Source: an uncultured delta proteobacterium (GTDB taxonomy: Bacteria > Desulfobacterota > BSN033 > UBA1163). From it: a stretch of DNA of 64,000 bases. How positions within the stretch are numbered: position 1 is the stretch's first letter; every line of letters starts with the position of its first letter. The notes beneath the pieces are model-generated. The model did not search any database, was not told the origin of the DNA, and worked only from the letters and a program-made list of their open reading frames with translations. Position numbers and translations under genes: made by a program. The stretch is taken from NCBI GenBank assembly GCA_963827685.1, contig CAWHBU010000004.1, forward strand, positions 736,001 to 800,000, in the 5' to 3' direction. Below are positions 1 through 64,000 of the stretch, piece after piece.

Positions 1-1
1 C

Positions 2-856
2 TTGAAGAGAAGGAACGTCTCACCGAATACCGTTAAGCACTATTTAAACAGTCTGAAGCACTTTGTTCTCTGGCTGGATGAGCCGATCGAAAAGGTCACC
101 TACAGAAAGGTTGACGAGTATATGGATGACCTGCTTGGAAAACGGCTAAAACCTAAGACCGTCAACTGTTATCTCAACAGCATCTGTCAGTTTTACCACT
201 ACCTCTGCGAAGAAGAGGGACTCCGGATCGTCAACCCTGTGAAGAAGCCAAATATCATGAAGCTTCCCAGAGGGCTTCCCAAACATCTGAGAGACGAGCA
301 CATAGAGATCCTCTTCAAGCATCTGAAAGGGCGAAGGGATCAGGCCATCTTCACGCTCATGCTCCGATGCGGATTACGGGTAGAAGAAGTGGCTCACCTT
401 TCCCTCAGCAATATTGATCTGAAACGCAGAATGCTGCTCATCCAGGATGGCAAGGGTGCGAAGGATCGGATTGTCTATCTCAGCAACGATGCCCTTCATG
501 CTCTCCTGGAATATCTAAGGGTGCGACCCGCAAATAAAGTAAGAAAGGTTTTTCTTGTAGAGAAAGGGCCTCTCAGCGGGCAACCTTTATCCATTCGCGG
601 CATCCAGAAACGGATGGAATATTATGCCCGCAAAACAAACTTGAGAATCTCCTGCCACCATCTTCGCCATACGATGGCAACGCAGATGTTGAATGCGGAT
701 GCGGACCTCTCTACCATCCAGGATCTTTTGGGGCATAACTCTATCAGGACGACCCAACGCTACTGCCGGGTATCAAACCTCAAAGTACAGAGAGATTACT
801 ACAAAGCCATGGAGGTGATCATGCAACGAACGGCTGGCAACCCAAATAATCCTTGA
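2..856 (+). CDS. XerC/D-like tyrosine recombinase (5' end probably outside the window)
   Basis: Catalytic motifs CGLRVEE, GKGAKDR, HHLRHT, LLGH, TTQRY; no IntI-specific insertion. Confidence 0.92.
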   Translation: MKRRNVSPNTVKHYLNSLKHFVLWLDEPIEKVTYRKVDEYMDDLLGKRLKPKTVNCYLNSICQFYHYLCEEEGLRIVNPVKKPNIMKLPRGLPKHLRDEHIEILFKHLKGRRDQAIFTLMLRCGLRVEEVAHLSLSNIDLKRRMLLIQDGKGAKDRIVYLSNDALHALLEYLRVRPANKVRKVFLVEKGPLSGQPLSIRGIQKRMEYYARKTNLRISCHHLRHTMATQMLNADADLSTIQDLLGHNSIRTTQRYCRVSNLKVQRDYYKAMEVIMQRTAGNPNNP

Positions 857-887
857 CATGAGAAAGAAATTATGAAAACTTAAACAC

Positions 888-933
888 TACGCAACATCAT
901 AATATCAATAGTAAATACGGATTATGTTACGTA
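888..933. repeat. Imperfect inverted repeat, possible recombinase binding site or element end
   Basis: TACGCAACATCAT (888-900) and ATTATGTTACGTA (921-933), 11/13 match, 20 bp spacer; TTATGTTA resembles the XerD arm of dif. Confidence 0.45.
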
Positions 934-936
934 TAG

Positions 937-978
937 GTAGGTGAACTGCACAGTCGGGTTTAGTTGTGAAACCCGGCC
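937..978. repeat. 42-bp repeat copy 1 (probable IS terminal remnant)
   Basis: 39/42 identical to 9162-9203; contains hairpin GTCGGGTTT-7nt-AAACCCGGC. Confidence 0.7.
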
Positions 979-1098
979 ACGAGCTTTTTAGAGTTTGATT
1001 AGAAAAATGGATTTTGTAGCGCCCATTTCACAAATCATCCAAACCATTTGCAACTTTTTCCAGAACCTCCTGACAGACTATACTATTTATGTGTGACC

Positions 1099-1962
1099 TC
1101 ATCCGAGTTCTGGTCCAGCCAGGGCGAAATGTTTCTGTGGATCGCCGGGCATGGAGTTTTCGCCGAGATACATGCGAGTCAAAGACCGCTGTACCGTAAA
1201 ACTTTGGTGTTTGGCCCAATCTATTGCCGCGGTATTTCGGTGCGGAATATCCCAAAAAATCCTTTGCCCACGACTATCCAGAAGCAGGGCTTCGATAAGG
1301 TGGATGCCGCTGTGAGAAGATGTGGCCACAACAGGGCCAATCTGCATTGCTCGGGAGCCTCCCCTCAGCAGGCCGTACCCGACAATTCGACCCGGTTTAG
1401 ATTCCAGAACCAATGCAGAAAGGCTTTCGTGTGCCAACGCCTGCAGGACCCTATTGCGGGAGACCCCGAATGCTTCGGCGTCAATCCGGTCAACCATAGG
1501 GATGTCTGTTTTCTGCCATTTCCTGATCCGCAAATCAGGCGTCAAGAGTGACGGAGGTGCATAAACTCCCTCCCACCGTGACAGGGTCCATTCGTCTTTG
1601 AAACCGAGGGCATCGTAAACCACCTTGCCAGCTGGTGTGGCGTCGAGCTTAATGCAACGAACATTGCGCCCCTGGAGGTATTTGATGCACACTTTCAGTA
1701 ATTCTGTGCCTATACCTCTACGGCGAAAGTCAGGATGGACCAGCAACATTCCGATCCAACCAAGCTCCTGTCCATATATCGTCGCTATGATAGTGCCGGC
1801 AGGCACACCATTCCATACAGCGACGAAACAACCGTTAGGTTCTGTCATCAGGTATCGCCGCCAATCCTCCAGACTTTGGTTCCAACCCTCCAGGGCGTGC
1901 AGGTGATCTGCAAACAGCAAGTCGTCAGCGGTCATTAAGCGCAGGTCAAGCGACTTGATCAT
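1099..1962 (-). CDS. GNAT family N-acetyltransferase (tandem GNAT domains)
   Basis: Motifs VHPDFRRRGIGTELL and LDATPAGKVVYDALGF; C-terminal IGPVVA. Confidence 0.9.
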   Translation of the reverse strand: MIKSLDLRLMTADDLLFADHLHALEGWNQSLEDWRRYLMTEPNGCFVAVWNGVPAGTIIATIYGQELGWIGMLLVHPDFRRRGIGTELLKVCIKYLQGRNVRCIKLDATPAGKVVYDALGFKDEWTLSRWEGVYAPPSLLTPDLRIRKWQKTDIPMVDRIDAEAFGVSRNRVLQALAHESLSALVLESKPGRIVGYGLLRGGSRAMQIGPVVATSSHSGIHLIEALLLDSRGQRIFWDIPHRNTAAIDWAKHQSFTVQRSLTRMYLGENSMPGDPQKHFALAGPELG

Positions 1963-2144
1963 AGTGAATGAGAAACTATCGGGTGAAAAAAGTTCGTTTT
2001 GGGGTCGAGTTAAATATAAGAAAACTGGAGGTATATGTCAATCAGACTTTCTATTAAGGATGACACCGAGGGCAACGGCAACATAGGAAAATTAAAGTGG
2101 CTTTTCATTGCAGACTTCACTTAACCAGGAGGGCATCCGGCGAC

Positions 2145-2210
2145 GTTATTAAGTTTGTTAAGTAAGTGCGGTTTGTTTTCCGGTCAAACTCCCGCCCAAA
2201 TACTTCTTCC
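2145..2210. repeat. 66-bp direct repeat copy 1
   Basis: 59/66 identical to 4770-4835; all differences are transitions. Confidence 0.8.
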
Positions 2211-2850
2211 CCGAAACATTCGCTTCTCTAATTCTTAGAGAAGGTGTATATTCCAAGCCATAATTGACAATTAATGGCCCTGATCCTTGGGGTAGGCTAA
2301 TTTTTTCAATTATTATATCGCTGCAATATAACATTGACTAAAACAACATTATATTGCAAAAAGGGCTATTGGGAGCCGATTTGGGGCCCAAAACAGCCTT
2401 TTTAGAGAGTAAAAATTTAAATCTTCACAAAAAACATCGCAGCAACATAAAAAATAATGTTATCCCCAAGTGGGCGTGGTTATCCAATTCAAAAATGGCG
2501 GAAGTGAGAACAAAAGGCAATGCCGAGCGTGTGATACGGAACGTGTCCGACGTGTCAAGCCAAGCCCGGTATCAGCGTAGTCCAAAGACTATAGAATCGG
2601 AACCGAATTCTACAACAAGAACGCCCTCTGATGACACAAATCCTTGTTCCGGCCATGCTACTTTCTTGGATAGGCCGTATGGCACTTTGGTGCGCTCTTT
2701 TGACGGCTCGTTTCGCCGGGTGCAGGCTCATCGCGAACCGGCGTTTTATTGAGACTTGGAGAAAAAAGATGCGAGGAGGTGATGCGAAGGATACGGGCAT
2801 ACTCACCGTGGGACCTAGGGTCAAATTTATCAAATAGGAGGAACGTACTT

Positions 2851-4529
2851 ATGCATAAGAAGAAAAAGATTGTTTACGGCTTGAGTTTTCTATTCTGCTT
2901 CTATCTGATCATGCTGCAAACGGCTGTTTATGCGGCTGAGGCACAAAAGGCGCACAAGGCGCCAGGCGCCGTTGTAGCGGTTGCTGCCGTACCGCAAGCC
3001 TACGTCACCACCGGTTTCCCCCAGGTCGTAGTCGTCTCAGGAACCAACTATGAAATGGGCGTGCAGTACGGCGAGCAAGCTGCTGCCGCCATCGTTCACA
3101 ATGTCGCCCTGTTCAAGAGTCGCCTTTACGACAAATTCGGGAGCGACAAAGTAACAAAGGACATGCAGGCATGGGATTACTATCTGAAGAAGCACGATCC
3201 GGTTTACGCTGATTGGCTGCGAGGAATAATGGAGGGATGCAAGCGCAAAGGCTATGCGGTGACCTATCTCGACCTCATTGCTCTGATGGTCTACCCGACG
3301 GAGTTCTGGGCAAGGCCCAGACCCCATATCCGGCGGAGACCCGCATCGCCTCGATCGGGGGTTTGTCCGCGCCTTCATCACAGGGCGAGTATCACGCCTG
3401 TACCACCTTCGCGGCAGCAGGCGCAAAGACACCAGATGGCAAGCCAATCCACGCGATAACCTCCATGTCCCCTACCGAGACCATGGACAACATCATTCTG
3501 CTGGCATTTCCGAAGGAAGGTGCTTCTTTTGTGTCGCAGACCTATGCAGGAAGGGTGAACGGCAATTCCGCCATGAACAGCAAGGGCTTTTCATGGACCA
3601 TGACGGCCATAATGTCCGACAACCCGGCTTGGGGAATGCCTCCGGAAGTCTACTTCCACTACCTGGCTCAGATGGTCGGGTCTTCGGATGAAGCCCTCTC
3701 ATATCTCAAATCGACGCCCAAGGGCGGGGTCACAGGGGGCTTCATCCTCACCGATGCCTCGGGGAACATTTCCGCCTTTGAGGGTACCGCCGACAAGTTC
3801 CATTTGAGCAAACCCGGAGAAAGAGGCGAATCGGGCCAGTTCATCGTAGAAACGAACCATCTCATAGACCCTTCGCTCAAGTCCCTGAACCCAAAATGGC
3901 TCCCTGCGATCGGTACCTATGCTCGCTACGACACTATATTCCAGTTACTTCAGGAAGCTGCACCGGGTTCGGTCAATTTTGCTTTCAGCAAAAACTTCTT
4001 TGCATCAGACGACTGGTATGACGCGGCAAAGGCAGTCTGGAACAGGAACCAACCAGGTATACGGGAGGTTTCCAACAGCCACACATCGGTAAGCCAGAGC
4101 ATATTCTTTCCGGTGGATCTGGTTGCCTACCTCCAAACCGGTACGCCAAGCGGCATCGGACTCCCTGCCTATGCCACCGGTGAGTATGTGAAGATCAAAC
4201 TGGCTGGCGGCCCCAAGAAGGTCACCGACCAGGCCGATGCCGACGCGATTGCCCTCTATTGGGACGCCCGCGATTCTTTTGAACGTGAGGTGAACGCAAA
4301 GGCGGCATTCCTCACTACGCCAATCGTCGCCGACATGCGGGCAAAACTGGACCAGGCATTTGTCGCCTATTCCATTGGTATGGACAGGGCAGCCTTTGCG
4401 GCTTTGATGAAGGACGTGAAGAAACAGAACAGCCTTTGGTCTGAAGCTATGACCCAGTACGCAAAAGCTCAGCTCTGCGCCCAGATGGCTAAGACAGCCT
4501 TGCTGAAGGCCCGGGCAGGCACGCCGTAA
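2851..4529 (+). pseudogene. Secreted C45-family (Ntn-hydrolase) peptidase/acyltransferase with a frameshift near 3317
   Basis: RBS GGAGG and signal peptide from ATG 2851; SGTNYEMGVQYG motif in one frame, nucleophile HA|CTTFAA plus MNSKG and ETNH motifs in another; one extra C in CCC at about 3317 joins them. Confidence 0.75.
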
Positions 4530-4556
4530 CAGGCAGCCGCTCAATAGAAAAAATGA

Positions 4557-4592
4557 AAAAAAGGGGAGCGGAACATTCCGCTCCCCTTTTTT
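4557..4592. terminator. Intrinsic terminator (likely bidirectional)
   Basis: A-run, GGGGAGCGGAA/TTCCGCTCCCC stem, T-run, downstream of the C45 gene. Confidence 0.85.
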
Positions 4593-4769
4593 GAGTTATC
4601 GGATGGGCAATGACCTGCTCTATTCAGCTAGACGGCTCAGCTCCGTAGAAACCATCTAAGCGTAGAGTTGAACGGTAAAAGAAAGGGCTTGGGGTTAGGC
4701 CTTGAATTATTAGATCTATTTATCCTCCGCGTTCAAGACCTTGCTGACCGTGGGACGTTCCCTGGGGAG

Positions 4770-4835
4770 GTTGTTAAGTTTATTGAGTAAGTGCGGTTTG
4801 CTTTCCGACCAAACTCCCGCCCAAATACTCCTTCC
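4770..4835. repeat. 66-bp direct repeat copy 2
   Basis: 59/66 identical to 2145-2210. Confidence 0.8.
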
Positions 4836-4943
4836 TGAAGTCCTCAAGTCAAGAATCCCTATCGCTATACCAGATTACAACTTGACCTTCCCCCGAGTTG
4901 ATGGACACACCTGAGAATTTGTATCATTGGACAGGAGGTGCGT

Positions 4944-5240
4944 ATGGGGGAAAAGAATCGTCATTTCAGCCGTGAGTTCAAACGAGATGCAGTGCAGTTG
5001 GTCACAGAGAAAGGGATGCCGGTAGGCAAGGTGGCCCGAGAGCTTGATATCCATCCCAATCTTCTTCATCTATGGAGGAGGAGGTTCTTAGCTAAAGGGG
5101 ATAAAGCCTTCGTAGGGAAGGGCCGTGTAACGCCAGAGGAAGCGGAAATAAAGGGGCTCCGGAAGGAATTAGAAAAGGTGAAGGAAGAGAGGGACATTTT
5201 AAAAAAAGCCTTGGCCGTATTCTCCAAACGAAACAGATGA
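4944..5240 (+). CDS. IS3 transposase OrfA
   Basis: FSREFKRDAV HTH, leucine zipper, ERDILKKA. Confidence 0.93.
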   Translation: MGEKNRHFSREFKRDAVQLVTEKGMPVGKVARELDIHPNLLHLWRRRFLAKGDKAFVGKGRVTPEEAEIKGLRKELEKVKEERDILKKALAVFSKRNR

Positions 5241-6094
5241 AGTATCGGTTGATAGAAGAGCACAGAGAGACCTACAAGATAAGGAGTATGAGTGAAGTGT
5301 TGAAGGTATCCAGAAGTGGTTATTATGCGTGGAAGACGCGTCAACCGAGCACACGTCAGAAAGACGATGAGGAGTTGCTGGGGCACATACGGGAGATCCA
5401 CACTCAAAGCAGAAGGCTCTATGGGAGTCCGCGGATCGCAGCGGAGCTCAATAAGCAGGGTCTTAGATGTGGGAAGAACCGGGTAGCCAGGATCATGAAA
5501 GAGCACTCCATATGGGCAGAAGTGAAGAAAAAGAGATTCAGGCGGACTACCGATTCACGGCATCATTATGCCTTGGCTGCAAACTTACTGATTGACCAGA
5601 GGCAGACAGAGGGGGTATGGGCATCTGATATTACGTTTGTGCCCACTTCTGAGGGATGGCTCTATGTGGCAGCAGTGATGAATGTGAAAAGCAGAAAGAT
5701 CATTGGGCTGTCCATGAGCGATAAGCTCTCTCAGGAGCTAGCTTCTGCTGCGCTCAGGGACGCGGTGGGCAGGCAAAGCCCCTCTGAAGGGTTGATCCAC
5801 CATTCTGATCGAGGCAGGCAGTATGCAAGCTATGCCTATCAGGAGCTTTTAAGAGAATACGGCATGACTCCTAGTATGAGCAGAAGTGGCAATTGTTATG
5901 ATAATGCCTATGTGGAGTCTTTCTTTGGCACGCTCAAGACGGAGTTGGTCCATGGTGAGCGGTACCGTTCAAGGCTGGAGGCGAGGCTTAGTATTTTTGA
6001 GTACGTGGAAGTGTTTTATAATCGTCAGAGGAGTCATTCGGCATTAGGGTACAGGAGCCCAGAGCAGTATGAAAAGCTCCTTAATGAAACTTAA
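5237..6094 (+). CDS. IS3 transposase OrfB (DDE)
   Basis: WASDITF, HHSDRGRQY, DNAYVESFFGTLKTE. Confidence 0.95.
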   Translation: MKYRLIEEHRETYKIRSMSEVLKVSRSGYYAWKTRQPSTRQKDDEELLGHIREIHTQSRRLYGSPRIAAELNKQGLRCGKNRVARIMKEHSIWAEVKKKRFRRTTDSRHHYALAANLLIDQRQTEGVWASDITFVPTSEGWLYVAAVMNVKSRKIIGLSMSDKLSQELASAALRDAVGRQSPSEGLIHHSDRGRQYASYAYQELLREYGMTPSMSRSGNCYDNAYVESFFGTLKTELVHGERYRSRLEARLSIFEYVEVFYNRQRSHSALGYRSPEQYEKLLNET

Positions 6095-6240
6095 TCATGT
6101 GTCCACTTTTTCAGGGGAAGGTCAACTGATAATCCTCAAAAAGGTAATATTCACATGGCTATTTTCAGATTGACTGATACAACATTTCGTGATAAACACA
6201 ATTCAAATTGCATCATCCAACAAGAGAAAAGAAGGAGGAT

Positions 6241-6666
6241 ATGGAACTAGAAAAGAACAAAGCCATAGCGAGGCGTTTCAATCAGATTTGGAGCAAGGGG
6301 GATTTGAGTATAATAGACGAGCTTGCATCACCAGAAATTACCGTATACTATCCTGCGATGCCCCAAGTCATCAAGGGAATTGCAGCATTAAAAGAGTATT
6401 TTAGAAGATTCCCTTCGCTTTTTGGTGATGGGGATATTAAGGTTGAGGAGGAGATTGCTGAAGGCGACAAAGTAGTATTACGTTGGAGTTTTTCCTTCAC
6501 ACATCTAGGTGCCCTAGGCATCCCCGCAACTGGCAAGAGACTGAAATGGACGGGCATCTCAATCTACCGTATCGTCGGCGGCAAGGTCGTTGACGAAAGG
6601 GGGGAGGAGGATTATTTCGGAGCTTTTCGGGAGCTCGGTCTTATTCCGAAGCCTCCGACACAATGA
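6241..6666 (+). CDS. SnoaL-like ester cyclase (NTF2 fold)
   Basis: EKNKAIARRF, IAEGDKVV, GIPATGK, GKVVDER; RBS AAGGAGG before ATG 6241. Confidence 0.9.
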   Translation: MELEKNKAIARRFNQIWSKGDLSIIDELASPEITVYYPAMPQVIKGIAALKEYFRRFPSLFGDGDIKVEEEIAEGDKVVLRWSFSFTHLGALGIPATGKRLKWTGISIYRIVGGKVVDERGEEDYFGAFRELGLIPKPPTQ

Positions 6667-6692
6667 ATAGCAGGGACATCCTAAACCAAATG

Positions 6693-6761
6693 AGCGAACC
6701 AGGGGTTGCACCGGATCGGCAGGAAACGGCTCCTGCCTCCCGGTGAACCCCGATGTTATAC
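6693..6761 (+). other. attC-like integron cassette recombination site
   Basis: R'' ..GAAC and R' GTTATAC; unpaired central spacer; L boxes GGGGTT(G)CACCGG / CCGGTGAACCCC with one extrahelical base; terminal stem GGCAGGA/TCCTGCC. Confidence 0.7.
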
Positions 6762-7335
6762 TCTTTTTCAAACGGAAATCGTCACCTCTTAACGCAGGCC
6801 GATCATCACTCTTTGTAGATGCAATCTTCACCGGGCATAGGATTTCCTTGGTGCTGTCTTTGATGATTAGCCTGGTTGCCCTCCTCGTTGACTCCTATTT
6901 TGAAAACGGACATCTACAACCATACCTCCTTATGCCTGGTCTCACCCTGTAACGTATCGGATACTCCTATCCTCCCATTTAAGAATCTTACTATTTTCAG
7001 GGGTAGTTCTGTCGATTACGGTCCGAAATCAATATACGGGTCCAAATGGAACCCCATTGGAGATTGTCAGGTAGGAAGTATGATCTCACCAATTGTCAAT
7101 AGAAATCTTCAGTCTTTGGGGTATGTATCCATAAACTCATGAACCGATCAATTGCCTATCTGGGGACATTCGGAGGTGCCCAATAGAATGTTACTACCAG
7201 AAGTCAATAATTGCTAGGTTTTAGAAAAACGTGTAGCTTCCAATTGGTAATCGATACTCCGCTTTCATTTTGATGAATAGAATTGGAATTCTTTTCCTTT
7301 TCGTGATATACTTCTTTTGGAATAAGGAGGGTATT

Positions 7336-7500
7336 TTGCCAAAACATGCTGGAGCTTATAAAGGCGAAAAACGGCGAAAAGAATTGTCCCGCCAGAAAAA
7401 ACGGGAAGAGAGAAGACAGCGACGATTTCAGAAAGGAGATCGCATCTCTTCAGACGCCGAGAAGGTCGAGCAAGAAGAGACAAAGCCAACCAATCCTTAA
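7336..7500 (+). CDS. Small basic protein (MPKHAGAYKGEKRRKELSRQKK...)
   Basis: AAGGAGG RBS before TTG 7336; K/R-rich; lies upstream of the RRM gene. Confidence 0.6.
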   Translation: MPKHAGAYKGEKRRKELSRQKKREERRQRRFQKGDRISSDAEKVEQEETKPTNP

Positions 7501-7823
7501 CTCGACACCCCTTTCCCGGAAAAAAGACTTCCTATCCTCCTTTACCACGAGTACTACAGAGTCCACCCCTCCAGTAAGGGAGGATGTGGTTTCATCAGGA
7601 ATGGGCAAGGCTGATACAATCGGTTGAAAGTGACTCGTGCGTGAGGACTCACACCTCCACATTGCTGAGGCGGAGCCGGATGGAATGAGGGAAATTGCTA
7701 GCCCATCCCCCCAAACGATTCGGACATTCAACAAAAGCAAGTAAACGTGGCGAACGCTGAATGGCGGGCGCTACCGATCAAAGGTCGTCGCCCAAGGCGA
7801 CGCAGAAAAGGAGCTAAGAAAGT

Positions 7824-8141
7824 ATGGCTAAAAAACTATTTGTAGGGGGTCTGAGCTGGGACACGACGGACGACGGCCTGCGCCAGGCGTTTGCGTCTTA
7901 TGGGGAAATCACTGAAGCCAAGGTCATCACACAGCGCGATACGGGGCGCTCCCGGGGCTTTGGATTCGTGACCTTCGCTCAGGATGACGATGCTAAAACG
8001 GCGATATCCAAGATGGATGGCACGAGCCTTGACGGCAAGACCATTAAGGTTAACGAGGCGCAGGAAAAGAGTCCTCGCGGAGGCGATCGATCCGGCGGTG
8101 GTTTTGGGGGCGGTCGTGGCAGCGAACGCAATCGCTGGTAG
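7824..8141 (+). CDS. RNA-binding protein (RRM, glycine-rich tail)
   Basis: RNP2 LFVGGL, RNP1 RGFGFVTF, G/R-rich C-terminus. Confidence 0.95.
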   Translation: MAKKLFVGGLSWDTTDDGLRQAFASYGEITEAKVITQRDTGRSRGFGFVTFAQDDDAKTAISKMDGTSLDGKTIKVNEAQEKSPRGGDRSGGGFGGGRGSERNRW

Positions 8142-8174
8142 TTCCGGCTACGCTCATCTATGGACATATTCTCC

Positions 8175-8204
8175 GAGCCGCCTCATCTTCTGGTGGGGCG
8201 GCTC
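8175..8204 (+). terminator. Hairpin after RRM gene
   Basis: GAGCCGCCTCA / TGGGGCGGCTC stem; weak U tail. Confidence 0.5.
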
Positions 8205-8452
8205 CTGTTCATAAAGCCGGAGAGCCTTTTAAATGAAATTACTGATTGTCTTTCAGGAAGGTGAAATTTCCTCAGGCTCGAAATGATAGCCGAAAAAACC
8301 AAATCCTCTCTCGGTTTTCCACGGACGCTGTCCGATGCACGCTTTCACTCGTTAATTGTCAATTTTCACTGCCCATAGATTTCAACGCTTTGTAATCGCC
8401 AAAAAAATAAATTCTATTCAATTTCCAAAGAGCGAGGCAGGATTAATAAAAA

Positions 8453-8968
8453 ATGCAATTCATCACAGAATATATCTTTTGCAAAAATAAATTAATTGAT
8501 TCGCTTGAAGAAGTTCAAGAAATTTATTCTGCTATAAAATCTGTCCGATGGTTTCGAGATAAGGTAACTGCTAAATACAAAACAGGCAAAGTTATTGCTT
8601 GGCAAGAAGCCTACAATCGTTTATTTGAAATTACTCTTGAGAAGATAGGCGGGTGGCAGACATCGACTGTTCTCTTTCAAAAGCCTATGCACAAAGGAGA
8701 ATTCTTGAAAAACGGTGTGTTTGTTGAAACACAATTTGGGAACTCATCTACAGTATATCGTGATTATTATAAATTTCATTATGGGTTTGCCAATAAACTT
8801 TTGACTTTAGTAGTCTTAATTGTTCCTACTGACCCAGTAAAGTTTTTTCCAAACCTTAACCCAAACATAATAATCAACATGGCATCGTTTAACTATGCTT
8901 TAGAATGTGTGCCTTCACTTACAATACAAGTTCCAGTATTATTAATGGGTCTTTTACCAAAAAATTAG
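8453..8968 (+). CDS. BglII/BstYI-like restriction endonuclease fold protein
   Basis: VFVETQFGN...YRDYYKF resembles the BglII-family E-x-Q-F-G motif; AT-rich. Confidence 0.6.
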   Translation: MQFITEYIFCKNKLIDSLEEVQEIYSAIKSVRWFRDKVTAKYKTGKVIAWQEAYNRLFEITLEKIGGWQTSTVLFQKPMHKGEFLKNGVFVETQFGNSSTVYRDYYKFHYGFANKLLTLVVLIVPTDPVKFFPNLNPNIIINMASFNYALECVPSLTIQVPVLLMGLLPKN

Positions 8969-9161
8969 AGTGTTTCAAGGTCAAAATTTCAGGCAATATT
9001 TATTGGTGGAGTGTTTCACTCTTCCAAAAAAGAGGTTAATATTCAATTGTTAAAGAGGTGGCAGGGTCAGATGGCTCTGCCTTTATTTTTTGGAACTTAT
9101 TCTCATGCTTGCTTTCTAATCGTAATCGTCAACCTCCAGGATGACAGTCGAGGGAAGACTT

Positions 9162-9430
9162 GTAGGTGAACTGCGCAGTCGGTTTTAGTTGTGAAATCCG
9201 GCCGCAATCCTTTCACAGATGGGTTAGAGAATTGGTTAGTTTGGCAAGGAAAACTGGCCAAGTGGAAAACTGAAGACGGCGGATTGTGGATAACCTGCGT
9301 AAATCGTGCTTTTGCGCCCGTAAAATCAAACCAAATTTGACCCTGTCAAGCGATCTCCGGAAGTGGATTATCTCATTTTTTCCCTGAAAATTATCTCCCT
9401 CCGCTACAGGCAACATCGGGGTTGACAACC
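9162..9430 (-). mobile_element. Degenerate 3' end of an IS (IS1182/IS5-like), including 42-bp repeat copy 2
   Basis: Minus-strand RRSLDRVKFGLILRAQKHDLRRL resembles DDE transposase C-termini (RG..KV..E...AHNLRRL); end repeat shared with 937-978. Confidence 0.4.
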
Positions 9431-9485
9431 TCCTCTTATTCGTTCTATTTTTAAGTCACCGGGCCCCAGAGCCCGATTCCTTTAT

Positions 9486-9703
9486 CCGCCTACGCAGAAG
9501 ATCACGGCCTTTGGCCGCGGATGAATGCGTAAATCGTTGCAGAATCTATTATGAGCGGAGGTTTGGCTGCTCCGGCGGATTTCGCTGCTGGCGGATAACC
9601 CGCCGAAGCCTTGGCGCTTGCGCGCCGAAGCGCTACAGCGCCCAGGTGCGTAGGCGGGTATCTCACGGAGGTACCACGAGGCTTTGCCCGTGGAGGCTCC
9701 ATA
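9486..9703. mobile_element. Non-autonomous IS200/IS605-like remnant (PATE-like) with nested palindrome
   Basis: Subterminal hairpins CACGGCC-TTT-GGCCGCG (9503-19) and CCACGAGGC-TTT-GCCCGTGG (9674-93); preceded by TTAT; no transposase. Confidence 0.45.
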
Positions 9704-9718
9704 CGCACCTGGAAAGAG

Positions 9719-10537
9719 ATGATCAAGATTGGGACGAGTGGTTTTTCTTTTCCGGACTGGAAGGGAACGGTTTATCCGGCAGGCATTCGGGAAAAGGATA
9801 TGTTATCCTTTTACGAAAAAGAGTTGGGGTTCAATGTCCTGGAGATCAATTTCACCTATTATACTCTTCCTTCTCAGAAGAGTCTGGCGGGAATGGCCCA
9901 AAAGACATCCGAGAGTTTTGAATTTGTGGTGAAGTCTTTTAAGGGGATGACCCATGAAATCTGGGATAAAGAGACCCGTTCGAGGATCGACAATCGGGAG
10001 ACCTTTAAGAAATTTAGATATGGCCTTGTTCCCTTGATAGAGGAGAAAAAACTCGCTTGTGTCCTGGCGCAGTTTCCTTATGGGTTTTTTCCCAATCGGG
10101 ATAATTTAGGCTACCTGGAAAGCTTCAAGGAGGAAATGATAGATACTCCCCTGGTTTTTGAATTCCGGAACCAAGCCTGGTTGAAAGAAGAGACCTTTCA
10201 ATATTTAGCGAAGAATGGGATTGGGTTTTGTGTGGTTGACGAACCCAAACTGCCCAATTTGATGTCCTACCATCCAAGGGCTACCTCGGAAATCGGCTAT
10301 TTCCGATTTCATGGCAGAAATCCCAATTGGTTCAATGTCCCGGTTAAGGTGCGGTATGATTATCATTACAGTGAGGAAGAACTGAAGGAATTCGTTCCAG
10401 GCATCAAGGATATTTCGCAGAAGACAGCAAAGACCCTAATCTTTTTTAATAACTGTTACTCCGGCTCTGCCGCTAAGAACGCCGCTCAGATGGCAAAGCT
10501 TTTAAATGCGGATTGTGGAATGCGGATTGCGGAGTAA
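9719..10537 (+). CDS. DUF72 family protein
   Basis: IKIGTSGFSFPDW, EINFTYY, YFRFHGRN, FFNN; ATG 9719 preferred to the ORF-track start. Confidence 0.92.
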   Translation: MIKIGTSGFSFPDWKGTVYPAGIREKDMLSFYEKELGFNVLEINFTYYTLPSQKSLAGMAQKTSESFEFVVKSFKGMTHEIWDKETRSRIDNRETFKKFRYGLVPLIEEKKLACVLAQFPYGFFPNRDNLGYLESFKEEMIDTPLVFEFRNQAWLKEETFQYLAKNGIGFCVVDEPKLPNLMSYHPRATSEIGYFRFHGRNPNWFNVPVKVRYDYHYSEEELKEFVPGIKDISQKTAKTLIFFNNCYSGSAAKNAAQMAKLLNADCGMRIAE

Positions 10538-10626
10538 TAATTCTGAAATTCAAAACCAAATGCCAGGCAGTGAATTAAGATTCCGAAATCCGAAATCCGC
10601 AATCCGAAATAGGAAGGGGAGGAAGC

Positions 10627-11004
10627 GTGATCGAGATCGATTTTAAGAAAGGGGATGGACTCATCCCGGTCATCATCCAGGATGCCTCCACCAATGAGGT
10701 CCTGATGTTAAGCTACATGAGTCGAGAATCGTGGAAAAAGACGCTGGAAACGAAGAAGGCGTCCTTCTGGTCAAGGTCTCGCAAAAGAATTTGGGTCAAG
10801 GGAGAGACCTCCGGAAATTTTCAGGAAATTAAAGAGATTTATCTCGATTGTGATGGAGATACCCTCCTGCTCAAAGTAGATCAGATTGGAGGAGCGGCCT
10901 GCCATACCGGTTTTCGGAGTTGCTTCCATCGACAATTGGTAAAAGGAAAATGGAAGGTTATCGGAAGGAGAATCTTTGATCCGAAGGAGGTATATGGAAA
11001 GTGA
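10627..11004 (+). CDS. hisI: Phosphoribosyl-AMP cyclohydrolase
   Basis: WSRSR..W.KGETSG, DCDGD, ACHTG..SCF. Confidence 0.96.
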
Positions 11005-11873
11005 AAATGCTGAAGGTTGGAATTCCAAAAGGGAGTCTGGAGAATGCCACCATTGAGCTTTTTAATAGGGCGGGATGGAAGATCACGGTGAGTTCTCGAA
11101 GTTATTTTCCCGTGGTGGATGATGACGAAATTCGCTGTACCTTGGCCAGGGCCCAGGAGATGTCAAGGTTTGTGGAGACAGGGACCTTGGATGTGGGGCT
11201 GACCGGGAAGGATTGGATTTTAGAAAATGGCTCCGACGTCGTGGTCGTTCAGGATTTGATCTACTCCAAGACCAGCCCTTCTCCTGCTCGATGGGTTTTG
11301 GTCGTAGCCGAGGATTCTCCCGTCCGTCAACTTAAGGATTTGAGAGGGAAAAAGATCTTCACCGAACTCGTCAATTTTACCAAGCGGTACTTTGCGGAGC
11401 GAAACATCAAGGTGGATGTGGAGTTTTCATGGGGGGCCACAGAGGGAAAGGTGATTGAGGGATTGTGCGATGCGATTGTGGAGGTCACAGAAACGGGGAG
11501 TACTTTAAAGGCGAACGGCCTCCGCATCGTGGAAGAATTGATGCAGACCAATACGCAGCTGATTGCCAATCGGACGTCCTATCAAGATCCGTGGAAAAGG
11601 GAAAAGATTGAGCAGATCTCGCTTCTTCTTCAGGGAGCCCTCCGAGCGGAGGGAATGGTGGGGCTCAAGATGAACGTATCGGCCAATGAGCTCAAGAGCG
11701 TGATGGAGATCCTTCCCAGCATCACCGGCCCCACGATTTCAAACCTTTTTCAGAGCGATTGGTTTGCTATCGAGGTCATGGTTTCGGAAAAGGTGGTGAG
11801 GGAACTCATCCCGCAGCTGTTAAAGCGGGGAGCAGTGGGGATCATCGAATATCCCCTCAATAAAGTCATCTAA
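11001..11873 (+). CDS. hisG: ATP phosphoribosyltransferase (long form)
   Basis: [32 protein letters not shown]-terminal regulatory domain. Confidence 0.96.
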
Positions 11874-11884
11874 GATTAAAAAAT

Positions 11885-11990
11885 AGGTTAAGGTTTAGGT
11901 TTAGGTTCAGGTTAAGGTTAAGGTTAAGGTTAAGATAAAATAATAGAAAGGCCTTCCCTCAATCTCAACCTTAGCCTCAACCTCAACCTG
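11885..11990. repeat. Palindromic AGGTTR 6-mer array between converging hisG and rlmD
   Basis: (AGGTTA)n followed by inverted (YAACCT)n. Confidence 0.8.
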
Positions 11991-13275
11991 GCTGCGTGAG
12001 CAGTCCCACCACTTCCATGTGATACGTCTGGGGGAACATATCGATGAGGCCGAGCCTCTGGAGGGAATATCCCCTCTCCGAGAAGAGGCGGAGATCCCGC
12101 GCAAAGGTAGTGGGTTCGCAAGAGACATAAATGATTTTTTTAGGTTTCCATCTGACCAACTGGTCCAGGATCGTTTTGCACCCTGTTCTGGGAGGGTCGA
12201 GGACGACGAGGTCGGGTGTTTCTTTTTTCCAATTCATAGCAACATCTTCTACCCTTCCATAAACGAAATCGCAGTTATTCATCCCATTTCTTTCTGCATT
12301 GAATTGGGCATCTTCGACGGCCATCCTACTCTCTTCGATCCCCAAGACCCCCCTCGCCCGGGTGGCCAATGGGAGAGAGAGGTTTCCCACGCCGGCATAG
12401 AGGTCGAAGACCCTATCCCGCTGATTCACCTCTGAGAATTGGAGAACGGTCTGAATTAATGTTTGATTCTGTTCCGGATTGACCTGGGAAAAACTCCCCG
12501 GCGAGATTCGAAGCTTAAAAGTTGTCTCTTGATACAAAGGGATCGTAAAATTCAGAACAGGGTCACCGAAAAGATTTAGTCCACCTTTTCTCGACAGGGC
12601 GATGCCCCGCAGGATCGGCTGACTCTGAAGGAACTTCTTCATAAAACAGTCGATCCGCTGATCATAGGAATGAGCGTGAAATAGAATAAGTCCTCTCCCT
12701 TCCTCTGGGGATACATTGATTTCGATCTCTTCCATGCGTGACAAGGCGGCTAATTCCACTCGGAGTTCTTGGATGATCTGATTGACCAGAGGATGTGAGA
12801 TGGGGCAGCGGTCGATCTGCACAATCTGATGGGACCTTTCTTGATAGTAGCCGATCGCTTTTCCCCTCACCTTCAGTTGAATTCGGATCCGGTAATCATA
12901 AGGCTTAGGCGAAAGGACTACTCTGATGGTAGGAATTTCCTTCAGCCTCCCCAATCTTTTGAGGATATCCCTTAAAATCTCTTTTTTTAGCTCCCCTTGG
13001 ATCGAATAGTCGATGTGTTGCCACTGGCAGCCGCCACAACTCCCGAAGTATGGGCAGGGAGGATTCACTCTCCAAGGAGAGGGTTTGATGATTTCGACTA
13101 ACCTCGCCATGGAGTATTTCTTCTTCTCATCCATAATCTCGATCCATGCCTCATCGCCAGTCACAGTGTGAGGGACGAAGACCACTTTGCCGTGGATTCG
13201 GGCCACGCCGTACCCTTTAAAAGCTACAGACTCAATAGGGACCTGAACTTTTTTCACCATGGTTATAAATAGCAC
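11983..13275 (-). CDS. rlmD: 23S rRNA m5U1939 methyltransferase
   Basis: TRAM domain, CPYFGSCGGC, SFSQVN, DLYAGVG, LDPPRTG, YVSC, DMFPQT.H.E; probable start ATG 13260. Confidence 0.93.
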   Translation of the reverse strand: MLFITMVKKVQVPIESVAFKGYGVARIHGKVVFVPHTVTGDEAWIEIMDEKKKYSMARLVEIIKPSPWRVNPPCPYFGSCGGCQWQHIDYSIQGELKKEILRDILKRLGRLKEIPTIRVVLSPKPYDYRIRIQLKVRGKAIGYYQERSHQIVQIDRCPISHPLVNQIIQELRVELAALSRMEEIEINVSPEEGRGLILFHAHSYDQRIDCFMKKFLQSQPILRGIALSRKGGLNLFGDPVLNFTIPLYQETTFKLRISPGSFSQVNPEQNQTLIQTVLQFSEVNQRDRVFDLYAGVGNLSLPLATRARGVLGIEESRMAVEDAQFNAERNGMNNCDFVYGRVEDVAMNWKKETPDLVVLDPPRTGCKTILDQLVRWKPKKIIYVSCEPTTFARDLRLFSERGYSLQRLGLIDMFPQTYHMEVVGLLTQPG

Positions 13276-13580
13276 GGTGGGGAATGATATTCAACGGATT
13301 CAAGGAGGGGAAGGAGCTGTGATTCAGACAGTAAGACTATAGACCTCAGACATTAGACTAAAGAGGAGAGTTGGCCTCAAATTGCACAGAAATGAAGACC
13401 TATCAACCGTCAGGGGAGTTAGCGCTCTCGTTATGTATGAAAGAATTTCGAAGAAGCAAAAATGGTGAGGTAATTCCTCGTATTAAAAGAGTCTGAGGTC
13501 AAACGTCTGACCTGCTATCGAACAAGTTCTTTGGCAGGTGAGGGTCCGGTGTCTGCCTTGCAGGGAAAGGATAGGATGGA

Positions 13581-13609
13581 TTGACATCTCGTCATGATTT
13601 TGTTAGTTT
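13581..13609 (+). promoter_or_regulatory. Sigma70 promoter for the accD operon
   Basis: TTGACA-17 bp-TAGTTT with TG extended -10. Confidence 0.6.
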
Positions 13610-13642
13610 TAGTCACTTAAAGGGAGAGGGAGACCGGAGAGG

Positions 13643-14497
13643 ATGACCTGGTTTAAAAAAGGTGAAGAAGAAAGAGAAGAAAAAGAGAAACGAGAAGAGC
13701 TGAAGCCCTCTGACCAGCTTTGGGTGAAATGCAACTCTTGTAATGAGATCATCTATCGGAAGGTCATCGAACGGAATCTTCAAGTTTGCCCCAAGTGCAA
13801 CTACCATTTTCAGATCCCTGCTCGGAGGAGAATCGATTGCGTCGCGGACCCCGGGACCTTCATCGAATATGATGCGAACCTTGTCTCTACCGATCCTTTA
13901 GAGTTCAAAGATTCGAAGCGATATCCCTCTCGAATCAAAGAATCCCAGGAAAAGACCGGACATAAGGATGCCATCATCTGTGGGGAGGCGAGGATTGAAG
14001 ACCAGCCAGCAATGATTGGCATTTTCGAATTCAATTTTATGGGTGGGAGTTTGGGGTCGGTGGTGGGAGAGAAGATCACTCGCTTAATCGAACGAGCCAT
14101 CGAAAAGAGATTCGGTGTGATTATCTTCTGCGCCTCGGGCGGGGCAAGGATGCAGGAGGGTATCCTCTCTTTAATGCAGATGGCAAAAACCAGCGCGGCC
14201 TTGGCTAAACTTCATCAGGCGAGAATTCCCTATATCTCGGTGTTGACTGATCCCACCACAGGCGGAGTCTCCGCCAGCATCGCCATGTTGGGCGACATCA
14301 TCATTGCGGAACCCAAGGCGATGATCGGATTCGCAGGGCCCAGGGTGATTAAGGAGACGATTCGGGCCGAGCTCCCAGAGGGATTCCAACGTGCGGAGTA
14401 TCTTCTCGAACATGGGATGGTTGACCTGATTGTGGAGCGTAAGGATCTCCGACGCACGCTCGCCTCCTTTCTGGAAATGCTCAACCCAAAGAGTTAA
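13643..14497 (+). CDS. accD: Acetyl-CoA carboxylase carboxyltransferase beta subunit
   Basis: LWVKC..C zinc ribbon, [31 protein letters not shown]. Confidence 0.97.
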
Positions 14498-14513
14498 AAG
14501 AGAGACCTGATCC

Positions 14514-15806
14514 ATGGGGCAAGACGCCTATCAAAAGTCGCTGGACTATCTTTACCGACTCGAAAAGTTTGGAATGATTTTTGGACTGACTCAGGTGGAG
14601 AGAATCCTCAACGCCATTGGAAATCCCCACAAAGAGGTTCAGGCCATCCACATCGGAGGGACAAACGGAAAAGGGTCCACCGCGGCGATGATGAGTTCGA
14701 TCCTGCAGAAGGAGGGCTACCGGGTGGGGCTATACACCTCTCCTCACCTCGTTCGATTTACGGAACGGATCAAGGTGAACGGGAAAGAGATCGAGGAAGA
14801 AGAGGTGGCCGCCCTGGCAGAATGGATGAGAAAGGAAATCGAGACGGCGGGCATCCCCCCTCCCTTTACCTTTTTCGATTTTACCACCGCCATGGCGCTT
14901 CACTATTTCAATCAGAAATTGGTGGATCTCGCCATTTTAGAGGTGGGGTTGGGAGGAAGACTTGATTCCACCAACGTGGTCGACCCCCTGATCTCCATCA
15001 TCACGAATATCGCTAAAGACCATGAGCAATATCTAGGCAAAACGATCTTGAAGATTGCCAAGGAAAAGGCGGGCATTATTAAGAAGGGAAGACCGTTGGT
15101 CACCGCTGCCACCCAACCTCAGGTGCTCCGTCTTTTTTCAAAGATCTGCCAGGGAAAAGGATCCCCTTATTTTCGCATTGGGAAAGAGTTTCTCTATGAG
15201 CGGGCAGAAGATGGGGATTTCGACTATGAAGGGATCAATCGAAAGTTGTGGGGTATCCATCTCAATCTCAAGGGGTTTCATCAGGTCATCAATGCGACCA
15301 CGGCACTTGGTGCGATGGAGGTTTTAGAAAATTTGGGGTATCGCGTCTCCACGGACGCAATGGTCGATGGGTTGAGGGAAGTGGATTGGCCGGGAAGATT
15401 GCAGATGGTTTCTTCCTCTCCCAGGGTCATCCTCGACGGCGCTCACAATCCAGCCGGAGTTCTTGCTCTGAAGGAGTCATTGAAGAAAGAGTTTCAATAC
15501 CGGCACCTCATCCTTCTCATTGGAATCATGAAGGACAAGGATGTCCGATCCATGCTTCATCTTCTGGCTCCCATGGCTGATACTATCATCCTCACCAAAC
15601 CCCATACGGACCGCGCCGCTCCTCCCTCTTTGCTCAAAAAGGCATTGGGACAGAATGGGAAAAAAGCAGAGACTGCGGAAAACCTTCAAGAGGCGATCGA
15701 GAGAGGTCTCTCGCTGACCCAAGAAGAAGACCTCCTCTGCGTTACCGGGTCCCTCTACACCGTTGGAGAAGCCGGGGCCTATTTTCATCCCGAGAAGGGA
15801 TCATGA
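14514..15806 (+). CDS. folC: Folylpolyglutamate/dihydrofolate synthase
   Basis: HIGGTNGKGS, YTSPHL, EVGLGGRLDSTN, DGAHNP. Confidence 0.97.
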   Translation: MGQDAYQKSLDYLYRLEKFGMIFGLTQVERILNAIGNPHKEVQAIHIGGTNGKGSTAAMMSSILQKEGYRVGLYTSPHLVRFTERIKVNGKEIEEEEVAALAEWMRKEIETAGIPPPFTFFDFTTAMALHYFNQKLVDLAILEVGLGGRLDSTNVVDPLISIITNIAKDHEQYLGKTILKIAKEKAGIIKKGRPLVTAATQPQVLRLFSKICQGKGSPYFRIGKEFLYERAEDGDFDYEGINRKLWGIHLNLKGFHQVINATTALGAMEVLENLGYRVSTDAMVDGLREVDWPGRLQMVSSSPRVILDGAHNPAGVLALKESLKKEFQYRHLILLIGIMKDKDVRSMLHLLAPMADTIILTKPHTDRAAPPSLLKKALGQNGKKAETAENLQEAIERGLSLTQEEDLLCVTGSLYTVGEAGAYFHPEKGS

Positions 15807-17992
15807 GAAATCACTGGTTCATTCTGAACTCCTTCTTTGTCCTCTTCATGGTCACTTATCCCCTTCCTATTCATGCTATCGTAGGGGAGGTGAGTGTGAT
15901 GAAAGCGGAAGGGCCTGTGGACATTGAGGCCGATGAGCTCACCTACGACAGGGAGACACAGACCTATGAGGGCCATGGACAGGTGGAACTGAACCGAGGA
16001 GATCTCTCTCTCAAGGCAGATCATGCTCGATTGAATATGGCGACCAAAGAACTGGTGGCGTGGGGAAACGTTTTATTGAGAGAAGGAGAAGATGTGATTG
16101 AATGTCAACGCCTGGAAGTCAATGTAGAGACCCGATTGGGAAAAATTCATCAGGCCAGGCTTTATTTAAAGGATCAGAATTTTCATATCACCGGCGGAGA
16201 GGTAGATAAATTAGGAGAAAATCACTATCGGATATGGGATGGTTCATTGACGACCTGCGATGCGAAACGGCCACCCTGGAAATTTACCATGAAGGAAATC
16301 GAAGTGAAAGAAATGGCTTTGGGAGGATGGGGGATTGCCAAAGGGCCCCTCTTCTACTTTGAGGATATTCCGGTTCTCTATTTTCCCTGGGGTATTTTTC
16401 CTGTGAGACAAGAAAGGCAATCCGGTTTTCTCATGCCTTCAATAGGATATTCGAGCACGTATGGTCTTGAATTGAAGAACGGTTTTTACTGGGCGTTTGC
16501 AAAGAATATGGATGCCACGCTCTTCTTAGATTACTTGGGGGATAGGGGATTCAAAGAAGGCTTGGAGTACAGTTATGCCTTCACTAAAGATACAAAGGGA
16601 CAAGCGAATTTCTACTTCATCGATGATCAGATTCTTCATAAGGATCGGTATGCTTTCTTCATTGAACACCAGCAGAAGCTTCCCTATGATTTTTATCTCA
16701 AAGGGAACGTCAATCGTGTGAGCGATCATCAATATTTTCAAGATTATAAAAATGAAGGCCTTCCCGAAACGGCCGATATGGCGGAGATTGATGCAACGAC
16801 CTTAAATCTCTTGAGATCCGTTGTTTTCGGGGGAAAGAACTGGGATCAGTTTAGCCTCTTGGTCAACAATGAGGTTTTTGATAATTTTATCCAGCCGAGC
16901 AATGACGCAACGGTTCAGAAACTTCCCCAGATCAGTTTTTTTGCCCATCCCCAATCCCTTTTCAACACTCCTTTTTTCTACAATATGACTTCGTCATACA
17001 CCAACTTCTGGCGGGAGAGGGGTGTCGAGTCGCACCGGGGAGATTTCTTTCCCACAATCGCTTATCCCGTTCGGCTTCTTAATGTGCTGAAGTTCGAGTC
17101 GGATGTCGGACTGAGAGAGACCTTTTACAGGAACTACAATGATCGAACCGGCACATTCGAGGGGTGGAAATCGAGGGAAACCCTGGAGGCGAATGCCCAG
17201 ATGTCTGCTGAGTTTTACCGGGTCTATGATGCCGAAACGTTTTCGAAGATTTCCGACCTCTTTAAGGTGTCAAAATGGATGCACACCGTCGAGCCGACCA
17301 TCAGTTATCAATATAGTCCTCCGGTGAATCAGAGTGACCTCCCCATCTACGATGGGGTGGACCGAATTCCCTATACCAATCAGATCACCTATGGGTTTAC
17401 CCAACGCCTGCTGGGAAAACCCGATACAGGAGGAGTCAATACTGGAGCCGTTGAGTATGCGAAGTTAAAAATTTTTCAAAGTTATAGCCTTAGGGATCCT
17501 TCCTGGTTTAACCCCCAGTTTATCGATGCGGAAGGAAAGAAGCGCTCCCTTTCAAATATCGAAGGACAACTGTGGTGGAATTTCGGTCCCTATGTTTCGG
17601 CTTATTGCGATACAGAGTTCAATCCCTATCGAGGAAGTTTCGATCTAATCAATTCTTCGATTGGTGCCAAAGATCGAAGAAGCGATGTGGTGAGCGTGGG
17701 CTATTCGATCACCCGAAGTACGATTAAGGAGATCAATCTCGATGCCAGGGTGAAGACAATCTCCCCTCTATACCTTTTCGGTTCATATTACTATAACCTC
17801 TTAGAGGGAACATGGGTTCTGTGGAAGTTCGGCGCAGAATATCAAACCCAGTGCTGGTCAGCGGCCTTTGTTTTGGAGAATATCAACCGGTCTCTTGATC
17901 GAAGTCTAAAACAGGAGCTGAAGTTCAGTTTCTATTTTAATCTTCTGAATATTGGTTCGGCGGGGCAAAGGCCTATTTACATGAAAATGTGA
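15803..17992 (+). CDS. lptD: LPS assembly outer membrane protein
   Basis: OstA-like N-domain, TTCD..PPW, RQSGFLMP, beta-barrel with QCW. Confidence 0.92.
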   Translation: MRNHWFILNSFFVLFMVTYPLPIHAIVGEVSVMKAEGPVDIEADELTYDRETQTYEGHGQVELNRGDLSLKADHARLNMATKELVAWGNVLLREGEDVIECQRLEVNVETRLGKIHQARLYLKDQNFHITGGEVDKLGENHYRIWDGSLTTCDAKRPPWKFTMKEIEVKEMALGGWGIAKGPLFYFEDIPVLYFPWGIFPVRQERQSGFLMPSIGYSSTYGLELKNGFYWAFAKNMDATLFLDYLGDRGFKEGLEYSYAFTKDTKGQANFYFIDDQILHKDRYAFFIEHQQKLPYDFYLKGNVNRVSDHQYFQDYKNEGLPETADMAEIDATTLNLLRSVVFGGKNWDQFSLLVNNEVFDNFIQPSNDATVQKLPQISFFAHPQSLFNTPFFYNMTSSYTNFWRERGVESHRGDFFPTIAYPVRLLNVLKFESDVGLRETFYRNYNDRTGTFEGWKSRETLEANAQMSAEFYRVYDAETFSKISDLFKVSKWMHTVEPTISYQYSPPVNQSDLPIYDGVDRIPYTNQITYGFTQRLLGKPDTGGVNTGAVEYAKLKIFQSYSLRDPSWFNPQFIDAEGKKRSLSNIEGQLWWNFGPYVSAYCDTEFNPYRGSFDLINSSIGAKDRRSDVVSVGYSITRSTIKEINLDARVKTISPLYLFGSYYYNLLEGTWVLWKFGAEYQTQCWSAAFVLENINRSLDRSLKQELKFSFYFNLLNIGSAGQRPIYMKM

Positions 17993-18014
17993 TCAACGGT
18001 TCAGGAGGAGTGAA

Positions 18015-18743
18015 ATGAAAGGCGTTATTTTGGCGGGAGGCTTAGGGACACGACTCTACCCTTTGACAAAGGTGACCAACAAACACCTCCTTCCCGTCTA
18101 CGACAAACCGATGATTTATTACCCGATTCAGACCTTGATTAATGCGGGGATCGATGACATCTTGATTGTCACGGGCGGGAATAATGCCGGAGATTTCTTA
18201 AAGCTATTAGGGAACGGAAAAGAATTCGGGCTCAAACATATTAACTACACGTATCAAGAAGGAGAAGGGGGTATTGCAGAAGCCCTTCGGTTAGCAGAGT
18301 TCTTTGCCTCAGGAGAAAAGGTCTGTGTGGTGTTGGGAGACAACATCATCGAGAAGAACATTCGAAAGGCGGTAGGAAATTTCCGAAGGCAAAAGAAAGG
18401 GGCAAAGATATTGTTAAAGGAGGTTCCTGATCCACAACGGTTTGGAGTTGCCGAGTTGAAGGGAGATCGGATCGCTGGAATCGAAGAAAAGCCGAAGAAG
18501 CCGAAATCCCCATACGCCGTGATTGGAATCTATTTTTTTGATCGAGAGGTCTTTAACATCATCAAGACCCTTAAACCCTCTGACCGAGGGGAATTGGAGA
18601 TCACCGATGTCAACAATCGGTATATTGAAAAAGGGCTCATGACATGGGATATTTTGGAGGGGTGGTGGACCGATGCAGGGACTTTTGAGTCCTTGATTCG
18701 TGCAAACCAATTGGTTGCCGAAACGGGCGCTAACAACCTTTGA
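18015..18743 (+). CDS. rmlA: Glucose-1-phosphate thymidylyltransferase (short form)
   Basis: GVILAGGLGTRLYPLT, RGELEITD, WTDAGT. Confidence 0.92.
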   Translation: MKGVILAGGLGTRLYPLTKVTNKHLLPVYDKPMIYYPIQTLINAGIDDILIVTGGNNAGDFLKLLGNGKEFGLKHINYTYQEGEGGIAEALRLAEFFASGEKVCVVLGDNIIEKNIRKAVGNFRRQKKGAKILLKEVPDPQRFGVAELKGDRIAGIEEKPKKPKSPYAVIGIYFFDREVFNIIKTLKPSDRGELEITDVNNRYIEKGLMTWDILEGWWTDAGTFESLIRANQLVAETGANNL

Positions 18744-18850
18744 TCCGCCAATTCCAAATGACATAACCCCCCTTCATCCCCCCTTAAATTAAGGGGGGAA
18801 TAGAGGGGGGTTAACGTAATCTGAAATCTGGAATTGAGTTAGGGGAGGGA

Positions 18851-19309
18851 ATGATGATACACGGAGTGAGGACGAAATGTCTGCGGGTGATTCCGGATGA
18901 GCGGGGGAGGGTGATGGAGGTTCTCAGGGCGGATGATGACCTGTTTCTGAAGTTTGGTCAAGTGTATATCACCACCACCTATCCTCAGGTGGTGAAGGCC
19001 TGGCACTATCATAAGGTCCAAACCGATCACATCTGCGCCATCCAAGGGATGATCAAGCTGGTCCTGTATGATCCGCGAGAAGGTTCTCCGACCAAAGGGG
19101 AGATCGATGAATTCTTCATCGGGGTCCACAACCCTCTGCTGGTTCAAGTGCCCAATGGGATCTATCATGGATGGAAATGCATTAGCGAGGAGGAAGCCAT
19201 CATACTCAACGTTCCAACGGAGGTCTATGTTTACAGCACGCCAGATGAGTACCGTCTCCCACCTCATAGGAAGGATATTCCTTATGATTGGGCGAGAAAA
19301 GATCGATAA
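18851..19309 (+). CDS. rmlC: dTDP-4-dehydrorhamnose 3,5-epimerase family
   Basis: DERG, VVKAWHYH cupin motif; rml context. Confidence 0.85.
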   Translation: MMIHGVRTKCLRVIPDERGRVMEVLRADDDLFLKFGQVYITTTYPQVVKAWHYHKVQTDHICAIQGMIKLVLYDPREGSPTKGEIDEFFIGVHNPLLVQVPNGIYHGWKCISEEEAIILNVPTEVYVYSTPDEYRLPPHRKDIPYDWARKDR

Positions 19310-19427
19310 CAACTGCCCGCATAGAGCAGAGGGCATAGCGCATAGCGTTCAATCTTTTTACGCCATGGGCTATGCCTGCCTACCGCAGGCAGGCGCTATG
19401 CGCCATGCAATTCGTTGATTGGAGTGA

Positions 19428-20447
19428 ATGATGAACATCTTAATCACAGGGGGTTGTGGGTTCATCGGAAGTAATTTCATCCGCTATTTTTTAAAATCCT
19501 ACCCGGATTATTCTCTGATTAATGTCGATAAATTGACCTACGCAGGAAATTTAGAAAACCTCTCCGATCTCTCGCGTTCTCCCCATTACCATTTCATCAG
19601 AGGAGACATCACGGATGCTCCTCGAGTAGAAGAACTGATCGGCAAAGGGGTGGAGGCGATCGTTAACTTCGCCGCTGAATCCCATGTGGATCGGTCGATT
19701 GAAGATCCCAGCGCCTTTATGAAAACCAATGTCTTTGGGACCTTCGTTCTTCTCGAAGCAGTGCGGAAAGTTTTCCCCAAGCAGCGGATCCGCTTTCTTC
19801 ATATTTCCACCGACGAGGTCTACGGCTCCCTCGGTGAAAGCGGAGCTTTCACCGAAGCAACCCCCTTGGCGCCCAATAGCCCTTATTCCGCGAGTAAAAC
19901 GGCTGCAGATATGTTGGTCAGGGCTTATCATCATACGTATGGGATTCCTGCCACCATCACCCGATGTTCCAATAATTATGGGCCTTATCAATTTCCTGAA
20001 AAACTGATTCCCCTGATGATTTCAAATGCCCTCGAAGATAAAGAGTTACCCATTTATGGTGATGGGATGAATGTGCGAGACTGGATCTACGTCGAAGATC
20101 ACTGTCGGGCATTAGATGTCGTGTTGCACCAGGGGAAGGAGGGAGAAGTTTATAATATAGGGGGACGAAGCGAAAAGCCAAATTTGACTGTGGCCAAGAC
20201 TATTTTGGATCGGTTGGGAAAACCTCATTCCCTGATTCGGTTTGTCACCGATCGGCCAGGCCACGATCGTCGTTATGCCATTGACTTCTCTAAAATCGAG
20301 CGAGAACTGGGTTGGAGACCTTCTGTCTCCTTTGAAGAGGGAATCAGTATGACGGTGGGATGGTACCAGGCCCATCCGGAGTGGTGGAAAAAAATAAGGA
20401 CCGGGGAGTATCTGGACTATTACAATAGGACGTATAAAGACCGTTAA
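19428..20447 (+). CDS. rmlB: dTDP-glucose 4,6-dehydratase
   Basis: TGGCGFIGSNF, AAESHVDRSI, STDEVYG, YSASK, DRPGHDRRY. Confidence 0.97.
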   Translation: MMNILITGGCGFIGSNFIRYFLKSYPDYSLINVDKLTYAGNLENLSDLSRSPHYHFIRGDITDAPRVEELIGKGVEAIVNFAAESHVDRSIEDPSAFMKTNVFGTFVLLEAVRKVFPKQRIRFLHISTDEVYGSLGESGAFTEATPLAPNSPYSASKTAADMLVRAYHHTYGIPATITRCSNNYGPYQFPEKLIPLMISNALEDKELPIYGDGMNVRDWIYVEDHCRALDVVLHQGKEGEVYNIGGRSEKPNLTVAKTILDRLGKPHSLIRFVTDRPGHDRRYAIDFSKIERELGWRPSVSFEEGISMTVGWYQAHPEWWKKIRTGEYLDYYNRTYKDR

Positions 20448-20480
20448 AAAGAATTGTGAATTTTGGAATTATGAATTTAG

Positions 20481-20611
20481 GGTTTTGGGTTACTTGGGTT
20501 TCTTGAGTTGAGAAAAATAGATGAGTTCGATGAACTGGATAAACCCAATGAACCCAATAAACCCGTTAAACTCAATAAACCCAATAAACCCAACGAACTT
20601 AATAAACTCAA
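20481..20611. repeat. Palindromic 9-mer array (TTGRGTTNN / NNAACYCAA)
   Basis: Tandem AATAAACCC-like units with inverted copies upstream; the same family recurs in the prophage. Confidence 0.8.
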
Positions 20612-20626
20612 ATTTTAGACGGAGAG

Positions 20627-21520
20627 ATGAAACGAATATTATTGGTGGTTGGAGCCAAAGGAATGTTGGGAAGAGATCTGATGCGTCTCCTCCCTTCTTC
20701 TTTTCCCGATGACGAAGTCGTCGGATGGGACATCGAAGAAATCGACATCCAGAAAGAAGGTGACACCGCTTTTAAGATTGAAAAACTCCGACCAGACATC
20801 GTGGTTCACATCGCCGCCTACACCGATGTAGATGGGTGTGAAGCAAATGAGGACAAGGCTTTTTCCGTTAACGCAGAGGGAACGAAGCATGTGGCCCTGG
20901 CAACCACGAGATGCCGGGCGAAGATGGTCTACCTGAGCACCGACTATGTCTTCGATGGAAATAAGAGGGAGCCCTATGGGGAGAGTGATTCCCCACATCC
21001 TTTGAATGTCTATGGTCGCTCCAAATTGCAAGGAGAGCAATACGTTCGAGAATTGGTAAAAACCGCCCTGATCGTTCGGACCCAATGGCTCTATGGAAGA
21101 TACGGAAAAAATTTTGTGGCCTCGATTCTTCAACAAGCAAGAGAGAAGAAGGTGCTTTCCATCGTCAATGACCAGATTGGATCGCCCACTTACACCGTGG
21201 ATCTGGCCAAAGCCATTTCTGTTCTGATCCAGTTTGACGCCCAAGGGATTTTCCATGTGTCAAATAGTGATTTCTGTACATGGTATACCTTTGGACAAGC
21301 CATCTTGAATGTTTCGGGGATGAATGAGGTGAAAGTGATTCCCATCTCTTCAGAACAACTCGGTCGTCCGGCGGTTCGACCATCTTATTCTGTTTTCAAC
21401 TGTCAGAAGTTGAAAAAGGAGAGTGGATTGACTTTGCGACCATGGTCTGAGGCTCTGAAAGATTACCTCACTGCCTGTCGTCTGACGAGGGACCACCCGG
21501 AGGGCAGTGAACGGAGATAG
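20627..21520 (+). CDS. rmlD: dTDP-4-dehydrorhamnose reductase
   Basis: GAKGMLG, AAYTDVD, STDYVFDG, YGRSK, DQIGSPT. Confidence 0.96.
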   Translation: MKRILLVVGAKGMLGRDLMRLLPSSFPDDEVVGWDIEEIDIQKEGDTAFKIEKLRPDIVVHIAAYTDVDGCEANEDKAFSVNAEGTKHVALATTRCRAKMVYLSTDYVFDGNKREPYGESDSPHPLNVYGRSKLQGEQYVRELVKTALIVRTQWLYGRYGKNFVASILQQAREKKVLSIVNDQIGSPTYTVDLAKAISVLIQFDAQGIFHVSNSDFCTWYTFGQAILNVSGMNEVKVIPISSEQLGRPAVRPSYSVFNCQKLKKESGLTLRPWSEALKDYLTACRLTRDHPEGSERR

Positions 21521-21535
21521 GAAGAGAGAAAGGGG

Positions 21536-22840
21536 TTGGCAATGAACATCTGCGTTATCGGCACAGGTTATGTCGGATTGGTGACAGGAGCCTGTTTGGC
21601 AGAATTTGGGATGAATCTGATTTGCGTGGATAATGATCGTTCCAAGATCGAACTTCTCCAGCAGGGGAAAGTGACCATCCATGAACCGGGACTTGAAGAC
21701 CTGGTGGCAAAGAATATGAAGGAGGGAAGACTTTCTTTTTCGACGAGTATCGAGGAAGGTGTGAAATCGAGCCTGGTGATCTTCATCGCTGTGGGGACCC
21801 CTTCCAATTCCGATGGTTCTGCCGACCTTAAATTTGTGGAAGAAGTTGCCAAAGAAATTGCCCGATCCATGGATGGCTATAAGGTGGTCGTGGTGAAATC
21901 CACGGTTCCGGTTGGAACCTGCCGCCGAATGAAACAACTGATCAAAAACCATCAAGTCAGTCCGACTCCTTTCGATATCGTGTCCAATCCTGAATTTCAG
22001 AGGGAGGGATCGGCGATCGAAGATTTCATGCGGCCGGATCGGGTCACCATCGGTGCCGAAAGCGAACAGTCCATTGCCATCATGAAAGACATTTACAGCG
22101 CACTTTACATCATTGAGACTCCTTTTGTCATCACCTCTTTAGAGACGGCCGAGATGATCAAATACGCAGCCAACGCATTTTTAGCGACGAAAGTGAGCTT
22201 CATCAACGAGGTTGCCAACCTCTGTGAAGTGATGGGGGCGGATGTCCATCATGTAGCAAGGGCGATGGGCCTGGATGGGAGGATTGGAAAGAAGTTCCTC
22301 CACCCGGGTCCGGGTTATGGAGGATCCTGCTTCCCGAAGGACACCCGAGCCCTATCGAAGATGGCTCAGGAGAGAGGGTATTCGTTCAAAATTCTTGATG
22401 CGGTCATCAAAGTGAATGAGGAACAAAAGAAGAGGATGGTCGGTAAGATTATGGAGAAGGTAGGGGATCTGAAGGGTAAGACCATTGGGATCCTGGGCCT
22501 TTCCTTCAAGCCGAACACGGACGACGTCCGGGAATCCTCTTCGATCGTGATCATCCAGGGACTTCTGGACATGGGAGCCAAAGTGAAGGCCTTTGATCCA
22601 GCAGCCATGGAGGAAAGCAAAGCGATTTTTCCGGACATCGAGTATGGGAAGGATGCTTACGATGTGGCCAGAGGGGTCGATGCATTGGTTCTGGCGACAG
22701 AGTGGAATCAATTTCGGCGTTTGGATCTTCAACGCATCAAAGGACTGCTCAAAAACCCGGTCTTCGTTGATTTGAGAAATGTCTATGATCCGGATCAGAT
22801 GAAACGATTAGGGTTTCATTACTGCGGCGTTGGAAGATGA
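21536..22840 (+). CDS. ugd: UDP-glucose 6-dehydrogenase
   Basis: IGTGYVGL, KSTVPVG, SNPEF, GGSCFPKD, FKPNTDD. Confidence 0.95.
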   Translation: MAMNICVIGTGYVGLVTGACLAEFGMNLICVDNDRSKIELLQQGKVTIHEPGLEDLVAKNMKEGRLSFSTSIEEGVKSSLVIFIAVGTPSNSDGSADLKFVEEVAKEIARSMDGYKVVVVKSTVPVGTCRRMKQLIKNHQVSPTPFDIVSNPEFQREGSAIEDFMRPDRVTIGAESEQSIAIMKDIYSALYIIETPFVITSLETAEMIKYAANAFLATKVSFINEVANLCEVMGADVHHVARAMGLDGRIGKKFLHPGPGYGGSCFPKDTRALSKMAQERGYSFKILDAVIKVNEEQKKRMVGKIMEKVGDLKGKTIGILGLSFKPNTDDVRESSSIVIIQGLLDMGAKVKAFDPAAMEESKAIFPDIEYGKDAYDVARGVDALVLATEWNQFRRLDLQRIKGLLKNPVFVDLRNVYDPDQMKRLGFHYCGVGR

Positions 22841-23619
22841 GGGTGGTATTGGCTCTCTCTGAAAAGGACTGGATCTTTATTTCCGATGCTCATTTCACCG
22901 GACGAGACCCTGAACCCATAGAGGCATTTCTCAGATTCTTAGATTCAGAGAAAAAGCAGATCGGCCACCTGTTGATCCTGGGCGACCTTTTCGAATTCTT
23001 CTTCGGTTTTAAACATTTTTTCTCAACCGGGAAGTCTTCGGCCTTTACGGACTACCTTCCCGTGCTCGATAAGCTGCAAAGTCTGTATCACGAAGGAATC
23101 CGAATCAAATATTTCGAGGGGAATCACGATTTTTTTCTTCATTCCTTTTTTTCAGAACAATTTGGGATGGAGGTCGAAGTCTATCCCGGTGGGTGTGAGG
23201 AAAGGTTGGATGGAAAGAGAGCTTTTATCGCCCATGGCGATTTATCGAATCCAAGACAGTGGATTGATCGGGCTTTCCGGAGACTCCTCAAAAACCCGTT
23301 GACTTATCATCTCATCCAGGTGGCAGGTCCTCGGATTTCTCGACGGGTTGCCCGAAAGTTAAGTGACATGAGCTATCAAAAATATCATAACGATATCGAA
23401 CCCACTTCCCCTCCAGCTTTCAAGGCGTTTGCCCATCAGAAGTTTTTGGAAGGGTTTGAGATCGTCATCCTCGGCCACTCTCATTTTCCGGAGGAGGTTG
23501 AAGAACGGATTGATGGAAGGAAATGTCTTTATTATAATGTTGGCGATTGGATGGTCCACCGGTCCTTCTTGCGTTTTACCCCTCCTGATCGATTTGAGTT
23601 GGGTAGATATGTTGGTTGA
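22837..23619 (+). CDS. lpxH: UDP-2,3-diacylglucosamine hydrolase (LpxH-like)
   Basis: FISDAH, LGDLFE, EGNHD, AHGD, GHSH metallophosphoesterase motifs in an LPS cluster. Confidence 0.82.
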   Translation: MRVVLALSEKDWIFISDAHFTGRDPEPIEAFLRFLDSEKKQIGHLLILGDLFEFFFGFKHFFSTGKSSAFTDYLPVLDKLQSLYHEGIRIKYFEGNHDFFLHSFFSEQFGMEVEVYPGGCEERLDGKRAFIAHGDLSNPRQWIDRAFRRLLKNPLTYHLIQVAGPRISRRVARKLSDMSYQKYHNDIEPTSPPAFKAFAHQKFLEGFEIVILGHSHFPEEVEERIDGRKCLYYNVGDWMVHRSFLRFTPPDRFELGRYVG

Positions 23620-23710
23620 GAAAGATAGCGGAATGAATTCGAATTTTAGATTTCGGATTTTGGAATTTAGTTCCACATTCCACAATCCGCATTCCGCAAT
23701 CGAGTGAGAT

Positions 23711-24313
23711 ATGGCAAACAAGGCAGTCTTTCTTGATCGGGACGGAACCATCAATGAAGAGATGGGATATGTGAACCATCTCGAACGGTTTCATCTCCTT
23801 CCCCGTGTGGGTCAGGCGATTCGATTGTTGAACCAACATAAATGGAAAGCGGTGGTGATCACCAATCAGTCCGGTGTGGCGAGAGGATATTTCCCCGAAT
23901 CCCTGATTCATCAGGTCCACCAAAAGATGCGGGACCTCCTAAAGAGGGAGGGAGCTTATCTCGATGGAATCTACTACTGTCCGCATCATCCTGATATCGG
24001 GATTCCTCCTTATCGGCAGAAGTGCCGATGTCGAAAGCCGGCAACGGGATTGATCGAAGAGGCTGTGAAGGAATTGGATCTTGACTGCTCGCAAAGTTAT
24101 ATGGTCGGGGATCGGGGGTTGGATATTGAGTTTGCCCACCAAGTGGGAGCCAGGGCGATCCTGGTCCTCACCGGATATGGAAAGGGAGAATGGGAATATT
24201 TTAGGGACCAGTGGAAGGTAAAGCCCGATTATGTGGCCGCAGATCTCTTGGAGGCGGCTCAGTGGATTCTTCTTCAAGAATCGCATAAAACGAAATTAGA
24301 AAAAGGAGAATAA
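23711..24313 (+). CDS. gmhB: D-glycero-D-manno-heptose 1,7-bisphosphate phosphatase
   Basis: FLDRDGTIN, TNQSGVARG, CPHHP, CRKP, GDR. Confidence 0.9.
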   Translation: MANKAVFLDRDGTINEEMGYVNHLERFHLLPRVGQAIRLLNQHKWKAVVITNQSGVARGYFPESLIHQVHQKMRDLLKREGAYLDGIYYCPHHPDIGIPPYRQKCRCRKPATGLIEEAVKELDLDCSQSYMVGDRGLDIEFAHQVGARAILVLTGYGKGEWEYFRDQWKVKPDYVAADLLEAAQWILLQESHKTKLEKGE

Positions 24314-24314
24314 A

Positions 24315-24497
24315 ATGCCCATCAGTAAAGAACTCTTGGAAATTTTGGCTTGCCCGAAATGCAAGGGAGATATTTTCTTGAATCGCAAAGGAGATGGCTT
24401 AATCTGCAAAGCCTGTCACTTGCTCTATCCCATTAAAGATGATATCCCCGTGATGTTGATTGATGAGGCCCTTCCCTATCAAGGAGAAGAGGGGTAG
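24315..24497 (+). CDS. Trm112/YcaR family protein
   Basis: LLEILACPKCKG...YPIKDDIPVML. Confidence 0.92.
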   Translation: MPISKELLEILACPKCKGDIFLNRKGDGLICKACHLLYPIKDDIPVMLIDEALPYQGEEG

Positions 24498-24576
24498 ACC
24501 AATTCGGATTTCGGAATGCGGACTGCGGATTTGTAGTTTCAATTTAAAATTTGAAATTTGAAATCTAAAATCTAAA

Positions 24577-25473
24577 ATGACCTCTTTTCTCATCTACTTG
24601 GTCCTTAGAGCGTTCAGCTTCGTTGCTAATCTCCTTCCAGAAGATTTCGCGCTCTGGCTGGGGAGGCAGATGGGGAATGCGATATACTACCTGGATCTGG
24701 AACATCGAAAGGTAGCCTTTCAAAATCTTCATACTGCTTTTGGTCAGGAGAAATCAGCGAGTGAGATGCGAGGCATTGCCAGGAGGGCCTTCCAAAATCT
24801 GGGAATGATGGCCGTTGAGTTCTTTCGAATTCCCAGGATGGATGTGAAAACATTCAAGGAAAGAGTTAAAATAGAAGGGTTGGAGGAGGCACTGAGGCTT
24901 CTCGAGAAGAAGAAGGGGGCACTTCTTCTCATCGGCCATTTCGGGAATTGGGAATTAATGGGTTTGATGTCGAAGGTGATCGGAAGTCCGATCATGGTAA
25001 TTGCGAAACCCATGAAAAGGAATGAATGGGTGGATCAGTTCATTACAAAAATTAGAAACGCGTCAGGCCTTGAAGTCGTTTCCACCATAAACGCGAGCAG
25101 AAAAGTGATGAAGGCACTTTCTCAAAATCGAGTGGTCGGGATCTTAATTGATCAGAGAGCGAAGCGAAGCGAAGGCATATGGGTTGACTTTTTTGGAAGA
25201 AAGGCACCGACAACCCCTGGTTTAGCTGTCCTGGCAATGAAGACCCGTGCTTCTGTTCTGCCGGTTTTTTTGGTTCGAGATGGGTTTCAAAAACATCGTC
25301 TCATTATTAAGGAGCCGCTTGTATTGATCCATACCGGTGATATCAAGAAAGATGTGGAAGCCAATACGCAACTCTTCAACCATACTCTTGAATCAATGAT
25401 CCGTCAATACCCTGATCAATGGTTCTGGGTGCATCGGAGATGGGAGAGAAAAGCGAGGGTTTATCACCGATGA
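24577..25473 (+). CDS. lpxL: Lipid A late acyltransferase (LpxL/HtrB family)
   Basis: GHFGNWE, ILIDQ, FFG, PDQWFWVHRRW. Confidence 0.88.
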   Translation: MTSFLIYLVLRAFSFVANLLPEDFALWLGRQMGNAIYYLDLEHRKVAFQNLHTAFGQEKSASEMRGIARRAFQNLGMMAVEFFRIPRMDVKTFKERVKIEGLEEALRLLEKKKGALLLIGHFGNWELMGLMSKVIGSPIMVIAKPMKRNEWVDQFITKIRNASGLEVVSTINASRKVMKALSQNRVVGILIDQRAKRSEGIWVDFFGRKAPTTPGLAVLAMKTRASVLPVFLVRDGFQKHRLIIKEPLVLIHTGDIKKDVEANTQLFNHTLESMIRQYPDQWFWVHRRWERKARVYHR

Positions 25474-25754
25474 AAAACCTTCCCCAGAAAAGAAGTGAGA
25501 TCTCTCCAACAAGAAACCCGAAGAGCGAGAAGCACACTTACCTTCGCGTTGGGGATAAGGTGTTTCATAAGAAGTTTAAATCTTGGGGAGGTGGGATCGT
25601 GCTCGAAACATGGTCCTCTGATTTGCCCGGTGGGACGTGTTTTGTTCGAATCCTCTTCCAAGATGGAAAACAGAGGGTCTTCGATAATAATTTTGATAGC
25701 GTCTGCTGCTGTTGTCATACAGGAATCACACTCATTAATCGCGTCGAATTATAG
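25470..25754 (+). CDS. Small Tudor-like (DUF3553-like) protein
   Basis: YLRVGDKVFH...WGGGIV; ATGA overlap with the lpxL stop. Confidence 0.6.
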   Translation: MKNLPQKRSEISPTRNPKSEKHTYLRVGDKVFHKKFKSWGGGIVLETWSSDLPGGTCFVRILFQDGKQRVFDNNFDSVCCCCHTGITLINRVEL

Positions 25755-26314
25755 ATTCGTTTCTTTCTCCTCCGAATTGACATCAAATCAGTTCAAGAAA
25801 TCATTTCTCATTCTTGGCCCCTTCCGACTCATTTCATCTTGTGGACATTGCAGGCTTGCCAACTCTGCTTCTTTCTCCTTGATTCACGTTTCAACGGGCT
25901 GTTGCTCAAATAACTTTTGAAAGCATTATACATACAGCATATAAGGATGGCAATACAACTTTATTGGATGTTTTTATGAGATTTCGGACTCCCCAGAAGA
26001 CGGGGGAGAGGGAGAGACTGGGGGCAAAAGATCATAGAACCCTGCAAATCAGGCCCTTTAGATATTCTCTTTCGGGATGGCATGGATTGATCAGATGATC
26101 CGAGGGATGTCCCATTCGACCTATGGGGAAAGGCGATGGTCACATTTTGAAGGGTTTAAGAAAAAAGGGGTTAAAGTTTTTGGGCTACGACTATTGGTTA
26201 GGAAATAAGTTTCAAATCCCCCCAACCCCCCTTTTCTAAAGGGGGGGCGAGGCGGGATTGGCGATTTTTCTCGCCAAGTGCGGGATTCTTGGTGGCGAAG
26301 CCGTCATGATCGAT

Positions 26315-26653
26315 TCACTCCTTCCCTTCACTTAAATACTTTCCGAGGAGTTCACGGGTGTGTTCGTCATCGTGACAGTAAACGCACAGGTTCTCCCAGT
26401 TCGATCCATCGGGAGGATTATTCAAGTGATTTCCATCTTTGTGGTGGACCGTCAAGAGATGCCTCGTCTTTTCATCGAACTCTCTTCCGCATTTGGCACA
26501 GATGAGGCCATGTATCTTGAGGGAGCGTTCTCGATAATCACTTTGTGGAGGCGCGGTTTTCTTCAATTTCTGAAGCGTCTCATCAATGGACTGATAATCT
26601 TCTGTCTTTTGAGGCGGTCGCTTATGATGAATTCGATAAGGTCTGTTTTTCAT
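26315..26653 (-). CDS. yajD: YajD-family HNH nuclease
   Basis: YRERSLK, CAKCGREF, LTVHHKDGNH.NNPPDGSNWENLC.YCHDDEH. Confidence 0.9.
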   Translation of the reverse strand: MKNRPYRIHHKRPPQKTEDYQSIDETLQKLKKTAPPQSDYRERSLKIHGLICAKCGREFDEKTRHLLTVHHKDGNHLNNPPDGSNWENLCVYCHDDEHTRELLGKYLSEGKE

Positions 26654-26798
26654 GCAAAAGACTTCCTTTTTAATTAAGAATAATTGAGGACTCCCCTCAC
26701 CCTCCCCCTCTCCCCCGCTGGGAAGAGGGGGAGGGTGAGGGGGTCTAACATGAGGCTAATTTCTGTTCCATTGCTTATGCGAAAGTCAATACTTGTGT

Positions 26799-27401
26799 TT
26801 ACTCGGTGACAATGTCAACCGTCATTTCGATTCTATCCTTTGGATTATCGTTGACATCTCTGGGTTTGGATACAATTTTATCCACGACCTCCATTCCCTT
26901 CACCACCTCACCAAACACGGTATATTGTCCATCCAGAAAAGAACTATCGGCCACACAGATGAAGAATTGCGAACCGGCACTGTCCGGGTGGGCAGACCTT
27001 GCCATGGAAAGCGTTCCTCGTCGATGAGGTTTTTTGTTAAACTCAGCTTTGATTTGATAGCCCGGACCTCCCATACCATGTTTTGAGCGGTCCGGGTTTT
27101 TTGAGTTTGGATCCCCTCCTTGGATGACGAACCTGGGCACTACTCTGTGGAAAGTCGTCCCATTGTAAAAACCTTTTTTGGTAAGCTCGATGAAGTTATT
27201 CACGTGATTGGGTGCGACTTCGGGAAAAAACTTTAAAGTAATATCTCCTAAATTTGTGCGGATGATCGCTTGCTGTTCGGACATCTTCTTGACCTCCTCA
27301 GACGAGAATTTTTTGTATCGCACTTCTTGTGAAAAAGATTCAGACATGAATAGGGTTAGGAAAAACGCAAGAAATATCGGGATCAACAAGATGTTTTTCA
27401 T
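26799..27401 (-). CDS. Cyclophilin-type peptidyl-prolyl isomerase, exported
   Basis: Signal peptide; FHRVV, IQGGDP, LSMAR, SAGSQFFI, YTVFGEV. Confidence 0.95.
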   Translation of the reverse strand: MKNILLIPIFLAFFLTLFMSESFSQEVRYKKFSSEEVKKMSEQQAIIRTNLGDITLKFFPEVAPNHVNNFIELTKKGFYNGTTFHRVVPRFVIQGGDPNSKNPDRSKHGMGGPGYQIKAEFNKKPHRRGTLSMARSAHPDSAGSQFFICVADSSFLDGQYTVFGEVVKGMEVVDKIVSKPRDVNDNPKDRIEMTVDIVTE

Positions 27402-27471
27402 TTGATCGCCTCTCTATTCTCTTCCTGATTTATTACTCGGAGCAGATGATAGTTTGGATTGCGACAAAAAT

Positions 27472-27609
27472 GTCATTGCGAGCGCAGCCCTGCACCCGAT
27501 GGTTTTCAGGGCGGAGCGAAGCAATCCCTTGAGATTGCCACGCTTGCGCGCCGTAGCGCTTCAGCGCGCAGGCACGTTGTCCCGCCAAAGCGGGACTCCT
27601 CGCAATGAC
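27472..27609. repeat. GTCATTGCGAG...CTCGCAATGAC palindromic element with nested hairpins
   Basis: Perfect 11-bp terminal IR; inner segment CGCTTGCGCGCCG.AGCGCT.CAGCGC also occurs at about 9616-9645. Confidence 0.7.
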
Positions 27610-27747
27610 CGCATTTGTTCTTTCGAAGTAAATTACTTCATGCTCCCTTTAATAAATTCCAGTCGCAGGGTTATTACCAGACCTCAACGTTATCTCTGTT
27701 CTGCTTTGAGAAAGTTTCCTTCTCCCCTTCGTCGAGGAGATCAATTC

Positions 27748-28119
27748 TCACTTTTTTTCTGTTGGGTAACTGGCCTTAAGCCATTCCCTCCACCCACCTT
27801 TGAGAGCATAGACCTTCGTATATCCCATTCCCATCAGCTTTTGTGCCGCACGGGCACTGGTGCCTTCGTGGGGTCAGGCGCAGTAGAAGACGAGGGTCTT
27901 ATCCTTGAGATACTTATTCGCCCAGGAATCAATGGCTTCAGGATCTTCTCGAACAGCCCCTTTAATCTTCAAGTCGCTACCTGTCCAGTCCATACCGTGG
28001 CGGACATCTATGATGATCAAATTAGGGTTGCCGAGCATTGCCTTGAGCTCTTCCTTCGTCATTCTGGGGGCATCCGTAGACTTTGCCAATGTCGTGCATC
28101 CCCCAACCATAAATAACAT
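27748..28119 (-). pseudogene. Rhodanese-like seleno(lipo)protein, main part; 5' end separated by IS256
   Basis: IIDVR...IKGAV...LVFYCA-TGA(27874-76)-PHEGTSARAAQKLMGMGYTKVYALKGGWREW...: the rhodanese fold continues 41 codons past TGA; SECIS-like hairpin GTGCC-CGTGC-GGCAC. Confidence 0.85.
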
Positions 28120-28127
28120 AAATAAAA

Positions 28128-29573
28128 GAGGGTGTGCTAAATTTAGTTGAAATTTGAGAAGTGGCTCCTAAAATGGTGGTAATCTCTTACTTTGGGAAGA
28201 AAAAGAAAAACCACCAAGAAAGGAGCCAGTGATGGAGAAGATATTACGGATTGGTAGAGGTGTCAAGGTTAGGCGGGCGCGGGTGAAAGAGATTTGTGAT
28301 AGGGGATTGAAGCAGATGGATGTGGATATGAAGATAGAGTTAATCCAGGCATTGATCCCCGTAGGGTTGTGGCATGTGAAGGAGGTTTTGGAGGAAGAAG
28401 TCAGAAGTTTAGCTGGGGAAAGATATAAGCGCCGGGGGGTTCCTGGGTATGATCGTTGGGGGAGCCAAGGGGGGTCAGTTTATCTATCGGATCAGAAGCT
28501 TCCGATCTTGGTGCCAAGGGTGAGAGATAGGCGTGGGGGGAAAGAGGTACGGTTAAAGAGTTATGAGCGGTTACAGGAGCCTCGTGGGGCAGATGAAGGG
28601 GTATTGAGACGAGTTCTCCATGGATTAAGTTGTCGGAACTATGAGGAGTGTGCGGAAGCGGTGCCGGAGGCTTTTGGTTTGAGTGGTTCGACGATTTCGA
28701 GGCGATACATTCGAGTCAGCGCAAAAGCGCTCAAGGAGCTTTGCGAGCGTCGATTGGAGGGGTATGATTTTGTAGCATTGATTCTGGATGGGAAGAGTTT
28801 TGGTGCAGATGAGATGATTTTGGTATTGGGGATTACCGTCAAAGGGGAGAAGATTCTTTTAGGATTTATTCAGGCGGGGACGGAGAATGAGCGGGTTGGC
28901 CGGGAAATGCTCCAGGGGTTGCTGGAGCGTGGGCTAGAGATGGAAGAAGGGTTTTTATGTGTGATTGATGGATCGAAAGGGTTGAGGAAAGCGGTGTATG
29001 AAGTTTTTGGGAATAAAGCCTTGGTGCAGCGATGCCAGTGGCACAAGCGGGAGAATGTGGTGAGTTATCTTCCGAAGGCGATGCAGGCTTCGATGAGGCG
29101 GAAGCTTCAAGAGGCCTATGAGGAGCCCATCTATGAAAGGGCGAAGGAGAGACTGTTAAAGATTCGTAAGGAACTGCAGCTGCTCAACCGATCGGCGGTC
29201 AATAGTTTAGACGAAGGATGTGAAGAGACCTTGACGCTGCATCGTTTGGGACTCCTTAGAGAATGTGGAATCAGCTTTAAAACCACGAACTGTATCGAAT
29301 CCTTGATGGCGCTCATTGGTCAGAAGACCGACAAGGTCGATTATTGGAAGAATAGTGATCAGAAGCATCGGTGGTTAGCCGCAGCCCTTTTAGATATTGA
29401 GCCGAGACTTAGAAAGGTCAAGGGTTACAGATATCTTCCACAGTTAAGAATTTCTATCCAGAGGGAGATTGCGAGACAGGGAGGAAAACAAGAAATGCCG
29501 AAGGTGGCGGAGGCGGCCTGATGAACTCAACAAGGAGCCATTATCGAATTTCAACTAAAAAAGGTATTGACTC
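28128..29573 (+). mobile_element. Complete IS256-family insertion sequence
   Basis: Imperfect IRs GAG-N11-TTTAGTTGAAATT; 8-bp target duplication AAATAAAA (28120-27 and 29574-81). Confidence 0.92.
28229..29521 (+). CDS. IS256 (Mutator-type) transposase
   Basis: VPRVRD, ILDG, IDGSKGL, QRCQWHK, TTNCIES. Confidence 0.95.
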   Translation: MMEKILRIGRGVKVRRARVKEICDRGLKQMDVDMKIELIQALIPVGLWHVKEVLEEEVRSLAGERYKRRGVPGYDRWGSQGGSVYLSDQKLPILVPRVRDRRGGKEVRLKSYERLQEPRGADEGVLRRVLHGLSCRNYEECAEAVPEAFGLSGSTISRRYIRVSAKALKELCERRLEGYDFVALILDGKSFGADEMILVLGITVKGEKILLGFIQAGTENERVGREMLQGLLERGLEMEEGFLCVIDGSKGLRKAVYEVFGNKALVQRCQWHKRENVVSYLPKAMQASMRRKLQEAYEEPIYERAKERLLKIRKELQLLNRSAVNSLDEGCEETLTLHRLGLLRECGISFKTTNCIESLMALIGQKTDKVDYWKNSDQKHRWLAAALLDIEPRLRKVKGYRYLPQLRISIQREIARQGGKQEMPKVAEAA

Positions 29574-29615
29574 AAATAAAATGATTAAGGTGGCGATAAA
29601 TAATCTCTTTTTCGT
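29574..29615 (-). pseudogene. 5' fragment (signal peptide) of the rhodanese gene
   Basis: AAGGAGG RBS then ACG-KKRLFIATLIILF; joins in frame to MLFMVGGC at 28119 once the IS and one TSD copy are removed. Confidence 0.8.
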
Positions 29616-29866
29616 CCTATACCTCCTTGCTTGAATAGCGCAATTCCTTGGAACGAAGAAATGAATATAAACTAAACTTAACAAACGAACACCCCGAAAT
29701 CAACCGAAATCAAAAAAGGGGGGATAAAAATCGCTTGTTTAGGTACGAAAAATTTGGTATCTATGTATCTATGGAAAGGCGCTAAGCGCTTAGCCTGCCT
29801 TCGCCGAAACGCTTCGTGCAGGCAGGCGCTATGCGCATAGCGAGTTTAATTCGACGAAGGAGGTAG

Positions 29867-31000
29867 TTGGTTATGATTACTGTCCCAGCTCATAAAGTTC
29901 GACAATTTGGAGTGGAGTTTTACCAAACTTCTTTTACATCTGCGGATATTCAGAAGTTGGTTCAATTTGAAGTCTTAAATTATCCAACGGTGGGGGAAGT
30001 GGAGAAACGACGAAAAACCGGGAAAACCTCAGCCATCAATTGGGAGTTGCTGGAAAAACGGATCGGGAGGAGCGAGGTGGCCTTTCAGAGGCCGATGATT
30101 CGTAAGAAGATTCGTGAATTGGTGCAATATTATTCGGATTGTCAGGAGGCCCGAAATCTCCCTGCCATCCCGGGTGCCGTGATCATGATCACAGAGAAAC
30201 GGCTCAAATTCTCACCCGCCGGGAAAAATCCCAACCTGGGGATGCTTCAGATTCCAGAAGAAACTGGAATCCTGCGCTGTCTGGACGGTCAGCACCGATT
30301 GTTAGCCCTCAGCGCTCAAACCGAAAAAGATGTGGAGATCGATGTCCCTGCCGTCCTCTTCGACAGCCTGGATCCTCGTCAGACCGTCGAGCTTTTTGTC
30401 ACGATCAATGCCAAACATACCCGGCTCAATCCCTCTCATCTGATTTCGTTGGCGGGCCGAAGGCTTTACGCAGACCGGTATCAGGCCTTGGCTCATGACA
30501 TCATCCGTGAGCTCAATGAGGGGGAGAGTTCTCCCTTACGGGGGGAGATCAAAATATTGGGTGTCGGGAAGGGCAGAGTTTCTCAGGCCTCTCTGGCCGA
30601 TGAGATGGTGGACCTTTTTAGTAACATTGAGAAGCTTGGAGGAAAGGAGCGATTTAAGGATTTCGAACAGAACGGGAAACGATTTTTTCTGAACTACATG
30701 AAGGCCCTCTTAGCAGTCTTCCCAAAGGCATGGGCAGGCCGAAAGTATAGCATTAGAACCGGGGCAGCCCTCCGGGCCTTCGTTCGCGTGAGTCCCGATG
30801 TCATGGCACGATCGAAGGAGTTAAAAAATGACTCCTTCGACTATTTCGGCATACGGGAGGCGATCAAACCCTGGGGCGAGAGGATTGGAGAAGGCCGGTT
30901 CGAGACAGAGGGAGAATGGCGAAAGAAGCTGGCAGGAGGGACAAGGGGCACGGTAGAACTTCTCACCCGGGAACTCCGAGACGCCTTGAAGGCCCAATAA
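29867..31000 (+). CDS. DGQHR domain protein (DndB/ParB-like superfamily)
   Basis: FQR, CLDGQHRL, LFVTIN. Confidence 0.88.
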   Translation: MVMITVPAHKVRQFGVEFYQTSFTSADIQKLVQFEVLNYPTVGEVEKRRKTGKTSAINWELLEKRIGRSEVAFQRPMIRKKIRELVQYYSDCQEARNLPAIPGAVIMITEKRLKFSPAGKNPNLGMLQIPEETGILRCLDGQHRLLALSAQTEKDVEIDVPAVLFDSLDPRQTVELFVTINAKHTRLNPSHLISLAGRRLYADRYQALAHDIIRELNEGESSPLRGEIKILGVGKGRVSQASLADEMVDLFSNIEKLGGKERFKDFEQNGKRFFLNYMKALLAVFPKAWAGRKYSIRTGAALRAFVRVSPDVMARSKELKNDSFDYFGIREAIKPWGERIGEGRFETEGEWRKKLAGGTRGTVELLTRELRDALKAQ

Positions 31001-31224
31001 AAAATCCACCGAGTTCATTGAGCTCGATGGATTTTTTTGGAGAAAAGGAGTTAATGAGGAGGAAAGAGTTTTCTTCTATTCTTGAGTCCTACTATACATA
31101 ATCAACATTAAAAGAAGATTAAAATAGGATTAAAACTTTCTAACTATTGACCCCTGTTTGCAGTAGGGCAGGCAGGGCCGCTTTTTACCCCTTAGGAGAG
31201 GGTCGTTAGGAATGGAGGTGGCCT

Positions 31225-31782
31225 ATGGAAGAGGAAAGGAAGCTGACAGAAGACGAATTTGTTCTCCAGGCAATCAAAAATTTGAGGAAGGAGCCGTATC
31301 GGGGTATTCACAGCGTTTACAGTGGTTTTAATGAGGCCTTCAGAAAATATTTCGGAACAAACCCGGTTGAGGCCACTTCCAGATTGGCAGGTGAAGGGAA
31401 GATAGAGACAAGGCCCTTCAAAGGAGGGGCAATGCTATTCTTTCCCGGAGAGGCTCCGAAAAGACCTTCAGCCGATGAAATCGTTCAATTGATATTGGAA
31501 TCCGGGAATCCGTCCCTTTCTGAAGAAGAATTCCTCATCGAAGGGATAAAAAAACTAAGAAAAGAGCCTTACAGGGGTATCCACAGCGTGTTCAGTGGGC
31601 TCAATGATGCCTTCCGAAAGCATTTCAACAAAGACCCCGTTGAATTCACGGTCAAAATGGCTTCGGCAGGGAAGATTGAAATCATACCAATAAAAAGCGG
31701 TAAAGGGGTGATGCTCTACCTTCCTGATGAAGGGCCCAGGGGGCGTAAAACCGACGAAGCCCTAAAGAAGATTTTGGGATAA
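31225..31782 (+). CDS. Hypothetical protein with a tandem duplicated ~85-aa domain
   Basis: EF...IK.LRKEPYRGIHSV.SG.N.AFRK.F occurs twice. Confidence 0.85.
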   Translation: MEEERKLTEDEFVLQAIKNLRKEPYRGIHSVYSGFNEAFRKYFGTNPVEATSRLAGEGKIETRPFKGGAMLFFPGEAPKRPSADEIVQLILESGNPSLSEEEFLIEGIKKLRKEPYRGIHSVFSGLNDAFRKHFNKDPVEFTVKMASAGKIEIIPIKSGKGVMLYLPDEGPRGRKTDEALKKILG

Positions 31783-32051
31783 TTTCTTAGAATATAACTT
31801 CCTGAATATGAGTTGACTATGGGGGGGTGGGGGGTTCTGGACGTTGAGAATAGGCACTTCGATGATAGATTTGTGATATGATTATGATGGGTTGGAGAGG
31901 TTTTTTGTGGCGCGCGGCGGTTTTGGATTTTTTTTAAAAAAAGGCGAATTCTTTCCAAATTGTTTGGACGAGAGAGAAGAGGTAAAAGTGAAAGAAAACA
32001 TAATTGATACAGAAACTTACAATGGAATTTTTAAAAATCGCCCGCCACTAA

Positions 32052-32164
32052 AGTTCCCAGATCGGTCTCTTACCTGCCCGGGTCAGTTCCCAGATCAAAA
32101 TATAACTACGCGAACTAATTTACAAATAATGCGTTCCCAAATCACTTCAAGACAGTTCCGAGAC
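32052..32164. repeat. Candidate transposase-binding repeats at the prophage left end
   Basis: GTTCCCAGATC at 32053 and 32086, GTTCCCAAATC at 32133, GTTCCGAGAC at 32155. Confidence 0.55.
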
Positions 32165-32184
32165 TTTGTGAAATTTTGGCAAGA

Positions 32185-32548
32185 CTACTTAATATCTGGT
32201 CTCTCTTTGAGATAAAACCTATAGACCTCCTTGTCAGTAATAGAAACCAACCAATGCTTATTAACCAACCGAGTAGGATACTTTTCGTCTCCCCTTCTTT
32301 GAAGTGCCTCTAAGTTGTCGAAGATATCAATCTGAAGGGATTTTTGCCCACCATATTTTTTAACCAAAGCCTGGATCTCTTTTTCAAGTTTCTGTTTTGT
32401 AGGACTATCAATTAAGAGACTCCATATAGAACGATTGTGCTCCCCTATCGACCTGTCTAAAAATCCTGATATCTTCAGCGGCGTGCAACCTTATAATAAA
32501 AAGCATCAACACACACAGGCCGACCGCCACGTGAATTTTACTTTTCAT
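32185..32548 (-). pseudogene. Frameshifted exported protein gene downstream of the repressor
   Basis: ATG 1 nt after the repressor stop; signal-like MKSKIHVAVGLCVLMLFIIRLHAAE; removing one T from a T5 run near 32461 joins it to ORF 32185-32367. Confidence 0.45.
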
Positions 32549-32549
32549 C

Positions 32550-33077
32550 TCAGTCGCCCTCCTTTCTTTCCAACTTACTTAGTTCTATATTCTCGAGGAA
32601 CGCATCTACATTGGACTCCAGAGCCGTAACGATCTTCTCATTCCCACTATTTAAAATTTTTATGACGTTGTCAATGAACTTTCTCACGGGCACATTTTCT
32701 GATTGCCGGTTCTCGTGGTGTGCAGCTGACCCTCCGTACGTGAGAGGCGGTTCCGAAACTTGAAGGTATTCGAGACCCGCCGGTGGCGGACGTAGCAGCT
32801 GCGTTAATTTCTGAAATAGATCGTCCGGTGATTCTTCCGACTGAAAAATTTGTTTGATCGCATTCCAACGTTCCCTGGACAGACCCCAGAGGATGGTGGC
32901 TGGGGAGACGCCGAATTTTTCCTCGATAGTATATAGAAGATCAAGTGAAGGTTCCTTTTTCCCTGTCTCGATCTCGGATATGTACGCGTCGGAATATCCG
33001 ATGACATCACCAAAATCTTTTTGAACCTTATAACCCTTTGCCAACCTTAATTCCTTAATTCTTTCGCCTGGTTTCAT
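32550..33077 (-). CDS. Prophage repressor (XRE HTH)
   Basis: GERIKELR...QKDFG...YISEIETGKKEPS; divergent from ner. Confidence 0.88.
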   Translation of the reverse strand: MKPGERIKELRLAKGYKVQKDFGDVIGYSDAYISEIETGKKEPSLDLLYTIEEKFGVSPATILWGLSRERWNAIKQIFQSEESPDDLFQKLTQLLRPPPAGLEYLQVSEPPLTYGGSAAHHENRQSENVPVRKFIDNVIKILNSGNEKIVTALESNVDAFLENIELSKLERKEGD

Positions 33078-33079
33078 TA

Positions 33080-33134
33080 ATTCCGCTTTTTAGTTAATTT
33101 TTTACTTGACAACATTCCGCAAATTTGCTAAATT
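33080..33134 (+). promoter_or_regulatory. Early promoter and operator repeats
   Basis: TTGACA(33106)-17 bp-TAAATT with TG extension; two ATTCCGC-N4-T.G.TAA.TT direct repeats at 33080 and 33114. Confidence 0.65.
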
Positions 33135-33142
33135 CTCTGGCC

Positions 33143-33403
33143 ATGAGAGAGATTGACAAGTCAAACATCGAAACCGAAATAAAAAAGGCTCTTCTTGACG
33201 CCCATGTAAAACAGGTTCAGATCGCTCGTAAGCTCGGCATCGCAAAACAGTACGTCCATAGCGTGATAAAGGGCCAACGGCGCACTGCGTACGTAAGGAA
33301 GGCCATAGCCAAAGCCGCGGGGAAACGGATTGAGGATCTGTGGCCGGAGAATCATAAAAAGCCCCAGAACCACGTGGAGTTCGGGGCGAGAAAGGCGGCG
33401 TAA
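33143..33403 (+). CDS. ner: Ner/Cro-like regulator
   Basis: EIKKAL...QIARKLG...VRKAIAKAAG..IEDLWP; position divergent from the repressor. Confidence 0.8.
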   Translation: MREIDKSNIETEIKKALLDAHVKQVQIARKLGIAKQYVHSVIKGQRRTAYVRKAIAKAAGKRIEDLWPENHKKPQNHVEFGARKAA

Positions 33404-33798
33404 GATGATCCGGTTCATCAAACGAAAACTGGAAAAGTTCATAATCGAGATCATCGTTCACGACCTCCAGCGGCGCGGACAAATATACAAGCATTTAAGA
33501 ATTTCCTTGCCTTCTTCAGAGCCATTTTTTCTATCTCGATCAAATCCAATGACGAGACCTCCTTCGGGAGGGAGACAATAACCGTGCACTGGGGGAGGGA
33601 ATCTCCGATCCCAATGGGATTGAATCTTACATGAGCAACAACCTCATTTTCCAAACAAAAGACTTCGTAGAGATAGGCCGCAATTTCCATAATAAAACGA
33701 TGGGGGTTCATCCCTCCAGGGGAGGCCGTATGATCCGCACTTCCGGCAAAGAGGAGAGGATCTGCGGCCTCGCTTTATTAACCATCCTATAAATTTTT

Positions 33799-34275
33799 TT
33801 GGTCAAAAGCAATAGCAATTTTATGAAGAGATTTGCCAGTCCCGACCAGTTAAATTTCTTCGATCTACTCAGAGACCTTCGTCCGAAAAATAGCGGATTC
33901 TCATCATTTAATATAGACCTACTCCTACGCGAGACCATCAGCCAGGCGATCAAGGAATCGCCGCTTTCACGGTTTCAAATTGCTGCTCACATGAGCGAGA
34001 TTCTGGGCCTCGAGGTCAGCAAGTCGATGATCGATTCCTGGACGGCCGAGAGCCGCGAAGGGATCAACCGCTTTCCAGCCTGCTATTTACCGGCCTTTTG
34101 TCAGACCGTGAATTCGCTCGAACCACTGAAAGTGCTGGCGGATCTCCTTGGATGCGTCGTCGTCGAGGGAGAGGAGGCACTTCTCATTGAGCTTTCGAAG
34201 GTTGGGGTCGAGAAGGAGAAACTCTTTAAGAGAGAGAAGGCCATTAAAACGATTCTTGGGGGAATGAGAAAATGA
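33799..34275 (+). CDS. Mu-like phage DNA-binding protein upstream of the transposase
   Basis: SRFQIAAHMSEILG.EVSKSMIDSWTAESRE...FPA.YLPAFC. Confidence 0.75.
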   Translation: MVKSNSNFMKRFASPDQLNFFDLLRDLRPKNSGFSSFNIDLLLRETISQAIKESPLSRFQIAAHMSEILGLEVSKSMIDSWTAESREGINRFPACYLPAFCQTVNSLEPLKVLADLLGCVVVEGEEALLIELSKVGVEKEKLFKREKAIKTILGGMRK

Positions 34276-36629
34276 GGCGACTCGTTGATACGGAGGAGGC
34301 GGCGAGGATGTTGGGGATCACATCCAGGGCGGTTCGGAAATGGTTCGCCGCCGGAAAGGTCGAGGGCAAATTTGAACCGGGCAAAAGGGCGGGCAGATCT
34401 GGAATGAAATTGTTCGTATGGATCGAGGACGACCAGAGGGCAGTCGGCAGTAGGCAGAAGGCAGATAAGAAAGAGAGAGATCATACCCGGGTGAATCGGG
34501 GGGAACCGGGACGAGAGATTGTCACGCCCCTGTTTAATGGCGTGCCAATCGATACGGAGACGCGGGGATCCGGAGACTCGGAGATAACTTTACATGGTTC
34601 TACGATGTTAACTAAAGACCAAAAAAACGCCAATTTTGTCAAGTTAACTGAAACCCTGCCGTCCGGGCATCAATTCCTGGTCTCACCCCACCAGGTCCCT
34701 CCTTCCCCGGACGGCGGGGTGCCTACACTCGAAACCGAGCTTCGGCACCCAGGGGCGCTTTCTCCGTCGGCAATAAATGCCGACGCTACAGAAAATGCCC
34801 TGGATTCCGGCCCCCGGATCGATGTCCGGGGCGAGCTCCGCCGGAATGACAAAGCGGATCGTATTGCCAACCTGCGGTTCGCCCTGATCCAAGCATTTAA
34901 CGAAGAGATCGCCAAAAACCACCGGCCAAAAGTAGAGACCATTCGCAATTTTCTATCATTATATAATAGCGGGGTTCTTTTGTCCGACATCCACAAAGAA
35001 CTCGGCGAGATCTCCCGCGCCACATTATATAACTGGCGCTCAGCGGCCGCGCCGCAGGATCTCACGCCCCAATATGGCGGGGCGGGGCAATCGAAGGTAA
35101 CCGAACACGAGAAAAATATCGTCCTCACACTGCTATTGCATCAAAACCGTCTGAAAGTCTCTTACGGCATCACACTCGCCAAAGAATACCTCACCAAAAA
35201 GAGAATAGACTCGCCTTCAAGCCCTTCCACGCTGCGAAGATTCATCGATCAATTCAAAAAAGAGCATTACGACATCTGGATCCTGCGGCGCGAGGGCGAG
35301 AAGGCGCTCAAAGATAAAGTCACTCCCTATGCTGAGCGCGACTGGCGCTTGCTCGAGGTGGGCGACGGCCTGGTCGCCGACGGCCATCGGCTGAATTTTC
35401 AAGTGATCAATCCCAACACAGGCAAGCCTTGCAGGGCGGCGCTGGTGCTTTTCTGGGACTGGAGAAGTTCTTATCCGCTCGGATGGGAGCTCATGCTCGA
35501 GGAATCGACCCAATGTGTCGCCTCAGCCCTCAGAAACGCCATCGTCGCCCTGGGTAAAATTCCGAAATGGGTCTATCTCGACAACGGCAAAGCATTCAAG
35601 GCAAAGGTCTTCACGCAGGACATCGATTTTGAGGATTCGGAACTCCCCGGCATGTTTGCCCGCCTCAACATCAATTACCATTTCGCTCAACCCTACAATG
35701 CCCAATCGAAACCCATCGAAAGAATTTTTGGGATCCTGAACGAACAACTCGAGCGTCTGGTCCCATCCTATACCGGCGCCTCTATTAATGATAAGCCCGC
35801 CTGGACGAAGCGAAACGAAAAATATGCCCGGTCCCTTCACAATCCCGTTATTCCCACAATCCCGGAGACGAATGGCCTGATTTTTGCCTGGCGCGATCGC
35901 TATGCAGAGAGATCCTCCAGGGGAAGGGACGGTCTCCGGCCTATCGATATATATAATGATGGGAAAGGCCCTGGCGTTGACCCGGCCGAATTGATCTATC
36001 TAATGATGGACCGCGAGATCAAACAGGTCCACCGAAACGGCGTCACCTGGCTTGGCTGGCACTGGTTTGATGAGGCCATGTACGGCCTCAAAGATAAAGT
36101 CGTCATCCGCTATTCTCTTTCCGATCTCTCACAGATATACGTCTTTCACAAAAATGAATTCCTCTGCGCCGCAAAACCCATCGAACTGGTGCATCCGATG
36201 GCCTCCGAAAGCGAGAACCCCAAAGACATGGAGGCCGTGAAGGACGTCATCCGCCTCCAGAAGAAGGTCAAAAACACTACCCGCAAACTCTGCGATCTCC
36301 TCGAGACGAAACAGGCGAGCCAGATCGATTGGAGCAGAACGAGAAACTCCGAGATCTCCGAGACGATAGAAAAGATCGAGGCGGAGAAGAAACCGAAAGT
36401 TGTGAGATTTTCGCCTTTTGCCGACGCTCCGGAGTCTGACCCGGAGATAGTCGAACATGATGACGCAGAGCAAGATCACCTGCCACAAAGACGACGGTTT
36501 AAATACGATTTTGAAAAATATGAATGGCTGATGGTTCAGAAATCCATATCCGAAGACGACCAAAAGTGGATCGACCAGTACCGAGCCACCTCTTCGGCAT
36601 TCAAGGATGTCATCGGAGGTAAACAATGA
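34272..36629 (+). CDS. MuA-like DDE transposase
   Basis: N-terminal HTH; ADGH, YLDNGKAF, SKPIERIF DDE triad; Mu C-terminal domain. Confidence 0.95.
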   Translation: MRRLVDTEEAARMLGITSRAVRKWFAAGKVEGKFEPGKRAGRSGMKLFVWIEDDQRAVGSRQKADKKERDHTRVNRGEPGREIVTPLFNGVPIDTETRGSGDSEITLHGSTMLTKDQKNANFVKLTETLPSGHQFLVSPHQVPPSPDGGVPTLETELRHPGALSPSAINADATENALDSGPRIDVRGELRRNDKADRIANLRFALIQAFNEEIAKNHRPKVETIRNFLSLYNSGVLLSDIHKELGEISRATLYNWRSAAAPQDLTPQYGGAGQSKVTEHEKNIVLTLLLHQNRLKVSYGITLAKEYLTKKRIDSPSSPSTLRRFIDQFKKEHYDIWILRREGEKALKDKVTPYAERDWRLLEVGDGLVADGHRLNFQVINPNTGKPCRAALVLFWDWRSSYPLGWELMLEESTQCVASALRNAIVALGKIPKWVYLDNGKAFKAKVFTQDIDFEDSELPGMFARLNINYHFAQPYNAQSKPIERIFGILNEQLERLVPSYTGASINDKPAWTKRNEKYARSLHNPVIPTIPETNGLIFAWRDRYAERSSRGRDGLRPIDIYNDGKGPGVDPAELIYLMMDREIKQVHRNGVTWLGWHWFDEAMYGLKDKVVIRYSLSDLSQIYVFHKNEFLCAAKPIELVHPMASESENPKDMEAVKDVIRLQKKVKNTTRKLCDLLETKQASQIDWSRTRNSEISETIEKIEAEKKPKVVRFSPFADAPESDPEIVEHDDAEQDHLPQRRRFKYDFEKYEWLMVQKSISEDDQKWIDQYRATSSAFKDVIGGKQ

Positions 36630-37300
36630 AGGATCATTTCGTCGAGACCAAGAGCTTCAAGAAGTTTCGGGAAGGAATCGATCATATCAACCAAAAACTA
36701 AAAGGCGTCGAACGGATGCTTTTGGTTGTGGGCGAACCCGGACTTGGAAAAACGGAGGCAGCTATCCATTACTGCGCGATGAATGGCGCGGTATTCATTC
36801 GGACACTTGAAATGATGACCGGCTCGTGGGTGCTCCGGACCATTGTGAAAGAACTTGGCACCGAGCCATATTACCGGTCCGACAAAAATCATGATCTTAT
36901 CCGGGAGTTCCTCACCAGCAATCCCCGGACGATCGTCTTTGATGAAGTGGATAGGTTTACTCGCAAACCCGAGATCCTGGAGACCCTCCGCGATGTTCAC
37001 GACGTCTGCCATTGCCCAATCGTCTTTATCGGGGAAGAGACAGCCGACAAAAAAATGATGCATAACCGCAGGCTGTACCGACGCTTTGTAGAAGTTGTTC
37101 GTTTTGAAAAGCTTGATATTGACGGCGTGAAGAACTTCTTAGTTGAGACGAGCGACATCAAATATCAGGGCGACGCTGTAGACATGATCACACGCGAAAG
37201 TAATGGGAAAATCAGCGGGATCATCACCATGATCCATCATGCCGAAAACTGGGCGAAACGAAACAACGAGAAATCCATATCCGCCAAGGATCTGAAATGA
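36626..37300 (+). CDS. MuB-like AAA+ ATPase
   Basis: Walker A GEPGLGKT, Walker B VFDEVD, ETLRDVHD. Confidence 0.93.
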   Translation: MKDHFVETKSFKKFREGIDHINQKLKGVERMLLVVGEPGLGKTEAAIHYCAMNGAVFIRTLEMMTGSWVLRTIVKELGTEPYYRSDKNHDLIREFLTSNPRTIVFDEVDRFTRKPEILETLRDVHDVCHCPIVFIGEETADKKMMHNRRLYRRFVEVVRFEKLDIDGVKNFLVETSDIKYQGDAVDMITRESNGKISGIITMIHHAENWAKRNNEKSISAKDLK

Positions 37301-37800
37301 CCAGCCGTAAGGAGACTATTAAAGATGCCATCTTAAAACGATTGAGATTTTTCTCGCTGGATCAGATCGTCGAGGAGACCCATCTCCCGCGTAAAATCGT
37401 CCAGGAGATCCTCGACCTATTCGCAAAGGAGGGTTTGATCCGCGAGACCGAGCGGCCGCATAGCGTAGGGCGCCCGGGAATATACCGGATATGGCAGGTA
37501 GAGGAAGGAGAAACGTTCGCCTCGAGTAGAATGTGGGCGGTGGTTCGTTACAAAAGGGAATTCTGCCTGCGCGATCTCATCATCCTGGCCGATGCCAAAC
37601 GCGAGAACGCCCGCACATTCATCAAGTCGCTTCGCCGTACCGGTCTGATCGTGCCGAACAAACCAACGGGCATGGGCGTCTATTGGAGGCTCGTTAAGGA
37701 CCCAGGACCGAGAAGACCGTATGTGGGAGACCAGGTCAGTAGGCAGAAGGCAGAAGGCAGTAGGCAGAAAACAGAAGGAGGGAATCATGGAAAATCATGA
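37297..37800 (+). CDS. Winged-helix phage protein following MuB
   Basis: RMWAVVR...F...DL, YWRLVKDPGPRRP; ATGA coupling. Confidence 0.75.
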   Translation: MTSRKETIKDAILKRLRFFSLDQIVEETHLPRKIVQEILDLFAKEGLIRETERPHSVGRPGIYRIWQVEEGETFASSRMWAVVRYKREFCLRDLIILADAKRENARTFIKSLRRTGLIVPNKPTGMGVYWRLVKDPGPRRPYVGDQVSRQKAEGSRQKTEGGNHGKS

Positions 37801-38107
37801 CATGGAAAATGCAAGGCCATCAAGAGAGGGCTACGGGAAAATTCTGACGACGCCGGAGTCAATAGTGCGGATTTATAGGGAGATGGAGAGCCGGAGAGTG
37901 CCGCGAGAGACGCCCGCTTCGATGAAGCCGAGGCGAGGCGAGCCCTACATCTTCACGCCGAAGCGGCCGAAGATCCCGTGGTACCGGAAGATCAATTGGG
38001 AGTTTGTCATCGACGCATTCTGCATTGCCGCATTGGCTGCCGTCGCGTTCTATCTCGTGATCTGGGTTATGGTTCCATTCTTGAGGATGATATGGATGGT
38101 CAGCTAA
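37787..38107 (+). CDS. Phage membrane protein
   Basis: RBS GGAGG; C-terminal TM helix. Confidence 0.6.
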   Translation: MENHDMENARPSREGYGKILTTPESIVRIYREMESRRVPRETPASMKPRRGEPYIFTPKRPKIPWYRKINWEFVIDAFCIAALAAVAFYLVIWVMVPFLRMIWMVS

Positions 38108-38304
38108 AGCGGAACAGTTCGGAGTCGGGAGTTCGGAGTTCGGAGAAAAGAATAGAAGATGACCGGTATTATTTCCCGTGTCCGCTGAGGAAAGGGCACC
38201 CCAGGATCGCGGTCACGATCTGCCACAAACAGAAGTGCATGTTCCTGATATCAGAAGACGGCAAACTGCGGTGTGGCTACGGAGATCAGAATGCCAGGAA
38301 ATAA
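38092..38304 (+). CDS. Small Cys-containing phage protein
   Basis: YFPCP...C...KC...C; overlapping gene chain. Confidence 0.5.
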   Translation: MDGQLKRNSSESGVRSSEKRIEDDRYYFPCPLRKGHPRIAVTICHKQKCMFLISEDGKLRCGYGDQNARK

Positions 38305-38497
38305 GAAATTCATATGCCCGTTCCTCAAGAGTCAGAGAAAGGTTTCAATCGAGGAATGTTTCGGATGTCCATTCGTCGCCGCAACCGTGGAAGAGGATAG
38401 ACAGATAATAAGCATCACATGCGGTTTCCCTGAACAGGCCGGGGAACGAATTGATCGGTTTGCGGTCAAGAAAATCGAAAGAGACGGGATTGCATGA
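38291..38497 (+). CDS. Small Cys-containing phage protein
   Basis: FICP...EECFGCPF; coupled to the next gene. Confidence 0.55.
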   Translation: MPGNKKFICPFLKSQRKVSIEECFGCPFVAATVEEDRQIISITCGFPEQAGERIDRFAVKKIERDGIA

Positions 38498-38727
38498 AAG
38501 TCAAAGTCAATGGCGGGAAAGTGAGTTGGAGTGGCGTTTGGGAGACGATCATCCTGATTCTCTTTTTTTTAGTCCTGACGGCGGGGGCGTTTGGTTGGGG
38601 CATCATCTATGAGAACCGACGGTACCGGAGCGTCGAAAAGGAAGTACTGCTACAAGATCAGAAGATAAAAGAGATCAATGGAAAGCTAATTGCCTTAGAA
38701 GGCCGGCAGCCGAAAGAAAAGAAATGA
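38494..38727 (+). CDS. Phage membrane protein
   Basis: TM helix plus coiled coil; ATGA coupling. Confidence 0.65.
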   Translation: MKVKVNGGKVSWSGVWETIILILFFLVLTAGAFGWGIIYENRRYRSVEKEVLLQDQKIKEINGKLIALEGRQPKEKK

Positions 38728-39203
38728 GATGTCGGCATTGTGGAGGGGCAATTGTTGAGGATCAATGGGAACCCGGAAAATTAAAATGCCAAAGTTGCGG
38801 CCGGCGAGTCGCGGATCCGCAGGATCCGAAGGAGAACAAAATCATGGAAGAGAAAAAGACCTGTATCAAATGCGGAAAGGAACTTCCAAGGACGGAGGAA
38901 TATTTCAGCAAAAATGCGAGGAGAGAGGACGGGTTCGAGGGTCAATGCAAAACCTGCCGGAAGAAATATTTTGCGGATTATTGCGCCGGGAAACGTGTAA
39001 GGAAGGGAGCGAAGAAGGCCGAGAAGAAGGCCGCAGGGAAAAAAGATACGGGTCCTAAGATTATGGATCATCGATATGGCCCGAAAAAGGTCGAATCCAG
39101 CGAACTTCTCACAAAAGCCTCTCCGGCAGAGATTCTGATCGCCCTTCGCAAGGGTATGGCCGCTGAGATCGTCGCCATGATAGAGGAGAAATACGATCTA
39201 TGA
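38724..39203 (+). CDS. Zinc-ribbon phage protein
   Basis: CRHC/CQSC and KTCIKCGKE...F.K......G....CKTC. Confidence 0.75.
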   Translation: MRCRHCGGAIVEDQWEPGKLKCQSCGRRVADPQDPKENKIMEEKKTCIKCGKELPRTEEYFSKNARREDGFEGQCKTCRKKYFADYCAGKRVRKGAKKAEKKAAGKKDTGPKIMDHRYGPKKVESSELLTKASPAEILIALRKGMAAEIVAMIEEKYDL

Positions 39204-39388
39204 CCAGCGTAGCCGAACGAGTCAAAGAATTCATAGAGACGTGGGACAGAACTCACTGCACCATTTGTGAGGACTCACTGCAGGACGGGAAATTTATAAT
39301 GATCGACGGGAAACTTTATTGCCTGACGTGCCATGAATTTGAACTCAATAAACCCAACAAGCCCAATGAACACAAAGGACACGTTTAA
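39200..39388 (+). CDS. Small zinc-finger protein
   Basis: CTIC...YCLTC. Confidence 0.6.
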   Translation: MTSVAERVKEFIETWDRTHCTICEDSLQDGKFIMIDGKLYCLTCHEFELNKPNKPNEHKGHV

Positions 39389-39734
39389 TAACCTCGAAGC
39401 AACGATCCTGCGATTCCTGGAGGCGCACCAGGGCAGGGATTTTGCGATCTCGCGGGCGAGACTCGTCGAAAAGATCAATGAAGGATGTGCTCCTCCGGAC
39501 GAGGTCAATGAGCGGACCATCAGGCAGACGATCAAACACCTGGTCGAGCGGCACGGAGAATGGATCGGATCATGTTGCAAGGGTTACTTCATGATCCAGA
39601 CGGACCAGGAACTCCTTGCCGCCTGCAAATACTACCACGGGTACGCCCTGAGCCTCCTTCATGTCGAGGCGAAGTTGAGGAAGATTAGCATGCCGGCGCT
39701 ATTGGGCCAACTCTCATTGGAGATCGGAAAATAG
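39366..39734 (+). CDS. Winged-HTH phage protein
   Basis: HQGRDFAISR..L...ERTIRQTIKHL...IGS...GYF. Confidence 0.75.
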   Translation: MNTKDTFNNLEATILRFLEAHQGRDFAISRARLVEKINEGCAPPDEVNERTIRQTIKHLVERHGEWIGSCCKGYFMIQTDQELLAACKYYHGYALSLLHVEAKLRKISMPALLGQLSLEIGK

Positions 39735-39735
39735 G

Positions 39736-39981
39736 ATGCTTCAATATCTCGATAAAAAAGGCCGGTTGTTATTTGTTGCCGAGGGTATCTGGTTTGCTCA
39801 GCCAGAATTTAAGACGGGGAAATTTGGGACGTTCTACCGAAAGGCCAAGGGCAGGGGCATGCACAGGGTAGTTTCACCGGCATTGCCCATGAGGAATACA
39901 CGAGAGGAAGCCGAACAAGATTTCTCAGAATACGTGCGCAAGCACGGGCTGGTGCCTGTCACCGTCAGTCACCAGGAATAA
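39736..39981 (+). CDS. Hypothetical phage protein
   Basis: Coupled ORF in the early operon. Confidence 0.6.
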   Translation: MLQYLDKKGRLLFVAEGIWFAQPEFKTGKFGTFYRKAKGRGMHRVVSPALPMRNTREEAEQDFSEYVRKHGLVPVTVSHQE

Positions 39982-40031
39982 TTGTAGCGTCCTCGTTTAT
40001 CGGGGGCGGATGGAGGTTAAAGGGGGTTGAT

Positions 40032-40253
40032 ATGGATTGGAAGATCTGGTTGGCCTTTGGGGTTGGAATTTTTTTTGGAGCCTGCGGAATGGCGCTATTG
40101 ATCGGATACGTCTCAGAGAGTCTGAGAATCCACCAGGAAAGATGTAAAATATTTTCGCAGGACCTGGAAGAGGTAGTTCCCTTTTTCGATTCCCTTAAAG
40201 TTACGAGAATCTATTTCGGTGTGCCCGTCTATAAAAAGGAGAAATCATCATGA
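40032..40253 (+). CDS. Phage membrane protein
   Basis: N-terminal TM helix; coupled to gam. Confidence 0.6.
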   Translation: MDWKIWLAFGVGIFFGACGMALLIGYVSESLRIHQERCKIFSQDLEEVVPFFDSLKVTRIYFGVPVYKKEKSS

Positions 40254-40777
40254 CACTCTCGGAAATTGAAAGATTGGCGAAGGAATTTTCCGATGCACGG
40301 ACGGTCCTACGCGATCGCGTCGAGGTGCTCAATGAAGGGCTGACTGCGCTCAAAAAGCGGTATCTTCCGGGAATCCGCAACGCCGTGGAGAAAGCAAAAG
40401 AGAAACAAGCCGGTCTCTCGGACGCAATTGATGGTAGCCGCGATCTTTTTATGAAGCCCCGGACCATGACACTCTTCGGGATCAAATTCGGTATCGAAAA
40501 GCAGAAGGGAAAACTCGAATGGGAGAAGGGGGCGGTACCGGGAATTGTAAAACTGATCAAGAAATTCTTTCCCGATTCCTGGGAGGCTTACGTCAAGGTC
40601 AAAGAAGACCCCATGAAAAAGACGTTGGCGACCCTTCCGAGCGCGGATCTCAAAAAGCTCGGGATTCAGGTCACGGAGACCGGCGACGCGGTCTTCATCA
40701 AGCCCACGGATTCCGAGGTCGATAAGTTGGTGGATGCGCTGCTCAATGAGAAGAAGGAAGGGGAAGATGAGGAGTAA
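40250..40777 (+). CDS. gam: Gam-like host-nuclease inhibitor
   Basis: LF.KPRT..L.GIKFG..K.KGKL; 175 aa; position in the Mu semi-essential region. Confidence 0.8.
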   Translation: MTLSEIERLAKEFSDARTVLRDRVEVLNEGLTALKKRYLPGIRNAVEKAKEKQAGLSDAIDGSRDLFMKPRTMTLFGIKFGIEKQKGKLEWEKGAVPGIVKLIKKFFPDSWEAYVKVKEDPMKKTLATLPSADLKKLGIQVTETGDAVFIKPTDSEVDKLVDALLNEKKEGEDEE

Positions 40778-41138
40778 TTGGGCGTTTGAGCAACATTTGA
40801 AGCAATTGGAAGAGTACGAGATGGTTGGGCAAAAGAAAAACGAAAACTGGTATGAAGAATGGATCGAGCAACCGATACGAGACGTTGTGAAACTTCTGAG
40901 AGACAATGGATTCAACACTGAATGTTCATGCGGGCATGAGATGTATGTTCAGTGCCAGTACTTAATGGATGGAGATATTCACAGACTTCATCAATTGATT
41001 TGGCACTATCTGCATAACGTTGGGAAACCAATCGATTTTGAGATTGCTGTTCTTGTGAGAGTTATGGACGGTCACGCCTATTCATCTCTGAATGTAGAAT
41101 TCGGCATCCATCCGGGGTCAGAGAGGAAATCTAAATGA
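40767..41138 (+). CDS. Hypothetical phage protein (IE.PIR.VV.LL..NGF.T.CSC.H family)
   Basis: Recognisable T-x-x-SC-x-H motif; coupled ORF. Confidence 0.65.
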
Positions 41139-41335
41139 TGGATAACCGTGACCTGGTGACGCGGATCGCTGATCAGATGGGGAATCGCCTGAGCCAAAAG
41201 CTCCTTGGAATTACCCGAGGCGTCAAACCAACCGGACCCTGGAGACGCCGGATGCCGAAAGTGGGGCGAAATGAACCTTGCCCATGCGGAAGCGGAAAGA
41301 AATATAAGAAATGTCATTTGGAGGGAACCCGATGA
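41135..41335 (+). CDS. SEC-C motif protein
   Basis: [20 protein letters not shown]. Confidence 0.85.
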
Positions 41336-41631
41336 AAGACCTTGAACTTAGGAATCCAGAGCTTTTTGAAATGATCAAAGAAGAAAGTCTGCGCCAAATT
41401 CGGAAATGGGGAATCCAGGATAGGGATCCCTTTGAATGGCTGGCATACATCACTGAAGAACTTGGTGAACTCTCATGTGCAATCTCGGAGTATGAATATA
41501 GAGGTGGTCTTCAATCGGAAGTCGTGAACGAGGCCGTTCAGGTCGCGACACTGGCCTTGAAAATCGCCGAAATGTTTATAGAGACCCCAATGGCACAGTG
41601 GAGAATAGAGGATCAGCGAGGCCAGAGATGA
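41332..41631 (+). CDS. MazG-like nucleotide pyrophosphatase domain protein
   Basis: KWG.Q...W...ITEELGEL...E..QVA. Confidence 0.7.
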
Positions 41632-41783
41632 ACGATATATTTTGGATCCTACTATTGAGCATCTTAGCTGGCGGGATCCTGATCTTTTCATTTGGATTCA
41701 CGAAGAAATTTCTGAGGATAAAGGATGTGCATGGTTGGCACCGGGTCAAACGCGCAGCCGCTGACGAACTATGGGGAGATTAA
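41628..41783 (+). CDS. Small membrane protein
   Basis: ATGA coupling; TM helix. Confidence 0.5.
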   Translation: MNDIFWILLLSILAGGILIFSFGFTKKFLRIKDVHGWHRVKRAAADELWGD

Positions 41784-41996
41784 ACCATCACCATGATCCC
41801 AACCCACGGAGACAAGGGCCTGGAGGATCGGGATCCAGCCTGTCTAACTCCATTGCGATGGGCGTTCAGGAGCCGGCCGAAGACGGACAAGATGGAGATC
41901 GCAAAAGGCCCCAGGGCCGTATAGACCCTGAAAAAAGAGAACGCCCCCCGGTGATCCGGCAGCCGGGGGAATTTAAAAGAGGAGAAAACAATAACG

Positions 41997-42221
41997 ATGG
42001 GAAACGTCGAGATCAAACTTTCTTTGAAATTATCCCCGGAAGTCGAGGAGCAAAAGTTCAAGGACGCTTTTTACCCTAAACCCAAATGCCCTGACTGTGG
42101 AGGAGAGAAATTTTTGAAGGGGCCAGGGGCCGGATTGTCAATGAACATCAAATGCGCGAATCCGGCCTGCGGGTCAAAATTCAACGTCTGCCCGGTGATG
42201 AGATCCATCGAGCGAATCTAA
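41997..42221 (+). CDS. Zinc-ribbon phage protein
   Basis: CPDC...GP.AG.S.NIKC...C. Confidence 0.7.
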   Translation: MGNVEIKLSLKLSPEVEEQKFKDAFYPKPKCPDCGGEKFLKGPGAGLSMNIKCANPACGSKFNVCPVMRSIERI

Positions 42222-42234
42222 AAAAAGGAGGTAC

Positions 42235-42480
42235 ATGAAAATGGCAGTATTACGATGCAAGATGAGAGTTTTTCAGGTTTTACATCACCTTGATAATGAC
42301 GGGAAGGTGGAGCAGGAAACGGTCAAGTTTATTGCGGTTTATGCGAAGGAGGGGCCCAACGCTGAGTGGTCCAAGTGGACCCCTTCAGCCCACTTTGAGA
42401 TCTGCATCAGTAATCCTGATGCCTTCAATGAATTTTCAAAGGGCCATGAGTTCTATGTCGATTTTATTCCGGCGGAGTAA
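42235..42480 (+). CDS. Conserved hypothetical phage protein
   Basis: RCK..V...N..W.KWTPS....I.NP.A...F..G.E.YVDF; RBS AAGGAGG. Confidence 0.75.
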   Translation: MKMAVLRCKMRVFQVLHHLDNDGKVEQETVKFIAVYAKEGPNAEWSKWTPSAHFEICISNPDAFNEFSKGHEFYVDFIPAE

Positions 42481-42537
42481 CCATGCCAAACCGTAAGCTC
42501 CAGGCTGCGCCAGTTTAGAGTTCGGAGTTCGGAGACA

Positions 42538-42990
42538 ATGCCAGTAAGAAAACTTCAAATTAAAATCAAGATCGCTCAGAAGCAGCTCGGGATCGAGGAC
42601 GCGGTCTACCGCGATATCCTCTACCGGAAATTTCGGGTATCGTCTTCGAACTCCCTCTCGGATTCGCAGGCGTTGGTTCTGATCCGCCATTTTAAGGATC
42701 TCGGGTGGGTCCCGAAAAGCAAACCAAAAAAATATGACGATCAAAAGGGCGATGTCTATTCGGCCAGTCCCGGGCAGAAAAGGTTGATCGAGGTCCTCTG
42801 GCATGAGGTCTATCGGGGCAACGACGAAACGAAACATCTTAGGCAGTTTCTGTTTAATCACTTCAAGGTGAGCGATGTGAATTTTTTAGATCGACGGACG
42901 GCCTATGAGGCGGTGGAGGCATTGAAGGCGATGCAGAGGAGAAGACCCTCTGCCCAATGCGGAATGCGGAACGCGGATTGCGGAGTTTAA
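42538..42990 (+). CDS. Mu gp16/GemA (DUF1018) family protein
   Basis: KIKIAQKQLGI.D..YR..L.....VSSS..L, Q...I..LW, A...VEALKAM. Confidence 0.88.
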   Translation: MPVRKLQIKIKIAQKQLGIEDAVYRDILYRKFRVSSSNSLSDSQALVLIRHFKDLGWVPKSKPKKYDDQKGDVYSASPGQKRLIEVLWHEVYRGNDETKHLRQFLFNHFKVSDVNFLDRRTAYEAVEALKAMQRRRPSAQCGMRNADCGV

Positions 42991-43009
42991 CCAAGAACTG
43001 GGGGGAATC

Positions 43010-43264
43010 ATGGGATTTATAAGATTCGGAATCTGCAAAAACATGGAATGTCGGCAGGTTTTTGAGAAGAAGGCCGCCAACCAACGGTTTTGCCCGAATT
43101 GCAGTTATTGGAAAAAATATGAAGGCGGGTCAGTGATGAAACGCCTGTATGAGGTGGAGGGCCAACTCAAGAAAGGGGCCGATCAATCCGGCAATCCGAA
43201 GGTCTGGACGGCGGAGGAATATTCTCAGGAATTTTTGAGAAGTCTGATACCGAGTCACCAGTAG
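43010..43264 (+). CDS. Zinc-binding phage protein
   Basis: C....C...F......QRFC..C. Confidence 0.65.
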   Translation: MGFIRFGICKNMECRQVFEKKAANQRFCPNCSYWKKYEGGSVMKRLYEVEGQLKKGADQSGNPKVWTAEEYSQEFLRSLIPSHQ

Positions 43265-43322
43265 GCAGAAAGCAGAATGCAGAAGGCAGCAATCATGGTG
43301 CGGAGACACGGTGAAAGATTTG

Positions 43323-43331
43323 TGATATAAT
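43323..43331 (+). promoter_or_regulatory. Extended -10 promoter for the lipoprotein gene
   Basis: TGATATAAT, a perfect TGn-TATAAT. Confidence 0.55.
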
Positions 43332-43414
43332 CGAACTGGAAGGCTTGCCCGGTTCGCCCATGTCTCATCGAGGCGAGCCCGCCGGACCTTTAGGGCAGGA
43401 GGGAGGCAACGAAG

Positions 43415-43687
43415 ATGAGAAATTTAATCGTTATTTTATTTTTTATTTTCTTGGCGGGATGTGCCTACACGGGCGGGTATTGGACCAAACCGGATTATTC
43501 CTGGGAGCAGTATAAGTCGGATCGCGATGACTGTACGGCAATCGCGTCTTATTGGAACCCAACGGCAGGCTTTTTTACTCCCACGATGGTGAGGCAAAAT
43601 ATACCTCCTCAACATACGAGACGATTTGGATATTGCATGGAAATGAGAGGATATGAGTGGGTTCAGACCCAGAGTGAAATGAGGTGA
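43415..43687 (+). CDS. Small lipoprotein (moron-like)
   Basis: Lipobox LAGC; W.KP......D..C and F..CM..RGY. Confidence 0.8.
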   Translation: MRNLIVILFFIFLAGCAYTGGYWTKPDYSWEQYKSDRDDCTAIASYWNPTAGFFTPTMVRQNIPPQHTRRFGYCMEMRGYEWVQTQSEMR

Positions 43688-44067
43688 TTTTTGACACTCG
43701 ACCAGGCCCGGAAAGAGAATATAAAGAAGGAAAACGAATTTTTCACAAAGCCTTATTGTTTTGCGGTCGGAGTGATCACGGGATTGATTGTAGCATTCCT
43801 TTTGATTTTAGCCCTAGTCGCCCTAAAGGGCGGTTTTTAATTAATATGAAACTCGAAGAGGCGCGGAAAATGAACTGGATAAAAGAGAAACCAACAAAGA
43901 TCGGGTACTATTGCTTGAGGCGACTCAAACTTAATGATACCGAGGTCAATATCGCTTTTGTGTATGAGGATATAGTTGAAATTTTAGGAATTCAAAAGGA
44001 ATTTCGCATAAATGCTGATGTTCTTGATGATGCTGAATGGTACGGCCCGCTGGAGCCGCCGAAATAA
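43684..44067 (+). CDS. Hypothetical phage protein (true start may be 43847 or 43870)
   Basis: W.KEKPT..GYY...EWYGPLEPP. Confidence 0.55.
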   Translation: MIFDTRPGPEREYKEGKRIFHKALLFCGRSDHGIDCSIPFDFSPSRPKGRFLINMKLEEARKMNWIKEKPTKIGYYCLRRLKLNDTEVNIAFVYEDIVEILGIQKEFRINADVLDDAEWYGPLEPPK

Positions 44068-44082
44068 TGTGCAGGAGGGATA

Positions 44083-44394
44083 ATGGAAATTAAAGAACTA
44101 ACCGGCCCCTGCTCACTTGTACAGTTTGATGATTATCTTGAAGAGGGGGACGAGATACAATGTCCCGATTGCGGGGAATTTTCATCCCATAGAGATTGGA
44201 AAGAATCGACGGTGCCCTGTGAGGATTGCGGAACGCACATCGCGATTCAATGCCCAAAATGCGACAAACGGTTCGATACGGTGTGGCCGCAGAAATTTCA
44301 CATTAGGGAGACCGAAGAAACCCGCCGTATTCTAATTGAAAAAATGAAGCAAGGTGGATTCGATGACGAAGAAATAAAAAAGATAATGGAATAA
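44083..44394 (+). CDS. Zinc-ribbon phage protein
   Basis: Three CxxC pairs; RBS GGAGG. Confidence 0.7.
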   Translation: MEIKELTGPCSLVQFDDYLEEGDEIQCPDCGEFSSHRDWKESTVPCEDCGTHIAIQCPKCDKRFDTVWPQKFHIRETEETRRILIEKMKQGGFDDEEIKKIME

Positions 44395-44411
44395 AACGGA
44401 GGGAGGAGTGA

Positions 44412-44594
44412 GTGACGCTCGACCAGGCCCGGAAACTTCATCAGGAGATCAAAGAGATCAAGAAACGCTACGGCATCTCTTATAGCGACTACCACGAGGA
44501 GGAGCGGGAGGGCGAGGTCCGGTTCGTCAACATCACTCTCAGGGCCAAAATCGATCCCAATAAAAAGGACTTGACAAGAGGTAAGAACATTTGA
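44412..44594 (+). CDS. Small hypothetical phage protein
   Basis: Strong RBS, GTG start. Confidence 0.55.
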   Translation: MTLDQARKLHQEIKEIKKRYGISYSDYHEEEREGEVRFVNITLRAKIDPNKKDLTRGKNI

Positions 44595-44635
44595 TATCAA
44601 TATGTCAAAGGCATTAACTGACATATTTGATATCC
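44571..44635 (+). promoter_or_regulatory. Promoter with overlapping palindromic operator
   Basis: TTGACA at 44571; inverted repeat GATATCAATATGTCA-N11-TGACATATTTGATATC. Confidence 0.6.
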
Positions 44636-44641
44636 GATGCG

Positions 44642-44794
44642 ATGGCTATTAAACAATATCCCATGCGAGTGGAAGAGGAGATTTGGAGGCGGGCAAAGGC
44701 AAAAGCGGCGCTCGAAGGGATCACGATGAGAGAGGCCGTCGAAAGACTCTTGAAGGGATGGATTGATGGGAAGTTAGAGATCGAAAAAAAATAG
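44642..44794 (+). CDS. Ribbon-helix-helix regulator, 50 aa (below the ORF-track cutoff)
   Basis: MAIKQYPMRVEEEIWRRAKAKAALEGITMREAVERLLKGWIDG; Arc/ParG-like pattern. Confidence 0.75.
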   Translation: MAIKQYPMRVEEEIWRRAKAKAALEGITMREAVERLLKGWIDGKLEIEKK

Positions 44795-44860
44795 ATTAAC
44801 TCCCCCTCGCCCCCTCTTAGATTAGGAGGGGGTTGGGGGCGTTACTAAACAAGGACGAGG

Positions 44861-44917
44861 AAAACCCGACTTGTGTTCGTCGGCAGTAAATGCCGACGCT
44901 ACAGGTCGGGTTTTTTT
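44861..44917 (+). terminator. Long intrinsic terminator upstream of the endolysin
   Basis: AAAACCCGACTTGT...ACAGGTCGGGTTTTTTT with inner CGTCGGCA/TGCCGACG hairpin. Confidence 0.7.
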
Positions 44918-44928
44918 ATGGGGTCGAA

Positions 44929-45438
44929 ATGATCATCACTCACTGGTCGCACATCATGATTCACCATTCGGCAAGTCCGGACAGTCGCACGTTCGGTTGG
45001 CAAGAGATTAGGCGATACCACATGTCGTGGCGCATTGATGGAACAAGCGTCAGCAAGGAAGAATACGATCGGAGACTCTTGGCGAAACAGGGAACGCATT
45101 TTGAGGCTCCGGACCGAGATATCGCCTATCACTTCGGGATTGAGTTGGTCAACGACCGTTATGAAATTTTCGTTGGCCGGGATCTGGACCAGGATGGGGC
45201 GCATTGTATCGGGATGAATCAGAAGGCCATCGGGATCTGTTTCATTGGAAATTTTGACGGGACCCGGGTCCCGGCAGATCAGTGGACAGTGGGCGTCTTT
45301 TTTGTGAGAAGCCTCTGCCGGATCCTATTGATTCCGATCACGTGCGTTATTCCGCATCGGGATTACGCCCAAAAGACCTGTCCGGGCAAATTATTCGATA
45401 TGGAACTTTTCAGAAGAGATCTTTTGAGGATCACATGA
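44929..45438 (+). CDS. Endolysin, N-acetylmuramoyl-L-alanine amidase (Amidase_2)
   Basis: IMIHHSA, DIAYHF, GAHC.GMN..AIGICFIGNFD, HRD...KTCPG. Confidence 0.92.
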   Translation: MIITHWSHIMIHHSASPDSRTFGWQEIRRYHMSWRIDGTSVSKEEYDRRLLAKQGTHFEAPDRDIAYHFGIELVNDRYEIFVGRDLDQDGAHCIGMNQKAIGICFIGNFDGTRVPADQWTVGVFFVRSLCRILLIPITCVIPHRDYAQKTCPGKLFDMELFRRDLLRIT

Positions 45439-45462
45439 CCGAACCGATTTTCAAGGAGTAAG

Positions 45463-45792
45463 ATGTACATGCTGAAACTTATCTCAGACAACATGGACCT
45501 CATCGCCCTCGGCGCTTTTATTTTGGCGCTTCTCTTTGTTTTTTTCGGATTTGTGATCTATCTGTCCTTATCTTCCAGACTAAAGGAATACTTCGTCGAT
45601 GATGGAGGAAAGCTTTCTATGGGCAGGCTGATTTGTTTTTTGAGTATCTTCTTCTATATCATCAGCGCCGCCTATGGTCTACTTTCAAAGGGAATATTTC
45701 CCGACATCCCAACGAATTTATCGGTACTCGTTGGTGGACTTTACGGATTGAATAAATTCAGCCCCACCGTTCCATTTCAGGGGCCAAAATAA
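45463..45792 (+). CDS. Holin-like membrane protein
   Basis: Three TM segments, GKLSMGR; directly after the endolysin. Confidence 0.65.
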   Translation: MYMLKLISDNMDLIALGAFILALLFVFFGFVIYLSLSSRLKEYFVDDGGKLSMGRLICFLSIFFYIISAAYGLLSKGIFPDIPTNLSVLVGGLYGLNKFSPTVPFQGPK

Positions 45793-45810
45793 AGAAGGAG
45801 GTCAAAGCAA

Positions 45811-45990
45811 ATGGAAACAGCTCTAATTCTTATCGGAACTCATCTGGCGTGCATTGGCGGCGGCGTATTTGCCGGCGCATTGATCTGGAGAAACAATGCA
45901 AAGAAATTCTCCAGATTGGAAGATGAGGCAAAGGCAAAAGGGAAAGAAGTGGTCAGTTGGATTAAGGAAAAGACCGGGATCGATCTATGA
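45811..45990 (+). CDS. Small membrane protein, 59 aa (not in the ORF track)
   Basis: AAGGAGG RBS; METALILIGTHLACIGGGVFAGALIWRNNAKK...; ATGA coupling to the next gene. Confidence 0.65.
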   Translation: METALILIGTHLACIGGGVFAGALIWRNNAKKFSRLEDEAKAKGKEVVSWIKEKTGIDL

Positions 45991-46376
45991 TCAATTTCCT
46001 CAGGTCTCATTGGAAGGTCATTCTTGTCGCCGTGGGCGTCTTGATTCTCATCGTCATGGTCGCCTATCCGAATCAGATCGCCAAAAAATATCTTGGCATG
46101 CTGATCGATCAGATCCGGGTCGATCAATCCAATATCGTCAAGACGTTGGAAGAGACCGTGACAAAGCGTGAGATGGAAATTGCCGACCTCGAAAAGCAGG
46201 TCGAGATAAACCGGGCTCAACAGGTCCAGGTCAGAGCCGAAAGCGAACGGCTCAAAGGGAGGGTCCTTGAACTTCAAGGTCAGCGCGAAACGATTGTTAT
46301 TTCTGGCGATCCTGATCGGATCGTTGATGAACTGCGCAGGCTTGGTTTCAGCACAGCCCACCGCGGTTGCAAATGA
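45987..46376 (+). CDS. Inner-membrane spanin-like protein
   Basis: N-terminal TM helix plus coiled coil in the lysis cassette. Confidence 0.6.
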   Translation: MINFLRSHWKVILVAVGVLILIVMVAYPNQIAKKYLGMLIDQIRVDQSNIVKTLEETVTKREMEIADLEKQVEINRAQQVQVRAESERLKGRVLELQGQRETIVISGDPDRIVDELRRLGFSTAHRGCK

Positions 46377-46713
46377 TCCTATATGTGAGGACGTATCCGA
46401 TGCCCAGGAGATGGTCCGTCGTCTTACGGATTATAACATTCTGCGAGAGATGGATCAGGTCAAGGACCAACGGATCGCCAACCTTGAGAAAGAGAACGAC
46501 CTTCTCAAGAGGGAAAACGAGCTAAAGGATCGGATCATCGCCCTTAAGGACATGATGATCGAGGCCAAGGACAAAGCCTTTGCGGACCTGAAAGACGTCG
46601 CCGATAGGGCGATTAAGCTTGCCGAGATCTCGAAAAAATCTACGTTGAGCGAGATCCTCGAATGGATCATCAGGATCGCCCTCTTTGCAGCCGGAGTCTT
46701 TGTGGGGAAATAA
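46267..46713 (+). CDS. Spanin-like protein overlapping the previous gene
   Basis: Hydrophobic leader ending LMNC, coiled coil, C-terminal TM helix; start uncertain. Confidence 0.5.
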   Translation: MNFKVSAKRLLFLAILIGSLMNCAGLVSAQPTAVANDPICEDVSDAQEMVRRLTDYNILREMDQVKDQRIANLEKENDLLKRENELKDRIIALKDMMIEAKDKAFADLKDVADRAIKLAEISKKSTLSEILEWIIRIALFAAGVFVGK

Positions 46714-47034
46714 ATGGTTGAAAATTTCTTTGGCTGTCTTGGGGGATGGATTTCGAATTGGGGGCCGGGGCTTTTGATCGCCCTGATCATGCTCTACGGC
46801 CTTTATAAAGGGTTGATCAGGCTCGGCGAAAAAGTGGGCCTCAAAATTCTCAGTGCATTGGAAAAACCCGCTGCGGCCCTCAATCAACAGGCCGAGTCGA
46901 TGGACCGACTTACCCATTCGATTCAGGAGTATGTCGGGCGCGATCAATCAGAACATAGAGAAATCATCATCCTTCAGAAAGTAATTCTCGAAGAGATCGA
47001 AAAAATGAGGCGAGACGCAGATGACAGAAATTAA
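46714..47034 (+). CDS. Phage membrane/coiled-coil protein (Mu gp25 position)
   Basis: TM helix plus coiled coil. Confidence 0.65.
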   Translation: MVENFFGCLGGWISNWGPGLLIALIMLYGLYKGLIRLGEKVGLKILSALEKPAAALNQQAESMDRLTHSIQEYVGRDQSEHREIIILQKVILEEIEKMRRDADDRN

Positions 47035-47323
47035 AATCGAACGATATCGTAGGATCAGGGGCAAAATTCTCAGGTTGTTAATCAAATGGCATCCTGCCCC
47101 GCTGAACCTGGAAGAGTTGCATGCCCTTCTGGACGATATGGGATACCCCATAACCAAGGAAGAGCTCGAGAGTCATCTCGTCTACCTGGAGGAACCTGGA
47201 TACATCAAGATCGAAAAAAGAATGACGGAGGGGATGGAGAGTAAAAAAATCCGGATATTGAAAAAGGGGATCGACGTCAACGACGGCCTCGGCTCCGGAG
47301 ATATCGGGATCACCAGGGGTTAA
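47021..47323 (+). CDS. Mu gp26-like winged-helix protein
   Basis: R..ILRLL...L.YLEE.GYI...KGIDV..G. Confidence 0.75.
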   Translation: MTEIKIERYRRIRGKILRLLIKWHPAPLNLEELHALLDDMGYPITKEELESHLVYLEEPGYIKIEKRMTEGMESKKIRILKKGIDVNDGLGSGDIGITRG

Positions 47324-47333
47324 GGATCTCATC

Positions 47334-47849
47334 ATGAGGCAGAGGCCAGAAAAAAAAGAATATTCCTTTGAAGTCGTCGAGACAGCCGAGAACCTCTACG
47401 TCTACAAAAATAAGACCTACGAGGAAATTTCGAAGATTCTCGATATTCCGGTAGTCACCCTCCAGCGATGGGGGGCCGACGAGAAGCCAGACAAGGGCGG
47501 AAAGGGCGGCTACGAGTGGCGTAAAAAGAAACTCGAATATATCAAGCAGCGTGTCGGAACAAGGAAAGAATTATACCTGATCAAGGATCACTTGATTAAG
47601 GAGGCTAAAGAGAACACCGACCCCCTGGCGGTATATAAATTGGCAACTCTTCAAAGAACGATCGATGCCGAGGAGAAGGGGGACATAGATGAAAGCATGC
47701 AAAAGATCGACCGGCCTCAAATATTTCTCGATTTTCTCAAGGATCTTGTCTCTTATCTTAAAGAACACGATGCGGAAGCACTGGTGGCATTGGAAAAGAA
47801 TTTTGATCCATTCATAGGGTTCGCAAAGAGCAAATACGCGAACCCTTGA
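47334..47849 (+). CDS. Terminase small subunit-like (Mu gp27 position)
   Basis: N-terminal HTH (AENLYV...EEIS...TLQRW); directly upstream of TerL. Confidence 0.75.
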   Translation: MRQRPEKKEYSFEVVETAENLYVYKNKTYEEISKILDIPVVTLQRWGADEKPDKGGKGGYEWRKKKLEYIKQRVGTRKELYLIKDHLIKEAKENTDPLAVYKLATLQRTIDAEEKGDIDESMQKIDRPQIFLDFLKDLVSYLKEHDAEALVALEKNFDPFIGFAKSKYANP

Positions 47850-47922
47850 TTACACAGATTCCAAGAGCGAGATTTCTCAGATTTAAAATCGGTGTAATCG
47901 GGGTTCTAAAATCCGTGTAATC
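47848..47922. repeat. Four-box GATTACACAGATT hairpin element, copy 1
   Basis: Two direct and two inverted 13-mers; upstream of TerL. Confidence 0.8.
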
Positions 47923-47935
47923 ACGCGAGGAACGA

Positions 47936-49615
47936 GTGAAACGAGTTTTGAGTGAAAAGAAGTTCGATCTTGAGATTGAGGCGATCCGGTCGCTGATCCA
48001 ATCGGTTGCCAAACCTTTCCCCGTTGACAAGAAACTCCAGGAGGAAAGGATCGAGCGCGGCTCGCACGATCTTGAATTTTTCGGCCGCACCTACTTCCCG
48101 CATTACATCGAGGCCCCCTGCTCGGCATTTCACCGTTACGTTTGCGAACGATATACGGCGATGGTCCTTCGGGCGGTCGAGACCGGAGAAGGAGACAAGG
48201 AGGCCGATGCGGCTCCTCGAGGAAACGCCAAATCGACCTGGGCCGATCTCGTCTTCGCCCTCTGGTGCGCCGCCTTCGGATATCGCCGTTTTATCGTCAT
48301 CGTCAGCGATACCGCTTCGCAGGCCGAGGATTTCATCCAATTCATCAAGGCGGAGCTCGAGGTGAACGAGCGGCTCGCCCAGGACTTTCCGAAACTCTGC
48401 GGCCAGGGGCCTATCTGGCGGGCCGATACGATCATCACCGCAAACCGGGTCAAAATCCGAGGCGTGGGCGCTGGGCAAAAACTAAGAGGCATGCGCCACG
48501 GATCCACACGGCCGGATCTCGTGATCGGGGATGATTTGGAGAATGACGAGGCCGTTGAATCTCCGGATCAGAGGAAGAAAATGGAGAGGTGGTTTTTCAA
48601 GGCACTGATGAAGATCGGCCAGAAGGATACGGTCTTCCTGATCCTCGGGACCATCCTTCATTACGACAGCCTTCTCAGTGATCTCCTGAGACGACCCGGA
48701 TGGAAAGGTCGCAAGTTCAAAGCCGTCATAAAATATTCCAGCTCAAAACTATGGGAAAAATGGGAAGAGATCTTCGTCGATATTTCCATCGGAAAAGAAC
48801 AAGCCGAAGAAGCGGCCGATGCCTTTTTCGAGGCCAACAAAGCGGAAATGCTTGCTGACACCGAGGTCCTCTGGCCCGAGGTCGAGGATTACTATTATCT
48901 GATGAAAATGCGGATCTCAGACGGGCCTGCCTACTTTGAATCGGAGAAACAAAACGAGCCGATCAATCCGGAAGATGCAATCTTCCTGGGAGAATGGTTT
49001 GTCGACTGGGAAGAAGGAGACGTGGATCTCACCGGCATCGCGCACGCGGGCGCATGCGATCCGTCTCTCGGAAAACGGAACAAACGTGGGGATTCATCAG
49101 CAATACTCGGCGGGCGGATGAAGGACAACGTTCTGTATCTCGACGTTGCGGATATCGAGCGCCGGCAGCCAGACAAAATTATGACCGATATTCTGGCGCA
49201 TCACACCCGTGATCCCTTCGATAAATTCAGGATCGAGATCGTGCAATTTCAGGAATTCTTTGCGCGGCAATTTGAAAAGGTCGCGCATGATACCGGCCGG
49301 ACGATGAACATCGACAACTACATTCCCAACGCCGACAAAGATTTGAGGATCATCCGGCTCCAGCCCTGGATCAAGAATGGCTGGATCCGCTTCAAGCCCA
49401 ACATGAGGGAGCTCAAACGGCACCTGATCTATTACCGGCCAAAAAATAGGGGCGGCCCAGATGATGGCCCCGATGCATTGGAGATGCTCCTCGGACTTTG
49501 TGAGGCGGGTTTGATGCCTGCCGCGTCTGTTTCGAGTGAGACGGGAAAGGGCGATTATCACGCGGAGCGGAGGCGGGGCATCATGGAGAGGTTTGGATTT
49601 AGAAGGGCAGCATGA
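47936..49615 (+). CDS. Terminase large subunit
   Basis: YFPHY, APRGNAKST, RPDLVIGDDLEND, GTILH, DPSLG, DDGPDALE. Confidence 0.95.
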   Translation: MKRVLSEKKFDLEIEAIRSLIQSVAKPFPVDKKLQEERIERGSHDLEFFGRTYFPHYIEAPCSAFHRYVCERYTAMVLRAVETGEGDKEADAAPRGNAKSTWADLVFALWCAAFGYRRFIVIVSDTASQAEDFIQFIKAELEVNERLAQDFPKLCGQGPIWRADTIITANRVKIRGVGAGQKLRGMRHGSTRPDLVIGDDLENDEAVESPDQRKKMERWFFKALMKIGQKDTVFLILGTILHYDSLLSDLLRRPGWKGRKFKAVIKYSSSKLWEKWEEIFVDISIGKEQAEEAADAFFEANKAEMLADTEVLWPEVEDYYYLMKMRISDGPAYFESEKQNEPINPEDAIFLGEWFVDWEEGDVDLTGIAHAGACDPSLGKRNKRGDSSAILGGRMKDNVLYLDVADIERRQPDKIMTDILAHHTRDPFDKFRIEIVQFQEFFARQFEKVAHDTGRTMNIDNYIPNADKDLRIIRLQPWIKNGWIRFKPNMRELKRHLIYYRPKNRGGPDDGPDALEMLLGLCEAGLMPAASVSSETGKGDYHAERRRGIMERFGFRRAA

Positions 49616-49743
49616 GTTCGTTGGGTTTATTGCCTGCCTGCGCGAAGCCGCTTCGGCATAGGCAGGGGTTCATTGAGTTTATTGAGTTAGCTCAAGGAAC
49701 TCAAGCAACCCAAGCAACTCGATGAACCGTGACCGGAGTAACC

Positions 49744-51207
49744 ATGAGGATTAAAGACAAATTAATTGATGCGTTTTTTGGAAGTACCATTGAATCGAAG
49801 GTGAAGGAACGCATTAAGGCGGCGTCGATCCTCGATGCGCCGACGGTTGAGGACCTTAAGTGGAGGCGCCTGACCACCAACGCCAACCGCGACCTTCTGC
49901 CCATAACGCAGGACCGGATGATCGAGATCGCCTACTGGCTTCACGAGACGAATCCACTCGCGGGCTGGCTGATCGATATCACCACGGCTTTCATCATGGC
50001 CGAGGAGTTGCCGTATGAATCAAAGGATGAGGAAATCAAGGCCGTGCTCGATGGTTTCTGGAACGATCCAGTCAACCGGATGGACCTTTACTTTCCGAAG
50101 CACGTCTCCGAACTCCACATCTTCGGCGAGCTCTGCATGCCCGCCTTTGTTGCAAAGCAAACGGGCCGGGTGAGGCTCGGCTACGTAGATCCAGCGCAGA
50201 TCGATATCGTCGCGACCGACCCCGAGAATGTGAAGATGCAGATCGGCGTCATCACCAAGCCCTGGACCGGCCTGGTCGGGGGCTTTCAGATCAATCAGGA
50301 TCCCAAAAAATATCGGACGGTCCTGCCGGAGGAAGCCGAATACGTTCTTTCGCCCACAGCGAAGCAGCTCCGCAATCAATTCACGGATGGCGATTGTTTT
50401 TATTTCTCGATCAATAACGTGACGAATTCTCCGAGAGGCCGATCGTCTTTGCTTTCCGTCGCCGATTGGCTCGACGCCTATGAGCAATATCTTTTCGATT
50501 TCGCGGATAAGTGGCCGCAGTTCAACTCCTTCGTGTGGGACATCTTGGTGCAAGGCGGCAACGAGGACGACATCAAAAAACAGGTCGCGAACTTCAGCAA
50601 AAAATCCGGGTCATCCTTTGGCCATAATGAGAAAGTGACACTGTCGCCTTTGGCGCCCGAGATGAAAGCAATGGATGCGGAGACTGGAGCCAGACTTTTT
50701 CGCAATCATATCCTCGGCCCGTTCGGATATCCGGAGCACTGGTATGGCGGGGGAGGCGACGTGAATCGGGCGACGGCCTCCGAGATGGATATGCCGGCAA
50801 TCAAGATGCTCTCATACAAGCAAAATTACGTAAAATTTGCGCTGATGGAAATCCTCGGATACCAGGTCAGGCAGGCGAGGCAGGCTGGTTATCTCCGGGC
50901 GCCGGGGGATGCGACTTTCTCAGTGACCACGCCGGTCATGCAGGCAAAGGATGTTTCCAAATTCGGAGCGATGGTCCAGCAGGTGGCGGCAGCCCTGTTG
51001 ACGGCCGAGAGCCAAGAGTGGATCGATAAGGAGACTGCCCGCAAACTCTTCGCCGCAATGGTCGGATTCCTCGGAGTGGATATCGATCTCGATGAGGTGA
51101 AGAAGGCCCTGGCGGAAGGCGGGGGAGACCAAAGTGCGATCCAGGATTACCTGAAGAAAAAACCGGTCCTGCCTCAACCCGCGCAAGGGGTGAGGAGAGT
51201 GAAGTAA
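49744..51207 (+). CDS. Portal protein
   Basis: About 490 aa directly after TerL; GE..., RGRS.L, G.P....G...NRATA. Confidence 0.85.
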   Translation: MRIKDKLIDAFFGSTIESKVKERIKAASILDAPTVEDLKWRRLTTNANRDLLPITQDRMIEIAYWLHETNPLAGWLIDITTAFIMAEELPYESKDEEIKAVLDGFWNDPVNRMDLYFPKHVSELHIFGELCMPAFVAKQTGRVRLGYVDPAQIDIVATDPENVKMQIGVITKPWTGLVGGFQINQDPKKYRTVLPEEAEYVLSPTAKQLRNQFTDGDCFYFSINNVTNSPRGRSSLLSVADWLDAYEQYLFDFADKWPQFNSFVWDILVQGGNEDDIKKQVANFSKKSGSSFGHNEKVTLSPLAPEMKAMDAETGARLFRNHILGPFGYPEHWYGGGGDVNRATASEMDMPAIKMLSYKQNYVKFALMEILGYQVRQARQAGYLRAPGDATFSVTTPVMQAKDVSKFGAMVQQVAAALLTAESQEWIDKETARKLFAAMVGFLGVDIDLDEVKKALAEGGGDQSAIQDYLKKKPVLPQPAQGVRRVK

Positions 51208-51269
51208 AACCCAAAAAAGCATGGGGCATGGGGCATAGAGCAGAGAGCAAAAAAGGACAAGGAGGCGCG

Positions 51270-51488
51270 ATGAAAAAAATCTATAGACCGGAAGAATTGG
51301 CGAAAAAAATAGGAGTCACGGAGAGGGTACTCCTCGATTGGAGAGACCTCGGGATGCCCTGGGTAAAAATCGGCAAAGCGATCTACATTTTTGAGGATAG
51401 TTTCATAAGGTGGGTCAAGACCCAGGAAAGGGTGGGTGTTGCTCAGGATGCCTCAGGACAAGACTTATCGGAGGAACCTATACAATGA
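51270..51488 (+). CDS. Excisionase/MerR-like HTH protein
   Basis: PEELAKKIGV....L.DWRD.GMP.VKIG; RBS AAGGAGG. Confidence 0.75.
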   Translation: MKKIYRPEELAKKIGVTERVLLDWRDLGMPWVKIGKAIYIFEDSFIRWVKTQERVGVAQDASGQDLSEEPIQ

Positions 51489-51680
51489 GATGCCCCCTCT
51501 TTTTTTCGTTACGTTTCGCATACGGATTGATGCTGTTTCACTACGTTTGGACACCTTTTGGTGACGCCGGATCAGGGGTCACTGGTCAAAATTGGGTCTT
51601 TCGGCTCAATCCGCAATCCCTGCCTGCGCGAAGCGCTCCGGCGAAGGCAGGCGCAATCCGAATTCCGCATTGGAGGCAGG

Positions 51681-52499
51681 ATGCCGTCTCTTAAGGAAAT
51701 CGAGTTTGCACGAAAGATGAAGGCGTTGCTCCAGGAGGCGGATAACCTTCAGGATGACGCGGTAAAGAGGGTGCTCGCCATCCTCAGCCAGGCGCGAAGG
51801 GAAGTGGCAGCCGACGTGGCATCGACCGACTGGGAGGCTTACCGCCTCAAGGGACTAAAGGAAGCAATCGAGAGGGCGATGACCGATTTTGCTGACAAAT
51901 ACAGTATTGATCTCAGGAGCGCCCAGGCCGACCTTTTCGACCTCGGCATTGCCAGGGCGAATATCCCTCTCGGCGTTGCCACTGCCATGTCGATGGTCCC
52001 ATCCATCAATATCAAGGCGCTGGAGATCGCCCAGAACTACTCGTCGGATCTTATCAGCAACCTTACTGAAGACGCGATCAAGAAAATCAATCAAGAACTG
52101 ACGATGGGGATCCTTGGCGTGAAGACGCCCTTTGAGGTGATGACGGCCATCGGGAAAAATCTTGAGGATCCTTCGGTTTTTAAATCGATCGCAAGCCGGG
52201 CAGAGGTGATCACCAGGACAGAGACCGGAAGAATTTTCGAGATGGCCACTCAATCGAGGCTTGAGGACGCACAGAGGGTTGTGCCGGACATGAAAAAACA
52301 ATGGATGTCGTCGCCGATGAGACCGACGGCCAGGCCCGAGCATCACACGCCAGAGGTTGATGGACAGATCCGCGATGTGGATGAGACCTTTGACGTGGCC
52401 GGAGAGCAGTTGATGTTCCCGGGCGATCCGGCGGGATCCCCGTGGAACACAATCAACTGCGGCTGACGGAGTGTGCCGTATATGTCCAGTTGGGCATGA
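51681..52499 (+). CDS. Minor head protein MuF/gp30; stops at 52466 unless TGA is read as Sec (then ends 52499)
   Basis: RA..I.RTE, KKQW...R..H...DGQ, FPGDP...INCG-TGA-RSVPY; SECIS-like hairpin at 52482-52497. Confidence 0.88.
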
Positions 52500-52655
52500 A
52501 GGGTTATTGGGTTCATTGGGTTCGTTGAGTCATTGAGTTTTCGGGTTCATTGAGTTCTTTGGGTTATCGGGTCCATTGGCCTGCCGCAGGCCTGCGGCAG
52601 GCAAGCAACTCAAAGAACACAAGTAACCGGAAGGAGCGACGGAGAGGCGCAAAAA

Positions 52656-53222
52656 ATGAAGAAGAGATTAATTGAGGTTATAGCGTGCGGACTCGTAGTT
52701 GCGGCACTTGCCGTCGCGACGTACTACCGGAACGAGATCTGGGGAAGCGAGATGAGCCTGTGGCGCGACGCCGCGAAAAAATCTCCTTATAAGGATCGGC
52801 CTGCGATCAATCTTGCGACGGCGTTGGCCCAGCAGGGGAGATTTGAAGAGGCCAAACATGGGATTCAGAGATACCTTGAGATCAATCCGCAATCCATCGA
52901 GGCCCAGAACAATCTCGGAGCGATTCTGAGCCTCCAGGGAAAATACGACGAGGCCCTTTACCATATTTTTGAGGCCCTGCGAATCGATCCAAAAAACCCA
53001 ATCGCCCACAATAACGCGGGCGCGGTTCTATGCAAGCAAGGCCAGTACCAGGAGGCCCTCATCCATTTTAAGGAGGCGCTCAAAAGCAAGTCCGATTTTG
53101 AGGACGCGCGGAAGAACTACGAGACCATCTCGGCGGCGATAAAGAAGAAGGTTGAGGCTAAAGTTGAGGTTAAGGCTGAGCCAAAGGCTAACGCCAAGGC
53201 TAAGGTTGAGTCTAAAGAATAA
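52656..53222 (+). CDS. Membrane-anchored TPR protein resembling the C-terminal part of TMTC-like proteins
   Basis: TM helix, T..RN..W.....LW.D..KKSP...R...NL, then TPR repeats; tail encoded by AGGTTG/AGGCTA repeats. Confidence 0.8.
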   Translation: MKKRLIEVIACGLVVAALAVATYYRNEIWGSEMSLWRDAAKKSPYKDRPAINLATALAQQGRFEEAKHGIQRYLEINPQSIEAQNNLGAILSLQGKYDEALYHIFEALRIDPKNPIAHNNAGAVLCKQGQYQEALIHFKEALKSKSDFEDARKNYETISAAIKKKVEAKVEVKAEPKANAKAKVESKE

Positions 53223-53245
53223 TCCAAAAAAAGGAGGTTACGACA

Positions 53246-53473
53246 ATGGCAAAGATTGATCCGAAGTATTTGAAGGGAATCAAAATGACAGGGGCAGATG
53301 AGAAAATCGTTGAAAAGGACGGAAGGAAGACCACGCAGAGCATTCCCTGGGAGCGCCAGGCGACGGAAGAGGACGTCCTTTCCTGGAAGGACTATGGCGA
53401 TTTCGTTCGCATCGCTATTAAGGATGGCCGGAAATACGACGTGTCTAAGGAAAGGAAAGAAGAAAAAAAATAG
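53246..53473 (+). CDS. Small hypothetical phage protein
   Basis: AAGGAGG RBS; directly before the capsid gene. Confidence 0.7.
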   Translation: MAKIDPKYLKGIKMTGADEKIVEKDGRKTTQSIPWERQATEEDVLSWKDYGDFVRIAIKDGRKYDVSKERKEEKK

Positions 53474-53480
53474 AAATGAT

Positions 53481-53554
53481 GATTTCATGGATTAAAAAGC
53501 GGGATTTCACAGATTCGAAATCCATGTAATCACGGTTTTAAAATCGGTGTAATC
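53481..53554. repeat. Four-box hairpin element, copy 2
   Basis: Same layout as copy 1; upstream of the capsid gene. Confidence 0.8.
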
Positions 53555-53573
53555 ACGCGAGTGGAGGCAAACA

Positions 53574-56207
53574 ATGGATCCCAAAGAGGCTCAAAAGGCC
53601 AGAGCGAGCAAATGGAATATCGCCATTAAGGATGGCGGCCATGTGACGAAACCTGGGCAGTGGTCGAGCGTTCCGGATGAGGAATTCCTCGATCCGGTCA
53701 ATTATCGATATCCGTGTCCTAACGCAGATCAAACCAGGGCGGCAGCCGCCTACTGGGGCCAGGCCGACAACCAGGCGCAGTACTCGAGCGAAGAGAAAGC
53801 CATCATTAATAGAAGGCTCGATGAGATGGAGAAAAAATTTAATATTGGAGATCGTCAATCGGGTGCCATGAGCTTTTCCGAGACTCGCCGCGCTCTCTGC
53901 CAGGCGCTTTCGGCAAAATTTCCGAACATGCCCGGCGATATCGTTGATATCTACAACGATTATTGCATCTTCTCGGACGGCGAGAACAACCTTTTCGAGA
54001 TCCCATATGGTGTCGATGCAAATGGGACCATTACGTTCGGCGACAAGGTAAAGGTGAGAAAAGAAGTAACCTATTTGAAAGTGTCATCTGCCTCTCATCT
54101 CTCAAAGGCCATCGGTGCCACGACGGATCCGAATTACGGATACCAATGGGACGTTCAGATCGTCGAGGCGGGCCCAGACCGTCAAGGCACGGCGATCTAT
54201 CCCTACGAGGTCCTGAAAGCGGCGATTCCTCTGTACGAAGGGGCCAAAGTTTTTGCCCTCTCTCAGGGTCAACATGATAATCCCGATAATCCATTCGGAA
54301 AATCAGTCCGCGATCTCGTGGGGTGGATCTCGGGTGTGAGACCTAACGACAAAGGGTTGGAAGGAAAACTCAATATTTTAAAAACCGCATCCTGGCTTCG
54401 GGACATGATAGTCGATTCCTGGAATCGTGGGAAAAAAGACCTGGTCGGCCTTTCCCATGACATCCTGGCCAGGGTGGCATCGGGTCCGGCGCCGCGAAAG
54501 GCAGAAAAGATCGTCCGGGTCGATTCGGTTGATGTTGTCTATGATCCCATCGCAGGTGGGAAATTCATAAGAATGGCTGCGGCCGCGGCTAAGGCGGCGA
54601 GTCAAAAGGAGGCTACCATGTTCAAGCAGATGTTGGCCGCACTTAAAAAGCAGCGGCCGGATTTGAAGGATCAGATCGAAGCGTTGGAGGCAAAGGGCGA
54701 CGCCGTCACCGAGGACGAGATCTCCACTCTCCTGGCACAGGTGACGGGAGCAAGCACAAGCAGAAGCGAGTTTGAAAAATATCTCGAAAAACTCACCGCA
54801 TCCGTGAGCGAGATAACCAAGCAGCAGGCCCAGAAAATGATTGACGAGGCCACGAAGAAATTCGAGGATGCCCAGAAACTCCTGGCCTGCGCGCAGTTGC
54901 TGACGGATGAGCTCGAAGCGTCGAAGCTGCCGGATGTGATGAAAGCGCGGATCAGGAAACAGTTCTCCGCCAGGGTCTTCGAAGTCGAAGACCTCAAGGC
55001 CGCGATTAAGGATGAAAAAGAAATTGCGGATAAGTTGACCGGAAGCGGGACAGTGAGCGGAGTCGGCGGCCTTCGCATGGAGGTCGGAGAAGGCGAACCC
55101 GAAAAGCTCCAGGCCGCTCTCGATAAACTCATGGGAGCGGAGGTGGACGAGAAATTTAAAACCGTGCCGGCGTTCCATTCTCTCAGGGCAGCGTACACGC
55201 GGCTGACCGGAGACCCGGAGGTCCGCGGGATTCCCTCGCGCGAAGCGATCAAGCTCGGCGAGGCCTTCATGAACATGATGAGGCTGCCGGCTGCCTACAG
55301 CACAAGTTCTTTCTCGTTCGTGCTGGGCAATTCGATGTATCGGCGTCTGATCAAAGAATACAATGCGGTGAACTACCGCGAGGACGCGTTGATCTCCTTC
55401 TACCGTAACGCCGAGAATTTCAAAACCCTTGAGATCATCCAGGTCGGCTATTTCGGAGACGTGCCCGATGTAAACCCGGAAACGGCCGATTATGTCGAAA
55501 TTACCATGCCGACGGATATCGAGGCGACCTACGCCATCAACCAGAAAGGATGGATTTTGACGGTTACGCGGCGGGTGGTGCTTAACGATGACCTCAAGAC
55601 CGTGACCCAGCTCATTTCCAAGATGGGCCGTGCGCACAGAAGGACCCATGCCAAGCGCGCATGGAACAAAATTATTTCGAACGCCACCTACAAGGGCGAC
55701 AGCAAGGCCCTGTTCCATACGGATCACGGAAACCTCGGGGCTGTGGCGCTTACCCTTGACGCGACCGGCGTGGCCACTGTGACGAACCGGTTAAAGGCCA
55801 TGTACGCCCAGGCCGAGCAAGATTCTGGGGAGAAACTGGCACTCATTCCAAGATGTCTCTGGGCCCCGAGAGATTGTCTTGAAATCGCCCAGGGACTCAA
55901 TGCGCCCTGGCCGGGGGCAGCTACGCCCAACCCCCACGCCTACAGGTTCGGTCAGAACAACGAGAACATCATCTGCAACCCGCTCTTCACGGACGTCAAC
56001 GATTGGGGCCTGATTGCCGATCCTGGAGATGCGGAACTTCTCGAGGCGGCCTACCTCAACGGGCAACGGGAACCTGAATTTTTCGTCGCCGATAACCCGG
56101 TGATGGGCCAGATGTTCGTGGCGGATAAGATCCAATACAAGAGCCGCCATGAGTACGAATTTGAGATCGCGGACTATCGCGGGTTCGATAAATCGGTATG
56201 CGCATAA
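53574..56207 (+). CDS. Fused prohead protease/scaffold/major capsid protein with a DUF6582-like N-terminal domain
   Basis: YRYP.....TRAA..YW; protease-like H...VG.I, GLS.D, SVDVVYDP.AGG; coiled-coil scaffold; Mu gpT-like capsid (ALFH.DHGNL, YLNGQREPE, DYRG). Confidence 0.88.
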   Translation: MDPKEAQKARASKWNIAIKDGGHVTKPGQWSSVPDEEFLDPVNYRYPCPNADQTRAAAAYWGQADNQAQYSSEEKAIINRRLDEMEKKFNIGDRQSGAMSFSETRRALCQALSAKFPNMPGDIVDIYNDYCIFSDGENNLFEIPYGVDANGTITFGDKVKVRKEVTYLKVSSASHLSKAIGATTDPNYGYQWDVQIVEAGPDRQGTAIYPYEVLKAAIPLYEGAKVFALSQGQHDNPDNPFGKSVRDLVGWISGVRPNDKGLEGKLNILKTASWLRDMIVDSWNRGKKDLVGLSHDILARVASGPAPRKAEKIVRVDSVDVVYDPIAGGKFIRMAAAAAKAASQKEATMFKQMLAALKKQRPDLKDQIEALEAKGDAVTEDEISTLLAQVTGASTSRSEFEKYLEKLTASVSEITKQQAQKMIDEATKKFEDAQKLLACAQLLTDELEASKLPDVMKARIRKQFSARVFEVEDLKAAIKDEKEIADKLTGSGTVSGVGGLRMEVGEGEPEKLQAALDKLMGAEVDEKFKTVPAFHSLRAAYTRLTGDPEVRGIPSREAIKLGEAFMNMMRLPAAYSTSSFSFVLGNSMYRRLIKEYNAVNYREDALISFYRNAENFKTLEIIQVGYFGDVPDVNPETADYVEITMPTDIEATYAINQKGWILTVTRRVVLNDDLKTVTQLISKMGRAHRRTHAKRAWNKIISNATYKGDSKALFHTDHGNLGAVALTLDATGVATVTNRLKAMYAQAEQDSGEKLALIPRCLWAPRDCLEIAQGLNAPWPGAATPNPHAYRFGQNNENIICNPLFTDVNDWGLIADPGDAELLEAAYLNGQREPEFFVADNPVMGQMFVADKIQYKSRHEYEFEIADYRGFDKSVCA

Positions 56208-56223
56208 ATGGCCAGGGGCCATT

Positions 56224-56300
56224 GATTTCACAGATAAAAAAAGGTTGGATTACACGGATTAAAAAATCTGAGCAATCTTGGTTTTAAAATCAGTGTAATC
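56224..56300. repeat. Four-box hairpin element, copy 3
   Basis: Same layout; directly after the capsid gene. Confidence 0.8.
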
Positions 56301-56323
56301 AGCGAAGCAAAAAGGAGGAAACA

Positions 56324-56758
56324 ATGAAAAGGTTAAGAAAAGGTCTATCGGTTTTAGCGATTCTGATGATGCTGATGCTGCCGATGGCGGCGTTGGCTGC
56401 CACGCCTAACCCTTCGCCCGCATCGCCCGGATATATGGTGCTGACGTTTCATGTGAGCGGTGCCATCACTACCGGCAACGGCACGGGCATCATCAAGTTT
56501 AACATGCCATTCCCGGCGAGACTGATCACGGTGCAACAGAGTTGCCAAACACTTACGGGGACGGCGCCAACAGTCGATGTCCTAATTGCCGGATCGTCCG
56601 TCCTGACCTCCGTGACGACAATGACAACCGCCGGCATCGTTTACGAGGCGGCCATTGCAACACCTACGATCGCGGATGAGGCAGCGGTGACGGTCAATTT
56701 GACTACGGGCACCTCCGTCGGCAACACCACGATCATTATGGTGCTGAAAAGGCAGTAA
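56324..56758 (+). CDS. Thr-rich beta protein with signal-peptide-like N-terminus (head decoration position)
   Basis: MKRLRK-hydrophobic-ALA leader; F.MPFPARL. Confidence 0.7.
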   Translation: MKRLRKGLSVLAILMMLMLPMAALAATPNPSPASPGYMVLTFHVSGAITTGNGTGIIKFNMPFPARLITVQQSCQTLTGTAPTVDVLIAGSSVLTSVTTMTTAGIVYEAAIATPTIADEAAVTVNLTTGTSVGNTTIIMVLKRQ

Positions 56759-56764
56759 AATTGT

Positions 56765-56889
56765 TACTTGGGTTCATTGGGTTCGTTGTGTTTATTGGGT
56801 TTATTGAGTTCATAGGGTTAACTCAAGAAACTCAAGTAACTCAAGTAACCCAAAGAACCCAAGTAACTCAACAAACTCGATAAACCCAA
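56765..56889. repeat. Palindromic 9-mer array
   Basis: (TTGGGTTNA)n, then GTTAAC centre, then (TAACYCAAG)n; related arrays at 49612-49728, 52500-52628, 58103-58204, 58688-58862. Confidence 0.8.
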
Positions 56890-57579
56890 ATGAACTACGC
56901 TCAGATCAAAGACAAGGTTGATCAGACGGTAAAAGACACGGCCGGCAAGCTCGATCCGACCGAGCGGGATAATTTCATCCAGGAGGCTGTAAAAATATAC
57001 AGTAAGCATCGGCCCCGCGAGGTGGTCAAGGATATCGCAGGCGCGAATGCGTACGACTATTCGATTGGAACGAACCTTGCTTCGTGGATCGATGATTTTT
57101 CAATCATCAAGAGCATCGAATATCCGGCAGATCAGAGAGATCCTCAATACATCGATGAGGACGATTTCATCATTTATAAGAAGGAATCCGATCTATTCAT
57201 CAGATTTTTAGCAGACACACCGCAAGCAACCGAGAAAATCCGGGTCACGTATACGGCCCTTCATATACTTTCTGAAGCACTGAACACCATCCCTCTGGTC
57301 GACCAGGATGCGGTTTGCAATCTCGCTGCCAGTCTCTGTTCCGGCGCCCTGGCAAGCTACTACGCCCAAACTTCCGACTCAACGATCGGAGCCGATTCCG
57401 TCAATTATCGGACGAAGAGTCAGGAATATTCCTCGAGGGCAAAGGACCAGAAGAAACTTTACATGGACCACCTTGGCCTCAAGGATGGTGATGTCGCCCC
57501 GGCGAGTGTCAGGAAGGCGGTGGACGTAACGTATCCCGGAGGCGCGGATAGACTAACGCACCCGAGAAAATGGAGATAG
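56890..57579 (+). CDS. Head-tail adaptor-like protein
   Basis: Position after the capsid; I.EAV..YS...P, SIEYP. Confidence 0.6.
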   Translation: MNYAQIKDKVDQTVKDTAGKLDPTERDNFIQEAVKIYSKHRPREVVKDIAGANAYDYSIGTNLASWIDDFSIIKSIEYPADQRDPQYIDEDDFIIYKKESDLFIRFLADTPQATEKIRVTYTALHILSEALNTIPLVDQDAVCNLAASLCSGALASYYAQTSDSTIGADSVNYRTKSQEYSSRAKDQKKLYMDHLGLKDGDVAPASVRKAVDVTYPGGADRLTHPRKWR

Positions 57580-57641
57580 TAAACAGAAGGCAGTAGGCAG
57601 AAGGCAGAAAGCAGAAGGCAAAAAGTTCCAGGATTCAAAAA

Positions 57642-58100
57642 ATGATAGACCTGAAGTTCACCGTTGACTGGAGAAATCAGCAAGCCTTCGAACAGGCACC
57701 CGAGATCTTCCAGCAGGAGAAGGCGGCCGCACTAACTGAGGCAGGCATGCTCCTTGAAAAAGAGATCGCGGCGAGGACTCCCGAAGGCGCCACCGGCATT
57801 CTGAGAAAGTCAATCGCTTCGCAATTGTTCGGAGACAGGATGGAAGTCGGAACGCCGATTGCCTACGCAGAGCCGGTTGAATACGGATCGAAGGCCCACT
57901 GGGCGCCGCTGGCGCCTCTGGAAATGTGGGCCATTAGAAAATTCGGCGATGCAGCGATTGGGAAAAAGGTCTGGTATTCCATCGCTCATAAGGGAACGAG
58001 GGCGGTTCTCATGTTCACCCGGGCTTTTGCCATGAATTATTCGAAGATCGAAAAGATTCTCGAATCGATCGGCGATAAAGTCGCCGCAAGGTTTAAGTAG
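57642..58100 (+). CDS. HK97 gp10-like neck/tail completion protein
   Basis: RTP.GATG.LR.SI, VGT...YA..VEYG...H, I...GT.....F. Confidence 0.8.
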   Translation: MIDLKFTVDWRNQQAFEQAPEIFQQEKAAALTEAGMLLEKEIAARTPEGATGILRKSIASQLFGDRMEVGTPIAYAEPVEYGSKAHWAPLAPLEMWAIRKFGDAAIGKKVWYSIAHKGTRAVLMFTRAFAMNYSKIEKILESIGDKVAARFK

Positions 58101-58206
58101 TTTATGGGGTTCATTGAGTTATTGGGTTCATTGAGTTCCTGCGGCAGGCCAATAAACCCAATAAACCCAATAAACCCAATGAACCCAATGAACCCAATAA
58201 CCAGAG

Positions 58207-58692
58207 ATGAGTATAGCGAATATAAGGACCCAGATCAAAGCGATCCTTCAAACCGTGAGCGGGATCGGCGTGGTCCATGATTACGAACGCTGGGCCGTGG
58301 ATTGGGCGAAAGTCCTGGACCTCCTGAAGCCGGCGGATCAGGACAAGATCAATGGTTGGATGATCACGAGAACGGGCCTCGAAGAAAAACTGGAAACCTT
58401 CGGAATAAATCTTGCGGGCCACAGCATTCTGATTCGTGGAGTTTATAGCCTGGATGACGCAAGCGCCTCCGGCAAGACGTTCGATGATCTGATCGACGCC
58501 ATTCGAGATGCCTTCCGTGTGAAATATGATCTGAACGGATCCTGCCAGTCGATTTTTATGGATTTTGCCGAGATGCAGGCGGAAGGAAAGATCGGGATCC
58601 AGGTGAAGATCAACGAAGTGAGGACCTTTGCAGGGGTCCTCTGTCATTATTGCGAGCTCCTTCTCGGAGCGCAGGAACGAATTAGTTACTGA
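58207..58692 (+). CDS. Tail terminator-like protein
   Basis: IR..I...L..V.GIG.VH.YER, GVLCHYCEL.L; directly before the tube gene. Confidence 0.7.
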   Translation: MSIANIRTQIKAILQTVSGIGVVHDYERWAVDWAKVLDLLKPADQDKINGWMITRTGLEEKLETFGINLAGHSILIRGVYSLDDASASGKTFDDLIDAIRDAFRVKYDLNGSCQSIFMDFAEMQAEGKIGIQVKINEVRTFAGVLCHYCELLLGAQERISY

Positions 58693-58877
58693 GTTACTTG
58701 GGTTCTTTGAGTTCTTTGAGTTCTTTGAGTTGTTTGCCTGCTGCAGGAACTCAATGAACTCAATAACCCCTGCCTATGCCGAAGCGGCTCCCGCCTACGC
58801 GAAGTCCACGCTTCGGTGGGCGTAGGTAGGTCGCGCAGGCAGGCAATGAACTCAATGAACCAGAAAATGGAGGCAGG

Positions 58878-59048
58878 ATGAAAGAGAAAAAATCATCGGA
58901 GAAAACCGAGACGGCGGCTCAAGCCGAACCGTTGACCCAAATTCTGACCATCAAAGATGCGGTGACGTACATCGTCGACGAGCAGGGAAACGAAGTCAAA
59001 CAAGAATCAGAAAGCAGTAAGCAGAAAGCAGAAAGCAGTGATCAGTAA
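58878..59048 (+). CDS. Small protein, 56 aa (not in the ORF track)
   Basis: GGAGG RBS; MKEKKSSEKTETAAQAEP...; sits between terminator-like and tube genes. Confidence 0.5.
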   Translation: MKEKKSSEKTETAAQAEPLTQILTIKDAVTYIVDEQGNEVKQESESSKQKAESSDQ

Positions 59049-59101
59049 TTACTGCCTACTGCCTGGTGCCTACTGCATACTGAAGCACAGGAGGTTTAAA
59101 A

Positions 59102-60034
59102 ATGCCATTAAGATTATTTGCGACACAACTCGCAGCAAAGGTTGAGACCACGGAAGGGACGAAGGAGACGCTGGCGGCTGCCGATGCCGTCCTGGTTTCA
59201 AACATCAAGTTCAGCCCCGATATTGAAATGGCCGCGCGGGATTGTTTGAGGGGCACACTGTCGCGCGATCCGAGTATATCGGGGAAACAAAAGGCCACGA
59301 TCTCATTCGATGTCGAGATGAAAGGCTCTGGTACTGCGGGCACCGCGCCCGATTATGGGAAACTGCTCAAAGGTTGCGGCTATTCGGAGACAATCGTGGC
59401 ATCGACGTCCGTGACATATAAACCTGCCACGAACAGTCTCTCCAACTCGTTCACCCTTGCCATCTATATGGACGGCGTGATCGTGCGGATCTGGGGCGCC
59501 CGGGGAAACGTGAAGGGATCGATGAATTCGGGAAAGCCGGGGATTCTCTCATTTGAGTTCCAAGGAGCAGTCTTCGAAGTGGTCGATGGAGCTCTCCTTA
59601 CGGGAACCTCATATCCCACGACCATTCCTCCGGCCTTTCTAAATGCGTCGCTTCTGCTCGATGCTTATGCGGCGATCTGCAGCAAGGTTGATTTCGACAC
59701 GGCCAACGTCCTGGGTCTCAGAGAGAGCATCAATTCGCCATCGGGTTTTCTCTCATGCCTCATCACCGGCCGAAACCCGAAGGGGTCACTCGATCCGGAG
59801 ATTCCGCTGGTTGCAAGCTATGATTTCTTTGGAAAGTGGAAGACCCCTGCGACACTCGGATCTCTTTCTCTCGCAGCATCAGGATCCGCGGGAAATATCG
59901 TGACCGTAAGTTTCCCAAAGGTAAGATACGCCAAGATCGCATCGGAGGATCGAAACGGGATCCGGTCACTCGGCCTTGATTTCGAGGCGTGCTTAAGCAC
60001 CGGCGATGACGAGATCTCGATCGCACTAACATAG
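59102..60034 (+). CDS. Major tail tube protein (siphovirus type)
   Basis: LAAK.ET..G, FDVE.KGSGTAGTAP..G.LL..CG, GARG, GDDE; no sheath gene upstream. Confidence 0.85.
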   Translation: MPLRLFATQLAAKVETTEGTKETLAAADAVLVSNIKFSPDIEMAARDCLRGTLSRDPSISGKQKATISFDVEMKGSGTAGTAPDYGKLLKGCGYSETIVASTSVTYKPATNSLSNSFTLAIYMDGVIVRIWGARGNVKGSMNSGKPGILSFEFQGAVFEVVDGALLTGTSYPTTIPPAFLNASLLLDAYAAICSKVDFDTANVLGLRESINSPSGFLSCLITGRNPKGSLDPEIPLVASYDFFGKWKTPATLGSLSLAASGSAGNIVTVSFPKVRYAKIASEDRNGIRSLGLDFEACLSTGDDEISIALT

Positions 60035-60054
60035 TCTCCAAAAGAAGGAGACTT

Positions 60055-60129
60055 GATTACACAGATTAAAAGGCTCGATTACACCGATTTAAAAATCTGA
60101 GTAATCTCGGTTTTAGAATCAGTGTAATC
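60055..60129. repeat. Four-box hairpin element, copy 4
   Basis: GATTACACAGATT, GATTACACCGATT, AATCTGAGTAATC, AATCAGTGTAATC. Confidence 0.8.
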
Positions 60130-60153
60130 AGCGAAGCACAAAAGGAGGATCAC

Positions 60154-60510
60154 ATGAAAAAGATATTTCTTGCTGTTCCGATCTTGGTGCTCATGGCCAC
60201 ATTGGCATTTTCAGCTACCCTAAATATCAGGGCAACGTGGACTCCCAATACGGAAGGAGACATGGCAGGTTACAACCTTTATCGAACCGATGGGAGTAGG
60301 GTGAAAATTAACTCCGTTCTGATTCCTCACCCGCCAACGTTGCCGTATGCATTCTCAGTCACGGTTCCAGATGCCTCGAGTGGAACATTAACCTTTGTTC
60401 TTACGGCCGTGGATACATCGGGGAATGAGAGTGCGGACAGCAATACAGCAAGTTATTCATACGACTTCGTTGCCCCAGGAGCGCCTAAAGCGCTGAGGGT
60501 AACACAGTGA
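60154..60510 (+). CDS. Fibronectin type III-like protein with signal peptide
   Basis: MKK-hydrophobic-AFS; W.PNTE.D.AGY.LY, TAVD.SGNES..S, AP.AP. Confidence 0.8.
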   Translation: MKKIFLAVPILVLMATLAFSATLNIRATWTPNTEGDMAGYNLYRTDGSRVKINSVLIPHPPTLPYAFSVTVPDASSGTLTFVLTAVDTSGNESADSNTASYSYDFVAPGAPKALRVTQ

Positions 60511-60749
60511 TCACCGGCCATGAAAGGCGAATTATTAATCATTGCATTGTGATCGCACACTTGGCGGGCATGGTGAGTCAGGGAAAGGCATGGCAGAACA
60601 AGGAAAAGTGGGAAGATGAGGAAATTAGGAAAAGAGAGAAGGATCTGAAAACACGGATCGCAGCATTCCGGATAACCCACTCAATGGATCAAAAATATGG
60701 AATCGAAAAAGGCATCCCCGATCAGAAATCTTTGGCTGTTGATCGGTAG
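60507..60749 (+). CDS. Hypothetical phage protein
   Basis: GTGA coupling to the previous gene. Confidence 0.45.
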   Translation: MITGHERRIINHCIVIAHLAGMVSQGKAWQNKEKWEDEEIRKREKDLKTRIAAFRITHSMDQKYGIEKGIPDQKSLAVDR

Positions 60750-60864
60750 CGATAGTATAGTGATCGATTGGAATAAAAAAATAGAGATGTTTCCTCAAGT
60801 CAAGGGTGTACGGGGATGCAAAAGAACAGCATCAAAAGTCTACATATTTAGAACGGAATAGATA

Positions 60865-61548
60865 ATGGGAATCTTTGGCGATCAAAATCAAGAGTCTGAT
60901 CCCAGTGGCTGGGAGAATGACATAGATCTATGTCAGTTTCAATTTACCGGCATAACCGGAACCTACACCGGAAGTATCAGTGTTGATCTTGAGGCCGTGC
61001 CAGCCAGCCCTAACAACAAAATGATTGTTGGTCTATATAAAGCAACTGACCTTTCTAAAGTTGCTGTCAGTGCAGAAATGACTGGGCTTGTGACGGGTTG
61101 GCAAACGGCAAACTTGATTGGTTCATTTACATTGACAAACAATGCCTATTATTGGTTGGTTGTTTCTGCTCCAAGTGGAAATGCTGGTTATAGTGCCGCT
61201 GGTGCTATCGCAGGTCAACATGGATGGGATACAAGAGCCTACGATGGCACATTACCAGACCCAATGGTAATTGATAGCACCGAACAAAAAATATGTTCCA
61301 TCTATTGCACCTATACGGCAGCTGGTGGTGCAACCCTCGAACAGGAAGGCTTTCGGTTTCGCAACGATGACGGCAGCGAATCCGGAGCGACCTGGAAGGC
61401 TAATCAGGACGCCAATGTCACCGTGCCGAAAAATCAGAACACCCGGCTCCGGATGCTTATCAATGCGACCGGCGATCCGGCGGCCGACAGCTACCAGCTC
61501 GAGTGGCGAAAGACCAATGACCCGATCTGGAGAAAAGTGGCCATGTAA
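60865..61548 (+). CDS. Beta-rich virion/fibre-associated protein
   Basis: YYWLV beta-sandwich; C-terminal FRFRNDDGSE..ATW module. Confidence 0.7.
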   Translation: MGIFGDQNQESDPSGWENDIDLCQFQFTGITGTYTGSISVDLEAVPASPNNKMIVGLYKATDLSKVAVSAEMTGLVTGWQTANLIGSFTLTNNAYYWLVVSAPSGNAGYSAAGAIAGQHGWDTRAYDGTLPDPMVIDSTEQKICSIYCTYTAAGGATLEQEGFRFRNDDGSESGATWKANQDANVTVPKNQNTRLRMLINATGDPAADSYQLEWRKTNDPIWRKVAM

Positions 61549-61560
61549 AGCGAGGCAATT

Positions 61561-62769
61561 ATGGACTTTGTTTCTCTGGTAAACGGTTTCAGCAAAACGA
61601 TGCCGAGAGGAATGCCTCCCATCTCCGTGGCGCATCCCTGTTACGGCATTATAGGAAGCTGCCATCCGGAAAAAGGATTCGTTGCGCCGAGGCGAAGATG
61701 GGCCTCGACCAATGCAATCCTCAAGGATCATCACAGGAACGTTATCAAAGCTTTGCGGTTCGCCGAGGATCACTGCCCTAAGGCCGCTGTCGCAGGCATA
61801 ATCTCGCTGCTCGCCCGCGATCCCTTCGCTCTTCCATATGTTCTGTCCGCCATCTCGAGTTATGACGGCATTGTGAGCGCGAGGGGCAGCGGGGCGCTTC
61901 AGGATGTTTGGATGAGCATGACTGCGACCCAGACACCGGTGACCACGGTCTGGTACGACCTGATGAACTTTGCAGGGTGGCAGCCGATGACCGCTCCGTC
62001 AATCACGGCTTACGCAAATGCCGGAACGGGCGGAGCGGTGCTGGATGCGGCCTCCAACGGATCATGGCTGACGAACCCGGCCGGATCCAACAAGAAGTAC
62101 ATCGTTTCGGTCGGCCTCAATGTCACCAGCATCTCGGGTTTTTCCCTCGCTCTACTCTACGATTGCCTCTGGGCGGGGTCCTACGCCATCACCTCCAACG
62201 CCACCATCAATCCGACCACCGACGTCTCGGTGACGAGGTGGGCCTCGATGACGCCCGGGAACGCGGATTTCGCCGGCGGCAACATGATGCAGACGGTCAT
62301 CTACTCCGCCACTATTACTTTCAGCGTGGCTGCCACCATCACGATCACCTACACCAATCAGATCGGAACGACGGGAAAGATCACGGTTTGGATCACCTCA
62401 TCCTCTGGAATGGCCACGAGCAGGATCGTCGGCAATACCACTTACAACTCGGCGACGGTTCTTCCCAACACCCCGTTCATGCCTCTCACGAACGGCGGGG
62501 ATTCCGGCGTGGTGAAGCTCGAGCAGGTCGTGATTTCCGGTGGCACGGTCACGGTCGGCACGGTCTACCATAAGATCGTCCGTCCGCTGATCGTAATGCC
62601 CTTCATCGCAGCGGGTTCGTACATCGAGCAAGACGCCACGCTGAATATAGGGAACATGGTCGAGCTCCGCAATGTCTCTCAAGTCTGCGGGTGCCTCGGA
62701 TGGGACCTTTTCTCCGCCGGCACCACCGCCGCCTCGATGTCGGCTTTTTTGCGGATGGTCGAAGGATAA
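61561..62769 (+). CDS. Beta-rich putative virion protein
   Basis: Thr/Gly/Ser-rich; LLYD.LW, GDSGV; tail region. Confidence 0.7.
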   Translation: MDFVSLVNGFSKTMPRGMPPISVAHPCYGIIGSCHPEKGFVAPRRRWASTNAILKDHHRNVIKALRFAEDHCPKAAVAGIISLLARDPFALPYVLSAISSYDGIVSARGSGALQDVWMSMTATQTPVTTVWYDLMNFAGWQPMTAPSITAYANAGTGGAVLDAASNGSWLTNPAGSNKKYIVSVGLNVTSISGFSLALLYDCLWAGSYAITSNATINPTTDVSVTRWASMTPGNADFAGGNMMQTVIYSATITFSVAATITITYTNQIGTTGKITVWITSSSGMATSRIVGNTTYNSATVLPNTPFMPLTNGGDSGVVKLEQVVISGGTVTVGTVYHKIVRPLIVMPFIAAGSYIEQDATLNIGNMVELRNVSQVCGCLGWDLFSAGTTAASMSAFLRMVEG

Positions 62770-62770
62770 T

Positions 62771-64000
62771 ATGCCACGACTCTATTATGGCGACAATCGC
62801 GGATTCAGGATAAGAGGCGGACTTTTCGGAAACACGCCGCGCTCTTACGTCGAGGACTTTGTTAGACCTCCTTTCTCCGCCGCCGTCGCTCAATTCATGA
62901 GAAAGAGCTCCGCAAATAATTGGACACCCATGCCGGTAGGAATCGAGGCCGCGGCTTTTTTTCAGATGTCAGACTCAGCTTATATTTCTGACTCCGGCGA
63001 GGATACGACATACCAGTTGACGCCTCCGGGCGGCAAATCGGCGTCCGATTTTCAGGCTGGGAAGATCCGCGACAACGCAAACCCGGTCGACCTCATCGAT
63101 CTCGGCCTCGACAAATATACCGAGATCGAATTCTGCATGCAGGCGAAGGACGCCGCAGAGCAAGACTCGATCTATGAATTCAGGATCACAAAAAGCGGCA
63201 TCGTTCTCGATACCTACACCTTGACCCCCCAGTGGACGATCGGATCGGGTGGTCAACTCTATTATGGAACCGCAGTGATCACTGCCGTCGGCATCGTTCT
63301 ATCCCAAATTCAACCATCGATCACGCGGGTAACCGTGGCAACCGGCGTCGTGGCCCTCGTGAAATCCGTTCTGGAGACTATTTCGGTCACCGCGATCGGA
63401 ATCGTGGCGCTCACCAAGCAACCACGAATCGTCAGGGCATTGACCGGCACCGGCACCGTGGTTTCCTCCGCATCCAAAGTGACGATGGCCTCTGCGATTA
63501 TTGTCGCAACGGGGATCATTTCCGCGCTGATCCAGACAAGGAAAGCCATTGCTGCCGTGGCAACCGGCGTCGTGGCATTGGTTATGCAGTCGCGCATTTT
63601 GTATGCGATCGTGGCGACCGGGATCGTGGCGGTTACGAACCAAATGCGTATCACAAAAGCAACGGTGGCAACTGGCGTCCTCACTTCCAGTCAGGCGCTG
63701 GTGAAATTGGTTTCCGCCATCGTCACCGCGACCGGAATTCTATCGGCGACGCAACGAACCTTTAAGATCGCCCCGGCCATTGCCTTGGGTATCGTGAATC
63801 TCGCGATTCAGATCAGCGAGACTTTCGCCTCCGTCGCAACGGGCCTCGTCGTCTCGATCAGGAAGACGAACGTCAACAGAGCAGTGACCGCAGTCGGAAA
63901 TCTCACCTCCTCAATGCTGCGCGTGACGCTGGTGCTTGCGGCGCTGACGGCCACCGGCGTTGTCATGGCAGTCAAACAGGTAAGATATACGTTTGCATTG
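62771..64000 (+). CDS. Repetitive fibre-like protein, partial (not in the ORF track)
   Basis: Open from ATG 62771 to the window end (410 codons); 13 repeats of xA(T)G(I/V)(V/L) with an 18-20 aa period. Confidence 0.8.
   Translation, partial: MPRLYYGDNRGFRIRGGLFGNTPRSYVEDFVRPPFSAAVAQFMRKSSANNWTPMPVGIEAAAFFQMSDSAYISDSGEDTTYQLTPPGGKSASDFQAGKIRDNANPVDLIDLGLDKYTEIEFCMQAKDAAEQDSIYEFRITKSGIVLDTYTLTPQWTIGSGGQLYYGTAVITAVGIVLSQIQPSITRVTVATGVVALVKSVLETISVTAIGIVALTKQPRIVRALTGTGTVVSSASKVTMASAIIVATGIISALIQTRKAIAAVATGVVALVMQSRILYAIVATGIVAVTNQMRITKATVATGVLTSSQALVKLVSAIVTATGILSATQRTFKIAPAIALGIVNLAIQISETFASVATGLVVSIRKTNVNRAVTAVGNLTSSMLRVTLVLAALTATGVVMAVKQVRYTFAL

What the first reader, a model, noticed from the sequence alone, without database searches (positions are those of the whole stretch)
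51681..52499. Candidate phage-encoded selenoprotein: MuF head protein with NCG-U motif and SECIS-like hairpin
Seen: the ORF ends ...FPGDPAGSPWNTINCG-TGA (52464-66) and the frame continues RSVPYMSSWA-TGA. After the UGA lies the hairpin ATGTCC-AGTT-GGGCAT (52482-97), whose loop G and U are 23-24 nt downstream of the UGA. The host rhodanese UGA in this window has its loop GU at exactly the same distance. Known: MuF/gp30 proteins end in NCRC-type motifs followed by a short x-x-(V/I)-P strand, and bacterial SECIS elements have a G early in a small loop about 16-37 nt after UGA. Inference: the TGA encodes Sec at the second Cys position, so a virion morphogenesis protein would use host SelABCD, possibly tying particle assembly to selenium or redox state. 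I know of no characterised Sec-containing phage structural protein, but cannot check the literature.
Basis: partly seen in the sequence, partly recalled or inferred. Interest (0 to 1): 0.9.

Follow-up and report, generated by a model that had tools for sequence, protein, structure and literature searches.

The report
Selenocysteine-coding phage head protein family
A prophage head-assembly (MuF) gene carries an in-frame UGA where its relatives have an invariant cysteine, and comparison with about 200 related phage genes indicates that the codon is read as selenocysteine by the host's machinery, which would make this a selenoprotein family encoded by bacteriophages.

Summary
ORF 51681-52466 is a MuF-like head morphogenesis gene in a Mu-like prophage. 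It ends NTINCG-TGA and continues in frame RSVPYMSSWA-TGA, with the hairpin AUGUCC-AGUU-GGGCAU 17 nt after the UGA.

The TGA is not a private mutation. In 211 related loci fetched from three collections, 34 more carry TGA at exactly this column, 174 carry TGC or TGT, and 3 contigs end before it. The Cys is invariant in a 66-sequence alignment. No other in-frame stop occurs in 37,867 upstream codons.

After the TGA:
- The frame stays open for about as long as in the Cys forms.
- It is under similar purifying selection (pN/pS 0.36 against 0.27 upstream).
- Every TGA form has a hairpin with its loop at +24 to +28, supported by compensatory changes and biased synonymous codons.

Neighbouring phage genes have no in-frame TGA. 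The host has selA, selB, tRNA-Sec and a Sec-containing selD. The SECIS of the host rhodanese gene in this window places its loop G and U at the same positions, +26 and +27.

Verdict: very likely a genuine Sec/Cys family. My literature searches found no natural phage selenoprotein. Selenium incorporation and the role of the C-x-U site remain untested.

The parts
51672..51676 (+). Shine-Dalgarno-like GGAGG, 4 nt before the ATG of the MuF gene
   Evidence: Read directly.
51681..52499 (+). MuF-like head morphogenesis gene read through the internal UGA: 272 codons plus the final TGA stop
   Evidence: translations. Pfam PF04233, 25.9 bits, below the 29.6-bit cut-off; phrog_2468, E 1.7e-26, matching residues 15-268; 66 BFVD fold matches at E<=1e-3 to MuF-like minor capsid and head morphogenesis proteins.
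52458..52466 (+). C-G-U triad: Cys260 (TGC), Gly261, and UGA262, the proposed selenocysteine codon at 52464-52466
   Evidence: Both Cys columns are invariant in a 66-sequence alignment of Cys forms at 23-59% identity. TGA sits at the second column in 35 loci including the window.
52467..52496 (+). 10-codon extension RSVPYMSSWA; residues 262-267 are a predicted beta strand of the domain core
   Evidence: strand E262-267, block pLDDT 88-97; pN/pS of codons +1 to +5 is 0.36, against 0.27 for the 12 codons upstream.
52475..52504 (+). SECIS-like stem-loop: core stem 52481-52487 with 52492-52498, loop AGUU 52488-52491 (G 52489, U 52490), outer pairs 52475-52477 with 52502-52504
   Evidence: fold; covariation score 0.301 against 0.143 in shuffles, 0 of 500 as high; a hairpin in all 35 TGA loci; same loop position as host SECIS elements.
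52497..52499 (+). True stop codon (TGA), lying inside the 3' arm of the hairpin
   Evidence: In one search, 9 of 26 distinct Sec forms also end the extension at TGA.
47936..49615 (+). Terminase large subunit (context)
   Evidence: phrog_38, E 1.2e-101.
49729..51207 (+). Portal protein (context; the gene order portal-MuF-capsid is kept in related loci)
   Evidence: phrog_10963, E 1e-42; tblastn hits in the TGA loci.
53574..56207 (+). 877-aa protease/scaffold/major capsid fusion (context)
   Evidence: PF25209, E 1.2e-28; phrog_29592, phrog_4523.
34272..37300 (+). MuA-like transposase and MuB-like transposition protein, which mark a transposable (Mu-like) prophage
   Evidence: phrog_310, E 1.7e-90; phrog_296, E 6.7e-36.
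27775..28059 (-). Host rhodanese-domain gene with one in-frame TGA; serves as a host SECIS control
   Evidence: PF00581, 58.9 bits, 1 TGA. (hairpin GUGCC-CGUGC-GGCAC, loop G26 U27).

Best explanation
The gene encodes a full-length 272-residue MuF-type minor head protein. Codon 262 (UGA) is read as selenocysteine by the host's SelB, Sec-tRNA(Sec), SelA and SelD system. A small SECIS hairpin built from codons 267-273 of the same ORF directs this reading. The window copy is one member of a phage protein family in which Sec and Cys alternate at the second position of an invariant C-x-C motif.

Shown here:
- the TGA recurs at this column;
- the sequence after it is under protein-level selection;
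- the hairpin is under RNA-level selection;
- the host has a complete Sec machinery;
- host SECIS elements have the same geometry.

Inferred:
- The residue inserted is Sec.
- Ribosomes that terminate at UGA make a 261-residue product that lacks the last core beta strand and is probably inactive. Functional MuF would then depend on host selenium supply and on SelB-SECIS compatibility.
- The C-G-U site is a chemically active centre, either a redox selenenylsulfide/nucleophile (my first choice) or a metal ligand set with the nearly invariant His221. It is not a purely structural cysteine.
- Low recoding efficiency would be tolerable, because SPP1 gp7 is present at 1-2 copies per capsid (passage in PMC5576092).
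For: **Sec/Cys alternation**
- 15 of 48 aligned database homologues (45-90% identity) end exactly at NTINC[GS]. The other 33 continue with C and then x-[ST]-[VIL]-P-[YWF]-x-x-x-W.
- At the DNA level, TGA occurs in 18 of 80 viral-contig loci and 16 of 80 metagenome loci, and in 0 of 51 GTDB-representative loci. These give 26 distinct 60-nt segments including the window.
- No other in-frame stop occurs in 37,867 upstream codons of 193 loci.
- On a 157-row tree, the 27 Sec rows need at least 15 state changes, of which at least 5 are forced by starred branches.

**Translation past the UGA**
- Extension length has a median of 22.5 codons in Sec forms and 20 in Cys forms.
- pN/pS of codons +1 to +5 is 0.36 and 0.34 in the two Sec groups, against 0.27 and 0.25 upstream. 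Ser at +2 uses both AGY (12) and TCN (2) codons.
- A variant contig keeps TGA, and its two changes after the TGA are synonymous.
- Residues 262-267 are a confident core strand.

**SECIS**
- All 35 TGA loci have a hairpin of -6.9 kcal/mol or stronger, with its loop at +24 to +28.
- Mean folding energy is -11.0 for 27 Sec rows and -6.9 for 130 Cys rows (Mann-Whitney 4.8e-8).
- 78% of cells are paired against 68.8% in shuffles, and three pairs show double changes. The window stem AUG/CAU replaces CAU/AUG of the main clade.
- Among forms with the same H-P-x-W peptide, 13 of 13 Sec forms use CAU-CCC against 8 of 21 Cys forms (p 2.4e-4). The loop codon is AGG or AGU in 13 of 13 against 5 of 21 (p 1e-5).

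**Not a code change**
- 4 stops occur in 29,649 aligned residues of TerL, portal and capsid in the TGA loci. 9 of 26 Sec forms terminate at TGA.

**Host**
- tRNA-SeC with anticodon tca, SelB, SelA, and SelD with its own in-frame TGA.
- Four rhodanese-domain hits carry an in-frame TGA.
- Host SECIS loops lie at +24 to +29, with G26 in the four that have a +24 to +29 loop, of five folded.
Against: - There is no direct evidence of selenium in the protein.
- The hairpin is partly a by-product of the conserved peptide H-P-x-W-[DE]. Several Cys forms (L062, L120-L124, L082, L150, L153) fold as well.
- The window hairpin alone has z = -1.86.
- No Rfam family, SECIS or otherwise, matched beyond chance.
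- None of the 50 readable copies in GTDB representative genomes has TGA, and the gene was not found in 60 relatives of the host. Host association of the Sec forms therefore rests on this one genome.
- The Mann-Whitney and Fisher tests are not corrected for relatedness.
- Run support comes from assembled contigs of one study, possibly the source sample, not from raw reads.
- The window protein's Pfam score is below the curated cut-off.
- The fold has no solved relative, so the chemistry of the C-x-U site is guesswork.
Confidence: 0.85

Rival explanations
1. The UGA is read through, but not as selenocysteine. A near-cognate tRNA (Trp, Cys or Arg) is inserted at low frequency, the hairpin acts as a read-through stimulator, and two isoforms result.
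For: Everything that shows translation past the UGA and a conserved hairpin fits this equally well. No selenium data exist.
Against: - The codon always replaces an invariant Cys, which is the signature of Sec/Cys pairs.
- The hairpin has the position and loop G of the host's own SECIS elements.
- The one genome in which a Sec form can be placed has the full Sec machinery and uses it.
- Only TGA is seen at the column, although TGA is also the only stop codon one step from TGC or TGT.
Confidence: 0.07
2. UGA is a real stop. These phages make a shortened MuF of about 261 residues, and the conserved downstream sequence is a regulatory or terminator hairpin plus leftover coding sequence.
For: Gene callers end the protein here (15 of 48). 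The hairpin could serve another purpose. Some Cys forms have it too.
Against: - Codons +1 to +5 lie outside the hairpin. They show pN/pS of 0.34-0.36 with saturated synonymous change (pS about 0.7) and Ser codon-family switches.
- The frame stays open to the same length as in Cys forms, in lineages 40-50% identical to each other.
- The lost segment is a confident core strand that contains an invariant Cys.
- The hairpin has no U-tract in the window.
Confidence: 0.05
3. A private nonsense mutation, a decaying prophage gene, or a sequencing or assembly error in this copy.
For: The genome is a metagenome-assembled bin with 8% contamination. Only this copy exists in the genome.
Against: 34 other loci have the same TGA. 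Two runs' contigs are identical over the site, and a divergent contig keeps TGA. Neighbouring phage genes are intact.
Confidence: 0.01
4. These phages use an alternative genetic code in which TGA is a sense codon (Trp or Gly).
For: Stop-codon-recoded phages are known (recalled, not checked here).
Against: There are 4 stops in 29,649 aligned residues of TerL, portal and capsid in the TGA loci; 3 of the 4 are in portal alignments that run to the last residue of the query (492), and their codons were not inspected. TGA ends the MuF gene itself in 9 of 26 Sec forms. No TGA occurs in 37,867 upstream MuF codons.
Confidence: 0.01

Closest known systems
Bacterial selenoprotein genes with an in-ORF SECIS (E. 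coli fdhF type; in this host selD and rhodanese-domain genes)
   Same: In-frame UGA aligned with Cys in homologues. A small stem-loop lies just downstream inside the ORF, with a G (and often U) in the apical loop about 23-24 nt after the UGA (for the host genes). Decoding depends on SelA, SelB, SelC and SelD.
   Different: The gene belongs to a phage and encodes a virion/head-assembly protein, not a cellular oxidoreductase. The SECIS occupies the very last codons, and in the window it overlaps the true stop codon.
MuF / Phage_Mu_F (PF04233) minor head proteins: Mu gp30 (F), SPP1 gp7
   Same: Domain and fold, position next to the portal gene, and the invariant C-x-C near the C-terminus. The literature read describes MuF as a head structural domain of unknown function, with gp7 bound to the portal at 1-2 copies per capsid (passages of PMC5512222 and PMC5576092).
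   Different: Sec replaces the second Cys. There is no C-terminal effector or toxin domain, which many MuF proteins have. None of the passages I read mentions the cysteines or selenium.
Selenoproteins of eukaryotic viruses (glutathione peroxidase of fowlpox and molluscum contagiosum viruses)
   Same: A virus-encoded UGA is read as Sec by host machinery. In fowlpox the SECIS lies in the coding sequence (passages of PMC8310308).
   Different: Those are captured host antioxidant enzymes decoded by the eukaryotic SBP2/eEFSec system. Here a bacterial-type SECIS sits in a native phage structural gene.
Predicted tRNA-SeC gene in Basilisk-like Bacillus phages
   Same: It links phages to the Sec system (passage of PMC6145125, which calls it the first such gene in phages).
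   Different: That case is a tRNA gene with no selenoprotein gene described. The prophage region of this window has no tRNA and relies on the host selC.
Selenoproteins seen truncated in databases at the Sec site (for example the MerB-like 'CU' family)
   Same: The same annotation artefact: proteins end just before U, next to a Cys (abstract of bioRxiv 10.1101/2022.07.06.499078).
   Different: That is an unrelated family in housekeeping genomic contexts. The authors explicitly note the absence of phage neighbours.

Membership tests
Bacterial selenoprotein gene (Sec-UGA plus bacterial SECIS) | In-frame UGA aligned with Cys (or Sec) in homologues | tested here: met
   35 TGA against 158 TGC/TGT at one column in the regex-scored loci, and no other stop in 37,867 upstream codons. 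The Cys is invariant in 66 sequences.
Bacterial selenoprotein gene (Sec-UGA plus bacterial SECIS) | Coding potential continues and is conserved after the UGA | tested here: met
   Extension median 22.5 codons against 20. pN/pS 0.34-0.36 for codons +1 to +5. Residues 262-267 are a core strand.
Bacterial selenoprotein gene (Sec-UGA plus bacterial SECIS) | Stem-loop shortly after the UGA with a G early in a small apical loop (the criteria of the bSECISearch model are recalled, not read here) | tested here: met
   The loop lies at +24 to +28 in all 26 distinct Sec forms, with A25-G26 in the 16 main-clade forms. Covariation, codon bias. bSECISearch itself was not run.
Bacterial selenoprotein gene (Sec-UGA plus bacterial SECIS) | The organism has selA, selB, selC and selD | tested here: met
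   tRNA-SeC, tca; SelB wing domain, 73.5 bits; SelA, 539.6 bits; selD, 384.1 bits, with 1 in-frame TGA.
Bacterial selenoprotein gene (Sec-UGA plus bacterial SECIS) | Selenium is incorporated at the UGA position | not testable with these tools
   This needs 75Se labelling or mass spectrometry.
Rfam RNA families (any, including SECIS models) | Covariance-model match at the hairpin | tested here: not met
   at E<=10 only chance-level miRNA and leader matches appear in 52380-52620, and none over the hairpin.
MuF / Phage_Mu_F (PF04233) | Profile match to the family | tested here: inconclusive
   Pfam gives 25.9 bits, below the 29.6-bit cut-off. However, phrog_2468 (head morphogenesis) has E 1.7e-26, most homologues carry precomputed PF04233, and there are 66 BFVD fold hits at E<=1e-3.
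MuF / Phage_Mu_F (PF04233) | Encoded beside the portal and terminase genes of a tailed phage | tested here: met
   The same order is seen in related loci.
MuF / Phage_Mu_F (PF04233) | Low-copy head component bound to the portal | not testable with these tools
   Known for SPP1 gp7 only (passage in PMC5576092).
Stop-codon-recoded phage (TGA as a sense codon throughout) | In-frame TGA spread over many genes, and TGA not used as a terminator | tested here: not met

The most novel reading that the evidence does not exclude
A clade of temperate, Mu-like phages of selenium-using anaerobes has put selenocysteine into an invariant C-x-C centre of the portal-associated MuF head protein. Production of infectious particles would then be gated by the host's selenium status and by the match between the phage SECIS and the host SelB. 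This would act both as a physiological checkpoint and as a host-range determinant. It would also reveal that the MuF domain, found in more than half of siphoviruses and still of unknown function, carries a redox-active or metal-binding catalytic site.
Probability: 0.3. Interest if true: 0.9.

Novelty: new variant of a known kind. Interest (0 to 1): 0.8.

Why it matters
- **Scope of selenoproteins.** Selenoproteins are known from cells and from a few eukaryotic viruses that captured host peroxidases. In my searches, a family native to bacteriophages, in a virion protein, is not described. That includes the main texts of a 2026 review of the prokaryotic selenoproteome, of BSepDB and of deep-Sep.
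- **Function of MuF.** A Sec/Cys pair is the classical marker of a chemically active cysteine. It therefore gives the first functional handle on the invariant C-x-C of MuF, a very common phage domain of unknown function (5,502 clusters at 50% identity).
- **Phage-host biology.** It implies that a phage depends on an optional host translation system, which has consequences for host range, for the link between selenium supply and phage production, and for SECIS mimicry.
- **Annotation.** About a fifth to a third of the nearer family members are truncated in protein databases.

Tried and rejected
- **Private mutation or read error:** rejected.
- **Alternative genetic code:** rejected.
- **Other copies.** I looked in the host and in 60 relatives (14 same genus, 22 same family, 24 more distant). 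There is one copy, the window's, and none in the relatives, so nothing could be learned about vertical conservation.
- **Fold comparison for the chemistry of the C-x-U site.** The full model (pLDDT 71) and a domain-only model (pLDDT 84, pTM 0.78) each gave 0 PDB matches at E<=1e-3. A profile search of PDB sequences found nothing at E below 0.4. I had no access to model coordinates, so I could not measure distances between Cys260, Sec262 and His221. The idea recalled from memory that MuF is an ADP-ribosyltransferase-like or RNase domain was not supported by what I read. Iyer et al. assign the PBECR RNase domain to the separate C-terminal part of Mu gp30 (PMC5512222, section 19), which this protein lacks.
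- **Rfam:** no SECIS or other family over the hairpin.
- **Library of 50%-identity representatives.** Only 1 of 149 new representatives ends right before the second Cys. Representatives are seldom the truncated members, so this gives no estimate of frequency.
- **RNA evidence:** no RNA holder was listed, so there is no information on expression. Parts of the gene (51674-51858) had no contig cover in either run, and I draw no conclusion from that.
- **Literature.** Searches were.
  - In find mode, 'phage', 'virus' and related terms occurred 0 times in PMC13188914, PMC13326102 and PMC12013277.
  - PMC5029168 matched only through 'Treponema phagedenis'.
  - PMC9312934 gave only a general passage on bSECISearch.
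  - Subscription-journal papers are not in the library.
- **Rows dropped.**
  - From A1, 11 of the 59 hits were left out (P0050-52, P0054-61: fused or partial matches).
  - From the tree, 6 short rows and 30 duplicates were left out.
  - From the codon tests, identical segments were left out.
  - Loci missed by my motif pattern were inspected by eye and are Cys forms or cut contigs.
Full report
**What is there.** The finding lies in a Mu-like (transposable) prophage. The gene order, with the calls that identify each gene, is:

| Gene | Window coordinates |
|---|---|
| Repressor-like gene | 32550-33077, minus strand |
| MuA-like transposase | 34272-36629 |
| MuB-like protein | 36626-37300 |
| Endolysin | 44890-45438 |
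| DUF1804 protein | 47334-47849 |
| Large terminase | 47936-49615 |
| Portal | 49729-51207 |
| Small HTH gene | 51228-51488 |
| The gene in question | 51681-52499 |
| TPR protein | 52656-53222 |
| 877-aa protease/scaffold/capsid fusion | 53574-56207 |
| Tail gene | 59102-60034 |

The ORF starts at ATG 51681, behind GGAGG. It reads ...NTINCG, then TGA at 52464-52466, then RSVPYMSSWA, then TGA at 52497-52499. It is a MuF-type head morphogenesis or minor capsid protein:
- phrog_2468 has E 1.7e-26, and the match runs to residue 268, past the TGA.
- Pfam PF04233 scores 25.9 bits over residues 158-263, just under the 29.6-bit cut-off.
- The predicted structure has 66 matches at E<=1e-3 to MuF-like minor capsid and head morphogenesis proteins in BFVD.

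**Is the TGA private to this copy?** No.
- A search of the 5.8-billion-protein collection gave 59 relatives. I aligned 48 of them. Of these, 15 (45-90% identical to the query) end exactly at NTINC[GS]. The other 33 continue with Cys and then x-[ST]-[VIL]-P-[YWF]-x-x-x-W. That is the pattern gene callers leave at a Sec codon.
- I then fetched DNA from three collections:

| Collection | Loci examined | TGA | TGC or TGT | Contig cut before the column |
|---|---|---|---|---|
| GTDB species representatives | 51 | 0 | 50 | 1 |
| IMG/VR viral contigs | best 80 of 537 confirmed | 18 | 62 | 0 |
| Metagenome contigs | best 80 of 456 confirmed | 16 | 62 | 2 |

- Some metagenome loci duplicate viral contigs. 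Including the window, there are 26 distinct 60-nt segments around the TGA.
- In the 193 loci scored by pattern (35 TGA, 158 Cys), the 37,867 codons upstream of the column hold no stop at all. Every in-frame stop in this family sits on one column.
- That column is one of only five invariant positions in a 66-sequence alignment of Cys forms at 23-59% identity.
- On a FastTree of 157 distinct rows (27 Sec), the Sec state needs at least 15 changes. At least 5 are forced by well-supported branches. All Sec rows fall inside one 102-row clade, interleaved with Cys rows.
- The window's nearest relative with DNA is L141, also a Sec form (NCG-TGA-RSAPYMASWA-TGA).

**Is the sequence after the TGA translated?**
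- The frame stays open for 10-33 codons in 25 of 26 distinct Sec forms, and for 255 codons in one. The median is 22.5, against 20 in Cys forms.
- Codons +1 to +5 lie before the hairpin. Their pN/pS is 0.36 in the 16 main-clade and window forms and 0.34 in the 10 forms of a distant subclade. For the 12 codons before the TGA the values are 0.27 and 0.25. Synonymous change there is near saturation (pS about 0.7). The conserved Ser at +2 uses both AGY (12) and TCN (2) codons.
- A divergent contig in run X1 has 17 differences over 131 nt and keeps TGA. Its two listed changes after the TGA (52469 G>A, 52472 T>C) are synonymous in the read-through frame.
- In both AlphaFold models, residues 262-267 form a confident beta strand of the domain core. 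Stopping at 261 would remove an invariant Cys and a core strand.

**Is there a SECIS?**
- All 35 TGA loci have a predicted hairpin in the same place, with energy between -6.9 and -17.2 kcal/mol for the segment +10 to +44.
- The hairpin takes three forms:
  - Main clade: CAUCCC-AG[GU]U-GGGAUG.
  - Window: AUGUCC-AGUU-GGGCAU. This keeps three pairs through changes on both sides, while the encoded residues change from H-P...D-E to M-S...A-stop.
  - Distant subclade: CUCCC-GGAC-UGGGAG and variants, with small register shifts.
- On the 26-sequence alignment with one fixed 7-bp register:
  - 78% of cells pair, against 68.8% in shuffles (0 of 500 as high).
  - The covariation score is 0.301 against 0.143 (0 of 500).
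  - The value exceeds every slid control.
- Sec rows fold better than Cys rows: mean -11.0 (n=27) against -6.9 (n=130), Mann-Whitney 4.8e-8. They also fold better than the 24 closest Cys rows, whose mean is -7.9.
- Part of the hairpin comes free with the conserved peptide H-P-x-W-[DE]. I therefore compared forms with that same peptide:
  - 13 of 13 Sec forms use CAU-CCC, against 8 of 21 Cys forms (Fisher 2.4e-4).
  - 13 of 13 Sec forms have AGG or AGU as the loop codon, against 5 of 21 Cys forms (1e-5).
- These tests are not corrected for relatedness.
- Cys forms that retain the full hairpin (L062, L120, L124) sit next to Sec forms on the tree. That fits recent Sec-to-Cys replacement leaving a fossil SECIS.
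- The window hairpin alone is unremarkable (z = -1.86), and no Rfam family matches it.

**Host control.**
- The genome (5.2 Mb, 14 contigs, 94.5% complete, 8% contamination) has:
  - tRNA-SeC with anticodon tca;
  - SelB;
  - SelA beside selC;
  - a SelD that itself carries an in-frame TGA.
- Four of nine rhodanese-domain hits carry an in-frame TGA, one of them inside this window at 27775-28059 on the minus strand.
- I folded the sequences after five host UGAs:

| Host gene | Hairpin or loop | Loop position (U of UGA = +1) |
|---|---|---|
| Window rhodanese | GUGCC-CGUGC-GGCAC | G26, U27 |
| Rhodanese, contig C1 | loop AGGGC | +25 to +29 |
| Rhodanese, contig C6 | loop GGUCA | +25 to +29 |
| selD | loop GGA | +24 to +26 |
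| Rhodanese, contig C1 (second) | folds differently | - |

- The phage loop is A25 G26 U27 U28. The phage hairpin therefore has the geometry of its host's own SECIS elements.

**Alternatives.**
- *Code change.* tblastn of the window's TerL, portal and capsid against the TGA loci aligned 29,649 residues with 4 stops; 3 of the 4 are in portal alignments that run to the last residue of the query (492), and their codons were not inspected. In addition, 9 of 26 Sec forms end the MuF gene at TGA.
- *Assembly error.* Contigs of two runs of one study are identical to the window over 52245-52634. These runs may include the source sample and are contigs, not reads.
- *What remains open.* Hairpin-stimulated read-through by an ordinary tRNA, and true termination with a conserved downstream element. 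I give these 0.07 and 0.05.

**How it most likely works.**
- *Shown.* A UGA at an invariant Cys is followed by translated, conserved codons and by a conserved stem-loop of host-SECIS geometry, in a host that decodes Sec.
- *Inferred.*
  - SelB with Sec-tRNA(Sec) binds the hairpin while the ribosome is at UGA262 and inserts Sec.
  - The ribosome then melts the hairpin, reads ten more codons and stops at the TGA inside the 3' arm.
  - Ribosomes that lose the competition to release factor 2 make a 261-residue product without the last strand.
  - MuF proteins are low-copy head components (SPP1 gp7: 1-2 per capsid, bound to the portal; passage in PMC5576092), so inefficient recoding is affordable.
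- *The role of Sec.* This is the weakest step.
  - The domain fold has no solved relative, and the papers I read call the MuF domain's function unknown (PMC5576092).
  - From general knowledge of selenoproteins (not tested here), Sec nearly always replaces a catalytic, redox-active or metal-binding Cys, often beside a partner Cys.
  - I therefore read C260-G-U262 as an active centre. My estimates are about 50% for a selenenylsulfide or nucleophile and about 30% for a metal site with His221 and an acidic residue, both of which are at least 90% conserved.

**Comparison with what is known, and novelty.**
- The mechanism is the ordinary bacterial one. What is new is the bearer: a phage gene for a virion protein, forming a whole Sec/Cys family.
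- My full-text searches found no natural bacteriophage selenoprotein.
  - The main texts of a 2026 review of the prokaryotic selenoproteome, of BSepDB and of deep-Sep contain no occurrence of phage, virus, viral, capsid or morphogenesis.
  - A review of viral recoding discusses only poxvirus glutathione peroxidases.
  - A 2018 paper reports a predicted tRNA-SeC gene in Bacillus phages as a first.
- Supplements were closed, and subscription journals are not in the library, so prior listing of this family in a table cannot be excluded.

**Verdict.** I rate it a new variant of a known kind, with interest 0.8.

Noticed in passing
window 51619-51652: A 34-nt palindromic, REP-like element (CCTGCC...GGCAGG core) lies in the HTH-MuF intergenic region of the prophage. 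blastn-short finds 64 further matches spread over 9 contigs of the host genome, mostly 34 nt at 94% identity. In the sequencing runs this segment has about six times the depth of its flanks, and the matching contigs have unrelated flanks. A host repeat inside the prophage ties the prophage to this genome.
   Followed up: partly
window 52507-52565 and 52578-52602: Directly after the MuF stop there is a 17-18-nt tandem array (3.4 copies, 76% matches), followed by a perfect GC-rich palindrome or 11-nt repeat, GGCCTGCCGCA x2.3. Related loci such as L064 also show repetitive sequence after MuF. The function is unknown; it may be a terminator or another REP-like copy.
   Followed up: partly
window 27775-28059 (minus strand); G000 C1:142869-143117, C1:380195-380482, C6:238268-238546: Four of nine rhodanese-domain hits in the host carry an in-frame TGA, and the C6 hit carries two TGAs two codons apart (Y-U-A-U-P). 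SECIS-like hairpins follow them. The host appears rich in Sec-rhodanese genes.
   Followed up: partly
G000 C6:489003-489929 (locus L222): The host selD has an in-frame TGA (...VKKAG-U-ASKVG...) followed by a hairpin with loop GGA at +24 to +26. The selenophosphate synthetase is therefore itself a selenoprotein.
   Followed up: partly
window 52656-53222: A 188-aa TPR-repeat protein gene (TPR_1, E 7e-21) sits between MuF and the capsid fusion gene. This is an unusual place for a non-structural-looking gene, and it may be a moron or an assembly chaperone.
   Followed up: no
window 53574-56207: A single 877-aa ORF combines DUF6582, a head-maturation-protease/scaffold-like middle part and a Phage_capsid_4 major capsid domain. 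The same fusion is conserved next to MuF in many related loci.
   Followed up: partly
L138, about 4772 onward: In one Sec-form locus the frame after the TGA runs on for 255 codons without a stop. This could be a fusion with the next gene or a lost stop codon. I did not examine it.
   Followed up: no
P0006 (database homologue): One Cys-form relative, 71% identical to the window protein, has Arg in place of the first Cys (NTINRGCRSVPYMAGWA). The first Cys is therefore not strictly invariant among close relatives.
   Followed up: no
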